The notes below the pieces were generated by a model. The model ran no database searches and had not been told where the DNA came from. It was given only the letters and a program-made list of their open reading frames with translations. From contig JBEKDM010000002.1 in assembly GCA_050014375.1 (NCBI GenBank), positions 1 to 41,705 on the forward strand: a stretch of 41,705 bases of DNA. The letters are read 5' to 3'. The position numbers were made by a program, and so were the translations under genes. This DNA comes from Methanomassiliicoccales archaeon (GTDB taxonomy: Archaea > Thermoplasmatota > Thermoplasmata > Methanomassiliicoccales > UBA472). Positions 1-41,705 of the stretch are shown here, piece by piece (within the stretch, counting starts at the first letter, position 1; every line of letters begins with the position of its first letter).

Positions 1-1
1 G

Positions 2-1444
2 AACCAGGGCATGCTCCACAGCGGCGCACGATATGCGGTCAAGGACCCGGAATCGGCAAAGGAATGCGCCACCGAGGCGAACATCCTAAGGAAGATCGCC
101 GCACCCTTCATCGAGGATATCGGCGGCCTTTTCGTTTCACTTCCAGAAGATGACTACGGTTTCGCTGAGAAGTTCAAACGGGGCTGCTCCAACTCTGGCG
201 TGGACGCTCGGGAACTGGACGTGGCCGAGGCGAGGGAGATGGAACCGTCCCTGAGCGGTGACATGGTCCGGGCTTTCTGGGTCGATGACGGTTCCATCGA
301 CCCTTTCGGCCTCACCCTGGCCAACATCGAGGATGCCCGGTCCAAGGGGGCCAGGATCCGCAATTATTGCGAGGTCGTCGGGCTGGACGTCAAGGACTAC
401 TCGATCGAGACGGTCCGGTTCAAGGACCACCGAAGTGGCATCATCGAGTCGCTGAACCCGAGCGTTGTGGTAAACGCTGCAGGGGCCTGGTCCTCCAGCA
501 TAGCCAGCATGGCCGGTCAGAAGCTCTCGCTGCGAATTGACAAGGGAAGCATGGTGGTGTTGAACGGGCGTCTCTGCCGAATGGTCGTTAACCGGCTGAG
601 GCTACCTGCCGACGGAGACATTGTGGTCCCCAATCACTCTTCAACGATCATCGGGACGACCTCCAGCGGCGTAACCTCAGGAGATGGGAATGGCCCCACT
701 GAGGCGGAGGCCTCCTTCCTTCTCAGGGAGACGGCAAAGGTTGTCCCGGGCATCGTCAGCGCCAGGGCGGTCCGCGCCTATTGCGGCGTGAGGCCCCTTA
801 TCCCTGCGGGCGGAGGAGGACGTTCTGCCAGCCGCAATTTCAAGATCATTGACCACGCTGGCTCGGGTATCGATAACCTGGTGAGCGTTATCGGGGGTAA
901 GTTGACGATCTACCGGCTCATGGCAGAGAAGGTCTCGGACGTGGCCTGCCAAAAGATCAACAACCCCAACAAGTGCCGGACCGCCAAAGAAGTTGTCTCG
1001 GAGATGCTTTCCATCGAATCTGTTCCCGGCATCCATGACATGGCGCTCCTGCGAATGGCAAAGAAGAACGGTTCAGCATACCAGAATGTGTTGGAGCAAT
1101 GCGTTTCATACCCTCGAGGAAAGGAAGAGGTCTGCACCTGCGAGAGGGTGCTGCGAGGGGAGATCCAATACCATCTGAAGAAGGGTGACGTGCGGGACGC
1201 CTCCGATCTCATCAAACGAACGAGGATCGGAATGGGATATTGCCAGGGAGGATTCTGTATGCTCGGCCTTACGTCGGTGGCAATGGGCGTCTCCAAGACC
1301 GCCCCCATCGAGTACATCGACAGCTTCCTCAACGAACGCAATAAGGGCATTTCACCTATCTTAGTCGGAGAACAGCTCCGCCAGGAGATGTTCAAGGCGC
1401 ACCTGCTTCGTGGCGTCTATGGCATCAGGGAGGAATCCAGATGA
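2..1444 (+). CDS. glpA: Anaerobic glycerol-3-phosphate dehydrogenase subunit A (FAD-dependent). The 5' end is cut by the window edge.
   Basis: The frame is open from base 2 (NQG precedes the first Met). It has LHSGARYAVKDPESAKEC, typical of GlpA/GlpD. The C-terminal BFD-like 2Fe-2S Cys pattern is CTCERV...GMGYCQGGFC. The stop overlaps the next start (ATGA at 1441-1444). Confidence 0.85.
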   Translation, partial: NQGMLHSGARYAVKDPESAKECATEANILRKIAAPFIEDIGGLFVSLPEDDYGFAEKFKRGCSNSGVDARELDVAEAREMEPSLSGDMVRAFWVDDGSIDPFGLTLANIEDARSKGARIRNYCEVVGLDVKDYSIETVRFKDHRSGIIESLNPSVVVNAAGAWSSSIASMAGQKLSLRIDKGSMVVLNGRLCRMVVNRLRLPADGDIVVPNHSSTIIGTTSSGVTSGDGNGPTEAEASFLLRETAKVVPGIVSARAVRAYCGVRPLIPAGGGGRSASRNFKIIDHAGSGIDNLVSVIGGKLTIYRLMAEKVSDVACQKINNPNKCRTAKEVVSEMLSIESVPGIHDMALLRMAKKNGSAYQNVLEQCVSYPRGKEEVCTCERVLRGEIQYHLKKGDVRDASDLIKRTRIGMGYCQGGFCMLGLTSVAMGVSKTAPIEYIDSFLNERNKGISPILVGEQLRQEMFKAHLLRGVYGIREESR

Positions 1445-2532
1445 GGCATCTCGACCCGGTGAGAACCGATTTCCTAGTCATCGGGGGAGGAGCGGCGGGC
1501 ATGCTGGTCGCCACCTACCTCTCGGAACGCAGGAGGGATGTGGCGTTGGTCGATACCGGCACTTCTTGCACCGCCCTTTCGACCGGATGTTTCAACGGCA
1601 CGGGCATTAATGAGAACATGCTGGACTTCCTGTTGCCCAGACTCATGTCCAACGGATTGAACATGATCCGTTACGGGGAACAGATGCTGTTGCTGGGTAA
1701 CGCCGGCAACCGGTACCGTTGCAGGCTGGCCCCAAAATATACTGCTCTGGGGACATTGGAAACAATGCAGCGATCCAGGCTTGCCGTTGTCGGTATCGAA
1801 GGCAACTCCGAGGTGGACCCGGAACTGATTTGCTCGCATTTAAGGCAAGATGCTGGCTTCAAGGCTGATCCGGTGCACATCCCCTACAGGGAGAGTATGT
1901 CCCTGAACGCGTTGTGCGACGCATTAAAGCATGTTGATGCCGACGCGATCATGCTACCGCCGTTATTCCCTCTTCGTGACTACAACGCCGCCATGCTCGA
2001 GTTGAATGAGCGTACAGGAAGGGCCGTCTTCGAGCCGGTAACGCCACTGTCTCTGCCGGGGTTGAGGCTGGCCGGGGCCATGCACGAGATGCTCTCCATC
2101 AGCGGCTGCCGGGTCATGGATCACCGCAGGGTGACCAAACTGATCCAGATCGGCGGTCGATACGATACTGCGATCGTGCAGACCCAGGGCACGACCCAGG
2201 AGGTCAACTTCTCCACCTTGATCATCGCGGGCGGCAACGCCATCGGTCCCGGCCTATCCATCTCGGGTAAAGAGGTGACCGACCCCTTCGAATCTTTCGG
2301 CATCACCCGCAAGCAGGAGAGCCAGGTCGGAATACCTATCACTCGGGCCCTATCCTCCGGATATGAGGTCGATGGAAGGTATAGGGTCATCATGAACAAC
2401 GGAAATTCTGCAGAGAATGTGTTCGCCTGCGGTTCCGCTCTTGCAGGCATCTCCTATCCATTGGGCAAAGGGCTCCTGGACGTGCTCGATTGTGCCTGGG
2501 ACGCCGCCCACTATGCGGAGGTGTCCAGATGA
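1441..2532 (+). CDS. glpB: Anaerobic glycerol-3-phosphate dehydrogenase subunit B
   Basis: The N-terminal FAD dinucleotide-fold motif is DFLVIGGGAAGMLVA. The gene sits between glpA and glpC with ATGA stop/start overlaps at both ends. Confidence 0.75.
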   Translation: MRHLDPVRTDFLVIGGGAAGMLVATYLSERRRDVALVDTGTSCTALSTGCFNGTGINENMLDFLLPRLMSNGLNMIRYGEQMLLLGNAGNRYRCRLAPKYTALGTLETMQRSRLAVVGIEGNSEVDPELICSHLRQDAGFKADPVHIPYRESMSLNALCDALKHVDADAIMLPPLFPLRDYNAAMLELNERTGRAVFEPVTPLSLPGLRLAGAMHEMLSISGCRVMDHRRVTKLIQIGGRYDTAIVQTQGTTQEVNFSTLIIAGGNAIGPGLSISGKEVTDPFESFGITRKQESQVGIPITRALSSGYEVDGRYRVIMNNGNSAENVFACGSALAGISYPLGKGLLDVLDCAWDAAHYAEVSR

Positions 2533-3560
2533 GCCGGCCGTTCAATGCGGACCGATGCATCAAGTGCGGCGCCTGCATGCGTGCATGCCCGGTCGTCCAT
2601 GAGGAAACGACCAGCACTTTCGATGGACCTCGCAGCCTGGCCGTCGACTCTTCGCGGTTCTCGCATGAGGTGAACTCGCTTAGGGACAACCTTTTCGCTT
2701 GCTCGATGTGCTGGAAGTGCGCTGACGTATGCCCTTCACGAATCGAGATGCCGCGGGCAATACAAAGGGCCAGGGCCGACATCTTCGATCGGAACGCGGC
2801 ACTGCCTGGGCACACTAAGATGATGCAGAACATCGATGTGGATGGCCTTTCGGTAAGGCGCGAGTTGGACCCATTGTCGCTTGGAGTGGAGAAGGCGTCG
2901 GTGCTCTACTTCCCAGGATGCATCGCTGGTCAGAAGTTCCGGAACATTGCGGACGGGGCGGTACGAACGCTGCTGCAGAACTCGACCGTACGTACGCCCT
3001 CTGGCTTGGTGTGTTGCGGCTCGCCTCTTGAGAAGGTGGGCGACCGGGTGCGCATGGAGGCGCTGAGAAAAAGGAACCTAAAGCTTTTCGAGGGCCGTTC
3101 CCAGGTGGTCACGTCCTGCCCTGGCTGCACCAGCCATATAAACGATCATTACGGGATCGAAGCCCTCCATATCGTTGAGTACCTGGTCGAGTCGGTGGGC
3201 CTGGCCAAGCTACGGTTCAGAAACCACGGCGTAGTCCGGGTCGTCCTGCACGAGCCATGTCACCTGAAACGGACGGTAGGGCCGCACGCCATCGATTACT
3301 GTTACGACATACTTCATTCCATGCCGGGCATCAGGGTCCTTGATATGGCCGAGCCGGACCGCTGCTGTGGCGGCGGAGGGGGTCTGTTGTCCGGATATCC
3401 GGACATCGCCATGGACTTGGCCAAGACGAAGATGGAAGATGCCGCGGCCAGCGGCGCCGATGTCGTTCTCGCCCCCTGCCCGTTTTGCGTGCTCAACCTG
3501 AAGCAGGCCGGGGGCATGGACGTAATGGACCTCACTGAGTTCATTTCCTTCCGATTCTAG
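2529..3560 (+). CDS. glpC: Anaerobic glycerol-3-phosphate dehydrogenase subunit C (Fe-S / CCG-domain subunit)
   Basis: Two ferredoxin-type motifs (CIKCGACMRACP and CSMCWKCADVCP) are followed by two Cys-rich CCG-type regions (LVCCGSP, RCCGGGGG). I placed the start at the ATG at 2529, which overlaps the glpB stop, rather than the upstream ATG at 2490. Confidence 0.8.
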   Translation: MSRPFNADRCIKCGACMRACPVVHEETTSTFDGPRSLAVDSSRFSHEVNSLRDNLFACSMCWKCADVCPSRIEMPRAIQRARADIFDRNAALPGHTKMMQNIDVDGLSVRRELDPLSLGVEKASVLYFPGCIAGQKFRNIADGAVRTLLQNSTVRTPSGLVCCGSPLEKVGDRVRMEALRKRNLKLFEGRSQVVTSCPGCTSHINDHYGIEALHIVEYLVESVGLAKLRFRNHGVVRVVLHEPCHLKRTVGPHAIDYCYDILHSMPGIRVLDMAEPDRCCGGGGGLLSGYPDIAMDLAKTKMEDAAASGADVVLAPCPFCVLNLKQAGGMDVMDLTEFISFRF

Positions 3561-3584
3561 TTAGCGAAGCTGCTGTGCCAACGC

Positions 3585-3593
3585 TAAAATATA
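3585..3593 (+). promoter_or_regulatory. TATA-like box (TAAAATATA) upstream of the small 4-Cys ORF
   Basis: An A/T-rich octamer is centred about 29 nt upstream of the ATG at 3618. This spacing fits an archaeal leaderless or short-leader transcript. Confidence 0.35.
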
Positions 3594-3617
3594 CCATCTG
3601 CATCTTTTCGGTCATTT

Positions 3618-3827
3618 ATGACCAACGATCAAAAATGTTTTACGTGTCTACACAGAGAGATAAGACCTGAACTGGGAGTTAACGGTCAATTGATATACTG
3701 TCGGAGGAAAGAGATGGTGGTCAGACCAAAGACCGAATGCCCTCTCTATTCCAGGGCCACCAGGCAGTCCGTCAAGGAACTGCACCGCTCCATCTATGGC
3801 GAGATAGAAGAAGAGGTAGAAGAGTGA
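3618..3827 (+). CDS. Small hypothetical protein with four cysteines (possible zinc-binding) and an acidic tail
   Basis: The ORF is 69 aa. The Cys pattern is CFTC...(20 aa)...C...(14 aa)...C, and the C-terminus is EIEEEVEE. A TATA-like box lies upstream. I recognise no family. Confidence 0.45.
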   Translation: MTNDQKCFTCLHREIRPELGVNGQLIYCRRKEMVVRPKTECPLYSRATRQSVKELHRSIYGEIEEEVEE

Positions 3828-3828
3828 C

Positions 3829-4512
3829 CTAACGCCATTCCAGTAGCGCAGGACATGTCTCTGTGACCTCGCCCCTGATCTCGAAGGGCACCCATTGGCT
3901 GGAGGTCGGATATCCCCTCATGTGGCGAATCCTCATGCGCCGGTTCAGATCGTCGTCGAATTTGAGTTCGATTACACCATCGGCTATCGCCATTAAGTGA
4001 TTGACGGTCTTTTCGTCATGCACGCTGTCGTGTATCGAGAATATCATGGTACCGTAAGAGCTTCTCACTTTTGAGCTCGATATCTGGAAGAACTTCAGTA
4101 CCACGTTCGACTGATTGTACAAGAAGAGCGTGGAAAGGGTGTATAGGAAGACCCTCACCGGCCGGACGTGCTCGGAGGCGATGGCGTTCACGTTGAACAT
4201 GATCCCTTCCAGGTCTGAAACTGGCCGCACCTCGGACTTGGGGAACGAGGATCTCTCTTCGGTGGAACCAAGCAACGAGGAGTGGTAGTCCACGATAAAC
4301 AGCTTCTTGCCTAGGACCGCCTTGGTATCGATGCCGAACTGGCCCATCATAGTCATGATGTCCGATGGCAGCACATCGACGGTCACGAAGATGATGGATA
4401 CGTCTTCCGTCAGGTAGTCCTTGAGAATGCTGATATTGAACTCCAGCAAACCGATTCCTGGAGATCCGACCATCAGGATGGAGCTGTGATCGGGGAGGGA
4501 GGCTTTGATCAT
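3829..4512 (-). CDS. Single-domain KaiC/RecA-superfamily protein with a degenerate P-loop
   Basis: SILMVGSPGIGLLEF occupies the Walker A position, but the Lys-Thr/Ser is replaced by Leu-Leu. The protein has a RecA-like beta-strand/helix pattern and a hydrophobic strand, LFIVDYHS, at the Walker B-like position. A strong SD (GAGGTGA) lies 6 nt upstream of the ATG, and the gene starts 9 nt downstream of the preceding gene. Confidence 0.7.
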   Translation of the reverse strand: MIKASLPDHSSILMVGSPGIGLLEFNISILKDYLTEDVSIIFVTVDVLPSDIMTMMGQFGIDTKAVLGKKLFIVDYHSSLLGSTEERSSFPKSEVRPVSDLEGIMFNVNAIASEHVRPVRVFLYTLSTLFLYNQSNVVLKFFQISSSKVRSSYGTMIFSIHDSVHDEKTVNHLMAIADGVIELKFDDDLNRRMRIRHMRGYPTSSQWVPFEIRGEVTETCPALLEWR

Positions 4513-4521
4513 TTTTTCACC

Positions 4522-5988
4522 TCACACAATCGGGGTGAGCGAGATGTTTCCTCCCCGCTCCCTTGCCTCCACGGCCAATGCATTGCATTCAGTGAACGGT
4601 TCCTCTCCGAACATCACGACCGTGCCTCCGATCCTTTCCACTTTGATGTGCAGGTTCGCCAAATCGGCCAGTCGTTGCGTCGACTTGGTGGAGGGCGACG
4701 TGATTCCGACAAAGATCCCGTTGTTGCGCTTGATTGCCGCCAGGTGGTCGGGAATCTGGTCCATGACCTTGTCCCCGTAGATCGATTCGAGCGAGTCGAA
4801 ACCGATCAGAGAAAGCAGCGGCGAATCGGTGTTCCCGAGCGCGTAGGATATCGATTTCCATTTGTAGTCCGAGGCCGGGGATGATCCTTCCACTGGCATG
4901 ACGTATGGTGCCCCGGCCACCTCCATCTGTGCCGCCAGTTCAGGGATCCTCACGTTCTTCTCGAACTGCTCCTTGGCCAGCATACCGATCATCTGATTCT
5001 TGGCCGCTTCGGCCGACGTCTTACGGGTCGGAAGCCAGAATACACCACGGTTCAATGAGACGAAGTTAGCAACCATGGCCCTTTCCAACATCCCGCTTAT
5101 GGCCGTGGGGATGCCGTGACCAAGTTCAATAAGCGTCATGGAGCCCTTCTCCATGCCACCCCTCACCAAGCGGTCCAGATCAGTAAGTCCGAACGACAGC
5201 TTCCCGGTCGCATCTTCCACCGGTTTCCATTTTTCTGGGTGCTTGACCTCGTTCTCCCACAGGTTGGCAAAGGTCTGGATACGAGAGGTCTTGAGTGTGA
5301 ACAAATACTTGGGCTGGGCGATCTCGCAGCCCCTCAGTTTCAGGATGTCGATCTCCCTGATGCGACGTAGCTGATAGTCAGCTAACCCCAGGATGATGAC
5401 CCCGTCTCCCAGATAGTCGAGCTTCATCTCGTTATTCTCAAGGACAAAAAGAACATTGGAACCATATCCTTCGACCAGGTCCTTTTGGATGGCGGTGATC
5501 AGAGATGCACAGCTCATGCTGTATCTTTCGGCCATGGCGTCGATGGAGTCGATGATGATGAGCGAACGAGCAGGGAACGATCCTTCCACCACATCATAGA
5601 CATGCTCGAGGTCCCCCAGGTCTTTCCCGATCATGACCGTCATCTCCTTCTTCGCGGTGCCAATGCTTTGCACCCCTAGGCCCTTTAGCTTGCTGAGGCC
5701 GCTGCGATGCTTGCCTACAACATCCTCTTTCTTCTGATCGGCAGTACCGCAGGCTGGCATGAGTTTTTCGGTCAGCCAGGGAAACTGGGTAATCAATGAA
5801 TGATCGGATACCCGCATGGAGAAGTAGAAACTGTTTTCGATTTGGGCAAGGTCTTCGATCGCCTGCAGCGCAAAAGTGGTCTTTCCTGTACCGGCATTTC
5901 CGCGGAGAATAAGCGAATGACCTCCCGGATTCATGAAGAATTGATATATCTCAGCTGGAATCCTGCGGTTCTCTTCGGAACTAATCAA
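4522..5988 (-). CDS. Two-domain KaiC/GvpD-like RecA-superfamily ATPase (N-domain intact, C-domain P-loop degenerate)
   Basis: The N-domain has Walker A (LILRGNAGTGKTTFAL) and Walker B (SLIIIDSIDAM). The second RecA-like domain reads SMTLIELGHGIPTAIS in place of a P-loop. The start is TTG, because the conserved N-terminus IPAEIYQFF precedes the first ATG. Confidence 0.75.
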   Translation of the reverse strand: MISSEENRRIPAEIYQFFMNPGGHSLILRGNAGTGKTTFALQAIEDLAQIENSFYFSMRVSDHSLITQFPWLTEKLMPACGTADQKKEDVVGKHRSGLSKLKGLGVQSIGTAKKEMTVMIGKDLGDLEHVYDVVEGSFPARSLIIIDSIDAMAERYSMSCASLITAIQKDLVEGYGSNVLFVLENNEMKLDYLGDGVIILGLADYQLRRIREIDILKLRGCEIAQPKYLFTLKTSRIQTFANLWENEVKHPEKWKPVEDATGKLSFGLTDLDRLVRGGMEKGSMTLIELGHGIPTAISGMLERAMVANFVSLNRGVFWLPTRKTSAEAAKNQMIGMLAKEQFEKNVRIPELAAQMEVAGAPYVMPVEGSSPASDYKWKSISYALGNTDSPLLSLIGFDSLESIYGDKVMDQIPDHLAAIKRNNGIFVGITSPSTKSTQRLADLANLHIKVERIGGTVVMFGEEPFTECNALAVEARERGGNISLTPIV

Positions 5989-6372
5989 CTAAACTCATCC
6001 CCGTGTAATAATGACTAGGCACTGAGACTTAGAACTCTGCTTCGGTTAATGCCCGTTTTGTTCTAATTATCAATAGTCGAAAATGATACTTAATCCATTT
6101 CATCGTGAAATCAATTCCAAGAAGCCACTCTTCTGTTTTGTTCGGTTAAATCGGATCTTGCATGGTCGAATGAGGACGAGAACATTGAAGATTTCTGGAA
6201 TATCTGAATAGCGATATCCATTCAGTCATTAGGATCCAGCATTGAATGATATACATTAATTTATCAACTTTCTAAGCATCGCAATGGGATTGTTAGAGCC
6301 TTCCAAACTATTCTAGATGAAATCCTTTTTCCAACATAAGTCAAAGAAATCCTTAGAAAGTTATTATAGCGA

Positions 6373-7596
6373 TTGACGCCAATGGCGCATGGAAGGGGCG
6401 GTACAATACAGGCCATCATTCTAGCTGCGGGAGAAGGCACCAGACTTCAGCCTTTCACAATGTCAAAGCCCAAGGTCATGTTACCAATCGGTAACAAGCC
6501 AATCCTTGCCTATGTCGTGAAAGCGTTGGTGGACAACGGTCTAGTAGACATCATTATGATCGTAGGCTACAAGAAAGAGCGCATAATGTCATTCTTCGGC
6601 GATGGTTCGAAGTTTGGGGCGAAGATCACGTACGTGGTCCAGGAAAAGCAGCTCGGCACCGCCCACGCCCTATTACAAGCAAAGGATCTGGTCCAGGAGG
6701 ACTTTGTCCTGGTAGCTGGCGACAATATAATAGACAAAGAAAACATTTTAAGAATTATTCAGCATGATAACAATCCATCTGTGCTCGTCACCGATAGCGA
6801 AGAGCCATCAAAGTATGGCGTCTTCAATCTCGATGACGACCGTGTCGCCAGAATTACCGAGAAGCCGGAATTGAAGATGGGGAACATTATCAACACAGGG
6901 GCCTACCATTTCAACAAGGACATCTTCTTGATGATCGAGGAAGGGGTGAAGTCAGGCATGTATGGTATTACCCAGGTGCTTCGATCGAATATAAAGAATA
7001 TCAAGCTTGATGCGATCCGTACCAATAAGGGTTGGAGCGATGCGGTCTATCCATGGGATCTCATAAAGCTTAACGAAAAATTCCTTGAGCTACATGGCCA
7101 GGAAATATCTGGAATCGTAGAGCCGGGGGTGGTCTTGAAGGGACCAGTTAGAATCGGTACTGGCTCTCGGATCCGAACCGGAACTTACTTACAAGGGCCG
7201 GTGGTAATAGGTAATGGCTGCGACATCGGGCCGCACGTGGCCATCTTCCCATCGACCAGCATCGGCAATAATGTGCAGATCGGACCCTTTACAAGCATTA
7301 ACAATTCACTTATCATGAACAGCGTAAAGATAGGTTCGCACTCACACCTGGGGAACGCGGTCATAGACGACGGCGTTTCGATAAAAGGAGCGCTTTCTGC
7401 CTTCGTTGGCCCGGCACACGTCAGAGTGGAAGGCGAATTCTTCAAGGTGGAGGAGATCGGGGCGATGATCGGAGAGGACACCCGTATCCACTCCCGGGTC
7501 GTGCTCACGCCCGGATCTATTATCGGCGCGGGTTGTCGGATCGGGGACGGCGCGACCATCAGAGGAAACTTGGAAAATAAAAGCGTTGTGATCTGA
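6373..7596 (+). CDS. Sugar-1-phosphate nucleotidylyltransferase fused to a left-handed beta-helix acyltransferase domain (archaeal GlmU-type, probably UDP-GlcNAc synthesis)
   Basis: The nucleotidyltransferase signature is ILAAGEGTRLQPFTMSKPKVMLPI. The C-terminal half has hexapeptide-like repeats (IGNGCDIGPHVAI, IGNNVQIGPFTSI, IGAGCRIGDGATI). It lies directly upstream of glmS. The start is either TTG at 6373 or ATG at 6382. Confidence 0.85.
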   Translation: MTPMAHGRGGTIQAIILAAGEGTRLQPFTMSKPKVMLPIGNKPILAYVVKALVDNGLVDIIMIVGYKKERIMSFFGDGSKFGAKITYVVQEKQLGTAHALLQAKDLVQEDFVLVAGDNIIDKENILRIIQHDNNPSVLVTDSEEPSKYGVFNLDDDRVARITEKPELKMGNIINTGAYHFNKDIFLMIEEGVKSGMYGITQVLRSNIKNIKLDAIRTNKGWSDAVYPWDLIKLNEKFLELHGQEISGIVEPGVVLKGPVRIGTGSRIRTGTYLQGPVVIGNGCDIGPHVAIFPSTSIGNNVQIGPFTSINNSLIMNSVKIGSHSHLGNAVIDDGVSIKGALSAFVGPAHVRVEGEFFKVEEIGAMIGEDTRIHSRVVLTPGSIIGAGCRIGDGATIRGNLENKSVVI

Positions 7597-7597
7597 G

Positions 7598-9391
7598 ATG
7601 TGCGGCATCATAGGATATACTGGATACAGACAGGCATCGTCGGTATTGCTGGATGCTTTGAAGCGATTGGAATATCGGGGTTACGACTCGGCAGGAATTG
7701 CCATAAATTCCAACCCATCCATGGTGGTTTACAAAAAGAAGGGAGAAATCAAAGAACTGATAAAGATCCTACCTCCAATCGATGGAAATGTGGGCATAGG
7801 CCATACCCGCTGGGCATCGTGCGGAAAACCCTCCGATGAGAATGCCCATCCGTTCCGTGACTGCGAAAAGGGCATCGCCGTCGTCCACAATGGCATTATC
7901 GAGAACTACATGTCCCTGAAGAAGATGCTCGAGGATGAAGGTCATACGTTCACCTCCCAGACCGACACAGAGGTCATCGTGCACCTGATGGAGAAGTACT
8001 ATGAGGGCGACATGCACGAGGCTTTAAGGAAGACCGTGGCGACCATACGTGGAACGTACGCCATAGCGGCCCTCAAGGAGGGCAGCAATGAGATCGTCGC
8101 GGCACGCAAGGAGAACCCCATGGTCATCGGCCTGGGCGTCAAAGAGAATTTCGTGGCTTCGGACGTTACGGCATTGCTGGCGTACACGAACAAGGTCCTT
8201 TACATTCTGGACGGAGAGACGGTCAAAATCATGCCAGATGTGGTCCAGGTGTTCGACAAGGACGGCGTGCTGGTAACTAGAAAGCAGGAGATCGTCACGT
8301 GGAACGCAGAGGATGCCCAGAAGGGAGGCTTCGAACATTTCATGCTCAAGGAGATATTCGAAGAACCGTCCGCTATCCACAACTCCATACTTGGGGTGCA
8401 GAACCTTGTGGAAGGAGAGCTGCTCCCGAACGCCAGTTTCAATTCCATAAAGATCGTTGGTTGTGGGACGTCGTTCAACGCTGCCATGGTAGGGAAGTAC
8501 ATCATGGAGGAGTTCGCAAAAATCCCCACCACTCTGGAACTAGCATCAGAATACCGTTACTCGCCAGGAGCAAAGGAAACGCCCCTGGTCATACTGGTGT
8601 CCCAGAGCGGAGAGACGGCCGACACGCTGGCCGCAGCCCGCGAGGCAAAGCGCCGGGGCTGTCGCACGTTGGGTATCACTAACGTTGTGGGAAGTTCGTT
8701 GACCCGTGAGGTGGACGAGGTGTTCTATACCCACGCAGGCCCGGAGATCGGTGTCGCGGCCACCAAGACCTACATCACCCAACTGATCGCCATGTACATC
8801 ATCGGCATACGAATCGGATATGCCAAGCGGGAGCTCAGCTACGATTCCATGTGGAACGCCCTTTCCGCTCTTAGGTCGGCGCCGTCGGTGGTCCGATCCG
8901 TTCTCGACCGGGCGGCCGAGATCGAGGAGGCGGCCGACTTCATCAAGGATTCCCGGGACATATTCTTCATCGGTCGGAACATCAACTACCCGACCATGCT
9001 GGAAGGTGCACTGAAGCTGAAGGAGATATCCTATATCCACGCTGAGGGGTTCGCCGCCGGAGAATTGAAACACGGACCGTTGGCATTGCTCGACTCGAAG
9101 ACACCGGTCATCGCCGTTTGCCTTTCAAAGGACCATACCTACGACAAGATGATGGCGAACATCTCCGAAGTGGTGGCCAGGGACTCACCTGTGGTGTCGA
9201 TCGGCCTAGAGAACGACCGCGAATTGGCCCAGATATCCGACCGGGTGCTCACCGTGCCCTGCACACCTTCGATCTTCTCTCCGATACCGGTGACGATCGT
9301 GGTACAGTTGCTCGCCTACTATGTGGCCAAGAAGAAGAATTGCTCCATCGACAAGCCGAAGAACCTGGCCAAGAGCGTCACCATCGAGTGA
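7598..9391 (+). CDS. glmS: Glutamine--fructose-6-phosphate aminotransferase (isomerizing)
   Basis: The N-terminal nucleophile is MCGIIGY, followed by a class-II amidotransferase domain and two SIS domains (SQSGETADTL). The C-terminus ends in the typical ...KSVTIE. Confidence 0.95.
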   Translation: MCGIIGYTGYRQASSVLLDALKRLEYRGYDSAGIAINSNPSMVVYKKKGEIKELIKILPPIDGNVGIGHTRWASCGKPSDENAHPFRDCEKGIAVVHNGIIENYMSLKKMLEDEGHTFTSQTDTEVIVHLMEKYYEGDMHEALRKTVATIRGTYAIAALKEGSNEIVAARKENPMVIGLGVKENFVASDVTALLAYTNKVLYILDGETVKIMPDVVQVFDKDGVLVTRKQEIVTWNAEDAQKGGFEHFMLKEIFEEPSAIHNSILGVQNLVEGELLPNASFNSIKIVGCGTSFNAAMVGKYIMEEFAKIPTTLELASEYRYSPGAKETPLVILVSQSGETADTLAAAREAKRRGCRTLGITNVVGSSLTREVDEVFYTHAGPEIGVAATKTYITQLIAMYIIGIRIGYAKRELSYDSMWNALSALRSAPSVVRSVLDRAAEIEEAADFIKDSRDIFFIGRNINYPTMLEGALKLKEISYIHAEGFAAGELKHGPLALLDSKTPVIAVCLSKDHTYDKMMANISEVVARDSPVVSIGLENDRELAQISDRVLTVPCTPSIFSPIPVTIVVQLLAYYVAKKKNCSIDKPKNLAKSVTIE

Positions 9392-10378
9392 TCATGCGAG
9401 CCGTTCAGGGCAATTGTCCCGACGGGAACATCCAGCGCACTTGCCGACTCGATTATGGTTACGGTGAACCTCTCCGCTCTTCATCAGTGCCCGCATCTCC
9501 GCGAGCTTGCCAAGCAGGAGGTTCTCGAGCTCATCGTCGAACTCGATCTCGTGTTCGACATCTCCATATTTCAAGATGCCCCGCGAAACACGCTTACCGT
9601 TCTCGTCGCTAAGCAACAGACAGTAGGCCCCGATCTGAAGTATATGCGAAAAAAGCGGCCCCCGCGGTTGCCTACCAGTCTTTAGATCGACCGGGATCAG
9701 TTCGGTGCCTACCATCAAGATGTAGTCCGGGCGTCCGGTCAGCTTGTACTTCTCTGAGATCAGCAGCCTCTGATCGTCCGTGCCGACGTACAGGACCTTA
9801 CCATCCACATTAACCTGGCGGCGCTTCTTCTTCGCTAGGCTCTCCGCCATGAGTGAATAGTAAAGCGCCATGCTGGCCCCCATTAGCCACATCAGGGCAA
9901 TGACCTCGAAAATGATGGCCACTTCCTGGTCGACCTGAAGCAGAGTTACGGCGTTCAGCGCCACCACCATGACCACCACGCCAGCGACCGCGATCAGCCG
10001 TTCCTTGCGGATGCCACCTTCGGCCGTAGCCGAGATGCTGTATACCAGTATCAGCACCGCCCCTACCCAGAATACCGACAGTAACGTCAATAGCCAGCGC
10101 CAGCCATTTATGTTCGCTGACTGCATGAGAACGAATCCGATGATGGCCATCAGGGTGGAGACCGCGGAGAACCAAAGTACCGCCCGCTCCCAGGAACCGG
10201 CCTTTTTCTCGCTGGTCATTATTGTCTTCAGGTCTTCGGATATCCTTTCGTGGTTCTTGGAGCCCTGTTTCAATGCATCTGAGCTGACCTTCGCTGTTCG
10301 TCCCTGCCACCAGCTGAGGGGGCAATAGCCGAAACGCTCAAGCTCGCTCGCTGAAATAAAGTCGGGGTCCACAATCAA
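9392..10378 (-). CDS. Cas4-family PD-(D/E)xK nuclease with 4-Cys Fe-S signature and an inserted four-helix transmembrane segment
   Basis: The Cas4 landmarks are ISASELERFGYCP (N-terminal Cys), GRPDYIL...IPVDLKTG (D...DxK), HILQIGAYCLLL (QxxxY) and C-terminal CAGCSRRDNC (CxxCx5C). About 115 hydrophobic residues (aa 65-178, four predicted helices) sit between the N-terminal Cys and the nuclease core. The start is TTG at 10378 or GTG at 10372. The stop abuts the glmS stop with no spacer (TGATCA). Confidence 0.7.
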   Translation of the reverse strand: MIVDPDFISASELERFGYCPLSWWQGRTAKVSSDALKQGSKNHERISEDLKTIMTSEKKAGSWERAVLWFSAVSTLMAIIGFVLMQSANINGWRWLLTLLSVFWVGAVLILVYSISATAEGGIRKERLIAVAGVVVMVVALNAVTLLQVDQEVAIIFEVIALMWLMGASMALYYSLMAESLAKKKRRQVNVDGKVLYVGTDDQRLLISEKYKLTGRPDYILMVGTELIPVDLKTGRQPRGPLFSHILQIGAYCLLLSDENGKRVSRGILKYGDVEHEIEFDDELENLLLGKLAEMRALMKSGEVHRNHNRVGKCAGCSRRDNCPERLA

Positions 10379-10414
10379 AAGAAGCGCTATGAATATTTGT
10401 CGATTGCCATCTGG

Positions 10415-11173
10415 TTAAGGCATCTTGCAAATTAGGCTGGTGATCGACGCATCGGTGATGTATATGCCCTCGGGCGGGGTGATCTCGTCCACGAACCCGA
10501 ACCAATAGATGACCACACCTTGACCGAAAAGTTCCAGGTATGGCTCGAGCTGTTTCTTCATGTTCTTGTTCACTTCGACCCTATCGCCGAAGGTGGCCTT
10601 CGATTCTATCCAATTGACTTCCCAGCCATTCACCTTGATGGGCTTGTCGAGCAGGCAATCAGGTGTTTTCGGAAATTCCCCGCGCAGGTCCTTTTCGGTC
10701 CTGTATGAGATGTTCTGGCCATCGAGCCAGCACTGTAGCTTTTCCTCTCCCCAGGTTCCGCGCTTATATTGCTTTTCGGTTGCCCAGGGGGAATAGACGA
10801 GATCCTCCTCAGAGATCTCGATGATTTGCTGCCTAAGGGAATCGTCGGTGATCGTATCCACGTTTCTGACCAGGTTCCAGAACTGTTTCTTGGACCGACC
10901 ACTCACCTGGTAGATCATCAATCCGGTCAAAATGGGAGAGAAGTTCCATTTCCTCGCCACCTCGAGAAGCGTCAATCCATGATTCCACTCGTAGACCAGC
11001 TTCTGAGCGTTTCTCTGAACCTTATAGAAGCTCTTGGTGGTCTCGCGGACCGTTCTTTGTGTGAAAATGACATCCAAGAGTTCTAGTTCAAGACCAAGCT
11101 CCTGGGAGAGTTTGGTGATGTCCGCCGGCTCATTTAGTCGGTCGTAAATCACCTTGAAATCAGTATGCTTCAT
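10415..11173 (-). CDS. CDIN1 (C15orf41)/TPD-motif family PD-(D/E)xK nuclease homolog with an N-terminal helical (HTH-like) region
   Basis: The C-terminal block is KTPDCLLDKPIKVNGWEVNWIESKATFGD...GQGVVIYWFGFVDEI. It carries the TPD motif, an ExK motif (IESK) and the IYW(F/Y)GF block that I recall from eukaryotic CDIN1. The start is ATG, with a TATA-like box about 40 nt upstream. Confidence 0.65.
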   Translation of the reverse strand: MKHTDFKVIYDRLNEPADITKLSQELGLELELLDVIFTQRTVRETTKSFYKVQRNAQKLVYEWNHGLTLLEVARKWNFSPILTGLMIYQVSGRSKKQFWNLVRNVDTITDDSLRQQIIEISEEDLVYSPWATEKQYKRGTWGEEKLQCWLDGQNISYRTEKDLRGEFPKTPDCLLDKPIKVNGWEVNWIESKATFGDRVEVNKNMKKQLEPYLELFGQGVVIYWFGFVDEITPPEGIYITDASITSLICKMP

Positions 11174-11206
11174 CAGTTCACACTTACTGTTCCTTCGTAC
11201 ATGGGA

Positions 11207-11220
11207 TTTAATATATAAAT
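11207..11220 (-). promoter_or_regulatory. TATA-like element (TTTAATATATAAAT) upstream of the nuclease gene pair
   Basis: This is an A/T-only 14-mer about 35-45 nt upstream of the ATG at 11173. It is near-palindromic, so its orientation is ambiguous. Confidence 0.35.
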
Positions 11221-11405
11221 CTATTGCAAATTAGATTAATATTGAGAACATCTGGATAGGTCAGAAACAGACAGGTCAATGCATTGTCTCTTGGGTCCAT
11301 TTCCGACCACCGGCCATTCGATACATTCATTATATCTGAATGCCTTTCGCAATTCATAGTCCAGTCCAATATCTGGACAAATGTCAGAGATGGGAGATAT
11401 AGATC

Positions 11406-12059
11406 ATGGCAGCATTACCGTACATGGCGAATCCGGTCGGCCCCCCGTGGCTTCCCGCAAGCGTCGCCGAGGCAAGAAAACTAGCTTATTGGGCCCAAGT
11501 TATCGCCGGAGTTCTGGCGGCACTGTTAATTATCGTAGGGATCGTCAACCTGTTGGTATGGGATAGTAGATTCCTAGGGATATTCTACATCGTGGATGCG
11601 ATCATCGCATTGGCATTGGCTGTCCTACTGAAGGGCATGCTGTTCGACATACTTGACCAGGGCAAGTTCAAGGAAGCGAGCGAACGCATGTTGATCCTCG
11701 GGATCGTTGGTCTTTTCGCGGCTGGAATCCCCGGAATTCTACTCATCCTCGGCTATGTCAGGATGCAGGAAGTGTTCCAGCCACAATATCAACAGTATCA
11801 CCCGCAAAATGCATCTGTAGCCCCACCGCAACAAGCCCAGCAGCAACAGGCGCCGGCCCAGCAGCAAACGTATCAGCAGCCCGCCCCGCAACAGGACCAG
11901 ATGCAGACCCTACGCGAGGGAATAAAGAACGACCAGGCTCAGGCCGAGCAGAAGAAGAAGGACCAGAAGACCGAAATGATAAAGTGCAACAAGTGTGGAG
12001 TTCAATTCCCCTCCTTCATGCATGCCTGCCCGAACTGCAACGAGCCAAAGTCAAGGTAA
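11406..12059 (+). CDS. Membrane protein (3 predicted TM helices) with a Q/P/A-rich linker and a C-terminal zinc ribbon
   Basis: The hydrophobic helices are LAYWAQVIAGVLAALLIIVGIVNLLVW, FLGIFYIVDAIIALALAVLL and MLILGIVGLFAAGIPGILLILGYV. A low-complexity stretch reads PQQAQQQQAPAQQQTYQQPAPQQ. The C-terminus is CNKCGVQFPSFMHACPNC. Confidence 0.6.
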   Translation: MAALPYMANPVGPPWLPASVAEARKLAYWAQVIAGVLAALLIIVGIVNLLVWDSRFLGIFYIVDAIIALALAVLLKGMLFDILDQGKFKEASERMLILGIVGLFAAGIPGILLILGYVRMQEVFQPQYQQYHPQNASVAPPQQAQQQQAPAQQQTYQQPAPQQDQMQTLREGIKNDQAQAEQKKKDQKTEMIKCNKCGVQFPSFMHACPNCNEPKSR

Positions 12060-12070
12060 TCAAACCCCTT

Positions 12071-12089
12071 CACCACCTTCTAGGTGGTG
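12071..12089. terminator. Perfect 7-bp stem / 5-nt loop hairpin between convergent genes, followed by a T-rich tract
   Basis: The sequence is CACCACC-TTCTA-GGTGGTG, read directly from the window. It spans the stop codon of the minus-strand gene (12080-12082). TCTTTATTCTT follows on the plus strand. Confidence 0.3.
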
Positions 12090-12382
12090 CCAGCATCTTT
12101 ATTCTTGAATTCTCTGATATCGAAGAGCACTTCTCCACCCCTTTCTATCAGGACGATCCGATGGTAAGGAATTTCACTATCGGCAGTGGAGAAGAAAGAG
12201 CGCCCCAGTAATGATATCTCCTCGGCGGGTATCGTCAGGGTGTTCCCCGGAGCCCCTCGGTGCACGAAGGTGACCCTGACCCCGTTCAGACTGCCGTCCT
12301 TCCATTTCAACCGGTTCAGTATCTCCCTCGGATAGGGCACGACAATTAATCGCACGTTTACGGCAAAAGCTTTTTCTGGCAT
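12080..12382 (-). CDS. DUF504/UPF0248-like small protein (MJ1316-type RNA end-recognition domain family)
   Basis: It has REILNRLKW near the N-terminus and IPYHRIV near the C-terminus, as in archaeal DUF504 proteins. I chose the internal ATG at 12382. The longest ORF (to 12421) would overlap the ade start. Confidence 0.55.
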   Translation of the reverse strand: MPEKAFAVNVRLIVVPYPREILNRLKWKDGSLNGVRVTFVHRGAPGNTLTIPAEEISLLGRSFFSTADSEIPYHRIVLIERGGEVLFDIREFKNKDAGTT

Positions 12383-12401
12383 ACAATGCCTGCATTCTCC
12401 C

Positions 12402-14033
12402 ATGGATGTCAGGTCGGTCACAGGTAACTTCGTCGATGTCGTTTCGGGGAAGATATTCCCAGCGAAGCTGTCTTATGCAGACGGAAAAGTGCTGGCTGTT
12501 GAAAAATTGGACTTGGCACCATCACAATTCATTCTTCCCGGTTTCATCGATTCACATATCCATATTGAATCTTCACAGCTCACCCCGTCCCGTTTCGCGG
12601 AGGCGGTCGTACCGCATGGGACCACGGCAACAGTTTCTGACCCGCACGAGATCGGCAACGTGATGGGCATGGACGGCATCCGTTACATGGTCCAAGATTC
12701 CGAATCCGTTCCATTGCGAATCTTCTACACCGCTCCGTCATGCGTTCCCGCGACCACTTTCGAAACGGCCGGAGCCAGGATCGATAAGGACCAGGTCGAG
12801 AAATTACTGGCCATGAAGCAGTTCGTGGCGTTGGGCGAGGTCATGAACTACATGGGCGTGATAAACGAGGAACCGGAGGTCATGGGCAAGATCAAGGTAG
12901 CACATGCTCTCTGGAAGCCGATCGACGGTCACAGCCCGGGGCTGGTCGGGCCCGACCTGGTCAAGTATATCAACGCCGGGATCAAGACCGACCATGAATG
13001 CCTCACATCCGACGAGGCGGAAGAGAAATTCCACCTAGGAATGTGGGTGATGGTCAGAGAGGGGAGCACGGAAAAGAACATGCGGGACCTGATGCCGTTC
13101 GCCAAGGCCAACGAGTGCTTCCTGGTAAGCGATGACCTCCGGGCGATCGACCTGATGAGAGGACATGTGGATGTGTTGTTGGAAAAGGCGGTATCCATGG
13201 GAATGGACCCAGTTCACGCCATCAGGGCGGTGACGGCGTGGCCCGCCTGGCACTATTACCTGCCAGGTGGTGTCCTGAGCGCTGGCAAAACAGCGGACTT
13301 CGTCATCGTGGACGACCTGAAGCACTTCAAAGTGAGGGAGGTCTACATCGCCGGCGAACTTGTGGCCAAGGAAGGCAAGGCGCTGTTTGAGGTGAAGCCG
13401 TTGAAGGCCCCTTTGGCGATACTCAAACAGAATCGGAAACCAATGGAGTTCGAAATAGCTGCCAGCGGTTCAAGCGCCAAGGTAAGGGTGATCCGGGTCA
13501 TACCGGACGAGATCGAGAGCCGGGCTGAGACGGCCATTCTCAAGGTCAGCAACGACATTGTCCGCCCCGAACCCTCAAAGGGTATCAACCTGATAACCGT
13601 TGTCAACAGGTACAACGAGGCACCGGCATCTGTCGCCTTTGTGTCTGGGTTTGATCTCAAGCGAGGGGCGCTGGCCTCTACGGTGGCGCATGATTCTCAT
13701 AACATCATCGCGGTCGGCGCGGATGCGGTCTCGTTGGCGGACGCAGTGAACAGTGTCTCCGAGCAGGGTGGATATTACGTCACTGATGGGGACAGGAACG
13801 AGTCCATGCACCTCCCGATCGCCGGCCTGATGAGCACCGACCCTTGTCACGTGGTCGCCGAGCAAGAGATCAGGGCGGTGCATATGGCGCATTCCATGGG
13901 ATGCGGCCTCCCTGCTCCGTTCATGACCCTCAGCTTCCAAGCGTTGCTGGTAGTACCGGAGCTCAAGCTCTCTGACAAGGGCCTCTATGATTCCAAACGT
14001 AGGGCTTTTGTCGACATCGTTGTTAAGGAATGA
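12402..14033 (+). CDS. ade: Adenine deaminase (amidohydrolase superfamily)
   Basis: The metal-binding motif is LPGFIDSHIHIESS. The length (about 540 aa) and overall architecture fit Ade. It is adjacent to purine phosphoribosyltransferases. Confidence 0.85.
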   Translation: MDVRSVTGNFVDVVSGKIFPAKLSYADGKVLAVEKLDLAPSQFILPGFIDSHIHIESSQLTPSRFAEAVVPHGTTATVSDPHEIGNVMGMDGIRYMVQDSESVPLRIFYTAPSCVPATTFETAGARIDKDQVEKLLAMKQFVALGEVMNYMGVINEEPEVMGKIKVAHALWKPIDGHSPGLVGPDLVKYINAGIKTDHECLTSDEAEEKFHLGMWVMVREGSTEKNMRDLMPFAKANECFLVSDDLRAIDLMRGHVDVLLEKAVSMGMDPVHAIRAVTAWPAWHYYLPGGVLSAGKTADFVIVDDLKHFKVREVYIAGELVAKEGKALFEVKPLKAPLAILKQNRKPMEFEIAASGSSAKVRVIRVIPDEIESRAETAILKVSNDIVRPEPSKGINLITVVNRYNEAPASVAFVSGFDLKRGALASTVAHDSHNIIAVGADAVSLADAVNSVSEQGGYYVTDGDRNESMHLPIAGLMSTDPCHVVAEQEIRAVHMAHSMGCGLPAPFMTLSFQALLVVPELKLSDKGLYDSKRRAFVDIVVKE

Positions 14034-14139
14034 ACCGGCCAAGCCGAGCAAACTATTTTCCATGGGGATGCCGTTGCGGAGACAGCGAACATGCTGGCTC
14101 GAACACAGAACAGTGGCGGGCCCTAACCGAGGCGTTACT

Positions 14140-14802
14140 ATGGAGAAGGTTGAGAGCTTCCGATGCAAATTAGTGACCTGGGACGAGATCGCTCAGTGGA
14201 CCGAAACGGTGGCCAGGAAGATATCAGAGACCGGCTTCAAGCCCACCGTGGTCATCGGACTGACCCGAGGAGGTTGGGTCCCGGCCCGGCTCATCTGCGA
14301 TCACCTGAAGGTGAAGAAGCTGTATGCGGTGAAGACCGAGCATTGGGGGGTCACCGCGAACCAGGATGGGAAGGCACTGCTCACGCAGGAGCTGAGCATG
14401 GACATCGCCAACGACAATGTGCTGGTGGTCGATGATATCACCGACACCGGTGAAAGCCTGATCCTGGCCTTGGGACATCTGATGAAGATGAAGCCAAGGG
14501 ACCTGAAGAGCTCCACCCTTCTGCATATCGCTCACTCCAAGATCCAGCCCGATTACTTCTGCGTCCACGTGTCCAAGGAGGAATGGACCTGGTTCATATT
14601 CCCCTGGAACCTGCACGAGGACCTGCGGACCATCTTGCCCAAGACCCTCACCTTGGCCAGGAACGCAGAGGGAGTGCAGAAGGCGTTCAAAGACCAGTTC
14701 TCGGTCGATGTCCCCATGGACCTGGTCCAGGAAACGTTGCACGAGCTTAGCGCTGAGGGGCTCGTTCGCAAGGAAGGGGACGCCTGGACAAGAACGAGAT
14801 GA
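14140..14802 (+). CDS. Purine phosphoribosyltransferase of the COG2236 (xanthine/guanine PRT-like) type with a C-terminal extension
   Basis: It has the TWDEI...VVIGLTRGGWVPARL motif and the PRPP-binding loop VLVVDDITDTGESL. I placed the start at the ATG at 14140 (MEKVESF). The upstream part of the long ORF is Arg-rich and overlaps ade. Confidence 0.75.
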   Translation: MEKVESFRCKLVTWDEIAQWTETVARKISETGFKPTVVIGLTRGGWVPARLICDHLKVKKLYAVKTEHWGVTANQDGKALLTQELSMDIANDNVLVVDDITDTGESLILALGHLMKMKPRDLKSSTLLHIAHSKIQPDYFCVHVSKEEWTWFIFPWNLHEDLRTILPKTLTLARNAEGVQKAFKDQFSVDVPMDLVQETLHELSAEGLVRKEGDAWTRTR

Positions 14803-14817
14803 GTCTGGACCGGTCCA

Positions 14818-15123
14818 TCATAGCTCGATGAAGACCTCTTCTCCCTCGACCGTAACCGGATAGGTGTTGAGCTTTTTTGCCTGCATGTTGCGGAGCACAT
14901 CGCCGGTCCTCATGTCAAATTCCGCTCCATGCATCTTACACCGAACGACATACCCTTCTTTTACCCCCTTGGACAGGTCCTGGCTCATATGAGAGCAACG
15001 GCCCTCCATGGCGAAAGGTTCTCCATTCACCAGACCGAGGACGATCATCTTACCTTCCACTTCCACCTTTGTCAATGTCTCTTCCGAAAGGTCTGTAAGG
15101 GTAGCTATCTTGATGCGGGCCAT
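14818..15123 (-). CDS. Small Rieske-type [2Fe-2S] ferredoxin-like protein
   Basis: The Rieske ligand pattern is CSH-(16 aa)-CKMH, in a 101-aa protein. The ATG at 15123 is preferred over the TTG at 15171. Confidence 0.7.
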   Translation of the reverse strand: MARIKIATLTDLSEETLTKVEVEGKMIVLGLVNGEPFAMEGRCSHMSQDLSKGVKEGYVVRCKMHGAEFDMRTGDVLRNMQAKKLNTYPVTVEGEEVFIEL

Positions 15124-15203
15124 GACCTGAACAATCGATGGAACGAGGCCATAATCCTTTCGGAACGCCAATGGTCGCTCGATTATCTCAATTGCCTGAG
15201 TGG

Positions 15204-15211
15204 TTATAAAT
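15204..15211 (+). promoter_or_regulatory. TATA box (TTATAAAT) about 30 nt upstream of the hpt ATG
   Basis: It is centred about 29-30 nt from the ATG at 15237, implying a leaderless hpt mRNA. The reverse complement, TTTATAA, could also serve the divergent Rieske gene. Confidence 0.4.
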
Positions 15212-15236
15212 CGTCGGAACGTGGTTACTTTCGAAC

Positions 15237-15794
15237 ATGTTGGAGAACTTCAGGAGGAGCCTGGAGGCAGCACCCATCGTCAAGATGGGCGATTACGACT
15301 ACTTCGTTCACCCGGTCACAGATGGCATCCCGTTCATGGAAGCGTCGGTGATGAGGGAGATAATCGATCGGATGCAGAACGTGGGGGATTTCGATTGCGA
15401 CTACATTGTCGCGCCCGAGGCCATGGGCATACCGCTGGCGGTCCCGCTCTCGTTAAGGACGGGCATCCCGTACAATGTGGTGAGGAAGAGGCGCTACAAT
15501 CTTCCGGGAGAGGTAAGCGTCCATCAGGTCACCGGATATTCAACCAAGGAGATGTACATCAACGGCCTGAGGTCGGGGGACCGGGTGGTGATCGTCGATG
15601 ATGTCATTTCGACCGGAGGGACCTTACGCGCGCTCGTCCAGGCATTCCTGAAGATGGGTGTGAGGATCGTCGACATCATCGTCGTCGTCGAGAAAGGGGA
15701 CAAGAAGGAAGCCCTAGAGGCCGAGCTGAAGGTGAAGATCAAGACGCTGGTCAAGGTCGAGGTCAGGGACGGGAAGCTGGTCGTCCTGGATTAG
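15237..15794 (+). CDS. hpt: Hypoxanthine/guanine phosphoribosyltransferase (archaeal Hpt type)
   Basis: The N-terminus, SLEAAPIVKMGDYDYFVHPVTDGIP, is characteristic of archaeal Hpt. The PRPP loop is VVIVDDVISTGGTL. Confidence 0.85.
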   Translation: MLENFRRSLEAAPIVKMGDYDYFVHPVTDGIPFMEASVMREIIDRMQNVGDFDCDYIVAPEAMGIPLAVPLSLRTGIPYNVVRKRRYNLPGEVSVHQVTGYSTKEMYINGLRSGDRVVIVDDVISTGGTLRALVQAFLKMGVRIVDIIVVVEKGDKKEALEAELKVKIKTLVKVEVRDGKLVVLD

Positions 15795-15809
15795 TATGGC
15801 TTCAGAGCG

Positions 15810-16595
15810 TCACTTGATCAGTCTTCTCTTCATCATGAACACCGCCGTCAAGGTAAGTATGACGGCAAGTACGCCGATGTAGATGATGCTTATCACGCTG
15901 TTCACGGTGAACATGTTCAGGCACAGGTCGCGCGTCAGGGTGGTCACATGCGTGAGCGGCAGAGCGTACGCCCCGGCGGCAGCCCACGAGGGCAGCAGGG
16001 ACAATGGAAAGAACGTTCCGCTTAGCAGGAACATCGGCGTGATGAACAGGAAGAACGGGTAGTTGTAGGAGTCGATGTTGGGTACGATTGCCGTGAATAT
16101 CAAAGCCATCGAGGAGAACATCAGCCCGCCGAAGAACGCTATGAATGGGATCAGCAGCAGACCGGGGAAGCTCGCGGCTCCTACGACGATGATCACCAGC
16201 AGCACGATGCTGGCATTGATCATCGCCTTGGTCGCACCCCACAGTACCTCGCCCACGATGACGTCCTCGATCGACAGCGGCGTTGCGATCATGGCGTCGA
16301 ACGTCTTCTGGTAATGCATACGCACGAACGACCCGTAGGTGCATTCGTAGAAGGAGTTGTTCATGATCGATATGGCCACCAGGCCGGGGGCGAGGAAGGC
16401 CACATAGCTGATCTGCCTTCCCTCATAGGGCGGCAATGTGACCGCGGCCCCGAAACTGAAGCCCATCGCCAGCAGGTACAGCACAGGTTCGATGAACGGC
16501 GGCAGGAAGTTCGTCTTCCAGGTCTTCAGGAAAACGTCCTTGTTCCTCCTCCATGCGTCCCAGGAACGCCAGCTGATGTTTCCAACCAGGGTCAT
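15810..16595 (-). CDS. ABC-2 type exporter permease
   Basis: The protein is 261 aa with six predicted TM helices and the ABC-2 family N-terminus (WRRNKDVFLKTWKTNFLPPFIEP). Its ATG overlaps the ATPase stop (ATGA at 16592-16595). Confidence 0.8.
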   Translation of the reverse strand: MTLVGNISWRSWDAWRRNKDVFLKTWKTNFLPPFIEPVLYLLAMGFSFGAAVTLPPYEGRQISYVAFLAPGLVAISIMNNSFYECTYGSFVRMHYQKTFDAMIATPLSIEDVIVGEVLWGATKAMINASIVLLVIIVVGAASFPGLLLIPFIAFFGGLMFSSMALIFTAIVPNIDSYNYPFFLFITPMFLLSGTFFPLSLLPSWAAAGAYALPLTHVTTLTRDLCLNMFTVNSVISIIYIGVLAVILTLTAVFMMKRRLIK

Positions 16596-17506
16596 TCCAC
16601 CAGCCCCCTGCCGGTCAGTTTGAGGAACACGTCCTCCAGGGTGGCGTTCCTGATAATGCTGCGTTCCAAAGGCACTTTGTCCTTGATCTGGGCCATCACG
16701 GCGGCGCTGTCGTTGGTATAGACGAATATCCGGTCCGCGTACCGTTCGAAGGTCCAGCCGTTCTCCGTAATGAGACTGATCAGTTCATCTGAAGGCGGTA
16801 TCATCTCCAGCACCTGGGAGCTGACATGCTTCTCGATCAGGTCCCGGGGATTCCCCTCGGCCACGATCTTTCCCTTGTCCAGGATGATGAGCCGGTCGCA
16901 TAGCTGCTCCGCCTCATCCATATAATGGGTGGTCATGATGACCGTGACCTTGCGCTTCTTGAGCTCCCTCACCCTCTCCCAGATGAGGTGCCTGGCCTGG
17001 GGATCGAGACCGGTCGTCGGCTCGTCCAATATCAATATCCGGGGGTCGTTGATCAGCGCCCTGGCGATGATGAGCCTGCGCTTCATACCGCCGGACAGCT
17101 CCTCGATCCTGGAGTCCCGCTTCTCTTTGAGTTGCATGAATTCGATCAGCTCATCGGCACGTTTCGATGCCAGCTTCGGCTCTATCTTAAAGTAACGGGC
17201 GTAGACTGTCAGGTTCTTGTGCACGGTGAAATCTGGGTCCAGGTTGTTTTCCTGCGGCACCACGCCGATGAGCGCCTTGATCTCCCGTTGGCGGTCCTCT
17301 TTGACGTCCATGCCCAGGACGTTGAGCGTTCCCGCGGTCAACGGCGAAACACAATAGATCATGCGCATGGTAGTGCTCTTGCCCGCGCCATTGGGCCCAA
17401 GGAAGCCGAAGCACTCGCCCTCCTCGATGGAGAAACTGATGCCCGCCACCGCCGTTAACTCATCGAATTCCTTGCGCAGGTTGATGGCGTTGATCACCGA
17501 GGTCAT
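16592..17506 (-). CDS. ABC transporter ATP-binding protein (DrrA/NodI-like)
   Basis: It has Walker A (GPNGAGKST), the signature LSGGMKRRL and Walker B (ILILDEPTTGLD). The start is set at the ATG at 17506 (MTSVINAINLRKEF). A TATA-like TTTATAT lies about 30 nt upstream. The longer ORF to 17593 would add an atypical 29-aa leader. Confidence 0.85.
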   Translation of the reverse strand: MTSVINAINLRKEFDELTAVAGISFSIEEGECFGFLGPNGAGKSTTMRMIYCVSPLTAGTLNVLGMDVKEDRQREIKALIGVVPQENNLDPDFTVHKNLTVYARYFKIEPKLASKRADELIEFMQLKEKRDSRIEELSGGMKRRLIIARALINDPRILILDEPTTGLDPQARHLIWERVRELKKRKVTVIMTTHYMDEAEQLCDRLIILDKGKIVAEGNPRDLIEKHVSSQVLEMIPPSDELISLITENGWTFERYADRIFVYTNDSAAVMAQIKDKVPLERSIIRNATLEDVFLKLTGRGLVE

Positions 17507-17533
17507 GGCATACCGATGTATATAGCCGAAATG

Positions 17534-17540
17534 ATATAAA
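17534..17540 (-). promoter_or_regulatory. TATA-like box for the ABC-2 exporter operon
   Basis: The minus strand reads TTTATAT, 28-34 nt upstream of the ATG at 17506. Confidence 0.35.
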
Positions 17541-17607
17541 CCGTTCTCTCGGGCGAAAGCTGATTGTAGCAGACTGGATAACACGAAAGCCATTCCTATG
17601 CCGTATC

Positions 17608-19218
17608 GTGGATCTCGGATTGCTCTTGATGGTCTTGTACTGCACCTGCGCCGGTGCAGCGCTGGGCACCTTCACTGGCATCGCGCCGGGCATACACGTG
17701 AACACGCTGGCGCTGATCATGTTGGTCTCCTATCCGGGGATCGCCGGCTTCATGAACCTGACCTGCAACGCGTTCGGGATCGGTATCGGCCATGTGCCAT
17801 TGCTCGTGTGTTGCATCATCATCTCCGCGTCGGTCGTTCATTCCTTTGTGGATTTCATTCCCTCGGTCTTCCTGGGGGCGCCGGACGAGGACACTGTCCT
17901 TTCCGTCCTTCCGGGCCACCGGCTCCTGCTTTCAGGAAAAGGCCTGGAAGCGGTTGCTTGCGCCGCGAATGGAAGCATGGCCGGCGCGTGCGTAGCCATT
18001 GTCCTCACGTTGCCCATGTTCATGATGATGTCCGATCCGATCGATGTCTACGACCGTTTCGAACCGCTGATCCCCGGAATGCTCGTCATCGTCATGGTGA
18101 TGTTGGTGTTGGCGGAGGCCGACGATCGCCGGATCACCATATCGATCGACGCCCGTCGCGGTTCGGTGAGACGGCTGGAACGGATCGACGTTCCGATGCT
18201 GGTCCCGCATGACGGGGAGAAGGTCAAGGCGTGGGGCAGACTGGAAAGGGTCTCCCGCAAACGGTTCGTACTTCATTCCGTCCAGGGCGACTGGACTGTG
18301 CTGGCACATGCGGGTACACCGGCCGGCAGGGCGGAGGTGTGCGGCATTTGGAAGGTGCGGCGGAACCGGTCGTGCAACAAGCTATCAGCCCTCTTTCTCC
18401 TGCTGTCCTCCGGACTCCTGGGTTTCGTGGCATTAAATGGGAAACTGCCTTTGACCGGCGTTTGGGACGGCATCGACGGCAACATGCTCTTTCCCCTCCT
18501 CACTGGACTGTTCGGACTGCCGACCCTGCTATCGTCGGTGTCGTCGGGGCGAGTTCCGGCACAGGAGGCCGCGGTCAGCAGGGATCTCGAGACCCGGGCG
18601 GCCCTGGGGGGAGCGCTGGCCGGCGGATTCGTAGGCTGGGTGCCAGGCGTCACCTCGACCACAGGCACCATGATCGGCGCATTGGTCGACCCGGAACGGG
18701 ACGATGACGAGGAAGGCACAGCCCGGCGGTTCATCACCATGGTCTCGTCGGTCGGAACGGCGGCGGCAGTGTTCGGCATCGTCGCTCTAGCGGTGACCGG
18801 AAAGGGCAGAACGGGAGCCTTGTTAGTGGTGAAGCAGATGCTCGGTGCCGAGGGCCTCGGGGCGCTGTCGTCGGCGACGTCAACCGAGACCATCTTGCTG
18901 TTGGTGTCGGTGTTCGCCGCGGCTCTGCTCGGCTACGCGATCACCTTACACCTGGGAAGGCTGTTCGCGGCCAAGGTGGGCTGCATCGACCTGGACCGGA
19001 TGACGAAGATCATCGTGGTCTCATTGGTCCTGCTCGTACTGCTGATGAACGGGATACCGGGCTTGCTCCTGCTGCTCGCAGCCACCTTACTGGGATTGGT
19101 CCCGCCGCGCATCGGCACGAACCGGGTGCACCTCACTGGATGCCTCCTGGTGCCAATAACGTTCTTCTTCTTCGGGCTGGAGTTGCCGTTCGTCTCGTTC
19201 CTGGGAGGATTGATTTGA
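17608..19218 (+). CDS. TctA/DUF112-family (COG1784-like) polytopic membrane protein with a central soluble insertion
   Basis: The motif G(T/W)xPG(I/V) is repeated in the two halves (GTFTGIAPGIHVNT and GGFVGWVPGVTSTT). It has HSFVDFIPSVFLGAPDEDTVLSVLPGH and many TM helices. A basic, beta-rich, non-hydrophobic segment occupies aa 171-256. The start is GTG at 17608 or ATG at 17629. Confidence 0.65.
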   Translation: MDLGLLLMVLYCTCAGAALGTFTGIAPGIHVNTLALIMLVSYPGIAGFMNLTCNAFGIGIGHVPLLVCCIIISASVVHSFVDFIPSVFLGAPDEDTVLSVLPGHRLLLSGKGLEAVACAANGSMAGACVAIVLTLPMFMMMSDPIDVYDRFEPLIPGMLVIVMVMLVLAEADDRRITISIDARRGSVRRLERIDVPMLVPHDGEKVKAWGRLERVSRKRFVLHSVQGDWTVLAHAGTPAGRAEVCGIWKVRRNRSCNKLSALFLLLSSGLLGFVALNGKLPLTGVWDGIDGNMLFPLLTGLFGLPTLLSSVSSGRVPAQEAAVSRDLETRAALGGALAGGFVGWVPGVTSTTGTMIGALVDPERDDDEEGTARRFITMVSSVGTAAAVFGIVALAVTGKGRTGALLVVKQMLGAEGLGALSSATSTETILLLVSVFAAALLGYAITLHLGRLFAAKVGCIDLDRMTKIIVVSLVLLVLLMNGIPGLLLLLAATLLGLVPPRIGTNRVHLTGCLLVPITFFFFGLELPFVSFLGGLI

Positions 19219-19637
19219 CCGACCCACTGTACCACGCGGCACTGGCTTTCGCGGTCTCGGGACTCTTGCTACGATCTCTCGGGATGCCGCTCCCCCTGGC
19301 CTTCGTACCGGTCATGGTCACTCTGCTGGTCGACCTGGACCGAACGGTGTCGCCTTCAGAACGCTACCACCGGTTCCTGCACTCACCTTATGTGCTGTTC
19401 CTTCTGCCGATCTCAGCCATCCTCGCCGGCCTCTCCGGCGAACGGGCCATACTGTTCCTCCCCGCCCTCGGCGCCCTGTGCCACATACTCCTGGACGGTC
19501 TGTCCGGCGAGGAGGTCTGCCTTGTGAACGGCCGGCTCGATCTCGTTACCTTCCAGTTCCGCTGTCGTGATCCCCGCAAGGCGCGATGGGTGTGCCGGGC
19601 CGGGCTGGTGTGTTGCCCCCTGCTCCTGTTCCTTTGA
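19215..19637 (+). CDS. DUF457/YdjM-like membrane-bound metal-dependent hydrolase (small)
   Basis: The TTG start overlaps the upstream stop (TTTGA). The DUF457-like landmarks are LLVDLD...YHRFLHSP and CHILLDGLSGEEV. The third codon position is strongly G/C in this frame. The last 225 nt overlap the polymerase ORF on the opposite strand. Confidence 0.5.
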   Translation: MTDPLYHAALAFAVSGLLLRSLGMPLPLAFVPVMVTLLVDLDRTVSPSERYHRFLHSPYVLFLLPISAILAGLSGERAILFLPALGALCHILLDGLSGEEVCLVNGRLDLVTFQFRCRDPRKARWVCRAGLVCCPLLLFL

Positions 19638-21782
19638 GTACATCGTCCGCATGGTCGCGATGTCGTATCCGAACGGAACCAGCAGTTCCGATGCGGCGCG
19701 CAGCGACAGTTCCACGTACTTCTCCGGCTCGTAGACCTCGTCGCCGTCCAGGAACTTCGCCACCTTGACCCGTTCCTCGCCACCCAGCACGACATACTCG
19801 ATCGCCTCCCCGGGCGGCACCGAGAAGCCGTTGCGCTTCATCTGCTGCAGCGCCGCTAACGACTCGTTGTGCTGCGTGTACTCCTCCACCTCCTTGGAGA
19901 TGCGCTTCGTTATCACCAGCTTGTCCAGCGGCACGGAGCCGGACCGTATCGTCTCCACGTACTCGCCGACGATGTCCAGCACTTCCGGTATCGCCTCCCG
20001 GAACTCCTTCGAGTCCCTGCACTTGGCCAACCGGTCCAGCATATCCTGCTGCAGCTCCCGCACGATGGTCGTGGTGTCGTGCTTGCGCAGGGCGATGCCG
20101 CGGATCTTGATCTCGCCGCCCTCGAACACGCCATAGTACCGGTTCAGCGCCCCTACGCCGGTGGTGATGTTCGGCAGGAAGACGATCCAGTTGTATATGC
20201 CATCCAGCACCAGCGGTATCTTCTCGATCTTTTTCACATCCGTGGAGAATGCGTCGGTATCCCCGTCCCCCTGGAGCCATAGCGAGTCGACGATGCCGTG
20301 CAGCACGCGGAAGCCGCGTTGTTCCGCCAGTGCCGACGTTCGCAGCAGTATCTCCCGGCCGTAGGCGTTGATCGCCTCGTGGCACTCGATCCTCCCGAAG
20401 CGGGCATTCCGGTATCCGGTGTAGCCAAAGCAAGTGACCAGGATCCATTTCAGGGCCTTGGCCCGGGAGTCGTATTTCTTGGCATGCCGGGACCCGCTCT
20501 TGGACAGCTTCTTGAGAGCGATCCGGCGCCTGACGATCGGCTCGAGCACCCTCGGTAGCAGCCCCGTCACTTTCTCGCAGATGCGGTAGCCGATCTCCGG
20601 CACGATGCGCCTCGAATCGGGGCAGCACCCGCACTGCAGCGTCTCCGGGGATATGTTGTGCACCACCATGATGCTAGGGTACAACGAAGTGAAGTCGAAC
20701 TCCGCCACCCGGTCGTGTATCCCGACCTTCGGCTCGTAGATGAAACCGCCCCGGTCCGAGACGATCAGCTCACCGGCGGTCTTGAAGTTCTCTGGCAGGT
20801 TCTTCTTCCAAAGCACCAGCGTGCTGCTGCGTACCGCCTCGTTCACCTGCATCGAGCTGATCGCCGTCCCGGGCGAGAGCCGGGACATCTCCTGCAGCGA
20901 TATGCGCGACAGCCTGGTCATGTCGATCAGCCCGTACAGCCCGCCCTCCTCGAACGTGAACGAACTGTCGGCATCGATGTGGATGCGGCCGCGGAGCTTC
21001 TGCGCCGGCGGCTTGTAGACGATGCGGCCGTAGGTGAAGTAGCTCTTGCCCTTGGCGTTCCTTACACCTTTCTCCCGACCCAGGTCGAACTCCATGCCCA
21101 GCATTTCGGCCCGGTGCGAAAGGTAGGGCAGGTAGAAGCTGTCGCCGTTCTGCGTCAGGATGATGTCCGGGTCCTTGCGGCGCACCAGTTCCAGCACGCC
21201 CTGCAATACGTCCTCCTCGCTCCCATCCACTTCATCTCCGGCGAGCGATGCCGAGCGCAGCGGGTCCTCGTACGTTGGTATGTGGTTCCTGGCGTTCACC
21301 TTGATGTCCAGCCGCATCACCTTCAGGTCCGGGATGGGGTAATCGAGCCGGTAAGGTTGGTCCAGGTGGTGGTACCGCTCCCCGGTGTCCAGCAGGCCCA
21401 TCGGGAAGATGCCGTGCGCCAGGTAGTAGCGGTGGTCCATGCGGAAGTCGACGTTGAACAGCTTGTAGTCGCGGTACAGGCCCCAACGGTCGATCATCTT
21501 CGCCGTCGGCATCAGCGACAGGTAGCAGTCCGGGACGATCTTCACCACGTCCCGCTTCTTCTCCCCCAGCCAGGTGCGGTGCTTCTCCACCGTCTGCTCG
21601 CCGATGCCAGCGATGCGCAGCCCGGAGCGTAGCTCGGCCATCTTGTCCTCCGGGGCCCAGACGAAGAACGCCGGACGGAACTTCCAGTCCACGATCTTCC
21701 GGACGCCCTGCCTCGTCCACAGCCACAGCACCATCGAGTCATCCCTGGTGTCGGCGTAACAATCTATGATCCAGCCCCTCAT
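19413..21782 (-). CDS. Family B DNA polymerase of the PolB2-like type (degenerate exonuclease and motif C residues)
   Basis: Pol motif A is intact (DFTSLYPSI). Motif B reads KWILVTCFGYTGY. Motif C reads HGIVDS instead of YxDTD. Exo I reads LDIK instead of FDIE, and Exo II reads NGDSFY instead of NxxxFD. The start is set at the ATG at 21782 (MRGWIIDCY), which overlaps the upstream stop (ATGA). The 44 codons further upstream are Arg/Ala-rich and overlap the small gene. Confidence 0.8.
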   Translation of the reverse strand: MRGWIIDCYADTRDDSMVLWLWTRQGVRKIVDWKFRPAFFVWAPEDKMAELRSGLRIAGIGEQTVEKHRTWLGEKKRDVVKIVPDCYLSLMPTAKMIDRWGLYRDYKLFNVDFRMDHRYYLAHGIFPMGLLDTGERYHHLDQPYRLDYPIPDLKVMRLDIKVNARNHIPTYEDPLRSASLAGDEVDGSEEDVLQGVLELVRRKDPDIILTQNGDSFYLPYLSHRAEMLGMEFDLGREKGVRNAKGKSYFTYGRIVYKPPAQKLRGRIHIDADSSFTFEEGGLYGLIDMTRLSRISLQEMSRLSPGTAISSMQVNEAVRSSTLVLWKKNLPENFKTAGELIVSDRGGFIYEPKVGIHDRVAEFDFTSLYPSIMVVHNISPETLQCGCCPDSRRIVPEIGYRICEKVTGLLPRVLEPIVRRRIALKKLSKSGSRHAKKYDSRAKALKWILVTCFGYTGYRNARFGRIECHEAINAYGREILLRTSALAEQRGFRVLHGIVDSLWLQGDGDTDAFSTDVKKIEKIPLVLDGIYNWIVFLPNITTGVGALNRYYGVFEGGEIKIRGIALRKHDTTTIVRELQQDMLDRLAKCRDSKEFREAIPEVLDIVGEYVETIRSGSVPLDKLVITKRISKEVEEYTQHNESLAALQQMKRNGFSVPPGEAIEYVVLGGEERVKVAKFLDGDEVYEPEKYVELSLRAASELLVPFGYDIATMRTMYSKEQEQGATHQPGPAHPSRLAGITTAELEGNEIEPAVHKADLLAGQTVQEYVAQGAEGGEEQYGPFAGEAGEDG

Positions 21783-22033
21783 CGGACATCGCTCTTGCGC
21801 AGCGCCAGGATCTCTTTCTCCTGCTCCAGCAGTATCGACAGCACCGCGCTCTCGAAAGGATCGGTGAACGCGGCGTAAGTGGCGGCGGAGGCATGCATCC
21901 GCACCCGGTTGCATATCGAGTCGAACGCCACCTTGTCCTCCTGCGGCAACGCCCGGCGATAGTCGGACCAGCTGTTGATCATGCCTTCCGCGTTCATGCG
22001 GTAGGTGGGAACGGTCCTACCCGTCGTCACCAC
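21779..22033 (-). CDS. Small hypothetical helical protein linking the RecA-like gene and the polymerase
   Basis: The ORF is 72-84 aa (GTG at 22033 or ATG at 21997). It fills the whole gap between the two flanking genes. Its stop overlaps the polymerase ATG. The composition is ordinary, not Arg/Gly/Pro-biased. I recognise no family. Confidence 0.55.
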   Translation of the reverse strand: MVTTGRTVPTYRMNAEGMINSWSDYRRALPQEDKVAFDSICNRVRMHASAATYAAFTDPFESAVLSILLEQEKEILALRKSDVR

Positions 22034-22773
22034 CCCCTGAACTCGTCCAACGTGGTCTGGTTACGAGGCACCGGACGGTACAGGGTGCCGACGTTCTCCT
22101 TCGGCAGCATGATGCGCAGCGCCTTCCCGTAGGTCTCGATGCGAACCACCCGGTCCACGCCGTCGTATAGAAGCGGCCGGAGACCCTTGCGGTAGAACAT
22201 CTTGGCCAGGCCAAAGTTCGTGATGACCGTGACCAGGTCGTGCTTCTCCGTTAGCTCCCGCAGCTTGTCCATGGACCGGCGCATCAGCTGGAATGACTCG
22301 GACCACTCCATGTCCTTGTCCTGGAACAGGTCCGGGAAGCATGATATCACCACCATGCCAGTACGGATGCGCTTTACCTCCTTCTCCAGCATGTCCTCGA
22401 TCAGGGTGGACATCTGGTAGGCGGTGAACGCGCGCGATATCGTCACCGAGGAAAGCACTTCGTCGGAAGACAGCCGGAAACGCTTGCACACCGTGGTCAG
22501 CTCGAACGGGTTGGCGGAGTTGCCCCCGTCCACCCAGATAACCTCATCGTGGTTCTCGCTGACGGCGTTGACCGACATCATGTTGACCATGCCGAAAACG
22601 ATCCGGTCGGCGCTGTCAATCAGCGTCATGGTCCTCGGTTTCAGTCCGCCTATCAGCGCGTCGATCGGCGGCACGTAGGTGCGCACCGACCGGTCGGAGC
22701 GGTCGGCATAGGGCGTCTCATGCGAAATGCCGATGCTGGCATATTCTGTCTGTTCCATTGTGCTTAGTTCCAT
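22027..22773 (-). CDS. RecA/RadB-superfamily paralog lacking Walker A and Walker B (predicted non-ATPase)
   Basis: The Rad51/RadB-like landmarks are PIDALIGGL, VIWVDGGNSANPFE, ISRAFTAYQ and LVTVITNF. The P-loop position reads MTLIDSADRIVF, and the Walker B position reads MVVISCFPDLF. Confidence 0.7.
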   Translation of the reverse strand: MELSTMEQTEYASIGISHETPYADRSDRSVRTYVPPIDALIGGLKPRTMTLIDSADRIVFGMVNMMSVNAVSENHDEVIWVDGGNSANPFELTTVCKRFRLSSDEVLSSVTISRAFTAYQMSTLIEDMLEKEVKRIRTGMVVISCFPDLFQDKDMEWSESFQLMRRSMDKLRELTEKHDLVTVITNFGLAKMFYRKGLRPLLYDGVDRVVRIETYGKALRIMLPKENVGTLYRPVPRNQTTLDEFRGW

Positions 22774-22802
22774 CGGCTCTCACTGTTCACCTCTTTCGTG
22801 TT

Positions 22803-22813
22803 ATACATATAAA
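22803..22813 (-). promoter_or_regulatory. TATA-like element upstream of the RecA-like/PolB2 operon
   Basis: The minus strand reads TTTATATGTAT, about 30-40 nt upstream of the ATG at 22773. Confidence 0.3.
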
Positions 22814-22929
22814 GGCGTGAAGGGGAGAGGTGCCCGAAAGTGCGGCCAGATGTATACCCATATCGCTCTCTCGATTTCGATAATCGGCTCAGCAGGATAA
22901 TTAGGGGCAACGACATACCATGACCGACA

Positions 22930-23307
22930 ATGAGGCTGACGCTCAAGGTTCTGGACGTGACGCTGGCGATATGTCAGTTGGAACCCGGTTCCGAGGTCGA
23001 GGAGTGGAGCGATGGCACCGGCATTTTCTCCGTGATGCGCACCGATGACGAAGTGACGATCGTGTGCAGCGAGGACCTGGTGCCCGAGGGCGTCATGTGC
23101 AGCAAGGGCTGGAAATGCATAAGATTGGTCGGCCATTTCGAATTCTCAGAGGTTGGCATCCTGTCGCAGCTGGCGCTGCCGCTGGCCGGGGCGAACGTTC
23201 CCATCTTCGTCATGTCCACATTCAATACCGACTACATATTGGTCCGGAAGCAGGACCTGCACCGGGCATCTGAGGCGCTTCGCATGGCCGGGCACGACAT
23301 CCCGTAA
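22930..23307 (+). CDS. ACT-domain (ACT_7/CASTOR-like) small ligand-binding protein
   Basis: The protein is 125 aa. It has the pattern LAICQL...FSVMRTDDEVTIVC...W.CIRL.G...F.EVGILSQLALPLAGANVPIFVMSTFNTDYILV, typical of stand-alone ACT_7 proteins. Confidence 0.65.
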   Translation: MRLTLKVLDVTLAICQLEPGSEVEEWSDGTGIFSVMRTDDEVTIVCSEDLVPEGVMCSKGWKCIRLVGHFEFSEVGILSQLALPLAGANVPIFVMSTFNTDYILVRKQDLHRASEALRMAGHDIP

Positions 23308-23389
23308 GATCGAGCGAAAGTTCGTCGTCCAGCAGATTCGGCGCACCAATTGGAACGAGTAAATACTAGCGCCGCGATAGACGCGACCG

Positions 23390-24406
23390 ATGGAAGGGGA
23401 TGCGCTGGAAGTGAGACTTTGCCCTGGAGGCCAGGGCGTGGAGCTCCAGATGGGCGAGACCAAGTTCTTCTTCGACCCCAGGAGCACCCCCGACGGAGGA
23501 GTGCATTGCATCTCCCATGCGCACTCGGACCATTTGCCGAGCGCCACCAAGAAGCTTGAGGGGCGGTCCATCGTTTGCTCGCCCATTACCGCCACGCTCG
23601 CATCGAAACGGCTCAAGCGACCGCTCATCAAGCCCATCGTAGCATCAACCCATCCGGACGTGGAGATGCTCAACGCTGGCCACATCGCCGGCTCCAATAT
23701 GTTCCTGGTCAAGGGCGGGAGGACCGTCCTGTACACCGGTGACATGAGCACCCGCGATCGGTTCGGCATCGAAGGGGCCAGGCCGATCAAGACCGACGTA
23801 CTGATCATCGAGTCCACCTACGGCGACCCGTCGTACAAGTTCCCGGCCACCGATAAGATCGCCCGGGTCATCAAGGACTGGGTGGAGGACTCCATGTCCA
23901 GCGGTTACTCTACTGCGCTTTTCGCTTATCCGTTGGGCAAGTCACAAGAACTGATCCGGATGCTGAGCGAGTTCGAGCCGTTCATCGAGGGCAGCGTGCT
24001 AGAGTGCACCCGTCACATCGAATCTCATGGCACCGAGTATTGCTATCGACCGTTCGACGCCACGAATGGGCCAGATACCCCATGTGTCATGGTCTGTTCC
24101 ACCAATGCTAAAAACGGTCTCACCAGCAGGATGAGACGGGGGCACCTGCGGACCGCCGCTGTATCAGGATGGGCGATCAGTTCGTCCTTCAAGTACCAGA
24201 TGGGAGTGGACGAGGCGTTCCCCTTCTCCGACCACGCTGACTTCGAGGAACTGATCGAGTTCGTCAAGGGTTGCGACCCGGAGGTCGTCTACACGCACCA
24301 TGGTTCTGCCGATACCCTTGCTGAAGAGATCAAAAGACGCCTCGGTATCGAGGCGAAGTCCCTCCTACCGCCCCCGAAACAGCGGCGACTTGGCGACTTC
24401 GAGTAG
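23390..24406 (+). CDS. Compact metallo-beta-lactamase/beta-CASP nuclease (SNM1 / ligase-associated DNA-damage-response exonuclease-like)
   Basis: The MBL motifs are ISHAHSDH, NAGHIAGS and LYTGD. The beta-CASP motifs are A (IIESTYGD), B (FSDHAD) and C (YTHHG). At 338 aa it is much shorter than aCPSF1/2 and has no KH domains. Confidence 0.75.
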   Translation: MEGDALEVRLCPGGQGVELQMGETKFFFDPRSTPDGGVHCISHAHSDHLPSATKKLEGRSIVCSPITATLASKRLKRPLIKPIVASTHPDVEMLNAGHIAGSNMFLVKGGRTVLYTGDMSTRDRFGIEGARPIKTDVLIIESTYGDPSYKFPATDKIARVIKDWVEDSMSSGYSTALFAYPLGKSQELIRMLSEFEPFIEGSVLECTRHIESHGTEYCYRPFDATNGPDTPCVMVCSTNAKNGLTSRMRRGHLRTAAVSGWAISSSFKYQMGVDEAFPFSDHADFEELIEFVKGCDPEVVYTHHGSADTLAEEIKRRLGIEAKSLLPPPKQRRLGDFE

Positions 24407-24430
24407 GCAGTCATGCTGGCAGTCATGCTG
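24407..24430. repeat. Perfect tandem duplication of a 12-mer (GCAGTCATGCTG x2)
   Basis: Read directly from the sequence. It lies immediately after the TAG stop of the beta-CASP gene. Confidence 0.9.
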
Positions 24431-24553
24431 GACTTGTTATTGTCAATGGCAAAGATGGGAGCTGGTCTCATTATCAGTAATGACATTTGTCTAGCAAAAC
24501 TAATAAATACTGAACTTCCTCGAGTTGAATAATATAATAAACAGGGATTTGAA

Positions 24554-24781
24554 ATGAGCGAGACCACATGCAAGTTCGAACGGAGCATATCATTCGATGA
24601 CCTGGAATCTGTCGCATTGAACATCGAGGCGATCCCCTCGATGGTCCCCAGACTTGACCGCATCGGCGTTTCGAAGCCGCAAAAGAATCGGATCAACAAC
24701 AACGTATCAGTGGTCGAGGTCGGGTTCCGGCACTTCCGCAAGGGACAGCTGGACTTCCACGAATACGACCTTTACGAGTGA
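24554..24781 (+). CDS. Hypothetical 75-aa protein
   Basis: An ATG-initiated ORF preceded by AT-rich, TATA-like sequence (24501-24542). It is convergent with cbf5, with a 1-nt spacer. I recognise no family. Confidence 0.4.
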   Translation: MSETTCKFERSISFDDLESVALNIEAIPSMVPRLDRIGVSKPQKNRINNNVSVVEVGFRHFRKGQLDFHEYDLYE

Positions 24782-24782
24782 G

Positions 24783-25760
24783 TCAGCACTGCTGCTTGAC
24801 CCACATCTTCGGGTACGTCCCGGCTGGCATGAAGACCCGGTCTGACCGGACGACGTTCCCTTCTACCGCTTTGAAGATCGATTCTGAATCCATCAATGTG
24901 ACACCGAGGGCCACGCCTTCTCCTTTCTGGGTGAACAATGCGACGGTGGCGCCTTTGGATACACCCGGGTCCAGCCTGATGACGCCGGCAGCCGCCAGGT
25001 CCGCTCCGTGACATATCGCGTCGACCGCGCTGTCCTTGATCACGATCTTCGGAAGCGGATCCAGCAGGAGCTCGAACGGCATGACCATGGCCTTCAGCTG
25101 GGAATCGTCCTTGTCCTCCCTCCAGGCCACGCAGGCATCCTTGAGTTCCTGCAGTGTGACCGAACCGCTCTCGACCAGCGTGCCGGAACGGGTACGCCTC
25201 AATGCCTCCATGTTGGCACCGACGCCCAGCGCCTCGCCGATGTCGACGGCCAACGTCCGGATGTAGGTGCCGGCATCGCATCCGACACGGAACAGGACGT
25301 TCCGTCCTTCTATCTCGATGACATTGATGTAATGTACCCGCCTGATACGCAGCTGTCTTTTGACGGCGGCACGTACCGGCGGAGTCTGGTAGATGTTGCC
25401 GACGAAGGTGGCGATGACCGCCAGGGCCTTCTCCTTGGGAACATCCTTGTGCAATTTGACATGACAGACATACTCCTTGTCGGAGCGAAGCACCAGGTCG
25501 GTAGCGCGCGTCGCCTTGCCGAGGGCAATGGGCAAAACGCCGCTCACATGAGGATCCAACGTTCCACCATGGCCGATCCTCTTGATGCCAAGGATGTCCC
25601 GTACCCAGGCGGTGACCTGGTGAGACGTCGGCCCCTGAACTTTGTCCAAGTCGATTACGCCGGCAGCCAGCAGCTCCTCTATACTGCGCTCGGAAGGCTT
25701 CTTACCGGCTTTGAGCGAGCGCGGTGCGGCGTCCTTTATCAACATGCTTGGGGTTTCCAT
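24783..25760 (-). CDS. cbf5: H/ACA RNP pseudouridine synthase Cbf5 (archaeal TruB) with a C-terminal PUA domain
   Basis: The catalytic motif is GHGGTLDPHVSGVLPIALGKATR. A C-terminal PUA-like region is present. It holds the conserved position downstream of cmk at the end of the ribosomal supercluster. Confidence 0.9.
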   Translation of the reverse strand: METPSMLIKDAAPRSLKAGKKPSERSIEELLAAGVIDLDKVQGPTSHQVTAWVRDILGIKRIGHGGTLDPHVSGVLPIALGKATRATDLVLRSDKEYVCHVKLHKDVPKEKALAVIATFVGNIYQTPPVRAAVKRQLRIRRVHYINVIEIEGRNVLFRVGCDAGTYIRTLAVDIGEALGVGANMEALRRTRSGTLVESGSVTLQELKDACVAWREDKDDSQLKAMVMPFELLLDPLPKIVIKDSAVDAICHGADLAAAGVIRLDPGVSKGATVALFTQKGEGVALGVTLMDSESIFKAVEGNVVRSDRVFMPAGTYPKMWVKQQC

Positions 25761-26284
25761 TCCTCAACCTTCTCGACCATGATGTCGACGATCTGTTCCG
25801 GCGTCTTGTCCGTCGTATCGATTACGACATCGTAAACATCGTCGCTCTTGATATTAATGCCATAGTAGGAGCTGTAACGGACCGCTTCCGAATCCTCCCG
25901 CTCCTTCATCTCCCGTAAGGCGATCTCAAGCTTCTGCCCTTCTCGTTCCACGACGCGCTTCGCCCGGGTCTCCAGGTCGGCGATCAGGAAAAATCTCAGA
26001 GCCGGGATGCCGTTCTTTTGCAGCATGTAGGCGACCAGGCGCCCCTCGAGGATGATGTCCTGATTGTCCCGGGCGATCTCGACCATGCGCTCGTCCAACA
26101 GCCTGTCGAAGCGCATGTCGTGCTCGCACAGCGCGCCGAACTCTGCCAGTGACATCTTATGTTCTTTGGCCATCTCCCGGAAGATGTTGCCGGAGACCAC
26201 CATCCTATAACCTATCCGCTTGGAGAGCAGATTGCATACGGTGGTCTTGCCGGAGCCGATCGGACCGCTGATGGTGATCCTCAT
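25739..26284 (-). CDS. cmk: Cytidylate kinase (archaeal type)
   Basis: The P-loop is ITISGPIGSGKTT. At 181 aa it is typical of archaeal Cmk. The ATG overlaps the stop of the upstream DUF106 gene (ATGA). Confidence 0.85.
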   Translation of the reverse strand: MRITISGPIGSGKTTVCNLLSKRIGYRMVVSGNIFREMAKEHKMSLAEFGALCEHDMRFDRLLDERMVEIARDNQDIILEGRLVAYMLQKNGIPALRFFLIADLETRAKRVVEREGQKLEIALREMKEREDSEAVRYSSYYGINIKSDDVYDVVIDTTDKTPEQIVDIMVEKVEEWKPQAC

Positions 26285-26970
26285 GCTTCTGCTGCCTTGA
26301 GTTCCTTCAGGCGCTTCGCGAACGAGAAGTACCTGAGCGCTCTCGATAGCACCTGGCCGAACGGAATGCTAATTAGAGAATACACCAGAACCCACTGCGG
26401 GAAGATGTATGATGTATTATTGAAGATAGCATAGCTCGACCATGGGACATGGAAGTACATCGTTGGCAGACCGGCTACGAAGACACCGAGGTACGTGAAT
26501 ATCGGGATGACGATGATCATCGATACTGGCAACAGCTTGAACTGGGTGGTGGTCTGCTGCATCGACTTCTGGAGTATCTTCGGCTGTTCGGCCAGGAGCT
26601 TCTTCATCTTGAAGGAGTTGTTATCCTTGCGGGCCTCACGCAGTTCCTTGTTGAACGCCGAGACGATCTTCTGGCTCCTCGCCTGCTCCACGTAATCGGT
26701 GAACAGATGACGGACCACGATGGTGAGCGCGGCCATAAGCAGACCGGTGAAGACCAATGTGATGATCGGATACTGGTGGTTGAAAGCGACCAGCGGGTCC
26801 AACGCGTACCCTACGACCGTTCCCAAGGCATGGCTTAGCGTCGGGTCGAAAAGGATGAAGATGGCCAGCACGAAAGTGAAGATGGTGACCATCCGGCCCA
26901 TCCCGCCCTTCGGCTTGGCCGCCGGTGCCGGCGAGGCGACCGGGGTTGGAGAAGCGAGCTTCTCTGCCAT
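26281..26970 (-). CDS. DUF106 membrane protein (EMC3/TMCO1/archaeal YidC-Oxa1-like insertase family)
   Basis: It has three TM helices and the coiled, basic loop FNKELREARKDNNSFKMKKLLAEQPKILQKSMQ. It sits in the conserved location just downstream of secY. Confidence 0.8.
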   Translation of the reverse strand: MAEKLASPTPVASPAPAAKPKGGMGRMVTIFTFVLAIFILFDPTLSHALGTVVGYALDPLVAFNHQYPIITLVFTGLLMAALTIVVRHLFTDYVEQARSQKIVSAFNKELREARKDNNSFKMKKLLAEQPKILQKSMQQTTTQFKLLPVSMIIVIPIFTYLGVFVAGLPTMYFHVPWSSYAIFNNTSYIFPQWVLVYSLISIPFGQVLSRALRYFSFAKRLKELKAAEA

Positions 26971-26971
26971 C

Positions 26972-28561
26972 TCAGTCCTCGCCTCCGAAGAAGCCTCTCA
27001 GCACCGGGTGCATTTCCATCATCTGCTCGCGGCTTATCGCCTCGTAGAACTGGATCATAATGCCCACCGACAGCAACACACCGGTTCCGCTGGCATTACC
27101 GACCGTTCCGATGAGGTCGGCGCCCGCCGCCAGAGCTCCCACTGTCGCACCGGATATCACCGTCACTATCGGAATGTAACGCTCCAACACTCGTTTGAGC
27201 ACCCTTGGATCACGCCGGAACCCGGGTATCTGCAGTCCCGAGGACTCGATCTGTCTCGCCACCGCTTCTGGGCCCATGTTCGTGGTCTGAATCCAGAACT
27301 TGGCGAACAGGATCGATCCCAGCACCATTACGCTGAAGAAGACTATCACGTGCGCTCCCACTTGCCAGGTCGCGTGCCCTAAGGCCAGACTACCGTACCT
27401 ATCTGGGCTGAGTATCGGCAGCAGCCAGTCACCCACCCCTCGTGGAGTGGACAGATACCAGGCGATTCCGCCTGACGGCGTTGTCGATCCAGATGCGAAG
27501 AAGCCGAGCCACCACTGTCCGCCAATGAGCGGAATATGTCGTAGCACGTCGCTATTCCAAAGAAGTAAACTGAACATGCTGACGTTCGCCAGCACCGCGG
27601 CCATCAAGATGACCGGGATGTTCGATGCGTAGATCAGCTTTATCGGATAGCGGCCTCGAGCCCCCCTTGAGGTGCCATGTGCTAATGGCAGCTCTATCCT
27701 GGTGGACTCGATGTAGGACACGAACATGAAGATCACGATCGTTCCCACTAGCGCGATCATCGGATTAGGATTTTGAAGCAATATTCGTTCATACCCGCCA
27801 CTTGCCAGCGACTGTGCCGAGCTGGCATGCAGTATGTAAAGGGTTTTCGGGATGGTCCCGACCGGCGGATTGGTCAGGCTTAGCGGGGATCCTGATGTGT
27901 ACGGCTCCCAATTGACCGTACCAGTGAATATGGCTTGCGCCACGCCCGCAGCGATGAAGAGCGATATCCCACTTCCAATGCCCCATTTGGAGACCACTTC
28001 ATCCATGAGGAACACTAGATAGGATCCGACGAACAGCTCGATGATGATTATTATACGAGCTATGTTGGTGCCGTTGAACAGTCCTGAGGCTCCGAATACC
28101 GTATCCAATCCGCCAATGAAATTGGAGGACGGAACGAGGTAACCGAAGACCTGCGGTACTGCTTCGACTAGGATCATGATTATGACGAGGAACTTCTGCG
28201 TGCTTTGGTATACTGCCTTGTCATCCTTGTTCGTCAGGTCAAGCTTGATGATCTTGGCACCGACGAACAATTGCATGATGATCGACGCAGTGACAATGGG
28301 TCCGATACCGAGGTGCATCAACGAGCCTTGCGCGCCTGCCAGGATGGCCCGGTATTGGGCGAAGATGTCCAGTGTCTGTGTCTGGTCAAGACCATAGATG
28401 AACACGTTGGTCATCACGAAATAGAAGACTAGGATCACGATGACCCATAGCATCTTGGTCCTGAAGTGGACGTGGCCCTCCGGCTTTTTAACAGCCGGTA
28501 GCCTGTCCGTTATTGGCTTTAGCTTGTAAAGCCTGCTCTTCTTTTCTTCCGCCATGTACAT
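26972..28561 (-). CDS. secY: Preprotein translocase subunit SecY
   Basis: It has ten predicted TM segments and LGIGPIVTASIIMQL, and it follows rpl15. The start is the ATG at 28561 or 28555. The longest ORF (to 28609) would overlap rpl15. Confidence 0.93.
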   Translation of the reverse strand: MYMAEEKKSRLYKLKPITDRLPAVKKPEGHVHFRTKMLWVIVILVFYFVMTNVFIYGLDQTQTLDIFAQYRAILAGAQGSLMHLGIGPIVTASIIMQLFVGAKIIKLDLTNKDDKAVYQSTQKFLVIIMILVEAVPQVFGYLVPSSNFIGGLDTVFGASGLFNGTNIARIIIIIELFVGSYLVFLMDEVVSKWGIGSGISLFIAAGVAQAIFTGTVNWEPYTSGSPLSLTNPPVGTIPKTLYILHASSAQSLASGGYERILLQNPNPMIALVGTIVIFMFVSYIESTRIELPLAHGTSRGARGRYPIKLIYASNIPVILMAAVLANVSMFSLLLWNSDVLRHIPLIGGQWWLGFFASGSTTPSGGIAWYLSTPRGVGDWLLPILSPDRYGSLALGHATWQVGAHVIVFFSVMVLGSILFAKFWIQTTNMGPEAVARQIESSGLQIPGFRRDPRVLKRVLERYIPIVTVISGATVGALAAGADLIGTVGNASGTGVLLSVGIMIQFYEAISREQMMEMHPVLRGFFGGED

Positions 28562-28571
28562 CACGGGAGAC

Positions 28572-29000
28572 TTACTGCGGGAGGAGGATATGGCCGCCGG
28601 CCATTTCAACCTTCTGCTTTGCGGTCTCCGTGGCCTCTGCCACCGTGATCTCTACCGCGACATTGATCTTGCCAGAGCCGAGCAGCTTGTCGACACCCAA
28701 CTCCGTTAGGTTGAGGGTATACGTCTCACCCTGCTTCTGGGCCGAGCCGTCCTTGACCAGCTTTTCGACGCTCTGATCGATATCGCAGACGTTCATGGTG
28801 ATCATTGCGGAGACCATCTTCTGTGGCCTCTTGAAGCCATGGCGACCGAAGTGGTCTGGCATGTACTTCAGCATGTGCATTGCCTTGTGCTTGTGCAACC
28901 CGGCGTTGCCCGTACCTCCGTGCTTGCCTGCGCCCCTTCCGCTTTTCTTGCCGCGGCCGTGGGTCCTGCTTCCCCTGAACTTGTCGGTTCTGCTAACCAT
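28572..29000 (-). CDS. rpl15: 50S ribosomal protein uL15
   Basis: It has GSRTHGRGKKSGRGAGKHGGTGNAG and sits between uL30 and secY. Confidence 0.93.
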   Translation of the reverse strand: MVSRTDKFRGSRTHGRGKKSGRGAGKHGGTGNAGLHKHKAMHMLKYMPDHFGRHGFKRPQKMVSAMITMNVCDIDQSVEKLVKDGSAQKQGETYTLNLTELGVDKLLGSGKINVAVEITVAEATETAKQKVEMAGGHILLPQ

Positions 29001-29020
29001 TGGAAATCACCCGGTTATCC

Positions 29021-29485
29021 TTACATCATCCTCTCGATGAGTTCGTTTATTTCCTTGCTGCGGTAGCCCAGGGCACCGCCAGCGTTGTATGCCCGCTTGC
29101 TTCCGCCATACCCCTTCTTCGGGGGTGAGAGACGGAATAACGGCTTGATGTTCTTCATGTCCGAGTACCTGACCTCGCCCTTGGAGATGGCCCGGGCGAA
29201 CGAAATGATCGAGGAGAACTCGATGTTCTCCTTGACCATGGCGTCGTCGATGGGCTTGTCGCCATAGATCCGGCCCCTGAACTTGATCATACGGGCCAAG
29301 GTCTCTTCCGTGACCTCGCCCCAGGTGACGTAGTCCTTCACCTTGAAGAGCATTCCCTGTATGTCCGCCGTCTGCGGCAGCACCACACAGTGGTTGATCC
29401 GAGTTAGGCGGAGCATCTTCATGGTGTCCTCTATGTCCCTGTTAACGCCGGAGTGCCCGCGCACCCTGATGACTGCGAATGCCAT
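29021..29485 (-). CDS. rpl30: 50S ribosomal protein uL30
   Basis: It has AVIRVRGHSGVNRDIEDTMKMLRLTRINH, and the gene order fits. Confidence 0.93.
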   Translation of the reverse strand: MAFAVIRVRGHSGVNRDIEDTMKMLRLTRINHCVVLPQTADIQGMLFKVKDYVTWGEVTEETLARMIKFRGRIYGDKPIDDAMVKENIEFSSIISFARAISKGEVRYSDMKNIKPLFRLSPPKKGYGGSKRAYNAGGALGYRSKEINELIERMM

Positions 29486-29490
29486 TTAAT

Positions 29491-30189
29491 TCACGCTCCC
29501 TTCGCTTCCACCGGGGCCGACGCCGGCTCGACCGACGACTGTGCCACGTGCATCTGGACAGGCCCAGAGACGATCTTGAGCCTCTTTTCCTGGTCCTCGG
29601 TCACGCGTATCTCGGAGGTCTTCTTCAGCGCGTTGTAGGTTGCCTGTGCATAGTTGACGGTGGTCTTGGTGTGGCCCTTGGCGTATCCCCAGGAATCCTT
29701 CACTCCGGCCAGGGTCAGGATGCTCTTGGCGACATCGCCGACGGCCAAAGATATTCCCCTCGGGGCCGGCTTGAGTATGACCTCAACGGACCCGGCCTTC
29801 CCCATTACCTCGAACGGCAATGAGTGAGGGGTACCACAGCCGCATTCCCATGAACCACAGCCGCGCTTTATCTCAATGATGTTCAGCTTGGCGTTGTCGA
29901 TCGCCTTTCGGATCGACGGCCCGACCTCTTTGCCCTTGCAGCGGCCGATGCCGATGAACCCGTCGCCGTTTCCGACCACGCAGGTGATCCTGAACTTGAC
30001 CCTCCTTCCGGAGTCGGTCATCCTCTGCACGATGTTTACGTCGATTACCTCGTCCTTGAGGTCCGGCAGTAGTATGTCCACTATCTCCGCCTCACGCAGC
30101 GGTAGCTTCGTGGCTAGCGCCTGGCTCATGCTGGTGACCTCTCCTGTGAGGACCATCTTGCCGAGCCTGGTCTTTGGAACCCATTCCAT
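29491..30189 (-). CDS. rps5: 30S ribosomal protein uS5
   Basis: It has [28 protein letters not shown], and the gene order fits. Confidence 0.93.
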
Positions 30190-30190
30190 C

Positions 30191-30691
30191 TTAAGCAGCC
30201 TCCATGCGGTTCTTGACTTCCTGTACTAGTTTCGAGACATCCTCGCCGATGTGTGCCCCGTTCAGCCTGTCAGCGGAAGGGAGAATCTCCTTTCCGTGCG
30301 GAATGGTGACACCTGCGTCGACCAGGCCCTTGAGCGCCGCGAAAACCGCCGCTCCCTTTGCCGGCACCTTGAGCCCGATGTCGAGCACGCACTCAGTGAT
30401 GCCGTTCTTCTTAGCGCGCTTTCCGGCCAAGTAGCCGGTCAGGTAGGCAGCCGGCAAGTTGCCAGTGGCCTTGTTCCAGCCCAGGTCCACTAGCTCGCGC
30501 GAGTGTGCCGTGGCAAGGACCCTGTCTCCGACCGCGTCGTAGGCAATGATCTGTATGCTGGTGTGGCGCAGAGAGTTCCTTACCACTGCCCTCGGGATCC
30601 TTGCCCGGAGTAGCCTGGCCCTCTGCCTGTAGTCTGTCCTGCCCTCTCGCCTGCGGCGGAAGGCGACCTTGTATCTCGGTCCCGTTGCCAT
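30191..30691 (-). CDS. rpl18: 50S ribosomal protein uL18
   Basis: It has [25 protein letters not shown]. The start overlaps the eL19 stop by 1 nt. Confidence 0.93.
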
Positions 30692-31146
30692 CAGTTATCC
30701 CCCTTGAGGTATCCTGCGGTCTTCAGATGCATCAGGAGATTGTTCCTGCTCTTGAACATGCCGCCCTTGGCCTTCATGTAGAACTCCCTGTAGACCTTCT
30801 TGGTTATTTTCCCCTCGTCGCGGAGCTTTGCCAGCTCAACGCGGATGGGGCGGATCGTCTGGATCCACCTTCTCTTTCTCGGGGTACGGGCACCCGAGGC
30901 GCCCTTCCTGCTGCCCTGTCCACGCCTGCGTCCCTTGGCCTTCTGGGCTGCCATGTATCTGGCCCTGCCTCGAGATACTCCCTTCTGAGGGAGTGCGCGG
31001 ATGGTCCCGGATTCGATGGCCGTCCTTATGTCCGCCCGGGTAATGGCGTCTGCGACATCCTCGATCCTGTTCGGGTCGATCCAGACACGGGAGTGTCCGC
31101 ACTTGAGGATCTCGGCCGCCATGCGCTTTTGATTCTTCAGATCCAT
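30691..31146 (-). CDS. rpl19e: 50S ribosomal protein eL19
   Basis: It has LKNQKRMAAEILKCGHSRVWIDP. This protein is specific to archaea and eukaryotes. Confidence 0.93.
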   Translation of the reverse strand: MDLKNQKRMAAEILKCGHSRVWIDPNRIEDVADAITRADIRTAIESGTIRALPQKGVSRGRARYMAAQKAKGRRRGQGSRKGASGARTPRKRRWIQTIRPIRVELAKLRDEGKITKKVYREFYMKAKGGMFKSRNNLLMHLKTAGYLKGDN

Positions 31147-31161
31147 ATCTTCACGTCCTGA

Positions 31162-31863
31162 TTACCTGTTCAATACGCGGATCTTCAGCTGGTCCGCCTT
31201 CTCTATGATTGTCGCCCTCTTCTTCCCGCCGACAGTGCCGCCGATCCTGGCTGCCTGTGTGTTCGGGTCGATCTTGTCGAGGTTCGACGGGTTGTACACC
31301 AATACTTCTTGGAATCCCGAGGATGCCAATCCACGGACCAGTGCTGGCCCGCGGAATCCGATCGAGACGATTGTCGGCCTGTATTTGTAGTGCCGCCTCA
31401 TCTTCGAGTGCATTCCCCTCGGCTTTCTCCATTTTATGCCGAGCTTTGCATACCGGAACCACTCCTGGCGACGGAACTCCGGCCTGCGCCCAGATACTTC
31501 TGCGCGCTTCTCGAGCATGGCCTTTACCTCGGCGGAGAGAACGGGCTTTATCTTAGTGACGTAAGCGCCTTTCTCCACGATCTCGGCGTCGGCCTCCTCG
31601 ATGATCTCGGTCTTGGACTCCTTTGTGACCAACGCGGTGGACTCTTCCGGAGACTCTTCCATGACCTCGATCCAGTGATCGGCGATCTTGACGCCGACAC
31701 CCTCGAGCTCGTCGACGATCTTCTGCTTCTTCTTGCTCTCCTTCAACGCGGAAAGGAGCTCAGGCAGAGTCGTTATGCCCATCTTCTCGAGCTGGGCGGT
31801 GTACTCCTCGCGGTAGTACGGTAGGTCCGCCAGTTCCTTTATTTCCTTCTTGTTCTTGGCCAT
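31162..31863 (-). CDS. rpl32e: 50S ribosomal protein eL32 with an N-terminal extension of about 110 aa
   Basis: The C-terminal core is RQEWFRYAKLGIKWRKPRGMHSKMR. The N-terminal region is lysine/glutamate-rich with a helix-hairpin-helix-like stretch (MGITTLPELLSAL...LEGVGVKIADHWI). Confidence 0.9.
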   Translation of the reverse strand: MAKNKKEIKELADLPYYREEYTAQLEKMGITTLPELLSALKESKKKQKIVDELEGVGVKIADHWIEVMEESPEESTALVTKESKTEIIEEADAEIVEKGAYVTKIKPVLSAEVKAMLEKRAEVSGRRPEFRRQEWFRYAKLGIKWRKPRGMHSKMRRHYKYRPTIVSIGFRGPALVRGLASSGFQEVLVYNPSNLDKIDPNTQAARIGGTVGGKKRATIIEKADQLKIRVLNR

Positions 31864-32411
31864 TAGATAGACCTCCCCGCCTTCTCAGTGATATATATGC
31901 CATCCTGGAAGACCCTGGGGTCGAATCCCCTGATCTTGGTGGCCCTCTCAATGTTCGCCGCGGTCTGGGAGACCTGTTCCAGGTCAGCTCCGGTGAGCAG
32001 GACATCCGCGCCCGCGACCTTGACCTTGGTCTCTCCAATGATGTTCGCGCTGCGGGCAGCCTTCTCGCCGAGGAAGTTCTCGATGGAGAACTTGTTTCCC
32101 TTCACCGCCGCCTTGATGGGGAAGTGAGAGTAGACGATCTTCATCTTGTACTCATACCCGATCGTGACACCGACGATCATGTTCCTGACGTGGGCCCCGA
32201 ACGTACCGACGATGGCCTTCTCGCGCACCTTCGGCATTTCGCTGCTCACGATCACATGGTTGTCGACGATGGTCATTTTTACCTTGGGGTGGGAGAAGTT
32301 CCTTGACAGTTGACCGTTCTTCCCCTTGAGCGTGATGACCCCGTTTTCCAGGGATACCTTCACGTCCTTAGGAATCTCGATCTTGTCCTCGATGTATCCG
32401 CTTACCGTCAT
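31863..32411 (-). CDS. rpl6: 50S ribosomal protein uL6
   Basis: It has the two-repeat uL6 architecture (IEIPKDVKVSLENGVITLKGKNG). It sits between uS8 and eL32. Confidence 0.92.
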   Translation of the reverse strand: MTVSGYIEDKIEIPKDVKVSLENGVITLKGKNGQLSRNFSHPKVKMTIVDNHVIVSSEMPKVREKAIVGTFGAHVRNMIVGVTIGYEYKMKIVYSHFPIKAAVKGNKFSIENFLGEKAARSANIIGETKVKVAGADVLLTGADLEQVSQTAANIERATKIRGFDPRVFQDGIYITEKAGRSI

Positions 32412-32421
32412 CTCTTTTCCC

Positions 32422-32811
32422 TCAGTACACGAACGCCAGCAGCTTGCCGCCGACGCCCAATTCTTTTGCTTTCACGTGGCTGATTACGCCCTCGGTGGTC
32501 GAGATGATCAAAACGCCGAAATCCTGGGCCGGAAGGAACCTGGCCTCGAACTGTTCGAGGTCCACCTTCTTGACCGAGTAGCGCGGCTTGATGACTCCGC
32601 AGTTGTTGATCTTTCCCTGCATCTTGACCTTGAAGACTCCGGCCTTACCATCTTCGACGAACTCGAACTGGTTGATGTAGCCGTTTTCTTGCATGACCTT
32701 GAGCACGCGGCCGATGAGCTTAGAGGATGGCTTTATCTGGCACTCGCTCTTTCCCACTGTCGCCGCATTCTTTATTGTTGACATTGCATCATTTAATGGG
32801 TCGTTCTGCAT
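32422..32811 (-). CDS. rps8: 30S ribosomal protein uS8
   Basis: It has [24 protein letters not shown] site lies upstream of the ATG. Confidence 0.93.
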
Positions 32812-32820
32812 CTTCTCACC

Positions 32821-32970
32821 TCACGAGTACTTCTTAAACCCTATCTGCGGCGCGACTTCACGGAAGCACTGCCTGCACAGGTGCATGCCGTACCTCCTCA
32901 CTATTCCGCGCTTCCTTCCGCAGCGCGTGCAGCCTATGGTCCTGCCGAACACTTTCTTTGGCTTCGTCAC
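32821..32970 (-). CDS. rps14: 30S ribosomal protein uS14 (zinc-binding type, 49 aa). It is not in the supplied ORF track.
   Basis: My hand translation of the minus strand gives (GTG)[48 protein letters not shown]-stop. The CxxC...CxxC pattern is present. The GTG start overlaps the uL5 stop (GTGA). Confidence 0.85.
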
Positions 32971-33488
32971 TCGACCACCTCTACGTTGTAGCGCTCCCTC
33001 ATGAAACTGACCGCCTCTTCCCTGGTCATGCGGTGCTCTTTGGGAAGCTTCTTCTGCATGATCCGGCGTCTGGAAACCCTCTTGCCCGGTCTCTGGATGG
33101 AGACACAGACATCCATACCGAAGATACCGATCTCCGGGTCATACCGCATGCCCTCGAAGTCAGTGTAATCGCTGACCCCGAAGTTCATGTTGCCCTCCTT
33201 GTCGAACGAGTACTTGGCGACCCGCCTCTCGCGGATCGTCAGTGCACGGTTCAGGAAGTCCTCGGCAAGTTCCCCACGCAGGGTGACCTTGCATCCGATC
33301 GGCATGCCCTCACGAACGCCCAGGTCCCTGTTGGTGACCTTGGCGAATGTGGTCTTCGGCTTCTGCTTGGAGACCATCTCCAGTACCTTCTCGGCCTTCT
33401 GGAGGCGCTCGCCTGCTTCGCCTACGCCGATGTTGACGACGATCTTCTCGATGCGCGGAGCGCGCATGACGTTCTTCTCGTCGCTCAT
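32967..33488 (-). CDS. rpl5: 50S ribosomal protein uL5
   Basis: It has [22 protein letters not shown], and the gene order fits. Confidence 0.93.
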
Positions 33489-34195
33489 AGTACGCTAACC
33501 TCCGGCATGGATATTTCCGGCACCTTTGCGCCGACGACGAAGACATTGTTCTTCACCGTGGTCGTCCCGTCCTTGAACTTCACCAGGTTGGGGGCGGACG
33601 AGCGGGTGATAATGTACTCCTCGATCGCCTCTAGCCGACCGGCGTGGGCACCAGCGATCACGAGGACCATGTTGCCCTTTGCCAGCTTGTAGGTCTCCAG
33701 GATCTTCTGGGACGGGACCTCTAGCTTTACCACATCTCCGGACTTCCAGCCGTCCTTGGCCACGATGACATTGCGTCCGTCGTGCAGGTTCAGCTGGGTC
33801 TTTCCGCCCGGCAGGGTGGTCTTCTTCTCGATGCGGCACAACTTCCACGCCTCTTTCCCGGCTGGAACCGAGACCAGGCGTATCTTGTCGTTCTCATCGA
33901 TGACCACACGGTAGTTCTGTCCGAGCTTCGGGATGGACACTACGTCCATCAGTCCGACCGGGAAACGGTGGTTCGTGACCACACGCCCGTCGACCCTTAT
34001 CTCGCGGGCGTGCAGTAGCTTGACGCCTTCAGCTGCGGTGTCGCACAGGTGGAGCATGTCACGGATGATGACCATGATAGGCATGCTGACCTCGATCGAG
34101 TGCGGTCCCGGGCTTGGGCTTGTGATCCACACATGGGACTTTCTTGGTACTGGCCAGCTCCGGGGAGCGGTCAGTCTCTTCATATCGTTGCTCAT
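33485..34195 (-). CDS. rps4e: 30S ribosomal protein eS4
   Basis: It has MKRLTAPRSWPVPRK near the N-terminus. The ATG at 34195 overlaps the uL24 stop (ATGA). The longer ORF (to 34234) would overlap uL24. Confidence 0.92.
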   Translation of the reverse strand: MSNDMKRLTAPRSWPVPRKSHVWITSPSPGPHSIEVSMPIMVIIRDMLHLCDTAAEGVKLLHAREIRVDGRVVTNHRFPVGLMDVVSIPKLGQNYRVVIDENDKIRLVSVPAGKEAWKLCRIEKKTTLPGGKTQLNLHDGRNVIVAKDGWKSGDVVKLEVPSQKILETYKLAKGNMVLVIAGAHAGRLEAIEEYIITRSSAPNLVKFKDGTTTVKNNVFVVGAKVPEISMPEVSVL

Positions 34196-34566
34196 GAGGA
34201 TGCCTCCTTCTTTTGGAGTTTGTCCTTTCTCCACTGGTCTTTGAGTTCCAGCTTGGTGACCACACAGTTGGACGCATGGACCGAGCGGCTCTCCATCTTG
34301 CTGTCTGCCTTCTTCACCGTGACGCCTTCGATTATGATCCGGCCTGTCTCGGTTTTCACTTCTGTGACCTTCCCTTCAAGCCCCAGTATCGCCGCGTCGC
34401 CGCGGACGATCTTTACGGTGTCGCCCTTGACGACCCTTACCGAGCGCCTGCCGACGTCTTCGGCCAGGTCTGCGCTGAGGTGAGAAGAGACCGTCTTCCC
34501 CTTTATGTGCGTTGGGGCGTTGTACAGGGCCTTCCTCTGCTTCCTTGCTTGTTTGCTCTTTTCCAT
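34192..34566 (-). CDS. rpl24: 50S ribosomal protein uL24
   Basis: It has the KOW motif VVKGDTVKIVRGD, and the gene order fits. Confidence 0.92.
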   Translation of the reverse strand: MEKSKQARKQRKALYNAPTHIKGKTVSSHLSADLAEDVGRRSVRVVKGDTVKIVRGDAAILGLEGKVTEVKTETGRIIIEGVTVKKADSKMESRSVHASNCVVTKLELKDQWRKDKLQKKEASS

Positions 34567-34575
34567 TCTCCCACC

Positions 34576-34974
34576 TCAGATAATCGTCGAGGCCGTGGCT
34601 GCGATACGGGGCCACCTCTCGGCGGCCTCCCTGGCGACTGCGCCCTTTATGTCGCTGCCCTTGGTCTCTCCTTCCTCTGTAGTTATTACCGCTGCGTTGT
34701 CCTCGAACTGGACCCACGTTCCGTCAGCGCGCCTGAACGGACGCCTCTGACGGACGATGACCGCGTAAATGACCTGACGCCTCATCTCGGGCGTTCCCTT
34801 CTTGACCGAGGCGACGACGATGTCGCCAACGCCTGCGGACGGGTAGCGCCTGACGACGCCATGATAGCCCGGGACCGCGATGACCGATATGGTCTTCGCC
34901 CCGGTGTTGTCAATGACAGAGAGGATCGTGCCGGTGCATACTCCCCTGGTCTGGTTACCTGCTATTCCTTTCAT
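34576..34974 (-). CDS. rpl14: 50S ribosomal protein uL14
   Basis: It has [22 protein letters not shown]. The start is set at the ATG at 34974, downstream of the uS17 stop at 34980. Confidence 0.92.
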
Positions 34975-34979
34975 GTCAT

Positions 34980-35318
34980 TCACCTCTTCTCGATGATCAC
35001 GAACGATACTGTCTTGCTGAGCGGCCTGCACTCCGCGATCCGCACCTCGTCGCCCGGCTTTATGCCCAGGCAGGGCGGGTTGTGGACGGTATAGTGGCTC
35101 GTCCTCTTTGCGTATCTTTCGTACTTCTGGACATACTTCAAGTACTTCCTCTCGACCACTGCGGACTTGTTCATCTTGACGGAAATAACTGTCCCGTCGA
35201 TGATCTGTCCCCTCACTGGCAATTGGCCATGGAAGGGGCAGTTCTTGTCGTCGCAGGCGGCCGTCGGGGCCTTAACATCAATGCCGATATCTTTAACCTC
35301 ACCATTCATAAGATTCAC
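34980..35318 (-). CDS. rps17: 30S ribosomal protein uS17
   Basis: It has [25 protein letters not shown], and the gene order fits. Confidence 0.92.
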
Positions 35319-35575
35319 CTCGTTTTCTTGATCCGATCTTCCGGTCGGTGCTGAATCTCTGATCCCATTACTGTGATCCTTTGGCTTCCGTATGTGAACT
35401 GGAATCCGTTGCCCTTTTTCGGGACGATCCTCGCCTTTCCGTCGTGCTCGATCGAGAGCGTGTTCTTGCTCTCGTCCACCACGACGCCGCTCATCCTGTA
35501 GCCAGGATGCGCCGACGAGACGACCTCAACTTCCAGACCAATGAATTCCTGTTTCATGAAATCCCTTTTATCCAT
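35315..35575 (-). CDS. rnp1: RNase P protein component 1 (Rpp29/Pop4)
   Basis: It has FIGLEVEVVSSAHPGYRMSGVVVDESKNTL. It holds the conserved archaeal position between SUI1 and rps17. Confidence 0.85.
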   Translation of the reverse strand: MDKRDFMKQEFIGLEVEVVSSAHPGYRMSGVVVDESKNTLSIEHDGKARIVPKKGNGFQFTYGSQRITVMGSEIQHRPEDRIKKTR

Positions 35576-35582
35576 GGGACGC

Positions 35583-35882
35583 TCATCTGACCTCGGTCTT
35601 GAAGCCCATGCTTTCTAGGGCATCCTTGACCTTCTTCTTGTGGTCTCCCTGCAGTTCGATCTTGCCGTCCTTTGCGGTGCCGCCGGCAGCGCATTTGTTT
35701 TTCAACTTCTTGGCCAGGTCGTTGATGTCGATATCATTCGAATCGATACCCTCGATGACCGTGACGGTTTTTCCGTATCGCCTGCTGTCGGTGTATATCT
35801 TCACCGATTGCTGCTCACGTGCGATCTCCTCGCACATGCACAGTTCCTTTGGGAGCCCACATACGGAGCAAATTTCAGCCAT
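35583..35882 (-). CDS. sui1: Translation initiation factor aSUI1 (eIF1 homolog)
   Basis: The N-terminal Cys knuckle is [13 protein letters not shown]. The SUI1 core is [13 protein letters not shown]...[19 protein letters not shown]. Confidence 0.9.
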
Positions 35883-36082
35883 TACTTCTCTTCCTCCTGC
35901 TGGACGGTGAGTATCCTGGCTATGTTGGTCCTTATCGCCCTTATCCTGCCAGGGTTGGCAGGAGCACCGCCCATCGCTGCCGTGCCCCTCTCATGCATGA
36001 GCTCGTCCTGCAACTCGCGGAGCTTCGCACCGCGGTCGTTCAGGCTCATTGCCTTGATCTCCTTGACTTTGATCAGCGCCAT
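35882..36082 (-). CDS. rpl29: 50S ribosomal protein uL29
   Basis: The protein is 66 aa with [13 protein letters not shown]. It sits between uS3 and SUI1. Confidence 0.9.
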
Positions 36083-36087
36083 CTCGT

Positions 36088-36825
36088 CTACGCCTCCTTG
36101 TTGTCGCCCTCGGCGGGCTCCTTCGACGCATCCATTATGGCCCTGTCGGCGGCGGAAGCGATTGCGTCCGGGATGTCGTCCTTCAATGCCAGGAGCGCGG
36201 CCATCTCGGGGATCGCCGCCATTGCCTCTTCCATTGACTTGACGCTTATCTCGGCCGGTAGCCTGGCGTTGGGGTCCATGATCTCTACCTTTACACCGAT
36301 GACCCCGGGCTTCAGCTTTGCCACGGCGAATCCTTGCCTGATGAACAGGTTACGGGTCTCACCGCAGTATTTGATGTAGCCTTCCTTGAACTTCTCGGTC
36401 CTGTGCCTCTCTCCGGTCAGTTTGCCAGAGATGACGATTAGGCATCCCCTGGCGCCCGAGTCCATTATCCTGCGGACGGTGGAGTGTCCGGCGCGTCTAA
36501 AGTGCCATCCCCTCTCAAGCGCGAAGGCCAGTTTCTCGGCCATGATCTGCGCGTTGAGGTTAGGCTCCTCGACCTCCTGGACCTCGATCTGCGGGTTGTC
36601 GTACTTGAAGTTGTCCTCGATCGCCTTGGTGAGCGTCTTGATCGCTGCACCACGGCGTCCGATCACGATCCCTGGCCTCTCGGTTATCAGCGTCACCCTG
36701 GTGCCCATCGGGGTCCTCTGGACGTCAACGCCGCCGAAGCCTGCCCTGTCAACGGTCTTCATCAAGTATTCCCTCAGCAGGGTTCTCCTGATGTTCTCCG
36801 CGACGAACTTCCTCTCGCTTGCCAT
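36088..36825 (-). CDS. rps3: 30S ribosomal protein uS3
   Basis: The KH domain is ERPGIVIGRRGAAIKTL, and the gene order fits. Confidence 0.93.
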   Translation of the reverse strand: MASERKFVAENIRRTLLREYLMKTVDRAGFGGVDVQRTPMGTRVTLITERPGIVIGRRGAAIKTLTKAIEDNFKYDNPQIEVQEVEEPNLNAQIMAEKLAFALERGWHFRRAGHSTVRRIMDSGARGCLIVISGKLTGERHRTEKFKEGYIKYCGETRNLFIRQGFAVAKLKPGVIGVKVEIMDPNARLPAEISVKSMEEAMAAIPEMAALLALKDDIPDAIASAADRAIMDASKEPAEGDNKEA

Positions 36826-37272
36826 TTACTCCATCTCCTCAAGGATGACTTCGATATTCACGGTCTGTTGGTTCCACTGGGTGGCTCGGCCGTATGCCCT
36901 TTGCATCTGTCCCTTCTGGGTCCGTCCCAGGTGGGTGGCTATGACCTTGAGCCTCATGTTCTCGGCGTCAAGGCCCTTATATTCCGCGTTGTGCTTCGCG
37001 CTCTCGATCGCCTCGATGAAGGCCTTTGCAGCCTTCTCCGGAAATCGGCCGGGCCCTACCCCAGCCTTGTGCGCGACACCGGTGTTGTAACGGCGGATCG
37101 GGACCGGCCTCTTCAGCTCGGCGACCTCCTCCAGCATCTGCAACGCAACGGATACCTTCTTTCCCCTTATCATCCTGGCGATCTCACGGGAGAACTTAGG
37201 TGAAATGGGATTCTCCTTCCCGATTGCTCGGGCGGTGGTGTCCGGGTCTGTACTTTGTGTGTATCCAGCCAT
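36826..37272 (-). CDS. rpl22: 50S ribosomal protein uL22
   Basis: It has RAYGRATQWNQQTVNIEVIL, and the gene order fits. Confidence 0.92.
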   Translation of the reverse strand: MAGYTQSTDPDTTARAIGKENPISPKFSREIARMIRGKKVSVALQMLEEVAELKRPVPIRRYNTGVAHKAGVGPGRFPEKAAKAFIEAIESAKHNAEYKGLDAENMRLKVIATHLGRTQKGQMQRAYGRATQWNQQTVNIEVILEEME

Positions 37273-37281
37273 GTTCTCACC

Positions 37282-37743
37282 TTACTTCAGCGGCAGGAAC
37301 TTAGACGACCTGGTCGCACCGACACCTGGTCCAGAGTGCTTGACGATCTTTCGGGTCAAAGCGAACTCTCCCAGGAAGTGCCCTATCATCTCGGCCCTGA
37401 TCTCCACTTCCTTGAACTCCTTTCCGTTGTGAATAGCCACTTTCTTTCCGACCATCTGCGGAACGATGGGGATATCTCTCCGGTGTGTCCGGACGGCATC
37501 TCCCTCGCTCGCCTTGATCTTCTCGAACGCGGTCTTCTGCTCGTCGTTGAAGCCCCTGACGAAGCTCCTCCTTATCCTGGAGGGCATTAGGTCGAGGACC
37601 TCTTCGAACGGCATCTCCAGAAGCTGCTCCATGTTAAAGCCGCGGTAGGTGAATTCCTTCTTCCGCTTGGCCTGGAGAACTCCCTTCTTCTTCCTAAGCT
37701 TCCTTCTCGAGGACTTGGTACCTGTCATCTTTTCTTCAGCCAT
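37282..37743 (-). CDS. rps19: 30S ribosomal protein uS19
   Basis: It has PQMVGKKVAIHNGKEFKEVEI, and the gene order fits. Confidence 0.92.
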   Translation of the reverse strand: MAEEKMTGTKSSRRKLRKKKGVLQAKRKKEFTYRGFNMEQLLEMPFEEVLDLMPSRIRRSFVRGFNDEQKTAFEKIKASEGDAVRTHRRDIPIVPQMVGKKVAIHNGKEFKEVEIRAEMIGHFLGEFALTRKIVKHSGPGVGATRSSKFLPLK

Positions 37744-37748
37744 TCAGA

Positions 37749-38453
37749 TCACCTCTTCTCCTTTTTCTTCTTCTGGGGCGAGAGGCGTCCTACCTTCCTT
37801 CCTGGAGGTGCGTTCCTCGACACAGTGCTTGGCTTACCGACATGCGGGTGACCGCCACCGCCGTGTGGGTGGTCGACTGGGTTCATTGCGATACCCTTAA
37901 CCTTGAAGTAAGCCTTGGACTTGCTGCGCCATGCGTGGAACTTCCTTCCAGCCGTTGCGAACGGCTTCTCCTTTGCTCCACCGCCAGCGACGATCCCGAT
38001 TGAAGCCCGGCACAGCGGGTCAAAGCTGCGGAAAGCTCCGGACGGCATCAACAGCGAGACCTTCTCGCCCTTGGTGATGACCGTTGCCGAGGTTCCCGCG
38101 GTCTTGATGTACTTTCCACCGTCTCCTGGCCGGCCTTCGACGTTGAAGACCAGTGTTCCTTCTGGGACATTCGCCAGTGGCATGATATTGCCGGAGACGA
38201 TCTCCGGTGTTCCATCTACCATGACCTTCTGTCCGACCATCATGCCCTCGGCGGCGATCATCATCTCGATGTTACCACCGAAGTCGACCTTTGCCACCGG
38301 GCAGGTCTTGCCCGGTGCGTGAATGAGATCCACTACCTTGCCTGACTTCTTGTCCGCCAGGGGGTGCTTCATGACGCCCAGGTGCCTGTGGCTCGGTGAG
38401 CGGTATACTGATCCCCCGCGGCCTCTCCTTTGCTGTCTTAAATTCTTACCCAT
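37749..38453 (-). CDS. rpl2: 50S ribosomal protein uL2
   Basis: It has the hallmark GIAMNPVDHPHGGGGHPHVGKPSTV. Confidence 0.95.
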   Translation of the reverse strand: MGKNLRQQRRGRGGSVYRSPSHRHLGVMKHPLADKKSGKVVDLIHAPGKTCPVAKVDFGGNIEMMIAAEGMMVGQKVMVDGTPEIVSGNIMPLANVPEGTLVFNVEGRPGDGGKYIKTAGTSATVITKGEKVSLLMPSGAFRSFDPLCRASIGIVAGGGAKEKPFATAGRKFHAWRSKSKAYFKVKGIAMNPVDHPHGGGGHPHVGKPSTVSRNAPPGRKVGRLSPQKKKKEKR

Positions 38454-38464
38454 GATAACCCCCC

Positions 38465-38749
38465 TTAGAACACGCCGATCCTCATTCCGATGTCTTCGGC
38501 GGAATATCCCTCGGCTAGCTTGAAGATGGCGTGCTTGCCATCGCGGGCCACCCGGGTCCAGACCTGTGATACCTTAACATCGAAGCGCTCCTCGAACGCC
38601 TTCTTTATCTGCGGCTTCGTGGCACTTCTCAACACAATGAACTCAAGTTTGTTTCCATCCTTGAAGTCCTGGGTCGGAGTGCCCGTCATATGGTTCATCG
38701 TCTTTTCTGTGACGAACGGGTGCAATAGAACGTCCTTCTTTGAAACCAT
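38465..38749 (-). CDS. rpl23: 50S ribosomal protein uL23
   Basis: It has LLHPFVTEKTM. The ATG at 38749 is preferred, since it lies after the uL4 stop at 38752 and is preceded by GGTGA. A GTG at 38758 is also possible. Confidence 0.9.
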   Translation of the reverse strand: MVSKKDVLLHPFVTEKTMNHMTGTPTQDFKDGNKLEFIVLRSATKPQIKKAFEERFDVKVSQVWTRVARDGKHAIFKLAEGYSAEDIGMRIGVF

Positions 38750-38751
38750 TC

Positions 38752-39528
38752 TCACCACGCTCCTACTTTCTTCATGGCCGATTCGGTGAACACCGTCAGC
38801 CTTCCTGCGTCGCCACCTGGGGCCAGCAGGCCCGGGTTAAGCTTCTCCGCAGTTGCGACCTCGACTCCGGCCAAGTTCTTGGCGCCGATGAACAGCGCCG
38901 ATTGCGGGTCAGCCACTACGATGAGTATCCCGCGAGGCGCCTTGAACCGCCTGCCCCTCATCTTGCCCTTACCTGGCCTGACCTTCTTGCCTTCCTTGGC
39001 CCTGATAACGTCTCCCTCAAGCCCCATGCTCCTGAGAGCCATCAGTACTTCGGAGGTGGTCTTCAGTGACTCGATGTTGTCCTCGACAACGACCGGCAGG
39101 GTGACCTTCTCGTCGAACTGGTGTCCGCGCTTCTTGACCTGGACCACGTCGGCGGTGCATGCGAGTGCGGAAAACCTTGCGAGGGTCCTCTCCTTCCGGT
39201 TGCACTTCAGGGACCAGTCCTTCTCAGCCTTCGGCGGGAACGCCCTCCTGCCGCCCACGTTGTTGGGCGACTCGGCGGCCTTCGCTCCGGAAGTGAGCCT
39301 CTGTACCCTGGCGACTCCACGGCCTTTGCCCCATGTGGAGACAGCGTGCCTGATACCGGCGCCTTCCTTAGAACCGTACGGATGCCTGCGGTTCGCCTCT
39401 TCAGCGACCACTGCCTTCCTGATCACGTCAGGGCGGTACAAGGTGTGGAACACCTGTGGCAGAGCGACGGTCTTGACGACGTCGCCCTTGATGGAATAAA
39501 CATTGACTTCGCTCTTCTTTTCAGCCAT
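38752..39528 (-). CDS. rpl4: 50S ribosomal protein uL4
   Basis: It has STWGKGRGVARVQRL and RRAFPPKAEKDW, and the gene order fits. Confidence 0.93.
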   Translation of the reverse strand: MAEKKSEVNVYSIKGDVVKTVALPQVFHTLYRPDVIRKAVVAEEANRRHPYGSKEGAGIRHAVSTWGKGRGVARVQRLTSGAKAAESPNNVGGRRAFPPKAEKDWSLKCNRKERTLARFSALACTADVVQVKKRGHQFDEKVTLPVVVEDNIESLKTTSEVLMALRSMGLEGDVIRAKEGKKVRPGKGKMRGRRFKAPRGILIVVADPQSALFIGAKNLAGVEVATAEKLNPGLLAPGGDAGRLTVFTESAMKKVGAW

Positions 39529-39531
39529 TGA

Positions 39532-40533
39532 TTACGCCCCCTGCTTAGACTCTGTCGATACATACACTATGCTGGGCGCTTCCTTCATGTTGCCAGCGTG
39601 GTTCCTTACCGGGTCCCTCAGGCGTACCAACCTCTTGGTCGGGCCGGGCACTGAGCCATGTATCAGAACATACTGGTTGACGATGGTTCCGTAATGAACG
39701 AACCCACCTTTCGGGTTGATCTCCTCACCGGTGGCCCCGATCTTCAGGACCAGCTTGTTGACCTCGGTCCTCTGGTGGTATCCCATTTGACCGGATTGTG
39801 GGGCTGTGTTCCTTACGTACCCAGGCCTCTTCGGACCGAGGGTTCCGACCATTCTTCTGTGCTTGCTGTTTTTGTGGGACAGCAGCTTTATTCCCCACCT
39901 CTTGGTGGCTCCCTGGAACCCTTTCCCCTTAGTGATCGCTGCGACATCGATGAAGTTGCCTTCTTTGGCGAAATCGGTGACGTTGATGTCCTTACCGAGG
40001 ATGGTCTTGGCGTACTCCATCCTCTTGTCCATCGTTGCACCGCCGATCCTGAGCTCCATGAGCTCCGGGACCTTCTTAGGCACTCCCTTCACCATCTTCG
40101 GCTGGGTATAAGCGAGCACGCGGATGTCCTCGATGTCCACCGTCTTCAGCTTCTCCCACGCCTTGTCGGCATCATATTTCTTTGGTATCGGCACGCGCCT
40201 GGATAGTACCTCGTCCACTCCGCTGGCCCAGACCTCTCCTGCGGTCTTTAATCCATACCGGGTGTTCTCGTAGACCCTTATCGCCGCGATTTTCATCGGC
40301 GGTACTTCCAGCACAGTTACCGGGATCCTGATTTCCTGTCCCGCGGTCGTGCTGGTCTTGTTGTAGTCCACAATGAACATGTGGGTCATTCCGGCCTTGT
40401 AACCTGCGAATCCCTGTATCTTAGGGCCTTCGCTGATCTCGGGCCAGGCATCCAGCTTGGGCGTCTGTCTCGAAGCCCTTTTCCTTGGCGAATACGCCAT
40501 CGAACCTTGTCTCGGACGTCTTCTGTTTGGCAT
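39532..40533 (-). CDS. rpl3: 50S ribosomal protein uL3
   Basis: It has FAGYKAGMTHMF and KGKGFQGATKRWG. It is the first gene of the ribosomal supercluster. Confidence 0.95.
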   Translation of the reverse strand: MPNRRRPRQGSMAYSPRKRASRQTPKLDAWPEISEGPKIQGFAGYKAGMTHMFIVDYNKTSTTAGQEIRIPVTVLEVPPMKIAAIRVYENTRYGLKTAGEVWASGVDEVLSRRVPIPKKYDADKAWEKLKTVDIEDIRVLAYTQPKMVKGVPKKVPELMELRIGGATMDKRMEYAKTILGKDINVTDFAKEGNFIDVAAITKGKGFQGATKRWGIKLLSHKNSKHRRMVGTLGPKRPGYVRNTAPQSGQMGYHQRTEVNKLVLKIGATGEEINPKGGFVHYGTIVNQYVLIHGSVPGPTKRLVRLRDPVRNHAGNMKEAPSIVYVSTESKQGA

Positions 40534-40742
40534 GATTCCCTCTCCCTACGTTTTTTGGAGAGCACACTCTCAGTTGCTAACGCCTGTTCTCAAGAGTGTT
40601 GAGGTCAGCACCTTCGACCGTGACACCGTTTTGCTTCCCCAGAACATTGCCTTGGGAAGGGTATAGGGTTGCGTGTGCATTGCCCATGGGGTCTGGTCGA
40701 ACGTCCTCAGTGCGTTGAGCACCACTCGCATACTGATATTGG

Positions 40743-40750
40743 TATATAAT
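40743..40750 (-). promoter_or_regulatory. TATA-like box (minus strand ATTATATA) about 210 nt upstream of rpl3
   Basis: This is the only strong A/T octamer in the 308-bp spacer. If used, it implies an rpl3 leader of about 185 nt. Confidence 0.3.
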
Positions 40751-40841
40751 ATCTACGGTCTGCCGGGAGTGGTAAAATACAGACCCGGCCAGACATGACT
40801 TTTTTGTGCCGTTTTCTGGGAAGACGAGTTAATAAAGGAAA

Positions 40842-41162
40842 TCAGAGCTTTCCTTCTTTCGCCTTCTTCTGCAGACGTGTCCGCCTCTCCTTGGAGGTGA
40901 ATCCCGTGGCCTTCTCGAGGAACACGTTATACTGCTTTATCGTGTCAGCTGCGACATCGACGCTCGCCTTAGTGTCGGTGGTGGTGTTGACGCAGATAGT
41001 GGCCTTGTCCTTTATCATCGCCTCGAGGTGGGTCATCGCGCCATACTTGGCGACGACCATTTCGCCCTCGATCTTCGCGCCTCCGAAAACCTCTTCGGCA
41101 ATCTTTCTCAGGCCGTCCCCTTCAATTTCCTTACCGTGTCCCTTCTTGACATCATAATCCAT
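40842..41162 (-). CDS. Small conserved archaeal protein with a basic C-terminal tail (possibly DUF5611-like; the family name is uncertain)
   Basis: The protein is 106 aa with an ATG start and ordinary composition. It ends in TGFTSKERRTRLQKKAKEGKL. I recall similar small genes lying upstream of rpl3 in other euryarchaea. Confidence 0.55.
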   Translation of the reverse strand: MDYDVKKGHGKEIEGDGLRKIAEEVFGGAKIEGEMVVAKYGAMTHLEAMIKDKATICVNTTTDTKASVDVAADTIKQYNVFLEKATGFTSKERRTRLQKKAKEGKL

Positions 41163-41178
41163 TGAATCACCTTGAAAT

Positions 41179-41705
41179 CTAGAGCAGTATCTCGTCCTCG
41201 AGGTGCCGGGACAGGTCGACCGTGGTCGCCATCACATCCTGCACCTGGAGCAACATCTTCCATTCGTCCTTGCAGCCGCATTCCAGGCCTTCAAGGAATT
41301 TCGGGTCCTGCTCGAACGAGAAACGCTGGACCGCATCAAGTACCTTTCTGTCACACTTGTCGCAATTGTGAACCCCGCGCAATGTGCCGGCACCGCTCGG
41401 AGAACTGAACAGCCTTGGCCCTCCCTGCTTCCCCCCGGCCTTCAACACCTCGACCAGCGACCATATCCAGGGTGAGCGGTAATCGCCCCTCCGCCACATG
41501 TCCTCGATAACGGTCCCGGACTGGACGTTCACGGGGTTGATGGAAATGCTTTCCGAGTACTGCCTGGCAAACTCGATCGAAACGGTCGTGTCGGCGCCCA
41601 AAACCAGGGCATCCGAGTGCCTCTTTGCCACGGACCGGGCCTTGCGGCAGGCGTTGATCTGCGAGACTTCCAGGGCCGTGAGCTGGTCAGAGTGAATCTC
41701 GGCGG
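41179..41705 (-). CDS. Hypothetical protein with the 5' end outside the window. The C-terminal region carries a 4-Cys cluster.
   Basis: My hand translation shows the minus frame open to the window edge (AEIHSDQLTALEVSQINACRKARSV precedes the listed GTG). The Cys pattern is CDKCD...(27 aa)...CGC. I could not assign a family confidently. Confidence 0.5.
   Translation of the reverse strand, partial: AEIHSDQLTALEVSQINACRKARSVAKRHSDALVLGADTTVSIEFARQYSESISINPVNVQSGTVIEDMWRRGDYRSPWIWSLVEVLKAGGKQGGPRLFSSPSGAGTLRGVHNCDKCDRKVLDAVQRFSFEQDPKFLEGLECGCKDEWKMLLQVQDVMATTVDLSRHLEDEILL

Follow-up and report, generated by a model that had tools for sequence, protein, structure and literature searches.

A chromosomal iRadA-PPB2-PolB2 operon in an uncultured Methanomassiliicoccales archaeon, probably orthologous to the known PolB2 mutasome module

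In the window (the whole stretch of 41,705 nucleotides that was analysed), three tightly packed minus-strand genes encode an inactivated RadA/Rad51 paralog (iRadA, 22027-22773), the small helical PolB2 partner PPB2 (arCOG07300; 21779-22033) and a family B DNA polymerase of the PolB2 group (19413-21782). Translation of the three is coupled, and a single promoter serves them all. The iRadA reading frame ends with TGA at 22029-22027, and a GTG at 22033-22031 opens the PPB2 frame with a 7-nt overlap (22027-22033); an alternative PPB2 ATG at 21997 gives a 29-nt gap. PPB2 ends with TGA at 21781-21779, in an ATGA overlap (21779-21782) with the PolB2 ATG (21782-21780). The mechanically called PolB2 frame extends to 21914, and homologs begin at MRGW. 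All coordinates, overlaps and motifs quoted for these overlapping genes in the initial annotation were confirmed. The GC content of the module is slightly above the window mean.

PolB2 (789 aa) matches the Pfam families DNA_pol_B (E 1.5e-33) and DNA_pol_B_exo1 (E 4.6e-11) as well as NCBIfam NF004416 (E 2.6e-149), and is 56% identical to the published Methanomassiliicoccus PolB2 NLT37497 over the first 399 aa of the latter. The motifs DFTSLYPSI, HGIVDS, LDIK and NGDSFY were all found. All 54 sequences compared share an unchanged motif A (DFxSLYPSI); Exo I is variable. The PolC motif HGIVD (20286-20300, minus strand; residues 495-499) is an HxxxD variant of YxDTD in which H495, I497 and D499 are each kept in 53/54 sequences; HxxxD is a stated PolB2 signature, and Sulfolobus Dpo2, which carries it, is active (PMC8764526). 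Upstream of it in the protein lies FKTAGELIVSDR (20751-20786, minus strand; residues 333-344), an FxxA-type motif resembling those of Rad51 oligomerisation, followed by a PolB2-specific D(K/R). Its F, K, T and A, together with L339 and D343, are invariant (54/54), and R344 is present in 53/54. In published modelling the FKTA loop is an iRadA-binding beta-alpha motif and the DK touches the PPB2 arm (PMC11791011). C-terminal alignment places the end of the shared PolB2 core near 19640; the final ~74 codons (19413-19637) form a clade-specific acidic extension that overlaps a conserved convergent gene in antisense.

iRadA (minus strand, 248 aa) has the fold of the ATPase core but no N-terminal domain, and both Walker A and Walker B are lost. 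Its Pfam match is Rad51 (E 3.7e-8), and its profile aligns with RadA, Rad51 and DMC1 structures in the PDB with E values down to 7e-10, the GSGKT and the Walker B Asp being replaced in the alignment. Opposite GEFGSGKT of Pyrococcus furiosus RadA (4a6p), the family consensus is "lidss.dr" and the window reads LIDSADRI; against LLIVDSLT of the same protein, the family has "vvvscfp" and the window VVISCFP, with Ser opposite the Walker B Asp. The motifs IDALIGGL, VIWVDGGNSANPFE, ISRAFTAYQ, VTVITNF, LIDSADRI and VVISCFPD were found. An AF2 model (pLDDT 84.5) has RAD51/RadA cores as its best Foldseek matches (E ~4e-14). At the C-terminus, QTTLDEF (22039-22059, minus strand; residues 239-245) resembles a PCNA-interacting-peptide box: Q239 is invariant and T241 and L242 nearly so among 26 diverse homologs, and the second aromatic of the canonical QxxLxxFF is absent. 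PCNA-binding motifs in these complexes have been reported chiefly at the C-termini of iRadA (PMC11791011).

PPB2 (minus strand, 81-84 aa) belongs to a family of which 192 homologs were collected, with GRTVPTYR nearly invariant in the alignment. It is 39% identical to the published Halorubrum PPB2 (E 3e-16) and marginally similar to that of S. islandicus (E 1.2e-4). The AF2 monomer has helices at 8-28, 31-50 and 59-81 at moderate confidence (pLDDT 69), and a search of the PDB with this model found no structural match. The GTG and ATG proposed as starts in the initial annotation do exist as codons, but neither is the homologous start: the residues conserved at the N-terminus, (M)GRTVPTYR, start with an ACG codon (22024-22022), to which the closest canonical starts are the GTGs at 22033 and 22030. 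Either translation begins at a non-canonical codon, or the arm carries two to three extra residues (MVTT- or MTT-GRT), which might not fit the cleft of the modelled complex.

Upstream of iRadA lie a TATA-box-like element, TTTATATG (22806-22813, minus strand; 33-40 nt before the ATG of iRadA), and an ANTTTC-type promoter element, cACTTTCGGgCACCTCTCCCC (22823-22842, minus strand). The consensus yANTTTCR(G/C)-CAyCTCyCCC begins 28 nt ahead of the TATA box at fixed spacing in 53 loci identified by pattern, with TTTATA at alignment positions 28-33 in 46-51 of the 53 promoters, and a PWM added 17 more iRadA promoters. Over 983 kb the PWM gave 88 hits (vs 1 in shuffled sequence), 85 of them at module promoters. 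In 16 loci whose genes are split or spaced apart, PPB2 has a second copy in front of it; the element is duplicated in this way wherever the operon is split. On one metagenome contig it also precedes a Hef/FANCM-type helicase gene. In S. islandicus the consensus of the Orc1-2 damage-response element is AATAGTTTCRGWDTACTCWS (PMC6061795). The window element resembles it in having an ANTTTC-type hexamer, then R-G, then CTC(W)S at equal spacing, a likeness of short consensus only, and in Sulfolobus the motif lies closer to the start codon.

The gene arrangement is kept across Methanomassiliicoccales. Downstream of iRadA and on the same strand, a PPB2 homolog was found in 76 of 80 related loci and a PolB2 homolog in 73, and the conserved order runs CMK - Cbf5 - MBL nuclease - iRadA - PPB2 - PolB2 - TctA - ABC transporter. 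The same trio is present on haloarchaeal plasmids, and in haloarchaea the module is often on megaplasmids. No Orc1/Cdc6, SRAP or DUF72 gene lies close to the module in the window, which leaves it without the clue that gene neighbours give in other lineages.

An earlier account of the PolB2-arCOG07300-inactivated RadA trio is reportedly that of Makarova and Koonin in 2013. The view of the initial annotation that no characterised system has this composition does not hold, since the trio was already described in publications of 2013-14; Makarova, Krupovic and Koonin (2014) predicted it to be an operon (PMC4104785). More recently, Timinskas et al. (2025) modelled a PolB2:iRadA:PPB2x3 heteropentamer, termed it a mutasome and likened it to Pol V (PMC11791011); a Methanomassiliicoccus operon of type 1a, iRadA-PPB2-PolB2, is among the 40 complexes they modelled (PMC11791011 supplement), and its PolB2 is the one with 56% identity to the window enzyme. 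The window shares with the published archaeal and bacterial operons the three families in the commonest gene order (type 1a), and every family signature checked was present across the three proteins: HxxxD, degenerate exonuclease motifs, the FxxA-like loop followed by D(K/R) (FKTA...DR), Walker A/B loss without a RadA N-terminal domain, the GRT...R arm (GRTVPTYR), and a putative clamp-binding motif (QTTLDEF) on iRadA and not on PolB2. It differs in having ACG rather than ATG at the PPB2 initiator position, a ~74-residue acidic PolB2 tail unseen outside the clade, no Orc1/Cdc6, SRAP or DUF72 neighbour, and a conserved promoter element that published work does not discuss. The promoter element, the ACG and the tail appear to be undescribed in the searchable literature. 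The iRadA-PPB2-PolB2 system itself is already known, and the locus is a clear copy of it, not a new system; we consider the trio very probably an ordinary ortholog of the published module, carried as a chromosomal operon.

ImuA-ImuB-DnaE2 cassettes also combine a RecA-like, probably inactive adaptor (ImuA) with an accessory protein and a specialised polymerase under damage-inducible control. Their polymerase is of the C family, and in place of a small helical protein they have ImuB, an inactive polymerase of the Y family; none of their components has its ortholog in the window trio, and the likeness is of design only. The analogy with these cassettes, drawn in the initial annotation, is not the published one, which is instead to E. 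coli Pol V (UmuD'2C-RecA-ATP), alike in its logic of an error-prone polymerase, a small oligomeric accessory, a RecA-family subunit and damage-inducible control (PMC11791011). The two systems are not homologous: the Pol V polymerase is of family Y and that of the window of family B, the accessory proteins are unrelated, and RecA is the active cellular recombinase whereas iRadA is a dedicated inactive paralog. Dpo2 of Sulfolobus/Saccharolobus shares with the window the polymerase group, the HxxxD PolC motif, the lack of a proofreading site and the partner genes. Its hosts are Thermoproteota and the window's is a member of the Thermoplasmatota, the Sulfolobus gene order is PPB2-PolB2-iRadA, and few known PolB2 enzymes are as small as Dpo2, against 789 aa for the window enzyme.

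The PolB2 complex is thought to serve error-prone damage tolerance. In Sulfolobus, Dpo2 is damage-inducible, required for targeted mutagenesis and an extender of mismatches and lesions (PMC7390963, PMC8764526); the initial annotation had noted its damage induction and a role in error-prone damage tolerance. The further proposal of the initial annotation, a mutasome-like assembly of an inactive RecA-like scaffold, a small adaptor and a specialised, proofreading-deficient PolB2, agrees with the published view (PMC4104785, PMC11791011) and is supported by the lost P-loop, the PPB2 homologs, the PolB2 signatures and the conserved neighbourhood. By analogy with Dpo2, the window PolB2 would be an active polymerase without proofreading. 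The PolB2:iRadA:PPB2 complex is a computational model, here and in every organism; the heteropentamer of Sulfolobus, too, is an AlphaFold prediction. At the window locus, one PolB2 would bind one iRadA through the FKTA loop in the manner of adjoining Rad51 subunits; a PPB2 trimer would dock, one GRTVPTYR N-terminal arm being wedged between PolB2 and iRadA beside the DNA, and the QTTLDEF box may link the complex to PCNA where a primer end has stalled. In response to DNA damage, transcription of the operon would be turned on via the ANTTTC-type element that precedes the TATA box, and the regulator would probably be of the Orc1/Cdc6 family.

Other functions have been considered for this polymerase. 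Replacement of its exonuclease residues and of the first PolC Asp would fit a catalytically dead enzyme, the trio then being no translesion polymerase but a structural or regulatory complex acting, for example, in replication-initiation control or stalled-fork clearing. This is an older hypothesis of Rogozin and Makarova, proposed in a paper that also noted a linkage to arORC2 genes (PMC4104785). We regard this as unlikely: Dpo2, with the same HxxxD, incorporates nucleotides as actively as the replicase Dpo1 (PMC8764526), and an invariant motif A and a catalytic second Asp (D499) kept in 53/54 sequences are hard to explain in a dead enzyme. Somewhat less likely still is an active polymerase that mainly does something other than extend lesions or mismatches, and which might perform recombination-dependent or origin-independent synthesis with its RadA-like subunit engaging recombination intermediates. 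The RadA-derived partner and the promoter element before the fork-repair helicase would suit such a role, and origin-independent replication has been raised as a possibility (PMC4104785); yet iRadA has lost both ATP binding and the N-terminal domain for DNA binding and oligomerisation, PolB2 binds iRadA and not active RadA in published modelling (PMC11791011), and Sulfolobus genetics favour mutagenic damage tolerance (PMC7390963).

Assignment of the module to a mobile element or provirus (such as a casposon or plasmid-type PolB element) rather than to host repair is highly improbable. Archaeal mobile elements commonly carry family B polymerases, and the megaplasmid location in haloarchaea and the slightly raised GC point the same way, but the CMK-to-ABC transporter gene order is conserved across Methanomassiliicoccales, neither integrase, Cas1 nor any other mobile-element protein was found among the neighbouring ORFs scanned, and the polymerase bears PolB2 signatures as an ortholog of a catalogued PolB2, not of a protein-primed or casposon enzyme. 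Overlapping genes are frequent in compact genomes, and three unrelated genes could in principle have come to lie side by side by chance. This we give almost no weight: the recurrence of the trio on haloarchaeal plasmids and the retention of the same promoter element by both units of separated operons speak against it, and the synteny counts (PPB2 in 76/80 loci, PolB2 in 73/80) refute it.

Three genes on the minus strand make up a compact module at 19413-22773, as read from their open reading frames. Gene 1 (22027-22773, minus), encoding the 248-aa inactivated RadA paralog iRadA, closes with TGG TGA at 22032-22027. Gene 2 (minus), encoding PPB2 (arCOG07300), ends with a stop at 21781-21779 and contains two GTG codons, at 22033 and 22030, as well as an ATG at 21997, and gene 3 (minus), encoding a PolB2-group polymerase, reads from an ATG at 21782-21780, in an ATGA overlap with gene 2, to 19413. 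The 7-nt overlap, 29-nt gap and ATGA overlap listed in the initial annotation are all correctly placed, and the peptide motifs quoted there are all found in the window ORFs. Its observation of the trio was borne out and its mutasome-like interpretation is supported, the trio being the published iRadA-PPB2-PolB2 system. [quoted passage not shown] The partners were later renamed PPB2 and iRadA, and a PolB2:iRadA:PPB2x3 heteropentamer was modelled for 40 operons, called a mutasome and likened to Pol V (Timinskas et al., 2025; PMC11791011). The iRadA arCOGs are arCOG07763, arCOG04294 and arCOG08101. Among the complexes modelled is that of the Methanomassiliicoccus sp. operon NLT37497-99, of type "1a (iRadA-PPB2-PolB2)" (PMC11791011 supplement), which has the same gene order as the window trio. 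The initial annotation had known of no characterised system of this composition, and in this it overlooked both the operon prediction of 2013-14 and the mutasome model of 2025 (PMC4104785, PMC11791011).

That the window trio belongs to the iRadA-PPB2-PolB2 family is essentially certain. As stated, the finding contributes a single further ortholog of an operon already described, its host being an uncultured member of the Methanomassiliicoccales, and its residual value is as a clean and compact example of a PolB2 mutasome from a lineage related to methanogens. With the system already known, what remains of interest is its promoter element, a putative ACG start and an overlap at the polymerase tail.

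An iRadA alignment scan using one genome per species returned 478 relatives, and 80 loci were examined, all of them from metagenome-assembled genomes of Methanomassiliicoccales or other Thermoplasmata, the closest being 93-96% identical to the window. The neighbourhood of the trio is conserved: PPB2 follows downstream on the same strand in 76/80 loci and PolB2 in 73/80, and of the four loci with no PPB2 match at least three end within ~2.5 kb of iRadA. A wider order, CMK - Cbf5 - MBL nuclease - iRadA - PPB2 - PolB2 - TctA - ABC transporter, is conserved as well, so the module is chromosomal, inherited vertically and not a mobile element. Genes for Orc1/Cdc6, SRAP and DUF72 proteins, which are neighbours in other lineages, were not found near the module, and the window holds no Orc1/Cdc6 gene. 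The MBL/beta-CASP gene (23390-24406, plus) is best described as like TIGR04122 ("ligase-associated DNA damage response exonuclease"), which it matches over its full length at E 1.6e-36, under the curated cutoff. In 53/80 loci this gene is upstream of iRadA, in many of them directly divergent from it, with the promoter element in the ~100-nt intergenic region; in the window's clade the two are separated by an inserted ACT-domain gene (22930-23307).

Domain searches placed two of the three proteins. Gene 1 matches Pfam Rad51 (E 3.7e-8) and, weakly, the NCBIfam models for RadA, RadB, Rad51 and Dmc1; gene 3 matches Pfam DNA_pol_B and its exonuclease domain; and for gene 2 the local Pfam and NCBIfam scans gave only noise. 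A profile of 26 iRadA homologs matches solved RadA, Rad51 and DMC1 structures with E-values down to 7e-10. In its alignment with RadA the Walker A sequence GEFGSGKT faces the family consensus lidss.dr (LIDSADRI in the window), and the Walker B sequence LLIVDSLT faces VVISCFP, with Ser in place of Asp, in agreement with the loss of both motifs reported in the initial annotation. The AF2 model of iRadA (pLDDT 84.5) retrieves RAD51, RadA and DMC1 ATPase cores in Foldseek (E ~4e-14), with an rmsd of 2.3 Å to 6tuu_A, a Rad51 surrogate and the highest-ranked of the monomeric RadA-type ATPase domains. Residues 1-23 are predicted to be disordered and the N-terminal helical domain is absent from the model, the core beginning at about residue 28, which aligns with about residue 8 of the isolated RadA ATPase domain. 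At the other end the C-terminus NQTTLDEF is conserved, with Q239 invariant; it fits QxxLxxF, lacks the second aromatic residue and is a putative PCNA-binding motif. Its presence on iRadA fits the published location of clamp-binding motifs, which are mostly on iRadA and are frequent in the family without being universal (PMC11791011).

The polymerase was compared with 53 relatives. Motif A (DFxSLYPSI) does not vary among the 54 sequences. The PolC motif of the window protein is H495-G-I-V-D499, that is, HxxxD instead of YxDTD, with the first Asp lost and the second kept; H495, I497 and D499 each occur in 53/54 sequences, and HxxxD is a hallmark of PolB2 (PMC8764526). The exonuclease motifs are radically changed: the Exo I position is variable, with D159 in just 8/54 sequences and no DxE, Exo II reads NGDSFY in the window, and the Pfam exo1 match spans residues 188-271 only. 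Before motif A the stretch F333-K-T-A336...L339...D343-R344-G-G is invariant in 54/54 sequences except at R344 (53 R, 1 K). Judged from sequence, its D(K/R) motif follows an FxxA-like loop resembling those of Rad51 oligomerisation, the loop that serves as the iRadA-binding element in the published model (PMC11791011). The best NCBIfam model for gene 3 is NF004416 ("type B DNA-directed DNA polymerase", 665 positions; E 2.6e-149, with a score just under the cutoff), far ahead of the DNA polymerase I models (4e-59 or weaker). Among solved structures, Thermococcales PolB3 comes nearest (E 1e-58, residues 272-718 only), followed by Sso Dpo1 (1e-32). Identity to the catalogued PolB2 NLT37497 is 56% over the first 399 residues, the portion of that protein compared, and the matches listed in the PolB2 homology search were close Thermoplasmata relatives only.

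These features bear on what the complex may do. We consider it quite probable that the module encodes a damage-tolerance mutasome, in which the polymerase would be a damage-induced, PCNA-tethered and proofreading-free extender, as Sulfolobus experiments suggest, the inactive RadA subunit and a PPB2 trimer would hold the complex together, as in AlphaFold models, and regulation would act through the promoter element found in this analysis. To our knowledge the PolB2 holoenzyme has never been isolated. Extension of mismatched or lesion-opposed termini and induction by damage are known only for Sulfolobus Dpo2 (PMC7390963, PMC8764526). The main rival explanation is that the complex is enzymatically dead and regulatory, a view made less likely by the biochemistry of Dpo2 (PMC8764526) and by catalytic residues that are almost fully conserved in the 54-sequence alignment.

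PPB2 is a protein of 81-84 aa with AF2 helices at 8-28, 31-50 and 59-81, modelled at moderate confidence (pLDDT 69), and Foldseek with the monomer model returned nothing at E below 1. In the published work PPB2 is modelled as a homotrimer with a fold like the N-terminal domain of a sigma factor (PMC11791011). The small ORF is conserved, with 192 database homologs that all carry a precomputed PF26485 assignment, a family absent from the local Pfam copy. The window protein is 39% identical to the Halorubrum salinarum PPB2 of the PMC11791011 supplement (E 3e-16), and the family profile aligns with S. islandicus PPB2 from MGRT onward (E 1.2e-4). Its N-terminal arm, GRTVPTYR, has both arginines (family positions 3 and 9) that the published model places next to DNA (PMC11791011), and at the Met position it has ACG.

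Directly preceding GRTVPTYR, 49 loci have ATG, 16 ACG, 4 TTG, 2 GTG and 1 CTG; ACG occupies the initiator position (22022-22024, minus, in the window) in 16/73 loci. The carriers are L069 together with two clades, that of the window and a separate one within the Thermoplasmata (listed as L001-L005, L026, L064, L067 and L069-L078), and L069 differs from L068 across 24 otherwise identical upstream bases solely in having ACG where L068 has ATG. In six of these loci (L064, L067, L070, L071, L073 and L074) the stretch from the in-frame stop to the ACG holds no ATG, GTG or TTG. Synthesis of the conserved arm in these six therefore needs a non-canonical start, which points to near-cognate initiation at ACG. 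In the window, GTG codons two and three codons before the ACG are possible starts, giving MTT-GRT or MVTT-GRT. Gene callers predict versions of 83 and 72 aa, neither of which begins at the conserved MGRT position. The ATG at 21997, entertained as a start in the initial annotation, was rejected; the nine codons before it are among the most conserved of the family, and starting there would remove that part of PPB2. A programmed frameshift yielding an iRadA-PPB2 fusion, which might have accounted for the absent ATG, was likewise rejected, since the frame of PPB2 relative to iRadA is not constant: it is -1 for the window's clade and +1 for the Thermoplasmata clade. If ACG is indeed used, it would be a rare case of non-canonical initiation, possibly limiting the amount of mutasome assembled. 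The position bears on the annotation of PPB2 and on stoichiometry, with three PPB2 copies per polymerase.

Upstream of iRadA in the window lies a promoter element with its TATA box (22806-22842, minus; yANTTTCR(G/C)nCAyCTCyCCC), in the arrangement cACTTTCGGgcaCCTCTCCCCttcacgccTTTATATG, then 32 nt, then ATG. A pattern search found the same architecture and spacing in 53 loci, with the element starting exactly 28 nt before the iRadA TATA box. Across these loci the flanks are not conserved, and several positions that the pattern leaves free are: position -1 holds only C or T and +6 only purines, and +12 to +14 read CTC, with both C residues in 53/53 and the T in 45/53. When a 22-nt position weight matrix was run over both strands of 983 kb of loci at a threshold of ≥14 bits, it gave 88 matches vs. 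1 in shuffled sequence, 85 of the 88 directly upstream of an iRadA or PPB2 start. Only the extended, position-specific element is significant; the bare 8-mer ASTTTCRG occurs four times in the window vs. 4.3 expected, which is no enrichment. Taken together, there is good evidence in these patterns that the element is a dedicated cis-regulatory site.

A second copy, with its own TATA box, precedes the PPB2 ATG in 16 loci where PPB2-PolB2 is detached or spaced from iRadA. Such separation, by a few hundred bases or by 1-6 kb of unrelated genes, was seen in ~15 loci. In ~13 loci (L007, L010, L012, L028-L030, L033, L037, L038, L061-L063 and L066) the interval carries genes for a P-type ATPase, PPK2, zinc dehydrogenases, a STAND/TPR ATPase, an alpha/beta hydrolase and, in one case, an HhH-GPD glycosylase. 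These proved to be heterogeneous, unrelated cargo. The iRadA/PPB2 junction appears to tolerate insertion provided that PPB2-PolB2 keeps its own copy of the promoter.

Scanning metagenomes with the exact pattern yielded 31 sites: 14 before iRadA, 5 before PPB2, 3 at contig ends and 9 before other genes. One of these nine genes encodes a helicase whose N-terminus matches the helicase domain of P. furiosus Hef (1wp9, E 5e-25) and FANCM (E 1.4e-13). On two metagenome contigs (L098, at 2746-2780, and L100) the element lies in an AT-rich stretch followed by genes for a small basic protein and for a very large one that is repetitive and rich in Lys; these may be viruses or plasmids that borrow a host element. 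Of the 7 haloarchaeal plasmid-borne iRadA promoters inspected, those of Halorubrum PV6 and Halobaculum carry cCACTTTCAC at -57, followed ~24 nt downstream by a TATA-like box. The remaining five have another element in common, found again before PolB2 in two of them.

In S. islandicus, Orc1-2 binds a consensus, AATAGTTTCRGWDTACTCWS, built around ANTTTC, and induction of dpo2 is Orc1-2-dependent (PMC6061795). The window has cACTTTCGGgcacCTCTC at 22842-22825, which contains the ANTTTC of the Sulfolobales damage-response element (DDRE). The family consensus, y-A-N-TTTC-R-(G/C)-n-C-A-y-CTC-y-C, matches the DDRE at positions -1, 0, 2-7 and 12-16, and the likeness consists of y-A-N-TTTC-R-G plus CTC-W-S at an equal offset. 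The distance to the ATG differs: the Sulfolobus motif lies at -23 to -55 (PMC6061795), whereas the window element lies at -68 to -61. In the literature searched, ANTTTC is treated for the Sulfolobales only, and the 2025 mutasome paper does not treat promoters (PMC11791011). Its identification as a damage-response element is a reasonable but provisional inference. Two bolder readings, that it may be the euryarchaeal counterpart of the Sulfolobales Orc1-2 element and that PPB2 may be ACG-started in two clades, are put forward tentatively, as somewhat less likely than not. If the first were true, Orc1/Cdc6-type control of the PolB2 mutasome, and of a small regulon with a Hef/FANCM-type helicase, would predate the split between Thermoproteota and Thermoplasmatota, and promoter sequences alone could reveal this control in uncultured archaea. 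The element provides a concrete, mutable cis-site and a search pattern, and it raises the question of whether archaeal damage responses share an Orc1/Cdc6 circuit.

The third feature is at the end of the polymerase gene. In relatives outside the window's clade PolB2 ends within a few residues of window residue ~715, whereas in the window and its 93-96% identical relatives it runs ~74 codons further. This clade-specific acidic tail, delimited by C-terminal alignment (19413-19637, minus), is antisense to the 225 nt at the 3' end of a conserved convergent gene (19215-19637, plus) for a small YdjM-like membrane protein, so named from a weak Pfam match (E 0.0033). That gene is present in 11 loci; its TTG start overlaps the TctA stop (TTGA) and is preceded by the Shine-Dalgarno sequence GGGAGGA. 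The part of the tail that is most conserved mirrors the most conserved motif in the convergent gene, and the tail is therefore most simply explained as a read-through extension after loss of a stop codon.

Several further genes were noted. Three haloarchaeal plasmids (L114, L115 and L119) have iRadA-PPB2 followed by a gene for a ~215-aa protein with an RNase H-like domain, with no PolB2 at that place, and in two others (L111 and L113) a further small ORF lies between PPB2 and PolB2, together with a ~270-nt spacer that has a promoter-like element of its own. Elsewhere in the window, a stand-alone Cas4-like PD-(D/E)XK nuclease (9392-10378, minus) matches TIGR00372 at 70.4 bits (cutoff 65), and no cas genes besides this one were found among the scanned window ORFs. 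Adjacent genes at 3829-4512 and 4522-5988 (minus) encode KaiC/GvpD-like RecA-superfamily ATPases of 227 and 488 aa, the longer of which has matches to the P-loop and basic region of GvpD.
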